From contig JBNPEG010000058.1 of NCBI GenBank assembly GCA_051117555.1, positions 1-31,023 of the forward strand: a DNA stretch of 31,023 nucleotides, given 5' to 3'. The DNA is from Elainellaceae cyanobacterium. Lineage in GTDB: Bacteria > Cyanobacteriota > Cyanobacteriia > CAZCXK01. How positions within the stretch are numbered: position 1 is the first letter of the stretch; each line of letters begins with the position of its first letter. Shown piece by piece: positions 1 through 31,023 of the stretch. The position numbers and the translations under genes are program-made. The notes under the pieces are model-generated. The model was not told the origin of the DNA. It worked only from the letters and a program-made list of their open reading frames with translations, and did not search any database.

Positions 1-60
1 GCGCAGCACGATCGCCCAGTACAACATTTGTAATGTGGTTAACAAGAGTTGGTCTTATCA

Positions 61-94
61 AAAAAGAAAAGCGCTGCACAATGCACAGCGCTTT
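61..94 (-). terminator. Intrinsic terminator downstream of hpsA
   Basis: 9-bp stem AAAGCGCTG (68-76) / CAGCGCTTT (86-94). The A-rich run at 61-70 reads as a U-tract on the minus strand, about 40 nt after the hpsA stop. Confidence 0.7.
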
Positions 95-134
95 ATGAAC
101 ATGCGTCCTAGATGTGACCTAGCGAGAGAATCAA

Positions 135-3100
135 TTAATTTGCACAGCGGGCGTCTGGAGCATCGGCGATCGCCCGACAGAGATTAATGATGTATTGATC
201 ATCAGCAGGCGGTTCGCTATAAAACTCACTCCGAATTGCCTCAGCCGTGACAAATCGTTGTGCAATCGGACCTGCAGGCGCATATTGCAAACCTACGTCA
301 TACCCCCATCGACGGTCTGGTGGGGTGTAATACTTGATTTGCTCTCCACCAGATGGCATAGGGTTGCTGACAGCAGACTCCCATGCGTTTTGGCTAAAAG
401 GACCTGTTGCGTAGTTGCTAAAGTTAAGCTGCAAAAACGATCCAGAGATAATCAAGGTATCCCAGTTTTCGATAAACCGTGGGAAGTTGTGCAATCCGCC
501 ATACGCCTGGTTGGGACGAGACGGCACCAATCCGCTAATGATAATAGCATTGACTCGATTGGTTCCTGTCCCAATTAGGGGCTTATTCCCATCGCTAAAA
601 TCGCGATATCTGTCATTAGACGACGCATATTCTGATCCATCTGCTTTGATGGGGTTACCATTTCGAGTTAGCGCAATGGGTGACCCCTCGTCGTAAGGAT
701 TTTCATGATGCCACCGATCTTTATCTGCGTTGCTACTGCCACGCACCGTCGAAGTCAGCGGTAGGGTGCTGTTGGCGTTATTAGGATTCGGTCTATTTTG
801 GTTGAGGAATGATGTACGTTTGTCGCTACCGCTTCCACAGCCATAACGAACCATTAATGCATTATCCAGCGTGGCATTATTGCCCTGGTTAAAGGTTTCA
901 AAGCCATCCGCAATGCTGCCATCGCAGAAATCACTTGAGAGAATTGTGACTGCATCTGCCAAGATTTCAGAGGGTCGCCAGCGGTCGGTCGCAGGGCGAG
1001 CAAATCGTTCGTCTAAATTGTTTCGGCTGTAAAAATTACTGAAGTTATCAATATTCAACAGCGTTCGAAATTCCTCAAGGCGACAGGTGGGATTGTCGTT
1101 GCACGCATAGGTTTGATGGAGATTAAAGTCGCCCATGATATAGACTGGATTGTCTGAGATGAGCGATAGTCCACGTCCTTCATCGCCTGCGCGATCGAGT
1201 TGCTTACCGTTGCGAAGCCGGAATCCATAGGGGCGGCGATCTGGATCAGCATAATAATCGACGGGTTTGGGGCTAATCTTCCGAGTTTCACTAACAGGTG
1301 GGTCGGTCGAGCTCAGGGCATCGCCCACTGCATTCATGCGACAGGCTGCTACGGTTTGAATGCCGTTGTCATTCCCGCAGGTTGACCAGTTTGCGCCTGA
1401 ACCGGGCGATCGCACAATTGCATCCTCCCGAACTGCATCTTCTCGGAACGCATAGACTAAACCGCTATTGGGCAGCCAGTGATCTCCACCGGTCAAGTTC
1501 TTAGTATTATTGCGCATCAACTCGAGGTCCAAATCCAATGTCCGAACTGTCATCATTTCCCGACCATTCATAAATGCCGCATCTTTAAAGGGAATTCGAA
1601 CGAGATTTCCAGGTGGAACCGTTCCCGCGACCGCATCCGTGCATTGACTTTCAACACATTCTTTGATCAGCACTTTATCGTTACGGTTAGGTGTTGTGCC
1701 ATTGCCAGCAGACTCAAAGGGAAGTTTCCATTCATCAGGAGATAGGCGGCGGGGTTTAACTGCAATCGTTTCCAAAACTGCGAGGTTGTTGATATCAATG
1801 GCTTTATATCGAGTAGCGCCCGGATTGACGGATGCAATGTACGTGTTAAACGAGCCGCGAGAATCGGGGACCTTTTCTGCGTGATCATCTGATGAATCAA
1901 CGGTTCCGGCAGCGTCTCCATTGGTATTGCCTGGAAATAATGAATATAGAATCGGAAATTTGGGTGAAGCCCCACACAGATATCTAAGTCCATCTAAGTG
2001 TCCAGTAGCTCCTCCAGAAGCACCATTAACTCCTGCAAAATTATTTTGGCAGTTGGGGCTCTTTCCATTTCTGAATCCAAACACGCGATCGCGCTCGATC
2101 TGCTCTTTGGTGATCACCAGCTTAGTGATTGAAACCAGTTTATTTCTCGCTTCTCTCTGTCCAGTCGGTCCATTATCACGCCACTTCTCAAAAGCACGCA
2201 CGAAAGCTTGCGCATCCGAACTGGCCGGTACGCTAGGCAAGTCCGCTGGACCGCCGGGTTGAGTACCTGCCATTTGCTTAATCCTTAATCCAACTTCATT
2301 GAGTTGGTTGTTGGGTGGCGCATAGTTATAACCTCCAACCGTTCCCAGATTGTAGGCCAGCATTCCAAGAGTACAGGAAGCCGTGTGAAGCGTCGTTTTA
2401 TCAGCAGGGCTCAACGCATAGTAATCTGTACCACTATCGATCTTGTTGAGCACAAGGCGAAGCGTTGAGAAGTCTCCCCACATTGACATCCAGGGATAGG
2501 AATGAACCGTACCGTCCTGTTGGGGCTCAAAGGTGGGTGCCCCTCCTTTAGGATCGCCAGCAAAGTACGCTAAGTTTCTCAGCGCCATGCCCAACGGCGC
2601 GGTTGCAGAAATCTTGTCTTTGAACTCACTCGGCGAAGCAGCAGGGGGGGTATATTCCCAGCCATTGGTGCCTCGTCCAGTGAAAAAGTCGCTCACCACA
2701 ATTGTTGGGAAACTTGTGGTGCTGAGTCCTCCTTCACCAGCAGCAAGTAAATTCTCAAAGGTAGAACTGCGATCTAGCGTAGTAGCCGTACCTGGGTGAG
2801 CGGTTGTAGCGAGACAGGCGATCGGAAAATCTCGCGATTCATCTCCCGCAGCAGCGCCACTATAGGCAGAATGATAAACCGCAGTGGCTTGAACGGCGGC
2901 TAGATTATCTCGCAAAGTCCTTCGTTGACGTGCTTCATGGCAACGATTGCTGTTATTTGTGGTGCAGTTGCCGCTCCAAGGTAGCAATGGATCAGTCGTG
3001 TTAAATGGGGGATTCGTCGGATATAGCGACGCACCACTGGCGCTGAGCCCATTCCAACCCACATAGTTTCCGAGTTCGAGGCGCTGTCCAACAATCAGTC

Positions 3101-4760
3101 GCAGCCCATCCGCGCGCGCCCGACGTTCCCAATACCCATCTAACCCAACGTTGACACTCTCTTCACCCGTTGGCGGCGCGTTTCGAGTCAGTTCCTCGTC
3201 GCTGATGGGGCTATCCCCACCATTCATTTGGTTACCTGCAATTTCAGTCCCAATGGGGACTGGAATTGGAATACCCTTATACCTGGGTTTAGGCCCAAAG
3301 CGATTGTCCGCGCGGAAGGTATCGTCTACATACGGAGCCTGCTCAGACCGGTTGAAGATACGACCATCCGTGACCATCTTCCGAGCAGACCAATTTCCCG
3401 CTCGATTGGCAGCAGGATTTGCGACACTACGAGCGACAGATTTATCTTCGGTTAAAAGTTTGATGGGGTCGAGCGCATAGTCAGCAGGCTTAGGATTGTT
3501 GCCCCCGACCGAATCACTATCTCGTGCCAACTTAACGTTGTCATCGCCATTCGTGATGGGTGGGCTAGCGTGGAGGTGGAACCGAGACACATCACCGTTA
3601 TCGAATGAGTTGTTGCCAGTCTTACCACTTAGAATCTGCCCTTGAAACGCGGGAACGTCATTGTCAGGATCGGCAATGACATCAGAAACGGTAATTTCAG
3701 ATGCTTCACGGGTATAGAGGCACGACGCTGGTGAGCTAATCAGATAGGCTGTAAAACTGCCATTGCCGACAATGAGGTTGCCCTCTGTATGCATCGCTCC
3801 GTTCCAGTTAAACTGCGGTCCCGGAAAAATCTCCAGGTCATTCCGAAACCAAGCTCCCCATTTGTTGCCTCGGTTAACCTGACGATCTTGATGGAACTCC
3901 AGCGATGAAACTGTTCCGTTGCGGTTCTCAGGAAGCACAAAGGCATTGACCTGAAAGTTTTTTCTTAACACTGAGGTGTTCGCTTCGTCTTGAAACCAAC
4001 CCTGCTCAACAGGCGCAGCAGCATTATTTCGAAGTTGGCAAATCGTGTTGAGTTGCGTGGTGTTGCTGAGTGGCCCGTGACGCACTTGAAGGACTCTAGC
4101 CCGATTGGAAACAGAGGTGTCATCGGCCTTTTTCATATCTGCTGGGTTCGCTGGCGTCTGGAAGAGGATAGAATACGCGACCGTCGCGTCATCCGCCCCG
4201 TCTTCATCGGTATCAACCGGATACCGCCAAGCGTTGTCTAATTGCCCATCGTTATTAATGTCAATTCGTGCTTCACCAGGAAAGGTATAAGGATCAGTGG
4301 GGCGACTATTTGCCCCCTGAATTTCGTGGCGCTGAACAGTAATACCGTTATGGGTCTGACCATCGTTAATCAACATGCCGTAGAGAACCGTCTCCGCCGG
4401 AATGCCGCCCGGATATCGAGGATCTCGTTGGCTGTTGAAGAGATATTCAAGTTTTGATTTGGCTCGGTCAATCGTGGGAGTTGCGGCGTTATAGATGACG
4501 CGTTCTTGGCGTTCACCGACGGTTTGAGCCGTTCGGTTGTAGGTGCGTAATGTGATTGCACCTACTGTTAGGGTAACGACCAAGAGCAATAAAACCGTCG
4601 TCGGTAGGATAAAACCTGAATTCGAAAGAATAGATTGCCGAGCGATCGCCAGATTCCCCCTGAGCATCCAAAAGACTAGGCTTTTGGTGATGCTACGTGC
4701 GAGCCTAGCGACCCCATGTATCATGTCTTTGATTATCTGAGCAAGCGTTCGATTTGACAT
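135..4760 (-). CDS. hpsA: Hormogonium polysaccharide biosynthesis protein HpsA (large PilX-like protein linked to gliding motility)
   Basis: 1541-aa ORF with a prepilin-like 'SGFILPTTVLLLLVVTL' N-terminus, 'NKWGAWFRNDLEIFPG', 'GYWERRARADGLRLIVGQRLELG' and C-terminal 'YGGLHNFPRFIENW...RRWGYDVGL', motifs recognised from cyanobacterial HpsA. Confidence 0.85.
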   Translation of the reverse strand: MSNRTLAQIIKDMIHGVARLARSITKSLVFWMLRGNLAIARQSILSNSGFILPTTVLLLLVVTLTVGAITLRTYNRTAQTVGERQERVIYNAATPTIDRAKSKLEYLFNSQRDPRYPGGIPAETVLYGMLINDGQTHNGITVQRHEIQGANSRPTDPYTFPGEARIDINNDGQLDNAWRYPVDTDEDGADDATVAYSILFQTPANPADMKKADDTSVSNRARVLQVRHGPLSNTTQLNTICQLRNNAAAPVEQGWFQDEANTSVLRKNFQVNAFVLPENRNGTVSSLEFHQDRQVNRGNKWGAWFRNDLEIFPGPQFNWNGAMHTEGNLIVGNGSFTAYLISSPASCLYTREASEITVSDVIADPDNDVPAFQGQILSGKTGNNSFDNGDVSRFHLHASPPITNGDDNVKLARDSDSVGGNNPKPADYALDPIKLLTEDKSVARSVANPAANRAGNWSARKMVTDGRIFNRSEQAPYVDDTFRADNRFGPKPRYKGIPIPVPIGTEIAGNQMNGGDSPISDEELTRNAPPTGEESVNVGLDGYWERRARADGLRLIVGQRLELGNYVGWNGLSASGASLYPTNPPFNTTDPLLPWSGNCTTNNSNRCHEARQRRTLRDNLAAVQATAVYHSAYSGAAAGDESRDFPIACLATTAHPGTATTLDRSSTFENLLAAGEGGLSTTSFPTIVVSDFFTGRGTNGWEYTPPAASPSEFKDKISATAPLGMALRNLAYFAGDPKGGAPTFEPQQDGTVHSYPWMSMWGDFSTLRLVLNKIDSGTDYYALSPADKTTLHTASCTLGMLAYNLGTVGGYNYAPPNNQLNEVGLRIKQMAGTQPGGPADLPSVPASSDAQAFVRAFEKWRDNGPTGQREARNKLVSITKLVITKEQIERDRVFGFRNGKSPNCQNNFAGVNGASGGATGHLDGLRYLCGASPKFPILYSLFPGNTNGDAAGTVDSSDDHAEKVPDSRGSFNTYIASVNPGATRYKAIDINNLAVLETIAVKPRRLSPDEWKLPFESAGNGTTPNRNDKVLIKECVESQCTDAVAGTVPPGNLVRIPFKDAAFMNGREMMTVRTLDLDLELMRNNTKNLTGGDHWLPNSGLVYAFREDAVREDAIVRSPGSGANWSTCGNDNGIQTVAACRMNAVGDALSSTDPPVSETRKISPKPVDYYADPDRRPYGFRLRNGKQLDRAGDEGRGLSLISDNPVYIMGDFNLHQTYACNDNPTCRLEEFRTLLNIDNFSNFYSRNNLDERFARPATDRWRPSEILADAVTILSSDFCDGSIADGFETFNQGNNATLDNALMVRYGCGSGSDKRTSFLNQNRPNPNNANSTLPLTSTVRGSSNADKDRWHHENPYDEGSPIALTRNGNPIKADGSEYASSNDRYRDFSDGNKPLIGTGTNRVNAIIISGLVPSRPNQAYGGLHNFPRFIENWDTLIISGSFLQLNFSNYATGPFSQNAWESAVSNPMPSGGEQIKYYTPPDRRWGYDVGLQYAPAGPIAQRFVTAEAIRSEFYSEPPADDQYIINLCRAIADAPDARCAN

Positions 4761-5212
4761 AGCAGTCTTCCTGAAAAGATGGGATGCCTGAGAGGAGAAA
4801 CCTGGATAAGAAGGTCACAACGTTCTGCGTTTTGTTCTGCAGCTTTAAAGGGCAGTGATGCACTCAATGTCAGGGATTACGACCCTGTACGATTGAGTAC
4901 CAAAAGCGTGGCATATCTGTTATGGAAGCTACCAGTGCGTTTATACGGAGGATTAACGTTACGCCACCTATAAATTAAAGTCAGCATCCGAGGGAATACG
5001 GATCGGTTTATCAAACGTTATTGAAGAACATTGCGGCTGGGTAGCTTGAAGCCATTTATATTTGCATCCGAAGAGCAATTTTTTTCAAGAAAAAGCGTTA
5101 CGCACCAAGCTGGATATGGTTTGTATAGGATGGATACAGGAAATCTGACGAGCTACGTGTCGTCTGACTATCCTATTTATTGAGGTTGTCGACGAATGTC
5201 GATGAATAACGC

Positions 5213-5980
5213 ATGGCGGGACATAGTAAGTGGGCCAATATTAAGCGACAAAAAGCGAGAGTTGATGCCGTTAAAGGAAAGACCTTTGCCAAGCTCTCGC
5301 GCCAAATTATTGTGGCGGCTCGGAGCGGTATTCCCGATCCAGAGGGGAATTTTCAGCTTCGTACTGCGATTGAGAAGGCAAAGGCGGCTGGGATTCCAAA
5401 TGACAATATCGAACGGGCGATCGCCAAAGGTGCAGGCACGTTTGGCAATGAGGGCGAGGCGCTAGAAGATATTCGCTATGAGGGATATGGTCCGGGTGGC
5501 GTGGCGATTCTCATCGAAGCCTTGACCGATAACCGAAATCGAACAGCAGCTGATCTGCGATCTGCATTCGGCAAAAACGGCGGGAATTTGGGTGAAACTG
5601 GATGCGTCAGTTGGATGTTTGACCAGAAAGGAGTGGTTTCAGTCACAGGAACGATTCACGAAGACGAATTGCTAGAAGCCTCCCTGGAAGGAGGTGCAGA
5701 ATCGTATGACCTGGTTGAAATCGATGACATGCCAGGCGCGGAGATCGTCACAGCCGCGACTAACTTGGAGACACTCAATCAAACCTTGCAGGATGCCGGG
5801 TATGTTATCAATCAAGCTGAGCTGCGCTGGATTCCTAGCAATACGATTGAGGTGACGGAGCCAGACCAGGCGCGATCGCTCCTTAAGTTAATGGATGCAC
5901 TCGAAGAACTTGACGATGTTCAGAATGTAACCGCCAACTTTGATATGGCAGATGATCTCATGGCTCTCAGCATGATTTAG
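5213..5980 (+). CDS. yebC: YebC/PmpR family protein
   Basis: Diagnostic '[11 protein letters not shown]', 'YEGYGPGG', 'TDNRNRT' and 'DDVQNV'. Confidence 0.97.
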
Positions 5981-5983
5981 ATC

Positions 5984-6038
5984 AAAGAAAACCCTAGCCC
6001 AGGCAGGCTAGGGAATCATTTCAGGGTACATTTACCAT
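5984..6038 (-). ncRNA. NsiR1-like small RNA, copy 1 (variant; ends approximate)
   Basis: Minus strand reads ATGGTAAATGTACCCTGAA-ATGATT-CCCTAGCC-TGCCTG-GGCTAGGG-TTTTCTTT: a conserved core plus an 8-bp terminator stem (5992-6013) and U-tract. The core matches copy 2 at 19/21 positions. Confidence 0.6.
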
Positions 6039-6065
6039 TCCTTGATTCTGAATCCATGAGGCATA

Positions 6066-6071
6066 TCAGGA
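6066..6071 (-). promoter_or_regulatory. DIF1-like element (TCCTGA) of sRNA copy 1
   Basis: One mismatch to TCCGGA. Same 46-nt offset from the core as in copy 2, and next to the same ATGCCTC motif. Confidence 0.5.
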
Positions 6072-6197
6072 TAAATTAGCTCGGAATATGCCGAAAAATG
6101 GAGTAATTAAGCGAAAAATCGTAGACTATGATGGATTTTGCTCAATTAATACGTAATTCTGCTGGTAAAATCGATGACCTTGATTGTAGAAACAGCC

Positions 6198-6249
6198 AAA
6201 AAAATCCCCAGCACGAGGCCGGGGAGTGAATTCAGGGTGCATCTACCAT
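6198..6249 (-). ncRNA. NsiR1-like small RNA, copy 2 (ends approximate)
   Basis: Minus strand reads ATGGTAGATGCACCCTGAA-TTCAC-TCCCCGGC-CTCGT-GCTGGGGA-TTTTTTT. The 5' core matches the Nostoc NsiR1 core as I recall it. Terminator stem at 6205-6225, followed by seven U. Confidence 0.72.
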
Positions 6250-6276
6250 TCACTTCTACAGGTGATAGAGGCATCA

Positions 6277-6282
6277 TCCGGA
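6277..6282 (-). promoter_or_regulatory. DIF1 motif TCCGGA at about -35 of sRNA copy 2
   Basis: Perfect TCCGGA about 30-35 nt upstream of the predicted 5' end, the arrangement known for HetR-dependent DIF1 promoters such as nsiR1. Confidence 0.65.
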
Positions 6283-6325
6283 CTGTAGGAGAATTTCCTC
6301 CTGATTTTGGGCTGAATTGATGACT

Positions 6326-6583
6326 TCAATCTCCTGCTGCGGCCTGTTCGTCATTCAAAATTTTGTCTTTTGAGTCATCCCAGTAGGCACTGCATGTCCA
6401 TACCTCGCGATCGCCCTTATTTTCGACTGACCATTGATAAATCGCAGATTTAGGCTCAATCCCGATTTCTAGTAACTTAGCGCCCATGTAGTACTCCATT
6501 TTGCGCTTGGTCATCTCTTTGACACTGGGAGGTAGATTTGTTTCGATAGTCCGATTCAAATGAGCCTGAGTATGTTTTGCCAT
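6326..6583 (-). CDS. Small hypothetical protein (85 aa)
   Basis: ATG at 6583 with a GAGGTG Shine-Dalgarno upstream. Protein-like sequence (MEYYMGAKL..GI.PKSAIY.W) that looks like a conserved cyanobacterial hypothetical. Confidence 0.75.
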   Translation of the reverse strand: MAKHTQAHLNRTIETNLPPSVKEMTKRKMEYYMGAKLLEIGIEPKSAIYQWSVENKGDREVWTCSAYWDDSKDKILNDEQAAAGD

Positions 6584-6768
6584 GCAGTTCACCTCGATGT
6601 CGTTTCACCAATACATCCAGCAGAGGGATTCATTCTCTTATATTACGAGGATTTATTGACGGGGTTGGCTTGATGCTGACCGGCGATCGCGTCACAATAA
6701 CGGTATGTAGAACTACCAATGCTTCTAATTTCGTTTGAGAACTCTGTTTGATTATTTGATGTGAAATT

Positions 6769-8082
6769 GTGTTGAGTAAGACTTCTCTCGTCATTTCGCA
6801 AGATAAACCGTCATCTAGGCACCGAGATTCTGATCAATCTCTTGGCGAATACTCAAAGATGAATCCCCTCGACTACGACATCGCTATTGTTGGCGGTGGC
6901 ATTGTTGGGCTTACGTTCGCCTGTGCGCTGAAGAATGCAGGGCTTAAAATTGCATTAATTGAAGCACGTCCTCCCGAGCTAGGGTTAAGCCAGCGTCGCT
7001 CCTATGCGATTACCCTATTGTCGGGACAGATTTTTTCAGGATTAGGAGTCTGGGACGAAATTCTTCCGCAGATTACAACCTTTCGCCAAATTCGTCTCGC
7101 AGATGCTGACTATTCTGAAGTAGTAACGCTTCTGCCTGATGACCTAGGGGCTAACGAACTTGGCTACGTGGCCGAACACCAGGTGTTGCTCAAGGCGCTT
7201 CAGACTGAGTTAGAGGGGGCGGCAACGGTTTCGTGGTTATGCCCGGCTGAAGTCGTCGGAGTTGATTATCAGAGCGATCGCGTTGAGGTAACGATTTCGG
7301 CAGACGATACTCAACACAAAATCACAGCCGCGTTGCTGGTTGCTGCAGATGGGTCGCGATCGCGCATTCGACACAAAGCAGGGATTCGCACTCAGGGTTG
7401 GGCATATTGGCAATCATGCGTGACGGCAGTGATTCAGCCAGAACAGCCGCACCAAAACATTGCCCGCGAACACTTTTGGTCGAGTGGTCCGTTTGCAAGT
7501 TTGCCGCTCTCTGACAACCGATATCAGATTGTGCTCACAGCGCCCCATGATCAAGCTAAGGCGCTTTTAGAGATGGACGAGCAGGAGTTTCTAGCAGAGC
7601 TTGATCGGCGATATGATAGAGAACTTGGCACACTCAAGTTGCTGGGCGATCGCGTCTTGTTTCCGGTTCAGCTGATGCATAGCACCTGTTACAGTCGCTC
7701 GCGGTTGGTGTTGATTGGAGATGCTGCCCACTCATGCCATCCGGTGGGGGGCCAGGGGCTTAATTTGGGCATTCGGGATGCAGCAGCCCTCGCTCAAGTT
7801 CTGCAGACGGCTCGCGAACAGGGAGAAGACATTGGTCAAATCCAGGTGTTGCGGCGCTACGAGCGCTGGCGTCGTTTAGAAAACTGGTTGATTTTAGGCT
7901 TTACAGACGCCTTAAATCGATGTTTTTCAAATCGTTGGTCACCGATTGTCGTGATTCGGCATTGGGGGTTGTGGATTATGCGTCGAACGGGTTTTCTACG
8001 ATATTTGGCATTGAGACTCATGACTGGATTGACAGGGCGATCGCCTATCTTGAGCAATCATCGAGCCAGAAATTCCTTCTAG
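6769..8082 (+). CDS. UbiH/Coq6-family FAD-dependent hydroxylase
   Basis: GGGIVG Rossmann motif, 'AADGSRS', 'LIGDAAHSCHPVGGQGLNLGIRD'. The true start may be the ATG at 6859. Confidence 0.9.
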   Translation: MLSKTSLVISQDKPSSRHRDSDQSLGEYSKMNPLDYDIAIVGGGIVGLTFACALKNAGLKIALIEARPPELGLSQRRSYAITLLSGQIFSGLGVWDEILPQITTFRQIRLADADYSEVVTLLPDDLGANELGYVAEHQVLLKALQTELEGAATVSWLCPAEVVGVDYQSDRVEVTISADDTQHKITAALLVAADGSRSRIRHKAGIRTQGWAYWQSCVTAVIQPEQPHQNIAREHFWSSGPFASLPLSDNRYQIVLTAPHDQAKALLEMDEQEFLAELDRRYDRELGTLKLLGDRVLFPVQLMHSTCYSRSRLVLIGDAAHSCHPVGGQGLNLGIRDAAALAQVLQTAREQGEDIGQIQVLRRYERWRRLENWLILGFTDALNRCFSNRWSPIVVIRHWGLWIMRRTGFLRYLALRLMTGLTGRSPILSNHRARNSF

Positions 8083-8092
8083 ATTTAAAGCC

Positions 8093-8317
8093 ATGTCCAA
8101 TGATCAACCCCCCCAGGAATCTAACGGAAAAGAGTTTCTCGATCCTCCCAAAGAGGGCGATCGCCAAACCGTTAGACGCGTGATGACTCGCCTCTATATC
8201 ATTCTGCTAGTAGTTGGCTTAGGAATCGGAGCAATTGTCTCTGTCGGGGTCGTTATGCTAATCGAACGCCTTGGGTTAACCGACGTCCCCCAACAGGTTG
8301 AAGACAATCAAAATTAG
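8093..8317 (+). CDS. Small single-pass membrane hypothetical protein
   Basis: 74 aa, 10 bp after the hydroxylase stop. One hydrophobic helix 'LYIILLVVGLGIGAIVSVGVV' followed by 'RLGLTD'. Confidence 0.7.
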   Translation: MSNDQPPQESNGKEFLDPPKEGDRQTVRRVMTRLYIILLVVGLGIGAIVSVGVVMLIERLGLTDVPQQVEDNQN

Positions 8318-8618
8318 AAGCAATGCATCACTGATGAGCAGATCTGTTTAATGCGTCTGGTATTGCGTTACGTTTTTGCGTTAAGACTCAAACGTGCATT
8401 GAACTTTCGCGCAGCGGAGATTTTATACACAATTCTGAGCTTGTAGAGCTGTATTGTGCAGGTAGTAAATTGTTTTGAGTTGTGAATGCCAACCCGGATT
8501 CGCTCAGCCATTGAGGGAACGCACGCGCTAACCTGATAGATCAGAGCGTAGCGCGATCGCACTAGCAATCCGCTGGCTTACTTTACATATCGATTTGGAG
8601 TGAGGAGAAACGCGACCT

Positions 8619-9641
8619 ATGTCTGTTCAAATACAACAAGCCATTACCGTTGGCAAGTATCTAGTTACTCAGAGGTTAAAAGGGCGGAAAAAGTTCCCGC
8701 TGGTCCTAATGTTAGAACCGCTGTTTCGCTGTAACCTGGCCTGTCCAGGTTGTGGAAAGATTCAACATCCCAAAGAAATCTTAAAGCAGCACTTAACTCC
8801 TGATGAATGCTTTAAGGCCGTTGAGGAATGCGGTGCCCCCGTTGTCTCGATTCCAGGCGGAGAACCCTTGCTCCATCCTCAAATCGATGAAATCGTTCGA
8901 GGGCTAGTTGAACGGAAGAAATATATCTATCTTTGCACCAACGGCATCTTACTTGAAAAGAGCCTCGACAAATTTGAACCGTCTCCGTATCTGACGTTTA
9001 GCATTCATTTAGATGGGCTGAGAGAGCAACACGATCAATGTGTAGATCGAACAGGCGTTTTTGATACGGCAATTCAAGCCATTCGGGCTGCAAAAGCCCG
9101 TGGCTTTCGAGTGACCACGAATACAACGGTATTTGACGGTGCTAATCCTCAAGAAATGCAAGAGTTCTTTGATTTTCTCGCGACGCTAGACACTGACGGC
9201 ATGATGATTTCTCCTGGCTACAGCTACGAATGGGCCCCCGACCAAGACCATTTTCTCAAGCGAGAACAAACTCGCGCGCTATTTAGAGAAATTTTGGCAC
9301 CCTTTAAAGCTGGGAAAAAGGCGTGGAACTTTAACCACAATCCCTTGTTTCTCGATTTCTTAATTGGCGAAAAAGATTATGAATGTACGCCGTGGGGCAG
9401 CCCTAGTTACAGCGTATTAGGTTGGCAGAAGCCATGTTATCTACTGAATGAAGGGCACTATAAGACATTTCAAGAACTGCTTGATCACACCGACTGGAGC
9501 CAGTATGGTCGTGCGAGCGGGAATCCAAAGTGTGCAGACTGTATGGTGCACTGCGGCTATGAACCAACCGCCGCCATGGATGCAATGGAACCGAACAACA
9601 TGGTGCGATCGCTCGGGAGCGTGTTTGGCGTAGCTCGATAG
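8619..9641 (+). CDS. hpnH: Adenosyl-hopene transferase HpnH (radical SAM, hopanoid synthesis)
   Basis: '[22 protein letters not shown]' (CxxxCxxC) and '[15 protein letters not shown]'. GAGGAG RBS upstream. Confidence 0.93.
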
Positions 9642-9773
9642 TGCCATTTCATTCTCACGGCATAGCTCGATACAACGCTGGAAAACATCACCTTATGCTT
9701 TCGCATAGGACATTCCCACCTCTTATCGTATTGGACTCGACACGATGTCTCGTTCAATCTGACCTCCTGATTG

Positions 9774-9803
9774 ACTTAGCGCAATTTTCTAATTGCGCTA
9801 AGT
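9774..9803. repeat. Perfect 13-bp inverted repeat
   Basis: ACTTAGCGCAATT-ttct-AATTGCGCTAAGT between convergent genes. Confidence 0.85.
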
Positions 9804-9812
9804 ACAGAAATG

Positions 9813-9842
9813 GTAGTGTAGGGCGCAACGCCCCCACACTAC
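9813..9842. repeat. GTAG-type REP-like hairpin
   Basis: GTAGTGT-a-GGGCG-caa-CGCCC-cc-ACACTAC. Confidence 0.55.
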
Positions 9843-9982
9843 CGTGCTTAACTCACGCGCATACCGCTATATGAAAGCTTTGAAGCTCAAATATCTTCCC
9901 GTTGGAATGACGTATCCGTAATGAGCACCGTAACTATACGAGCAACGCATGCATAGCGATATGCGCTGGAGTCGGGCTATTA

Positions 9983-10801
9983 TCATTTTTTACTCGTCAC
10001 TTGCTCAATCAATGCAACAACCGCACTACGGCTGAGCTTTTCAGCTCCGTGTGCCAATACATCTAGCGTGGCGTGTGCCAATGCTAATGGAATTTGACAA
10101 AAATCGCGAGCGGGGCCTAACGGAAGTGCATGCGTATAGGCATCAGCAAGATTCAAGTTGCGGTGAGCATAGTTTCGCATATCTTCAGCCGTCCAACCAT
10201 CTGGGAAGAAATCGACTCCTCGCCGCAGGTCTTCAGCATGATTGCGGGCAATGTTGACTGCTTGCAGCCCACGTCCAAAGCCGAGTGCTTGAGTCCGGTT
10301 AGTCTGAGTCCCGTCATACCAACACCACACATCAGAGAGCATCAACCCTACGGAACCCGCGACGCTAAATGTGTAGCGGTCTAAATCGGCTTCCGTGTGA
10401 ATCGCCCAGTTAGACTCAGCCCAATGAGCCATTCGGTCAGCCATCGCAGCAGTCGCATCCCAGATTCGAGGCGCAATCGACGCCGGGGCTAATAATGCCC
10501 ATTCTCCAATCCGGAGTGTAACGTCTGGAAGCAGACCATGATGATTTTGCAACGCTACTGAGAAGTCGTGAATGGTTGATTGTTCTGTTGCGCTTTGTAT
10601 ATCTAAACTGAGCGATCGCAGTAGCTTAGCTTTCGTTTGACCATCCAATTCAGGATGATCTTCAATTTCATCAATTGCTCGCATACACAGATATGCGGAA
10701 GCAACAGCATCCAACAGATCGGGCGGTAAACGACTAATCGGAATATAGAAAGTCCGACTTGTGTCTTTAAGAACCTCTAAGGCACCTTTACGAAGATCCA
10801 T
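9983..10801 (-). CDS. Squalene/phytoene synthase family protein (probable squalene synthase)
   Basis: 'TSRTFYIPI', 'YLCMRAIDEIED', 'YTFSVAGSVG', 'FGRGLQAVNI'. Adjacent to hpnH. Confidence 0.9.
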   Translation of the reverse strand: MDLRKGALEVLKDTSRTFYIPISRLPPDLLDAVASAYLCMRAIDEIEDHPELDGQTKAKLLRSLSLDIQSATEQSTIHDFSVALQNHHGLLPDVTLRIGEWALLAPASIAPRIWDATAAMADRMAHWAESNWAIHTEADLDRYTFSVAGSVGLMLSDVWCWYDGTQTNRTQALGFGRGLQAVNIARNHAEDLRRGVDFFPDGWTAEDMRNYAHRNLNLADAYTHALPLGPARDFCQIPLALAHATLDVLAHGAEKLSRSAVVALIEQVTSKK

Positions 10802-11362
10802 CCAGTTAACTCCTCACACCAACTCGTGCTCTAGAATATATTTCTCGACGATAGAAGACTAGTCCATCTTTTCAAGAGGATGCGTCTGTCACGGAGAATA
10901 CGAAAAATTGATTATAAACCTCAAACACGATGTCAACCTTCGGCTGACGACATCTCATAGCAATACGCATTGAGTTTGGCGATGCAATGTCCAACGACCT
11001 CAACCTATGAGAGAGAACATATCATCAATTAAGTAATTTTCCTCATTGCCGATGATCAATCAATCACGTCAAGGAGGAGATTAAGATCCGGAACAGGAGC
11101 GCTTTTCCGAGACCGAACGCTTGTCATCTTTTGCTCAATGCCGTAAGCCTCATCATTGCATGCTTATCTGAAATGATGCTGAATAGAATTACATCCAAAG
11201 ATATATCAGCGCCTGAGTGAAGGCCCGTAGTGTGGAGAGCACCGCGTCCCATATCACCATTTCTATGCTTGACGCAATTGCAAATTGTTACATGCCGTGT
11301 CTTCATTAGAACGGATGCAACAACTCTGGTAATCTCACATGAGGCTGAATTGTATCGGATGA

Positions 11363-12433
11363 TCAGCCAAGATTGTGTTTAGGTAACCGTAGGAGACGAG
11401 ATTTCAGCGGGCTGAGAATTTGGTTGAGGCGACGAAGTTGCTCTGCCGTCCCCATGCAAATCAATAAGTCTCCAGTCATTAATTCGGTATCAGCCGTAGG
11501 GCCCGCAATGAGTGTGCCGTCAGCCCGACGAACTGCAAGTACGAGTGCGCCCGATTGCGATCGCAGCCGGGCATCTCGCAAGGTTTGCCCAACACACGCG
11601 CAGGTTTGAGGATCAAGAAGAAATTCTTCCATGTAGAAGGAGCGATCGGCTCCTGTAAGAATTCCATCGACAAAGTCCATCACTTGAGGACGCAACGCCG
11701 CAGCCGCTAGCCGTTTTCCCCCTGTGATATACGGAGAAACGACCGCATCGGCTCCTCCTCGCTGCAGTTTTTGAAGTGCTTCTTCCGTATTGGCACGGGC
11801 GATCGCTCGAATCTCGGGATTTAGAGTCTTTGCAGAAAGAACTGTATATAAGTTTTCCGCATCAGACGGCAGCGCTGTGACTAAACACACTGCCCGTTCA
11901 ATGCCAATCCGATGGAGCACCTCATCGAGCGTGGCATCGCCCTGTACAGCCGTGTAACCATATTCTTGGGCAAGCAACACAAGATCTAGTGAAAGGTCAA
12001 CCACCACAAACGGAATTCCCTCTGCATCGAATTCAAGCGCAATCTGTTGTCCGGTGCGTCCAAATCCGCAAATAATGTAGTGTTGTGTTAAGTCTTCAAT
12101 CACACGCTTCTGCTGTCCTAGACGAATTCCTTCTTGAAAGTAACCTTGGATCAAAGCTTCTGTAAATCGGTTAACAATATAGCCAATGCTAATGACTCCC
12201 ATCAAAATCAGGCTAATTGTAAAAATGCGCCCTCGATCATCTAACGGATGAACTTCTGTAAATCCAACAGTAGCTAACGTGATGATCGTCATGTAGGCAG
12301 CATCAATCCATCGCCATCCCTCTAGAATGCGATAGCCCAGCATACCAACGATAGTGAGAGAAATGACAGCACCCACACCAATCAGCAGCTCTTGGCGAAT
12401 TCGTTGATATTTTTCTTCAAATTTGGAATACAC
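11363..12433 (-). CDS. 2-TM potassium channel with RCK (TrkA-N/TrkA-C) domain
   Basis: Pore region 'YMTIITLATVGFTEVHPL' flanked by TM helices, RCK motif 'IICGFGRTG', 'GDAT', C-terminal TrkA-C. GTG start. Confidence 0.9.
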   Translation of the reverse strand: MYSKFEEKYQRIRQELLIGVGAVISLTIVGMLGYRILEGWRWIDAAYMTIITLATVGFTEVHPLDDRGRIFTISLILMGVISIGYIVNRFTEALIQGYFQEGIRLGQQKRVIEDLTQHYIICGFGRTGQQIALEFDAEGIPFVVVDLSLDLVLLAQEYGYTAVQGDATLDEVLHRIGIERAVCLVTALPSDAENLYTVLSAKTLNPEIRAIARANTEEALQKLQRGGADAVVSPYITGGKRLAAAALRPQVMDFVDGILTGADRSFYMEEFLLDPQTCACVGQTLRDARLRSQSGALVLAVRRADGTLIAGPTADTELMTGDLLICMGTAEQLRRLNQILSPLKSRLLRLPKHNLG

Positions 12434-12500
12434 TGTGTCTCAAATTAAAGAGATGGTAAAGCACGAACGAACGAAGAAAAATAAATAATTGAACTTTATC

Positions 12501-12592
12501 TATAGCAATCCCAGATGGGTTGTGAGCGGCGGAGCGGTCGGCGCCCGCTCCACCGCTCATACATAATTTACAAGCGATTTAGGATCGCTATA
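12501..12592. mobile_element. MITE-like element A (TATAGC-ended inverted repeats, internal GC-rich hairpin)
   Basis: Ends TATAGCAATCCCAGATGGGTTGTGA and, reverse-complemented, TATAGCGATCCTAAATCGCTTGTAA (19/25). Internal 15-bp stem 12523-12537 / 12545-12559 (14/15 paired). Confidence 0.7.
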
Positions 12593-13349
12593 TAAAACTC
12601 TATAAATATAGATAGTGAACACAATCCCAAAGATTGCTCAAGTCACAAATCATTCAGACTTCGCTAAGGAAGCATGTTACAGGGAATTACCAAGAAGAAT
12701 ACTTATAAAAAATTCATAGTAAGCACTATCAATTTTGTAAGCAATCGGGTTTTGAAGAAAGTCTGACGAAAATCATCATAGTGGTTTGCTAAGCACTCTA
12801 TTTTTTGGCATATATTCGATTTTGGATTGCACGGCGTCTAAAAAATTTCTTCAACCGAATTTAAAGAAGGCAAGCACTTTTTTTTAGTTAACGAGAAGTT
12901 GTACCAGCTTATCTTACGTATTACGCAACGATTGTTACTATACGCTTAGCGGCATGAGGGTGACGCTAAGACTAAGATTGACATCAAACTATCCAACAGG
13001 TTCCCCGAATTGCGAATACGTATCCAATGAACCTTAACATACACACGGAACTCTGAACTGCATCACGCATACCAGACGTCATGATATAGGAGTCCGGAAT
13101 TGATGAGTCAGTATATTTAGGGATGGCTCGAATCCTAATTAATCTTTTATGCGGCATCTAAATCAAATATCCGAATAGTTTGACTAAAAATTTCGCTAAT
13201 CCAAGCGGTTAAACTTTCCAGCGTTTTCACGCATTACATCTGATTGAAGATTCAGTAATCTATTAATAGATAACTATTGTTTTATAAATTACTAAGATTT
13301 TATATTCACGCTGGTTTACTCTGTTGTTTGCATACTCTTTGTAATCGTC

Positions 13350-13592
13350 ATGTCTTATCTATTTCTCGGATATTGTATCGGTGCCTCGGTTACATTTTGT
13401 ATTTGTATGACAGCGTTTTTAGGGGACGATTCTACGCCTAAAACCCAACTAGAGTCTTGGTTGGTCGTAGGTATCGCTACAATTCTTTGGCCCATTGTCA
13501 TGCCAATATCACTATTCAATGTGCTAAATAAATTAATCAAATCTTGGACTGCGGTTTCCCGCTTTCGCGTTAAAAACGTTAGGCTTCATTGA
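13350..13592 (+). CDS. Small two-helix membrane hypothetical protein
   Basis: 80 aa with two hydrophobic segments around 'F..D.STPKT...SW.V..IA..LWP.V.P.S', a pattern I recognise from small cyanobacterial hypotheticals. Confidence 0.7.
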   Translation: MSYLFLGYCIGASVTFCICMTAFLGDDSTPKTQLESWLVVGIATILWPIVMPISLFNVLNKLIKSWTAVSRFRVKNVRLH

Positions 13593-14135
13593 ATCGATGA
13601 ATAATTGAGGCTACCCACTTATCTCTAATTGCAATGATGGAATTCTTTCCGCTATACCGACGAGGTTGCTCAACTTGGCTCTTCATTACACTGCGCAATC
13701 ATTTTGCAGTTAATACGAGATGCACCTATTAGTACATACTATGTGAATCTCGATTAACGGATAAAGATAATAAAGCTGATCGTCAAAACTGCTTCTAACA
13801 AATGAATTCAGTCTTCTCGACTTAATATAACTCGCGCAGATAGGGTGAGGTCGTATGACAGCGACTGCTCTTCGATACGTTGCTATGTGTCTATCCCTAC
13901 TCTGCACCAAAGTATTGCCAGTCGGACAGCGAAGATTCTTAGATGCTTTTAAGGATTTAAACCAATAACATCATACTCTGAGGCAGTAGCTGATCCGGAT
14001 ATGCGAGTTTTTTCCAACGATTCCCAAGGAGTCGCTTGGCTCAATCCGAGAGTAACGAAGCTGACCATAACCTGCTCTCTTGATAAGAAGCAAGGATGGG
14101 TTAGCGTTAGAGTAACCCATCGAAAGTATTGCTAG

Positions 14136-14215
14136 TGTTGGGTTAATTCCTGTGGAGACGCTTCGCGTTTCTTTTATGCCCCTTGGGCTATACGCTCCGC
14201 TCAACGCCAACCTAC
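14136..14215 (-). repeat. Interrupted GTAG-type REP element
   Basis: Minus strand GTAGGTTGGCGTTGAGCGGAGCGT...AACCCAACA, with the two parts separated by about 47 nt. Confidence 0.55.
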
Positions 14216-14278
14216 ATTAGAACTTTTGTCAGTCAACGAGGGGACAGTTGAGATGTCTCAGGCGATCTCTAATACCAA

Positions 14279-14319
14279 GTCGATCTGCACTCTCAAAACG
14301 TCGATCTGCACTCTCAAAA
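14279..14319. repeat. Tandem duplication, 21-bp period
   Basis: GTCGATCTGCACTCTCAAAA occurs twice (14279-14298, 14300-14319). Confidence 0.95.
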
Positions 14320-14321
14320 TC

Positions 14322-15554
14322 CTAATTCGCTAAACCCACTGCCTCAATCGCAGCTTCAAGGGCGATCGCCACGTGAGTCCAATGGGTGCCGCCTTGACAA
14401 AACACCACATATGGCTCCCGTAGTGGTCCATCTGCGGATAACTCAGATGTGCTCCCGTCGATAAACGTTCCTCCTGCCATGATTAATGGGCTTTCGTACC
14501 CCGGCATCTGGTCTGGCACCGGGTTTAAGTATGCCCCAACCGGAGACTGTTGCTGAATCGCGCGACAAAATGCAATTACCTTTTCGGGAGAGCCGAGCTT
14601 AATCGCTTGAATTATGTCTCGTCGGGGAGCATCGGGTAAGGGATTGACCGGATAGCCCAATTCTTGAAACACATACGCCGTCAGATGGTTGCCTTTCATC
14701 GCTTCTCCAACCATTTGAGGCGCTAAAAACAATCCTTGAAACAGCAGCCGATTTTGATCGAATGTTGCCCCACCGTGACTGCCAATTCCTGGCGCTGTTA
14801 GGCGACAGGCAGCCGCTTCAACCCACTCGGCGCGTCCTGCGACATAGCCCCCTGCTGTCACAATAGTGCCCCCCGGATTTTTGATGAAGGAGCCGGCAAT
14901 TAAGTCAGCGCCAACGGCAGTGGGTTCTTGATCCTCAATGAATTCGCCGTAGCAGTTGTCAACAAAGCACACGGTGTGAGGATTCTGGCGCTTAACGATA
15001 TGAACAATGTTGGCAATATCGGCGATCGCCAAACTGGGTCGCCACGAATATCCACACGAGCGCTGGATTAGCACGAGACGAGTTTCGGGATAGATCGCAT
15101 GGGTCAGCGTCTGCCAATCGATTTCTCCCGTGTCTGTCAAATCTAACTGGCGATATCGAATCCCAAATTCCTTCAAGGAGCCTTGGAGCTGTCCCCGAAT
15201 GCCAATGACTTCCTCTAGCGTGTCGTAGGGTGCCCCAGCGACAGATAGCATCTCATCTCCTGGGCGTAGAATGCCGAACAGAGCACAGGCGATCGCATGC
15301 GTTCCTGAAACAAATTGCACCCGAACGGCAGCAGCCTCAGCCCCCATAATGTCGGCAAAAACCCGATCGAGAGTATCTCTACCCAAATCGTGATGCCCAT
15401 ATCCCGTGACACTGGAAAAATGATGAGTGCCGACATTGTGATGGCGCATCGCAGACAAGACTCGTCTGAGATTTGTCTTGACCTGGGCGTCAATTCCAGC
15501 AAAGATCTGGAACAGTGCCTGTTCTGCTCGCTGGAGCTGTTCAGAACTATTCAT
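14322..15554 (-). CDS. Methionine gamma-lyase family PLP enzyme (YnbB / aluminium-resistance family)
   Basis: 'FVSGTHAI', 'IQRSCGYSWRPS', 'FVDNCYGEF', PLP-lysine motif 'AGSFIKNPGG', 'GGTFIDGSTSELSADGP'. Confidence 0.92.
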   Translation of the reverse strand: MNSSEQLQRAEQALFQIFAGIDAQVKTNLRRVLSAMRHHNVGTHHFSSVTGYGHHDLGRDTLDRVFADIMGAEAAAVRVQFVSGTHAIACALFGILRPGDEMLSVAGAPYDTLEEVIGIRGQLQGSLKEFGIRYRQLDLTDTGEIDWQTLTHAIYPETRLVLIQRSCGYSWRPSLAIADIANIVHIVKRQNPHTVCFVDNCYGEFIEDQEPTAVGADLIAGSFIKNPGGTIVTAGGYVAGRAEWVEAAACRLTAPGIGSHGGATFDQNRLLFQGLFLAPQMVGEAMKGNHLTAYVFQELGYPVNPLPDAPRRDIIQAIKLGSPEKVIAFCRAIQQQSPVGAYLNPVPDQMPGYESPLIMAGGTFIDGSTSELSADGPLREPYVVFCQGGTHWTHVAIALEAAIEAVGLAN

Positions 15555-15675
15555 TCCTCGTTCGTTCTTAGGTTTTTAATGACGGACAATTGCGCAGCCT
15601 GACCGCAGGTTGAGCATTTTACTGTTCACCCATTGTCGCGCAGAACAGATGTTATATTTCGATTGAGATTACTGA

Positions 15676-16491
15676 ATGACTACCACAATTTCGACTAAAC
15701 CTCCGGTTGTATGGAGTACGACCGTGTTCATGGTGATACTTCACCTCGGGGCATTGCTTGCATTTCTGCCTCAAACCTTTAGCTGGAGCGCAGTTGGGCT
15801 CACTTTATTTTTACATTGGCTTACAGCCGGGGTTGGCATCACCTTAGGTTGGCACAGACTGCTCACCCACCGTAGTTTTCAAACACCAAAATGGCTGGAA
15901 TATCTTTTAGTGTGTTGTGGAACCCTATCCATGCAGGGGGGGCCGATTTGGTGGGTTGGGCTGCATCGCCATCATCATCTGTATTCAGATCAGGCGGGCG
16001 ATCACCACGACTCTAAAAAGGGATTTTGGTGGAGCCACATGGAATGGATGTTCTATCAAGTTCCGGCTGAGCAAGAAATTCCTCGATTTACAAAAGATAT
16101 TGCCCATGATCGGCTCTATCAGTTTTTAGACCGCCACTTTTTTTTAATTCAACTTGCGTTTGCCGGCGTGCTTTTCTTAGTGGGTGGATGGCCTTTTTTG
16201 ATTTGGGGTATCTTTGTGCGCTTAGTCTTGGTTTACCACACAACCTGGCTAGTAAACAGCGCCACTCATAAATTTGGCTATCGAAGCTATGAGTCAGAGG
16301 ACTGTTCAACAAACTGTTGGTGGGTGGCTATTATTGCCTATGGTGAGGGCTGGCATAACAATCATCACGCGTTTCAATACTCTGCTCGTCATGGCTTGAA
16401 GTGGTGGGAGATTGACGCGACGTGGATGATGATTCGAGTCCTCGAATCACTCGGGCTTGCTCGAAACATCAAACGCGTAGAAAACATCTAG
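15676..16491 (+). CDS. desC: Delta-9 acyl-lipid desaturase, copy a
   Basis: His boxes 'WHRLLTH', 'HRHHH', 'GEGWHNNHH'. Confidence 0.9.
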   Translation: MTTTISTKPPVVWSTTVFMVILHLGALLAFLPQTFSWSAVGLTLFLHWLTAGVGITLGWHRLLTHRSFQTPKWLEYLLVCCGTLSMQGGPIWWVGLHRHHHLYSDQAGDHHDSKKGFWWSHMEWMFYQVPAEQEIPRFTKDIAHDRLYQFLDRHFFLIQLAFAGVLFLVGGWPFLIWGIFVRLVLVYHTTWLVNSATHKFGYRSYESEDCSTNCWWVAIIAYGEGWHNNHHAFQYSARHGLKWWEIDATWMMIRVLESLGLARNIKRVENI

Positions 16492-16536
16492 CTTTAAATC
16501 ACGTTATTTTTTAATTGTTGAGATTGAGATTTTTGC

Positions 16537-17349
16537 ATGACCACCGCATCATTAACTAAACTTCCGCGTGATTGGGCTGTCATCGCGATTATGACAATCA
16601 TTCATGCTGGGGCACTATTTGCGTTGCTGCCCAGCAACTTTAGCTGGACGGCTGTCGGGCTTGCCGTCTTTTTGCATTGGGTTACAGGCGGCTTGGGCAT
16701 TACGCTAGGATGGCATCGTCTTGTCAGTCATCGCAGCTTCCAGACCCCCAAATGGCTAGAGTATTTTTTCGTGTTCTGCGGAACACTCGCGCTACAGGGG
16801 GGCCCCATTTGGTGGGTTGGGCTGCATCGCCATCACCACGTGTATTCAGATCAAGACGTGGATCATCATGATTCCAATAAAGGATTTTGGTGGAGTCATA
16901 TGGGATGGATGCTGTATGAAGTCCCAGCAGAGAATGAAGTTCCTCGCTTTACTCAAGACATTGCAGACGACCCGGTTTATCAGTTTTTAGAAAAAAACTT
17001 CCTGTTTCTTCAAATTGGGTTGGCGATCGCCCTCTACCTGCTCGGCGGTTGGTCATTTGTAGTTTGGGGCGTTTTTGTGCGCCTGATGCTGGCATATCAC
17101 TGTACGTGGCTGGTCAACAGCGCCACCCATAAATTTGGCTATCGAAGCTACGATGCTGAGGATAAATCTACTAATTGCTGGTGGGTTGCTCTGTTGACCT
17201 ATGGCGAAGGCTGGCACAACAATCATCACGCATTTCAATATTCGGCTCGTCATGGTTTGACATGGTGGGAACTTGACTTAACCTGGATGACGATCCGGTT
17301 TCTACAAGCTGTAGGGTTGGCGAACAAGGTCAAGCTTGCCCCTAAATAA
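16537..17349 (+). CDS. desC: Delta-9 acyl-lipid desaturase, copy b
   Basis: His boxes 'WHRLVSH', 'HRHHH', 'GEGWHNNHH'. Close paralog of the upstream gene. Confidence 0.9.
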   Translation: MTTASLTKLPRDWAVIAIMTIIHAGALFALLPSNFSWTAVGLAVFLHWVTGGLGITLGWHRLVSHRSFQTPKWLEYFFVFCGTLALQGGPIWWVGLHRHHHVYSDQDVDHHDSNKGFWWSHMGWMLYEVPAENEVPRFTQDIADDPVYQFLEKNFLFLQIGLAIALYLLGGWSFVVWGVFVRLMLAYHCTWLVNSATHKFGYRSYDAEDKSTNCWWVALLTYGEGWHNNHHAFQYSARHGLTWWELDLTWMTIRFLQAVGLANKVKLAPK

Positions 17350-17378
17350 AGAGTATGGATTCAAATACCCTACTCAAA

Positions 17379-18629
17379 CTATTCGCATCCGTTGCCCTGC
17401 ACAATGCGTTTGATCGTCATCAACGAATCAAAACTAATCGGACCTCGGCGATGCCCCTTCTGGCTAGACATGCCTAGCGCAATGGGGCTATCTCGCTTAG
17501 GGTGGCGATAAAATCGCGGCGAGGCATTCACATACACGGTAGCACTGCCGACATTTGCGGCAAAGTGTCGGCTTTCATGATAAGACTCTGTCACAATGCA
17601 ATCGGCATGTCCGCTGCTGTGCTGATTAATCCACTCGATTGCCTCATCTAGCCCACTGACAACCTTAAATGCGATCGCAGGCTTTAAATAGGCGTGGTTC
17701 CAATCGTCATCTTGGGCTAGAGAGAGCTCTTTAAACTCAGAAACCAGCTTTGCATCACCCCTAAGCTCAAAGCCTTTTTCTTTAAGCGCTTTGAACAAGG
17801 CAACTAGCAGACTTGGGTCAAAATCTTGATGGATCAAAACCTTCTCAATGGCATTGACCGGATCGGGTTCACTTTGATGGCTGTCTAAAATCATCCAGCA
17901 TGCTACATCTAACTCACCCGACGGCGCCCAATAGAGGTAACAGTTGCCAATAGCGGTTTTGAGCACAGGTACAGTCGCCTGCCGAATCACCTGCTGTACT
18001 AAACTCGCACGGCCATAGGGAATGACCAGGCTGACATGCCGATCTTGAGTGACCAAATTTCGAGTGGCATCGCCCTGATCCAAGGGAATGAGCTGAACAC
18101 ACGTCACAGGTAAATTCGCGTCTTCAAGAGCAAGCTGTAACGTGTCAGTCATGATTTGGTTAGAATGGCTTGCCTCGTTGCCCCCTTTGAGAATCAAACT
18201 GTTACCCGCTCGCATACACAATCCCGCGGCGATCGCAGCAAGTTCAGGAAACGATTCATACACAAGCGCAATCACCCCAAGCGGCATCAACTGACAAAAT
18301 GTTTGACAGCGTTCTACCTGATGAAATGTATTGAGTATCTGCTGAGTCGGATCGGTCAGCTCGGCCAATCGTTCTAAAATTTGAATCGTTGTTTGGAGCC
18401 GTTCGGGAGTCAACTTCAGCCATTCCAAGATAATTTCTGGAATCGCCATTTCACGACTCGTCTCTAAATCCAGCGTATTGGCTTCTAAGATGTCATCTTG
18501 CCGTTCTTGGAGGGCATTTGCCATGCAATGAAGAGCACGACTGCGATCGCTCCCCTTTAGCGACGCTAGCACTAAAGAGGCTTGATGAGCCTGAGACGTA
18601 ATCTTGGTCAAATCGGATGAAGAATTCAA
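17379..18629 (-). CDS. Gamma-glutamyl phosphate reductase-like protein (ProA paralog, catalytic Cys absent)
   Basis: 'PLGVIALVYES', 'GNSLILKGGNEASHSN', 'VIPYG', 'VNASPRF'. The CNAxET motif reads VNAIEK. The exact start is uncertain (TTG). Confidence 0.85.
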   Translation of the reverse strand: MNSSSDLTKITSQAHQASLVLASLKGSDRSRALHCMANALQERQDDILEANTLDLETSREMAIPEIILEWLKLTPERLQTTIQILERLAELTDPTQQILNTFHQVERCQTFCQLMPLGVIALVYESFPELAAIAAGLCMRAGNSLILKGGNEASHSNQIMTDTLQLALEDANLPVTCVQLIPLDQGDATRNLVTQDRHVSLVIPYGRASLVQQVIRQATVPVLKTAIGNCYLYWAPSGELDVACWMILDSHQSEPDPVNAIEKVLIHQDFDPSLLVALFKALKEKGFELRGDAKLVSEFKELSLAQDDDWNHAYLKPAIAFKVVSGLDEAIEWINQHSSGHADCIVTESYHESRHFAANVGSATVYVNASPRFYRHPKRDSPIALGMSSQKGHRRGPISFDSLMTIKRIVQGNGCE

Positions 18630-18648
18630 GGAACCTGCGATTATCCGC

Positions 18649-19044
18649 CTATCGTCTACACGCCAACCAAAGGAGCAACACCAGCATAGCTGCTAGGACT
18701 AGGGCTGCTACCACCCGAAGAGCAATCGGAGACTGCAAAGTCGTAATCAGGAGTAACAGGACTAATACAAACAAAATCACGAGGGCGAGAGGCAAATATC
18801 CTCGCCCCAGGGTCGAATGAGATAAACTCCATTGATGCCCTGTCCAGCGCCAAGCCTTTTTATAAGGATACGTGGTTGAGAGCTGCTCAATCATATATCC
18901 GCTCTCGTGAACCACAAATATTTGCTGACATCGGTTGCAACCAAACGCCTCTGTAAGCGCAATCGGGATTAATCGACCACGACGACGGCATGGACACGGA
19001 TAGTCAACAGTTAGATCAATTTTATGGTGTTTCTGAGTCTGCAC
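18649..19044 (-). CDS. Hypothetical membrane protein with N-terminal Cys cluster (Zn-ribbon-like)
   Basis: 'YPCPC...FGCNRC' followed by two C-terminal hydrophobic helices. Ends 19 bp upstream of the proA-like ORF on the same strand. Confidence 0.75.
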   Translation of the reverse strand: MQTQKHHKIDLTVDYPCPCRRRGRLIPIALTEAFGCNRCQQIFVVHESGYMIEQLSTTYPYKKAWRWTGHQWSLSHSTLGRGYLPLALVILFVLVLLLLITTLQSPIALRVVAALVLAAMLVLLLWLACRR

Positions 19045-19376
19045 GAGCTACGCCAGCAATAAATCGAGTCTAAGCGAGAAAAAATATAGCATAGTGAAAA
19101 CGTGTCATACCAGATAATATCAAGGATCGCACGAGCGACTACCCGATAGTGTTAATCCCGTCATGAACAACTTAATCGATCGCTTTTCATTTAGACCACC
19201 CGACTCGCCACTTTGTAATACTTACAAAATAACTGCTTAAACCAGTTTCGATCAGTCTCGTCTAAGAAAATTTTAGAATTGTCTCAATCATTGTGCCTGA
19301 TTCAAAAAGATCTTGCCATCCATTTATCAACTATTCATTGTTTTGGATGGTGCACTCTAGACGGCACATTCCTTAA

Positions 19377-19448
19377 AGCGGGTAACGCGATTCGAACGCG
19401 CGACATTCACCTTGGCAAGGTGACGCTCTACCACTGAGCTATACCCGC
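19377..19448 (-). tRNA. trnG: tRNA-Gly (GCC)
   Basis: Minus strand GCGGGTATAGCTCAGTGGTAGAGCGTCACCTTGCCAAGGTGAATGTCGCGCGTTCGAATCGCGTTACCCGCT: full cloverleaf, anticodon GCC, no encoded CCA. Confidence 0.97.
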
Positions 19449-19545
19449 ACATTTAGCTGCTTATCTAGAATCTCAAAATCTACACCGACTGTCAACTAGC
19501 AGACCCAAAATTCAAACCAGAACTGACACCCCGGTTTGTAGACAT

Positions 19546-19668
19546 TAGTGTTGTGACATGCCTAAAATAGGGCAAATTATTAAAAGGCTGCAAATCTTGA
19601 ATCCGGTGCGTTACGCTGCGCTAACGGCATCCTACCTAATGCACCATTTTAGCTGTGCCACACCACTA
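19546..19668. mobile_element. MITE-like element B carrying a REP
   Basis: 29-bp terminal inverted repeats TAGTGTTGTGACATGCCTAAAATAGGGCA (19546-19574) and, reverse-complemented, TAGTGGTGTGGCACAGCTAAAATGGTGCA (19640-19668), 22/29. Internal REP GTAGGATGCCGTTAGCGCAGCGTAACGCACC (minus strand, 19605-19635). Confidence 0.65.
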
Positions 19669-19703
19669 CGTTGTCTTTGGGGCAACTTTGCCCCCTAGAC
19701 CGC

Positions 19704-20291
19704 TTATGAATTGTCCTGCACATCAGAGGCTACAGCACTTTTCAATGATGGCGGTAGGGTTTGAGAATTCGCGGAACCCGACATGCGATTGTTACCCGCC
19801 AAATTAGGATGCGCCGCCCTAACTTGATGCATGAGGCTTGCCATTTCAATTGCCGACATGGCGTATTCCCAGCCTTTATTACTTTTAATGCCAGCACGCT
19901 CTAGCGCTTGCTGCATCGAGTCAGACGTTAAAACGCCAAAGACGACCGGCACCCCAGTTTGAAAACTTGCTGCGGCAATTCCTTTGGAAACCTCAGCCGC
20001 AACGTAATCAAAATGAGGAGTTTGCCCTCGAATGACCGCCCCTAGACAGATAATGGCATCATATCGATAGGTAAGCGCTAGCTGACGAGCCAGCAGTGGA
20101 ACTTCGAAACTACCAGGAACCCAAGCATAATCAACTTGAGCTCCTTGAGGATTGGGATCGATTCCGTGTCTCTTTAAGCAGTCTTGGCAGCCTTCTAGAA
20201 GCTTCTGTGTGACCAGATCGTTAAACCGACCAATCACAATTGCAAGTCGTAAATTTTCAGTCTGAGTAAAGGTGCCTTCAAAAACTGCCAT
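19704..20291 (-). CDS. ribH: 6,7-dimethyl-8-ribityllumazine synthase
   Basis: 'GRFND', 'VPGSFEVP', '[15 protein letters not shown]', 'QALERAG..NKG'. Confidence 0.97.
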
Positions 20292-20338
20292 AGTTGACTA
20301 TTAACCTAATACTGCTGAGGTAACTCTTACGTGTTAGC

Positions 20339-20530
20339 TTAGACAACAAAATAGTTCAATCCGCCAACAACCAATACGAGTATTACCCACAGACCAGAAC
20401 CCAGCAGAATAAATCGCTTAGCCTGCTCCCAGTTTTGAGGTGATGCATACCCAACTGGCACTGCAACCACCATGACAAACGATAGTAGAACCAGCGCCGC
20501 TAAGGCAAATTGAAATAAGATCGATAGCAT
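20339..20530 (-). CDS. psbZ: Photosystem II protein Z
   Basis: '[38 protein letters not shown]...LNYFVV'. ATG at 20530 with a GGAGG RBS; psbZ-ribH gene order. Confidence 0.96.
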
Positions 20531-20704
20531 TTGTCTTCCTCCCAATAGTGCAGAAAACGAGTGAGTCGCAGCTCAACCTGTTACGTACTGCGATCAAATC
20601 AGCCCTGAATAGTAACCTATCAGAAAATCAGACCGGCTCAGCACTTTCTCTGTCAAGATTAAGAATAAAGGGAACAGGAGCAGAATTAGCAGGACAGCAT
20701 CTCG

Positions 20705-23452
20705 ATGGATGTAGTGCTATGTCATATCACAGCAGATTTTGACACTTTGGGAGCCGCAGTTGGGGTAACGCGTCTAAAACCGGGAGCTCGAATCGTGCTA
20801 ACCGGAGGTAGCCATCCCGGGGTTAAGGATTTTTTAGCGCTTCATCGTGACGAATATGCGTTAATTGAACGACGATCGGTCAATCCTGAGGAGATTCGAT
20901 CGATTACGATCGTGGATACCCAATGGCGCGATCGCCTAGGCAAAGCGGCTGAGTGGCTCGATCGCGCGAATGTCGATGTTCATATTTACGATCACCATCC
21001 TGATGCGTCTGGGGATGTCGTAGCGAACACGGCTCATATTGAATCCGTTGGAGCAACGTCGACTCTAATCGCTGAATCGCTGCGATCGCAGGGGCTAACG
21101 CTAAATCCAATCGAAGCAACCGTTATGGCACTGGGTATTCACGTCGATACCGGGTCGCTGACGTTTGATCACACGACGGTACGGGATGCGGCAGCGCTGA
21201 CGTGGTTGATGGAACAAGGGGCAAATGTGCGGGCGATCGCAGAATATGTGGAACCAGGGCTCCCTCCTCAGCTTCAAGATCTCCTCACCACCGGCTTGGA
21301 TACATTGCAGTCTGAAGTGGTCGAGGGGCTAACACTGAGCTGGGTTTTACTCACCGTTGATGCCTATGTGCCAGGGTTGTCTAGCCTGGCCTCCCAAATG
21401 ATTACACTGACTGAAAGTGATGTATTGCTCCTGGGGGCGCGATATCCGGTAGGAGATGGCAATGAGGAACGGCTGACTGTCATTGGGCGATCGCGCGGAC
21501 GCGCCTTCGGAAGTTCTCATGCAGAGTCAGTCAATCTCGGACAATTGTTTAAACCATTAGGAGGGGGTGGGCATCCGAGAGCAGCAGCTGTGACCCTGCG
21601 AGGTGTTTCTCCAGACGCGATACTGGCTCAACTGCTCGACCAGTTGCGATCGCAGATTCCATCTCCTCCGACTGCGCGAGAATTGATGTCGTCTCCGGTT
21701 CGTACGATTCGCCCCGAAACCACGATTGCAGAAGCTCAGCGCATTCTTTTGCGCTACGGGCATTCTGGATTGTCAGTTGTGGATGCAAGCGATCGCCTTG
21801 TTGGAGTCGTCTCCCGTCGAGACTTAGATATCGCCCTCCACCATAACTTCGGTCATGCTCCGGTGAAGGGATTTATGACAACCAATGTAAGAACGATTGC
21901 CCCAGATACGCCGTTGCCTGAGATTGAATCTCTCATGGTGACTTACGATATTGGCCGCCTGCCCGTTTTGGATCAAGGCTTATTGGTTGGCATTGTCACC
22001 CGAACTGACGTCCTGCGTCAGCTTCACCAGGAGCAACTGATCGAAAATGCAGGACGATCATCGGGGGGACGGCGATCGCCCCATTGCCTTCTTCCAGATA
22101 CGGTTCACACTCTTCTGCATAATCGGTTGGCAGATCCGTTGTGGGAGTTGCTCTCCGAAGCCGCAAACCAAGCAGAACAACGCGGCTGGCAACTGTATTT
22201 GGTGGGTGGAGCCGTTCGAGATTTGCTGCTAGCAACCTCAAACGAATCACTCCTCATCGATGACATCGATTTAGTCGTAGACGGCTTTCATCGAGCTGCA
22301 GACGATGCGGCAGGGGTTGAACTCGCTCGCGCCTTGAGAGAAACCTACGCTAATACCAAGCTGCAAGTGCATGGGCGATTTCAAACGGCTGCACTGCTCT
22401 GGCACAATGATCCCGATCTAGACTCGCTCTGGGTCGATATCGCCACGGCTCGCACTGAATTCTATCCGTATCCCGCAGCAAACCCGGAAGTTGAAGCCAG
22501 TTCGATTCGCCAAGATCTGTATCGGCGAGACTTTACAATCAATGCGCTTGCGATTCGATTAACCGAGCCCCGCAGGTGGGAGTTACTTGATTTCTTTGGT
22601 GGGCTGATTGATTTGCAAGCCGAGCAGATTCGGGTACTCCATGCCAATAGCTTCATCGAAGACCCGACGCGAATCTTTCGAGCCGTTCGATTTGCTGTAC
22701 GCTTAGGCTTCAATATTGATGCTCAAACCGAGAGTTATATTCGCCATGCAATCGGCAGCGGCATTTACCACCGCATTCAATCCGATATAGACACCACCCC
22801 CGCCTTGCAAACCCGACTCAAGCGGGAGCTGCACTACATTCTTGAGGCCCCCTATTGGCAACCTGCGATTCGGCTGCTCGATGATTTAGGTGCACTTCAG
22901 TGCATTCACGTTGATCTCGATTTGGATGACGCTTTGTGGTGGCAACTCCGATTAGTAGATCGATGCCTGCGACGATTTGACCGTCAAACCACCGTGCCGC
23001 ACTGGCAAATGCTTTTGGAAGTAATGATGGCAGAGTTGGCTCCTGAGGCTCGACGATCGGTTGCTCAAAATTTGCAGCTTCCGGCTGAGAGTATTGAGCG
23101 GCTCCAACACGTTAGCCAAATTCAAGCTGAACTCGCGCAGTCATTGCCCCGGTGCGATCGTCCGAGCGAATTATTTCAGCAGCTCAATGCTTATGACTTG
23201 GCAACGCTAATTTTATTGGCGGCTAAAGGGTCTCGCTCAATGCGTCGGCATATCTGGAAATATCTCAGCCAGTGGGCAACCAGTCAACCGCCACTGGATG
23301 GCAATGATTTGAAAGCGCTGGGATACAAACCAAGCCCTCAGTTTAAGGACATTCTATCCTCCTTATTGGCTGCTAAGCTGGATGGCGAAATCACCAATCG
23401 AGCCGAGGCAGAGGCGTTTTTATCAGAGCACTTTCCGCTTAACTCTGCTTAG
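20705..23452 (+). CDS. DHH-CBS-domain class II tRNA nucleotidyltransferase (probably the A-adding enzyme)
   Basis: N-terminal 'ADFD', 'DHH', 'DTGS', 'GGGGHPRAA'; CBS pair; polymerase motifs 'LVGGAVRD..DIDL', 'RRDFTIN', 'EDPTR'. This long architecture corresponds to the A-adding partner where CC and A addition are split. Confidence 0.9.
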   Translation: MDVVLCHITADFDTLGAAVGVTRLKPGARIVLTGGSHPGVKDFLALHRDEYALIERRSVNPEEIRSITIVDTQWRDRLGKAAEWLDRANVDVHIYDHHPDASGDVVANTAHIESVGATSTLIAESLRSQGLTLNPIEATVMALGIHVDTGSLTFDHTTVRDAAALTWLMEQGANVRAIAEYVEPGLPPQLQDLLTTGLDTLQSEVVEGLTLSWVLLTVDAYVPGLSSLASQMITLTESDVLLLGARYPVGDGNEERLTVIGRSRGRAFGSSHAESVNLGQLFKPLGGGGHPRAAAVTLRGVSPDAILAQLLDQLRSQIPSPPTARELMSSPVRTIRPETTIAEAQRILLRYGHSGLSVVDASDRLVGVVSRRDLDIALHHNFGHAPVKGFMTTNVRTIAPDTPLPEIESLMVTYDIGRLPVLDQGLLVGIVTRTDVLRQLHQEQLIENAGRSSGGRRSPHCLLPDTVHTLLHNRLADPLWELLSEAANQAEQRGWQLYLVGGAVRDLLLATSNESLLIDDIDLVVDGFHRAADDAAGVELARALRETYANTKLQVHGRFQTAALLWHNDPDLDSLWVDIATARTEFYPYPAANPEVEASSIRQDLYRRDFTINALAIRLTEPRRWELLDFFGGLIDLQAEQIRVLHANSFIEDPTRIFRAVRFAVRLGFNIDAQTESYIRHAIGSGIYHRIQSDIDTTPALQTRLKRELHYILEAPYWQPAIRLLDDLGALQCIHVDLDLDDALWWQLRLVDRCLRRFDRQTTVPHWQMLLEVMMAELAPEARRSVAQNLQLPAESIERLQHVSQIQAELAQSLPRCDRPSELFQQLNAYDLATLILLAAKGSRSMRRHIWKYLSQWATSQPPLDGNDLKALGYKPSPQFKDILSSLLAAKLDGEITNRAEAEAFLSEHFPLNSA

Positions 23453-23461
23453 CTCTGCTTA

Positions 23462-23529
23462 GAGCCTATTTAAAAACTCCCTAGAATTTTTAGAATCAAA
23501 ACTCCCGGATGGGGTTTTCAGGTAGGTTC
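23462..23529. mobile_element. MITE-like element C with TTA target duplication
   Basis: Ends GAGCCTATTTAAAAACTCC and, reverse-complemented, GAACCTACCTGAAAACCCC (14/19). Flanked by TTA at 23459-23461 and 23530-23532. Confidence 0.55.
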
Positions 23530-23793
23530 TTAAGGCTAATCAATAATTGGACACGACCGTCATTGACGCGATCCCTGACGCGATCGCCCAATTTGTCCTG
23601 AACAGGGTAGGATATTTGGGAGAAATGACGCTAAGCTCTCTTCTACCCATTTCTCAGACAACCCATTTCTCGGACAACGGTTACAGATAATTGACGGGCG
23701 AACGGCTGTTTGTCCCTACAAAGATCTGTACGTTGGATTTGTAAATTGGATTTAGGAGAATTGGTATTAACCCTTGTTCCTCAAAAAACTGCT

Positions 23794-25410
23794 ATGACTT
23801 TGACGGCTGGAGCAACTCTTCAGAATGGCAAATATGTCATTCACGCAATCTGTGATCATCAAGAGCTTGAAATCACCTATCAAGCGACCCATTCATTTTT
23901 GAGGCAGGCTGTTCTGATCAAAGCCCTCAAAGATAGTCTTCGAGATCATGAGGATTTTGATGCGTTCAAACACCAACTCACGCGGGCGGCGACCCATCTT
24001 GCCCAGTGTCAGCATCCCAATCTGGTGCATACGCTAGATTGCTTCGAAGAAGATAGTATTCCATACGTTGTTTTGGAGAGCGTGTCAGGGCAGTCCCTCG
24101 ACGAGGTTGTGCGTACGGGGCATCCCCTTTCGGAAGAGGCTGCGCTATTTCACATCCATCAAGCTGGTTTAGCCGTTAGCCACATCCACCACTGCGGGCT
24201 CGTGCATACCGGTATTACTCCGCGAGCCCTGGTGCGAAGCTATGGCACTGATCATGTTGTCTTGACTGGATTTGGTTTGAAGACACTGGTTGCTGCTTCG
24301 TTGACAGCCGAAACATCCGAAACAGCCGAAACGGCCTCTGACCTACACTCTGGTTCAGGTCCTCTTGATTCTGCTGACAGTCATGCTTCCGTGTTCACCA
24401 GTGTTGAGAATCCTACTGTAGACCTTCGTGCGCTTGCCCAAACGCTCTACTTTTTACTGACAGGCGAATTGCCATCTATGGCGATCGCCTTCGACGCAGC
24501 AAAGCTACGACTACTGCATCCCAATCTCAAACGCAGCACCGAACACGCGATTCGCTCAGTGCTAGATGCTAATACATCTCCATCGCAAATAAAGATAGAT
24601 GACTGGCTCAACCAACTTGACATTGGTGCTTCATTAGATTTACACTCCACTTCATTAGATTCACACTCCACCTCATTCATGCGGACACAGGTCATCTCTC
24701 CGGCTTACTCCGCAGGAGCCACCCCAGCAACGACCGTTATTTCCCCGAAGCAATCGCCTCGGGTTGCATCCTCTAGACCCCACTCGGTGAGGTCAAAGGC
24801 GCGCCCTTGGCTTTTATTAGGATTAGGGGTGACATCGGTAGCAGCCGCATGCTCTGGTGCCTATCTCGGCTTTACCCTAAGGTTCCAAGACGCTGAAGAC
24901 CTTTCAAAATCGCCCGTGTTTGGTCGTGAAATTTTTGGTGGCGAGCAAAATTTTCCACCGTCTCGTAAATGGCCGGGATTAAACAGCACAGACTTGTCTG
25001 AATCACCGCGCGTCTTATTTGAACGTTCGAAATCTGCTCCTTCAGAGCAACCCGATGAATCTATCCAGATCGATCCGCTCCCCTCAATCGACGACTATGA
25101 TGATGAGCCCGAAACCGAATCTGAACTAGTGATTGACCCAGACTTATTTTTCGATCCCGACTCTGTTTCAGGATCGATTGATGACTGGGATACTGATTCT
25201 CCATTACCGACTAACCCCGCCGTAAAGCCCGACGTGCGTCCTGAAGCCGACCCCCAACCATCTAGCCCTGAAGATTCTACCCCGCCTCCCTCAGCAGGCA
25301 CCAAACCTTCTCCGCCTGCCTCACCCGGACTAGACACTGTTCCGGCCCCGCCTATTCCCAATTCACCCTCCCAATCCACTCCCGACTTGCTGTCTATTCC
25401 TGATTCCTGA
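23794..25410 (+). CDS. Membrane-anchored Ser/Thr kinase-like protein (predicted pseudokinase)
   Basis: 'LTAGATLQNGKY', 'VLIK', 'LAQCQHPNLV', 'FEEDSIPYVV'; single TM helix; 'EQNFPP'; Pro/Asp-rich tail. Catalytic motifs are degenerate. ATG 23794 preferred over TTG 23710. Confidence 0.85.
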   Translation: MTLTAGATLQNGKYVIHAICDHQELEITYQATHSFLRQAVLIKALKDSLRDHEDFDAFKHQLTRAATHLAQCQHPNLVHTLDCFEEDSIPYVVLESVSGQSLDEVVRTGHPLSEEAALFHIHQAGLAVSHIHHCGLVHTGITPRALVRSYGTDHVVLTGFGLKTLVAASLTAETSETAETASDLHSGSGPLDSADSHASVFTSVENPTVDLRALAQTLYFLLTGELPSMAIAFDAAKLRLLHPNLKRSTEHAIRSVLDANTSPSQIKIDDWLNQLDIGASLDLHSTSLDSHSTSFMRTQVISPAYSAGATPATTVISPKQSPRVASSRPHSVRSKARPWLLLGLGVTSVAAACSGAYLGFTLRFQDAEDLSKSPVFGREIFGGEQNFPPSRKWPGLNSTDLSESPRVLFERSKSAPSEQPDESIQIDPLPSIDDYDDEPETESELVIDPDLFFDPDSVSGSIDDWDTDSPLPTNPAVKPDVRPEADPQPSSPEDSTPPPSAGTKPSPPASPGLDTVPAPPIPNSPSQSTPDLLSIPDS

Positions 25411-26022
25411 CCGATAGACGTGTAGATACATCTAGGCTGGTGTGCATAGTCGACTATCAAAAATTCACGTCAGAAATTTGCGTCAAACGTTCTTAAAGTT
25501 TTAGTCGATGTGTTGAGCACAACACGCAGTCGTGAATCAACTCATAGAAAGTAGTTCTTGTAGAGTTAAGAGCACACGATAGCTCTCGCGTTTGTCTTGA
25601 CATATTTGGGGACGGGCGATCGCTCACCCCGCGTATCAAAGGTGTGCAAGGCTAAGTGTGCTTGCATTAACTAGGCTAGGCGACAGCATCGAGCTTATTA
25701 ATGTGACTTAACAGGGTGTCATAGCAACCATCACAGATCGTTGATCGGTTGCACGCCAGATAGCGTCCCTAGCTTTGGCATCTGGTTAGGCGTTATGTCC
25801 TAAGCTGTTAGGCTGACGCTATCAATTGCGCCCTCGGATCTATACATTGCTGACGAAACGTATAAAATCCTCAAGCTTTCGTAAACTGAGTTGCGCTGTC
25901 GCCAACTCGAATCTTGATGGGGTTATGGTGTTTGACTTAGCCTGTATGGATCAATGTGTTAGTCACCTCGATGCTAAGCATGGACAGGGGTTAAAGGGAA
26001 CCGTCTTCACAATAAAAAACGT

Positions 26023-26211
26023 ATGACTTATCAAGAAAATCTCAAATGCTGGGCAATCGTGCGCACCGTTCCAAATACTCAGGAACAAATCGTGAATCGG
26101 TTTCGGAGACGCTCAGACGCTGAAGGGCATGCCCAACTCTTGCGCCAACGCTTTCCGCGCACCCTCTTTGCGGTCGTATTTGACCGTCAGGCTCAGGAAC
26201 TCCCCGATTGA
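26023..26211 (+). CDS. Small cyanobacterial hypothetical protein (62 aa)
   Basis: The pattern 'MTY..L..W.IVR..PN.Q..IV.RFRRRSDAEGH...L......F.VVFD' is one I recognise as recurring in filamentous cyanobacteria. Confidence 0.75.
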   Translation: MTYQENLKCWAIVRTVPNTQEQIVNRFRRRSDAEGHAQLLRQRFPRTLFAVVFDRQAQELPD

Positions 26212-27254
26212 CTATGAATTGAACCGTCTGGCATCGTTGCTCCGGTAAGACAGGTTTCAGTGAAATCGGCTTGCCAAAGATTGGCTTGATGCAAGTTTGC
26301 GTGGCTAAGATTGGCTCGTCGGAGATTAGCTCTCTGGAGGTTTGCCATACTCAGATCGGCTCGTTGCAGATTAGCCTCTGTAAGATTTGCATCCGTCAGC
26401 GCGGCTTCTCTTAAATCGGCTTCTTGCAAATTAGCAGTCTCAAGATTTGCATCATATAGATTTGTCCCAATCAGATTTGCTCCGACGAGAGTGGCGCCTC
26501 TGAGATTGGCATGGCTCAAATTTGCCATACACAGGTTTGCCATACTCAAGTTGGCGCGAGTCAGATTGGCTTTATACAGTGTCGCACCAATCAAATTTGC
26601 GATGCAGAAAATCGTCATGCTTAGATTAGCCTGCCTTAAATCGGCGTCGCGCAAATTGGCTCGATTAAGCGTAGCTTCTCGCAAATCTGCGTGAGACAGC
26701 GTTGCCATAAAGAGAGTCGCTTGGCTGAGATTGGCTGTATACAGATTGGCTTCTCGCAAGTCAGCATAATTAAGACGCGCTTTGATCAGGGTTGCCATGC
26801 ACAGGTCGGCATTAGCTAAGCAGGCATGACTCAAATCGGATTCATTTAGATTCGCTTCTCTCAGACTTGCTCGTCGTAAGTTGGCGATCGCCAGAATTGC
26901 CCCGCACAGATTGGCTGCCCGAAGATTTGCGCCACATAGCAGAGTCTCTCGCAAGTCAGCCGCAACAAAACTAGCACCTTCAAGATTGGACGAATCAAGA
27001 TTTGCGGTATATAAACTTGATTGATTAAGATTCGCACGTCTTAAATCTGCGTGATGCAAATCAGCCATGCAAAAGTCAGAGCGGGATAGAATCGCATCTG
27101 TCAAGTTGACATTACTCAGAGAGCCTTCTCGAAACCTGACAGACTCACTTATTAGTTGGCTGAGATCAGGATTAATGTTTGCATTTTGGTGCCGCCACGC
27201 ATTCCACACTACAACTCCCCGCTTAAACAAGGAGACGCATTTTTCGTTTGCCAC
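26193..27254 (-). CDS. Pentapeptide repeat protein
   Basis: N-terminal 'GVVVWNAWR', long A(N/D)LXX array, C-terminal 'ATMPDGSIH'. Confidence 0.95.
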   Translation of the reverse strand: MANEKCVSLFKRGVVVWNAWRHQNANINPDLSQLISESVRFREGSLSNVNLTDAILSRSDFCMADLHHADLRRANLNQSSLYTANLDSSNLEGASFVAADLRETLLCGANLRAANLCGAILAIANLRRASLREANLNESDLSHACLANADLCMATLIKARLNYADLREANLYTANLSQATLFMATLSHADLREATLNRANLRDADLRQANLSMTIFCIANLIGATLYKANLTRANLSMANLCMANLSHANLRGATLVGANLIGTNLYDANLETANLQEADLREAALTDANLTEANLQRADLSMANLQRANLRRANLSHANLHQANLWQADFTETCLTGATMPDGSIHSQSGSS

Positions 27255-27388
27255 TGACCATTTCCTTGTTCACCCGATTAAAGAGGCTTAGTACTGATGG
27301 TGACTTACGCATCAGTGGGCCTAGTGTTCCCCAACGAGAGAACGAAATCCTGATTGATCGTGGAAGAATTCCTTAATGACAGAATTTT

Positions 27389-27688
27389 TTATCCCGCCAG
27401 CTTTGCTTCTGCCCATTGGCAAAAAATCGGCACGCTCGTCGCATCGGAAAGCAAATCAAGATACTGGTGAATAAAGCGCTGATTAGGAAGCATTCCTGCT
27501 GGATCAAGGGGCAAGTCTGCCTTGATGCCTTTGCTTAAGAAAGCATCTATTTGACTGAAATTTTTGATGTTCACATCTCCGCGATACTCGGTTTCAACCG
27601 TCAGACTAGATTCGCCGTTGTACGACTCGATACGGACTCGACTTGATATATCAAGTTGAATCGGGACTGTAGTCTCATTGGGACACAC
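27389..27688 (-). CDS. Possible hypothetical protein or gene remnant (99 aa)
   Basis: Fills the gap between two genes and has protein-like composition. It has a GTG start directly after an in-frame stop, only 2 bp from the divergent gene. Confidence 0.3.
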   Translation of the reverse strand: MCPNETTVPIQLDISSRVRIESYNGESSLTVETEYRGDVNIKNFSQIDAFLSKGIKADLPLDPAGMLPNQRFIHQYLDLLSDATSVPIFCQWAEAKLAG

Positions 27689-27690
27689 CT

Positions 27691-29559
27691 ATGGGGATGA
27701 CTTCTACCACAGCACCACAGCAGCAAGTTGTCTATGCAGATGTGCCGCCACCGCTGGGCAAGGTTGTCGCAGAGTACAGAATTGACTCGGCAACGGCGAT
27801 CGCCTATCGAGTCAAGGCTGGGCAGTATATTCAAATCATTGATGTTGAAGGAACGCAGTGTTCTGACTTCCTGGCATTTACAGGTGATAGATTTGCGGAG
27901 GAAATTGATAGCACCGTCACCCGTACTCTCAATGGTGTGTCAGTGCCCCAAGCAGGCTTACACAGTAAGTATTTTTCTCAAACAATGCAGCCGCTGGTGG
28001 AGGTGATTCAAGATACGTGCGATCGCCACGACAGCTTCCTACTGGCATGTACGGCTCGATACTATGAGGATGCGGGCTATCCGGGGCACATCAGCTGTAG
28101 CGAAAATTTTAATCAGGTCTTAGCGCCTTATGGCATTGCGTCTCGACCCGGTTGGGCGGCTATCAATTTTTTCTTCAACACCTCGGTGGATGCGAGTGGG
28201 GCGATCGCTTCCTGTGAATCGTGGTCGCGTCCGGGAGATTATGTCTTGCTTCGCGCCCATCAAGATTTGCTATGCGCTAGCTCTGCCTGCCCGGACGACA
28301 TTGATCCTGCGAATGGCTGGAACCCGACTGCGATTCATGTTCGCGTCTACCACGCATCTGAGCAATTTTCAGTCGCGATGGGGCATCGTGCTGCGGCCAA
28401 TCATCCGTTACGGCTAACGCAAGATAGCGCCTTTACTCCCAAAATCCGCACTCTCACCGAAAATTTAGTGGACTACAACGGATTTTGGGTCCCCAACTGC
28501 TTCTTTAATCACGGGGATCATGCTGAATATTGGGCACTGCGAGAGCGTGCGGCGCTCATGGATCTTTCCGCCCTTCGCAAATTTGACCTGATGGGGGATC
28601 AGGCAGTTGATTTATTACACACCGCATTTTCTCGAAACGTTGCGAATTTGGCAATTGGGCAATCTGCTTATGGATGTTTGCTCAATCCGCATGGGGGAAT
28701 GATTGACGATGGCATCGTGTTTCGCTTGAGCGAGCACCACTATCGATATGTTGGCAACTGCGATACCGATTGGGACTGGCTGCAAACCGTTGCTCAAGAC
28801 TATAGCTATGCCGTCGAGATTATCCCGACGAGTCGAGAAAACCATAATGTAGCAATCCAGGGGCCACTGTCTCGCGATATTCTTCGTCCCTTAATCACGT
28901 TCAATTCCGATGCTGGCATAGAAACGCTGGATGAGCTGGGATACTTTCGGTGTGCCACGGGCACTGTTGCCAATATTCCAGTTCTCATTTCTCGAACAGG
29001 CTACACCGGGGAACTGGGCTACGAATTATTTGTCCATCCCGAAAATGGTGGGGCACTTTGGGAGGCATTGATGGCTGCCGGAACCCCCTATGGAATGGTG
29101 CCATTGGGCATGCTTGCCTTGAACCGAGCCCGGATTGAAGCCGGACTTCTCGCTGCCGGATACGAGTTTGACGACTTGATTTCTCCCTATCAAGCTGGCA
29201 TTGGGTGGGCAGTCGCCATGAAAACCAAAGGAGATTTTATTGGCAGAACGGCTCTAGAACAACTGCGCAACCGTCCGCCGAGAGTTGCAGTTGGTTTGAT
29301 ACTTGATACCAATGATATTGCTGACTATGGGCAGTGCATTTTTCCAATAGGCGATCGCTGGCGAGTCGGGCATATCACGAGCGGCACATTCTCACCCATC
29401 CTCAATCGCAGCATCGCAATGGCTCAAGTCGTGCCCGAATATGCTGCCACAGGTATGGAACTTGAAGTCGGTTTCATGGATGGAATGAAGCGTCGAGTCA
29501 AGGCAACCGTTGGAACGCTAGCGGCGTATGATCCCACGAAGAGTCGAGTCAGAGGATAA
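27691..29559 (+). CDS. DUF1989 + GcvT-family fusion, TMAO demethylase (Tdm)-like
   Basis: N-terminal 'GTQCSDF', 'RHDSFLLAC', 'GYPGHISC', 'SSACPDDIDPANGW'; C-terminal GcvT motifs 'DLSALRKF', 'IDDG', 'QGPLSR', 'SRTGYTGELGYE', 'RIEAG'. Confidence 0.85.
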   Translation: MGMTSTTAPQQQVVYADVPPPLGKVVAEYRIDSATAIAYRVKAGQYIQIIDVEGTQCSDFLAFTGDRFAEEIDSTVTRTLNGVSVPQAGLHSKYFSQTMQPLVEVIQDTCDRHDSFLLACTARYYEDAGYPGHISCSENFNQVLAPYGIASRPGWAAINFFFNTSVDASGAIASCESWSRPGDYVLLRAHQDLLCASSACPDDIDPANGWNPTAIHVRVYHASEQFSVAMGHRAAANHPLRLTQDSAFTPKIRTLTENLVDYNGFWVPNCFFNHGDHAEYWALRERAALMDLSALRKFDLMGDQAVDLLHTAFSRNVANLAIGQSAYGCLLNPHGGMIDDGIVFRLSEHHYRYVGNCDTDWDWLQTVAQDYSYAVEIIPTSRENHNVAIQGPLSRDILRPLITFNSDAGIETLDELGYFRCATGTVANIPVLISRTGYTGELGYELFVHPENGGALWEALMAAGTPYGMVPLGMLALNRARIEAGLLAAGYEFDDLISPYQAGIGWAVAMKTKGDFIGRTALEQLRNRPPRVAVGLILDTNDIADYGQCIFPIGDRWRVGHITSGTFSPILNRSIAMAQVVPEYAATGMELEVGFMDGMKRRVKATVGTLAAYDPTKSRVRG

Positions 29560-29585
29560 CGAATCGATTTGAATGATAATCCAAT

Positions 29586-29745
29586 CGAGAAGCCATTGAA
29601 ACGGTTTATCCTCAGACCCAAGGGCAGTTGTGCATCGTCCATCTGATTCGCAATGCACTGCGCTATGTGCCTTAGAAAGACAGCGAGGCGGTAGCGACTG
29701 AAACCCATCTACCGAGCCGCTACTTTAGCAGACGCCGAAGACTCT
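29586..29745 (+). pseudogene. IS256-family transposase fragment
   Basis: Translates as REAIETVYPQTQGQLCIVHLIRNALRYVP*KDSEAVA / LKPIYRAATLADAE, matching the IS256 'Q.CIVH..RN.L.YV.WK' region. Stop at 29673-29675, frameshift near 29697. Confidence 0.85.
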
Positions 29746-29787
29746 GTGTTCAATCGGTCTTGTGGTCTATCAGTTGTGGGGGTGGCT

Positions 29788-31002
29788 TTAAGAGGGTTTG
29801 GTGCGTTTAGAGGCGGCCTGTTTTTTTGAAGTTGCCTGCGTTTTGCGAGACGTTGAGGACGTTTTCCCGTCGTCAGATTCATCCGAATCATCCAAATCGT
29901 CCGGATTATTGGTGCTAGAATCATTTGCCGTCTTGACTGGCGTCATCACCAGTCGTCTAAGGCGATCGCGGAATTCTGGGTCGAGATACTTTTGTTGAAT
30001 GGGTTTCCACTGTTTCCACGTTGCAGCCCGTTCTTGCCGAAGTTGTTGAGCGAGCGTGGGCATTTGAGTATGCCAGTTTTTGCCAATCTCGGCCTTAAAC
30101 ACCTGATCTAAGACCCAACAATCTTGAAGGTGTCCGAGCAGGTCTTGAAGTGTCGACAGCTCATCAACCCAATGCTGGTAGGGCGAATCATAAAACTCGG
30201 TAAAAAATTCCGCTTGGTAGCGAACTCGCTTAATGTGCTTTCGGAGGTCATGGAGTACGGTGCCATGCTGATCTAGCCACGCGTTAATGGCGTCATCCGT
30301 CATAGCAGCAGAACGGTCTGACCCAGTGCTCTCGATGGTTTCATCGGTAGTGTGATCAGTGCTCTGATCGGGACTGTGATCGAGACTGTGATCGGTATTA
30401 TGATCACTACTCTCATCAGCGCTGCCATCGCTACTGTCATCTGTCTCAAAGCCATCGGTTGCGAATGGAGACGCCTCATGCCCGACCGCCCAACCGGGAT
30501 GAAGCAGCAGATGACTCACCAACAGCAGCAGCAAGTCAGGCAAAACAACCTGAATCGACATCGGGGCGATCGCATCGTAAACAGGCGCTTGCAGCCAAGT
30601 CTTGAATCGTTGCCGAAACTGACTATAGTTTGAGCCACCCAGCATCTTTTCAACTCGCCCAAACTTTCGACGACGTTGGCGCTGAAGTCGTTTAACAGCA
30701 AACTTCAACGTGTCACGTTCTTCATCATCGAGTGCAGGCAAATAGCGAGTCTCCAGTTTATTGAGTAAGACATCTAGATCTCTCACGTCACCTAGGCAAC
30801 GGGCAATTTTTCGAATGTGCTTAAACGTCTTGGGCAGGCTCAATGCCGGATCAAAGACTTGAATCGCCGTACGAAGGCGTCTCAACCCGACCCGCATCTG
30901 GTGGAGCGGTTCTGGATCAACATCCTGCAAAATTTTGGTGGTGTATTGGGTCGATTTCTGAAAATGCTTCTGAACGGCTTTGTAGGCATAGTGTCCTAGC
31001 AT
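29788..31002 (-). CDS. CHAD-domain (polyphosphate-binding) protein
   Basis: 'LHQMRVGLRRLRT', 'LGDVRDLDV', 'LHDLRKHIKRVRY', 'QDLLGHLQD'. The frame stays open to the window edge, so the start may lie further upstream. Confidence 0.9.
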   Translation of the reverse strand: MLGHYAYKAVQKHFQKSTQYTTKILQDVDPEPLHQMRVGLRRLRTAIQVFDPALSLPKTFKHIRKIARCLGDVRDLDVLLNKLETRYLPALDDEERDTLKFAVKRLQRQRRRKFGRVEKMLGGSNYSQFRQRFKTWLQAPVYDAIAPMSIQVVLPDLLLLLVSHLLLHPGWAVGHEASPFATDGFETDDSSDGSADESSDHNTDHSLDHSPDQSTDHTTDETIESTGSDRSAAMTDDAINAWLDQHGTVLHDLRKHIKRVRYQAEFFTEFYDSPYQHWVDELSTLQDLLGHLQDCWVLDQVFKAEIGKNWHTQMPTLAQQLRQERAATWKQWKPIQQKYLDPEFRDRLRRLVMTPVKTANDSSTNNPDDLDDSDESDDGKTSSTSRKTQATSKKQAASKRTKPS

Positions 31003-31023
31003 TTCATTGTGAATTTGGTCATT

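Follow-up and report, generated by a model that had tools for sequence, protein, structure and literature searches.

Two adjacent predicted NsiR1-family small RNA genes with DIF1-type promoters in a nitrogenase-bearing cyanobacterium that very probably makes no heterocysts

A short intergenic stretch in the genome of an Elainellaceae cyanobacterium, positions 5984-6282 of the window (the whole 31,023-nucleotide stretch of DNA that was analysed), very likely holds two separate NsiR1-family small RNA genes, here called units A and B, each of which would yield an RNA of ~52-55 nt from its own DIF1-type promoter and end it at its own terminator. This reading is built on observations of family membership, anatomy, conservation, the presence of both hetR and hetZ in the host and the co-occurrence of NsiR1 with hetZ across genomes. 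NsiR1 is reported to have been confirmed in no fewer than 19 strains that form heterocysts (PMC6596454), to occur as tandem copies close to hetF in every heterocystous genome (PMC4030482) and, in Nostoc 7120, to have a DIF1 promoter of its own at each copy (PMC9045159). The pair described here departs from this published picture in its host, its genomic arrangement, a conserved variant sibling and the missing known targets.

The first-pass annotation had described two minus-strand units 211 bp apart, each composed of a hexamer, an ATGCCTC, a core, a hairpin and a U-tract, and the sequence bears this out, with two units of the same build on the minus strand at a period of 211 bp. Unit A opens with a TCCGGA of the DIF1 / sigma-HetZ type (6277-6282, minus strand), read from the sequence as a -35 element in the light of the published consensus (PMC13342950) and present as an identical hexamer at an identical offset in the orthologues of three related genomes (G001, G002 and G003). 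It continues on the same strand with ATGCCTC (6274-6268), a -10-like tetramer TGTA 16 nt past the hexamer (6257-6260), a 21-nt core (6251-6231) and, according to the terminator scan and the predicted fold, a terminator hairpin of eight pairs, six of them G-C (6205-6225), followed by UUUUUUU, the T-run extending down to 6197. The predicted RNA, NsiR1-A, occupies 6197-6249 on the minus strand (~52-53 nt), as delimited by the match to Rfam RF02399 and by a start predicted from the promoter consensus at 6249-6247. Unit B, likewise on the minus strand, repeats the order with a -35 element TCCTGA, a G-to-T variant of DIF1 (6066-6071), ATGCCTC (6064-6058), a -10-like AGAA 16 nt past the hexamer (6046-6049), its 21-nt core (6040-6020) and a terminator hairpin of nine pairs, six of them G-C (5992-6013; terminator scan and fold), with a T-run down to 5984. 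Its predicted RNA, NsiR1-B, spans 5984-6038 on the minus strand (~54-55 nt; RF02399, predicted start 6038-6036) and bears the variant core UGGUAAAUGUACC.

Sequence comparison upholds the core identity of 19/21 that had been claimed, the two differences being G6243 vs A6032 and C6239 vs T6028. The distance of 46 nt earlier given between hexamer and core is right when counted on the plus strand (6277-6231 and 6066-6020); read along the RNA, both hexamers begin 34 nt ahead of UGGUA. A terminator scan of positions 5800-6700 returned four sites vs 0.5 expected from shuffled sequences. The ATGCCTC, pointed out earlier as a feature of both units, is indeed common to A and B here and is not retained in the B orthologues of all three relatives; it is therefore no conserved element, and we reject it as a shared functional one. 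On one side the pair is flanked by yebC (TACO1/YebC family; Pfam PF01709 and PF20772), which occupies 5213-5980 on the plus strand and is convergent with unit B. On the other lies an ORF of 88 aa counted from GTG (6326-6592, minus strand), on the same strand as unit A and upstream of it, for which the previous figure of 85 aa applies from the first ATG. This ORF has no match in Pfam or NCBIfam and adjoins unit A in G001, G002 and G003 too.

When the whole window was searched with Infernal against Rfam 15 at the gathering thresholds, three matches were returned, namely one tRNA and NsiR1 (RF02399, gathering score 39 bits) twice. Unit A was matched at 6197-6248 with 51.3 bits (E 1.7e-07) and unit B at 5984-6037 with 40.3 bits (E 8.8e-05), 1.3 bits above the gathering score; both matches cover model positions 1-60, and a search of the whole genome returned identical scores for the two. 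The NsiR1-like identity first suggested for the units, with the Rfam covariance model named as its check, is thus borne out for both, by matches that run over the whole length of each and exceed the gathering threshold. The UGGUAGAUGCACCCUGA 5' core with its short 5' hairpin is exact in A, and in B the hairpin loop differs at two positions (G to A and C to U). Unit A is predicted to fold into a 3-bp 5' hairpin, a single-stranded CUGAAUUCAC and an 8-bp terminator at -15.8 kcal/mol, which is little better than shuffled sequences (z -1.5). Unit B is predicted to form a 4-bp 5' hairpin and a 9-bp terminator at -19.2 kcal/mol (z -3.3), the C-to-U change giving the 5' hairpin an extra A-U pair in this prediction. 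These folds fit the structure of the family, in which a short 5' hairpin is joined to a terminator by unpaired nucleotides, and the predicted lengths of 52-55 nt go with the terminator of its own that characterises the ~60-nt NsiR1. Among 19 aligned family copies the 5' hairpin is invariant, and compensatory changes are seen at 4/10 predicted pairs, all of them in the terminator.

Units A and B are part of a larger set of copies in the host genome (6.06 Mb in 256 contigs, 100% complete). RF02399 gave seven matches genome-wide, of which six, distributed over five contigs, exceed the gathering score and the seventh, on contig C201, reaches 31.4 bits. In all six above-threshold copies a TCC(G/T)GA begins 34 nt upstream of UGGUA (three TCCGGA and three TCCTGA), and all seven matches bear a hairpin and a T-run. 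A search for the 16-nt core that tolerated two mismatches yielded eight genomic sites, made up of the seven Infernal matches and one chance match with no terminator; a core dispersed without promoter and terminator, which had been named as the outcome that would speak against small RNA genes, is therefore not what the genome holds. The other copies have unrelated housekeeping genes as neighbours (an ABC exporter, rlmN and cobM, hisF, a permease), and in this assembly of 256 contigs A and B are the only adjacent ones among the six. The Nostocales arrangement of a tandem array near hetF was not found, the six copies being spread over five contigs. There are 28 CHAT-domain (HetF-type) matches genome-wide, none of them near any NsiR1 copy; the sole one that shares a contig with a copy is broken and lies 26 kb from the copy on contig C48, and no NsiR1 copy is antisense to any of the 28 in the 256-contig assembly.

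The promoter elements can be compared with those reported for heterocystous strains, in which the DIF motif is TCCGGA around -35 and a 70-nt nsiR1 promoter alone suffices for expression in Nostoc (PMC4030482). HetZ is reported to be a sigma factor that recognises TCCGGA-N16-17-TGNA-N7-9-tsp and is switched on by HetR, and T-35, G-32 and A-30 of its promoters are described as replaceable (PMC13342950). Unit A is an exact fit to this consensus, with TCCGGA, 16 nt, TGTA and 7-9 nt to the predicted start at 6249-6247, and unit B departs from it twice, with T at the replaceable position -32 and AGAA for TGNA. The HetR-dependent TCCGGA originally ascribed to both units accordingly holds for unit A, unit B having TCCTGA, and the factor reported to recognise such promoters is HetZ, itself downstream of HetR (PMC13342950). 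A scan for the core over 185,579 species genomes, with copies grouped by organism name, found at least 124 loci. Among the matches listed, and counting copies with enough upstream sequence (208 of them cyanobacterial), a full hexamer at -34 to -36 precedes 76/87 copies of non-Nostocales cyanobacteria (48 TCCGGA, 28 TCCTGA), 51/73 copies of Nostocales (20 more are one base off), 45/48 copies of ambiguous affiliation and 0/4 chance matches in non-cyanobacteria. At 16-17 nt past the hexamer, nGnA was found in 169/172 NsiR1 promoters among the matches listed, vs ~12% by chance; within the same listed promoters strict TGNA is rare (11/172), and AGAA is the commonest tetramer at the -10-like place.

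Position alone would also allow the units to be seen as something other than genes, namely as NsiR1-derived terminator or 3'-UTR modules of their neighbours, A belonging to the 88-aa gene and B to yebC, with the hexamers left over. We consider this improbable, even though 44 nt, free of any other terminator, separate unit A from the stop codon of the co-oriented 88-aa ORF, the hairpin of unit B ends 12 nt from the stop of yebC, and further copies sit tight against gene ends (e.g., those on contigs C48 and C189). A terminator, however, could do without both a -35 element and a 17-nt 5' core that never varies, and the offset of the hexamer is constant in 6/6 copies of the host and, among the matches listed, in the majority of the 208 cyanobacterial ones. 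In Nostoc, moreover, the 70-nt nsiR1 promoter is reported to drive expression by itself (PMC4030482). The comparison between genera points in the same direction, the hexamer and the 5' part of the RNA being kept whereas the spacer is not. Of the relatives used, G002 belongs to the same genus and G003 to a second genus of the family; between our sequence and G003, unit A retains 6/6 hexamer positions, 23/24 of the first RNA nucleotides and 6/16 of the 16-nt spacer, and unit B 6/6, 24/24 and 3/16, respectively. The earlier proposal of a separate promoter and terminator for each unit finds support in this comparison, and, judged from sequence, A and B are genuine, separately equipped NsiR1 genes of a known RNA family.

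It could also be supposed that unit A is functional and unit B a copy in decay, its core and -35 hexamer mutated, as its score of 40.3 bits vs 51.3 for A, its two core substitutions and its TCCTGA in place of TCCGGA might suggest. This is quite unlikely, as the first 24 nt of B, both substitutions included, are identical in G002 and G003, with the spacer diverged (3/16), and the two core substitutions and the TCCTGA are present in all B orthologues (G001, G002 and G003). Its terminator has changed between the genera and by eye still consists of a hairpin and a T-run. TCCTGA is likewise fixed in the C111-type orthologue group (3/3), and it is the hexamer of 28/87 non-Nostocales copies among the matches listed. 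Given that its variant core and TCCTGA are conserved across two genera, unit B appears as an old, maintained sibling with a variant that has become fixed in both, rather than a decaying copy, and this conservation makes it plausible that the cores of A and B have different targets. That the conserved sequence encodes a small protein and not an RNA is hardly credible, because, although an ATG-started ORF of 43 aa (6146-6277, minus strand) covers unit A, its ATG falls within the -35 region, the C48 copy has an in-frame TGA directly past the core and the C1 copy a TAA two codons before the core with no start between (both by eye), no codon position of the core varies, and the stem changes are compensatory, which is conservation of the RNA type.

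With A and B taken as two NsiR1 genes, their closeness calls for some comment. They had been described as a tandem pair, which is fitting insofar as they are adjacent with a 211-bp period; they are not a tandem duplication, since relatives hold A and B apart. In the three related genomes the A and B orthologues occupy distinct loci, and where a contig spans both, the distance between them is ~1.5-1.9 kb with two genes in between. In G002 and G003 the 88-aa gene and yebC likewise enclose A and B, in unchanged order. One of the intervening genes in the relatives is TetR-like, and the other encodes a protein of ~140 aa with a weak af470-like monooxygenase match. BLAST against G002 aligned window positions 6400-6190 with 549-760 of the locus L150, and 6117-5900 with 2567-2803 of the same locus. 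Some 1.8 kb of G002 correspond to 72 nt in the window, the homology of 6189-6118 having been judged by eye, and the approximate junction at which the ~1.8 kb of the relatives is missing is placed at 6183-6190. The close spacing would then be a by-product of losing the two intervening genes, and a loss in the host lineage is the simpler reading because the second genus also has both of them.

The host genome contains hetR and nitrogenase (nifHDK; nifH and nifD matches). It also contains hetZ (G000:C161:21123-22217; NF037963, 662.7 bits, cut-off 550), found with a query that was first identified in a Nostoc genome and validated on Nostoc HetZ, as well as a HetZ-related paralogue at 510 bits (NF037963). 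A scan of the host genome for HetR-box-like palindromes led to neither hetZ nor hetP. The HetP family (NF037966) has no match in the 100%-complete host genome; control searches gave four matches in Nostoc, two in Calothrix and none in G002, G003 or a Microcoleus genome. No orthologue of HepA (NF045513) was found in the host, the best match reaching 542 bits vs a cut-off of 725, and this marker is not a clean one, as Phormidesmis passes the cut-off. With no HetP-family gene, no HepA orthologue and no CHAT gene near NsiR1, the host very probably makes no heterocysts. No patX-type ORF (RG[ST]GR) was found from ~1.9 kb upstream to 0.6 kb downstream of hetR (C248:65801-68800). A TCCGGA lies ~245 nt upstream of the hetR start.

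The distribution of NsiR1 was followed in a sample of 41 genomes from 27 GTDB families, with a HetZ-family threshold of E<=1e-30. NsiR1 exceeds the gathering score in 28 of the 41, and a comparison of the lists by eye shows that the same 28 have a HetZ-family match (24 of them above the HetZ cut-off) and that the other 13 have neither. Only 3/41 genomes contain a HetP-family gene. Because the genomes are related to one another, the co-occurrence of NsiR1 and hetZ shows a shared lineage pattern and not dependence.

NsiR1 acts by base pairing, and its reported targets in Nostoc are the hetF 5' UTR, to which it is antisense, and the hetP-like alr3234 (PMC9045159). These two validated targets have no counterpart in the host, which has no HetP-family gene and no CHAT gene near its NsiR1 copies. 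When the 5' parts of A and B were scanned for duplexes across the genome, no convincing site emerged at any translation start; the top matches were the opposite strands of the nsiR1 genes, and the rest lay mostly within ORFs. The predicted duplexes with hetR and nifH were unremarkable, and those with the HetZ-related paralogue contained large internal loops; all three are rejected as targets.

The mRNA of hetZ was also considered. The predicted duplexes of the 17-nt core with the 691 nt upstream of hetZ were unusually strong, reaching -20 kcal/mol or below in the sense orientation in 9/20 genomes and in the antisense orientation in 1/20 (paired Wilcoxon p 0.0004; 0.0014 on the means of 17 families), and the host region ranked at the 0.6th percentile when compared with 1151 real upstream regions. 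Alignment and a motif scan placed a conserved gene, divergent from hetZ, in 16/20 of these upstream regions. Six of the nine strong sites fall on the codons of the N-terminal motif of this gene, on the other strand, and the site in G014 (446-467) lies below the motif codons (480-524), probably inside the same divergent ORF; clearly intergenic strong sites occur only in G012 and G037. The signal upstream of hetZ is therefore largely one of syntenic coding sequence, and we reject hetZ mRNA as a target.

A related class of RNAs came into view at the seventh, sub-threshold match. This copy, on contig C201, has no TCCGGA and is preceded by GGGGGTGTCACCCCTC and then a TAATAT -10, and a more diverged unit 244 bp upstream of it has GAGGGGTGTCACCCCT and CATAAT. 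The palindromes match the HetR recognition site at hetP as quoted in PMC4192349, given there as GAGGGGTCTAACCCCTC with GGG-N5-CCC required. The A-variant core was found in 125/401 genomes of the taxonomic class, and a reversed control pattern in none. When 30 loci were fetched, the palindrome was present in 25/29 usable copies and 8/9 families, and the DIF1 hexamer in none of them. Rfam matches the RNAs of this HetR-box class to NsiR1 only below the threshold, and a literature search found nothing on them as far as it reached. With a HetR-box palindrome and a TATACT-like -10 in front of it, this second class would be switched on by HetR directly.

For the pair in the window, we propose that each unit would be transcribed from its own DIF1-type promoter, with TCCGGA or TCCTGA at -35 and G-n-A 16 nt later, and that each transcript would end at its own intrinsic terminator. 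Upon nitrogen step-down HetR would turn on hetZ, and the HetZ sigma factor would then read the promoters of A and B. The two RNAs would pair in trans through their conserved, mostly single-stranded 5' part, possibly as "sibling" RNAs with partly different specificities. The transcription of A and B, the signal that would induce it, their action in trans and the regulatory mechanism as a whole are put forward here from the letters of the DNA. In a wider and tentative reading, which we consider possible though not the likelier one, NsiR1 would not be a heterocyst invention but a core output of an older HetR / sigma-HetZ circuit with two sibling RNA classes that share one seed. The DIF1-type class, to which A and B belong and in which B would provide a fixed second specificity, would be read via HetZ, and the HetR-box type (GGGG-N5-CCCC with a TATACT-like -10) directly via HetR. 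The two might form early and late small RNA layers in a non-heterocystous diazotroph, with targets other than hetP and hetF.

Several known systems can be set beside this pair. In Nostoc/Anabaena sp. PCC 7120, NsiR1 is similarly an RNA of ~55-60 nt with a UGGUAGAUGCACCCUGA 5' core and several slightly divergent siblings, and there, too, every copy comes with a promoter (TCCGGA near -35) and an intrinsic terminator of its own. Unlike Nostoc, in which 12 copies form one tandem array upstream of hetF, the host has its six copies spread over five contigs and away from any hetF-type gene. Also unlike Nostoc, it lacks the HetP family, which is the validated class of trans targets, and half of its NsiR1 promoters have TCCTGA; in a host without HetP-family genes, the published heterocyst-specific expression, an induction upon nitrogen step-down that depends on HetR and NtcA, is not transferable from Nostoc and cannot hold as such. 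A second likeness is the 57-nt "RNA162" of Limnospira indica PCC 8005 (PMC8400943), an NsiR1-type RNA in a filamentous organism that has hetR and no heterocysts. That host, in contrast to ours, is a non-diazotroph, and in the available portion of the paper the RNA is a passing annotation without promoter, copy-number or comparative analysis (PMC8400943).

The promoters resemble the sigma-HetZ promoters of hetR, patS, patU and sigC in Anabaena 7120, in which TCCGGA is reported to be followed by G-n-A 16-17 nt on and by the start 7-9 nt later (PMC13342950, PMC7377430). Unit B and most NsiR1 promoters differ from these in having AGAA or AGTA and not TGNA, and HetZ is their putative reader in the host. 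Like the multicopy sibling small RNAs described in other bacteria, the copies are near-identical genes of which some have diverged seeds and possibly separate targets (PMC9045159). Here, in contrast to those, two genera share the divergent sibling B in fixed form, and with it the variant hexamer of its promoter. Within the partly available literature on NsiR1 with non-heterocystous hosts or hetZ, we found none that makes the point about non-heterocystous lineages.

The full gene module of hexamer, core and terminator occurs here in a filamentous diazotroph whose lineage combines hetR, hetZ and nitrogenase with an absence of heterocyst commitment genes, and the same situation is found in 25 of the 28 NsiR1-positive genomes sampled. 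The role of the HetR/HetZ circuit in filamentous cyanobacteria without heterocysts has been raised as a question (PMC11298460), and NsiR1 offers a small, strongly conserved and easily assayed handle on it. The conserved variant sibling B, with a hexamer type of its own, permits a direct test of whether the targets of such siblings have diversified.

NsiR1-related units also form a second tandem pair outside the window, between gatB and ffh on contig C201 of the same genome (97074-97408; 6074-6409 of the stretch examined, L012), with a spacing of 244 bp. Each of these units is preceded by a HetR-box-type palindrome (GGGG-N5-CCCC) and has a -10 element reading CATAAT or TAATAT, TCCGGA is absent from both, and the downstream unit scores 31.4 bits against the Rfam NsiR1 model (RF02399, gathering score 39 bits). 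The arrangement of palindrome, TATACT-like -10 and AGUAGAUGCACCCUGAUG...GGGAGAG hairpin was found in 25 of 29 copies, these coming from 8 of the 9 other families sampled. During the HetR-box search we also met a dispersed repeat of ~29 nt (..TAGGATGGGTATAGCCCTTCGGGCATG) at no fewer than seven intergenic places, on contigs C10, C47, C51, C139, C193, C211 and C250 of this genome.

Within the window, an 88-aa ORF (6326-6592, minus strand) lies directly upstream of NsiR1 unit A; it has no family match in Pfam or NCBIfam, and no terminator was found between it and the unit. This ORF is kept beside unit A in the related genomes G001, G002 (same genus) and G003 (a second genus of the family). In G002, ~1.8 kb (761-2566 of stretch L150) separates units A and B and carries two genes, one encoding a TetR-like regulator and the other an af470-like protein of 140 aa. 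The segment with these two genes is also present in G003 and is split over two contigs in G001, and window positions ~6183-6190 mark the place where the host genome is without it.

Around hetZ on contig C161, a 158-aa gene that matches no known family (912-1388 of stretch L167, minus strand) is divergent from hetZ, with synteny in 16 of the 20 genomes sampled and a conserved N-terminus (..DQQIQ.LI..APQDG..). The codons of this motif resemble the NsiR1 core, and this resemblance gave rise to a false NsiR1 target signal upstream of hetZ. On contig C248, a TCCGGA hexamer lies at 67323, ~245 nt ahead of the start of hetR, with CGTA 16 nt further on; no RG[ST]GR (patX-type) ORF was found around hetR in C248:65801-68800.

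The name of the NCBIfam "heterocyst formation" HepA equivalog overstates its specificity, because the model reaches 999 bits (cut-off 725) in G044, a genome recorded as Phormidesmis, a genus not known for heterocysts. In the host genome, contig C13 alone carries 17 of the 28 CHAT-domain matches, suggesting that caspase/HetF-type protease genes form a large cluster there. The window itself encodes a 1541-aa ORF (135-4760, minus strand) matching the hormogonium polysaccharide protein HpsA (NF038301) at 638.6 bits against a cut-off of 400, a match consistent with a cyanobacterium that is filamentous and motile.
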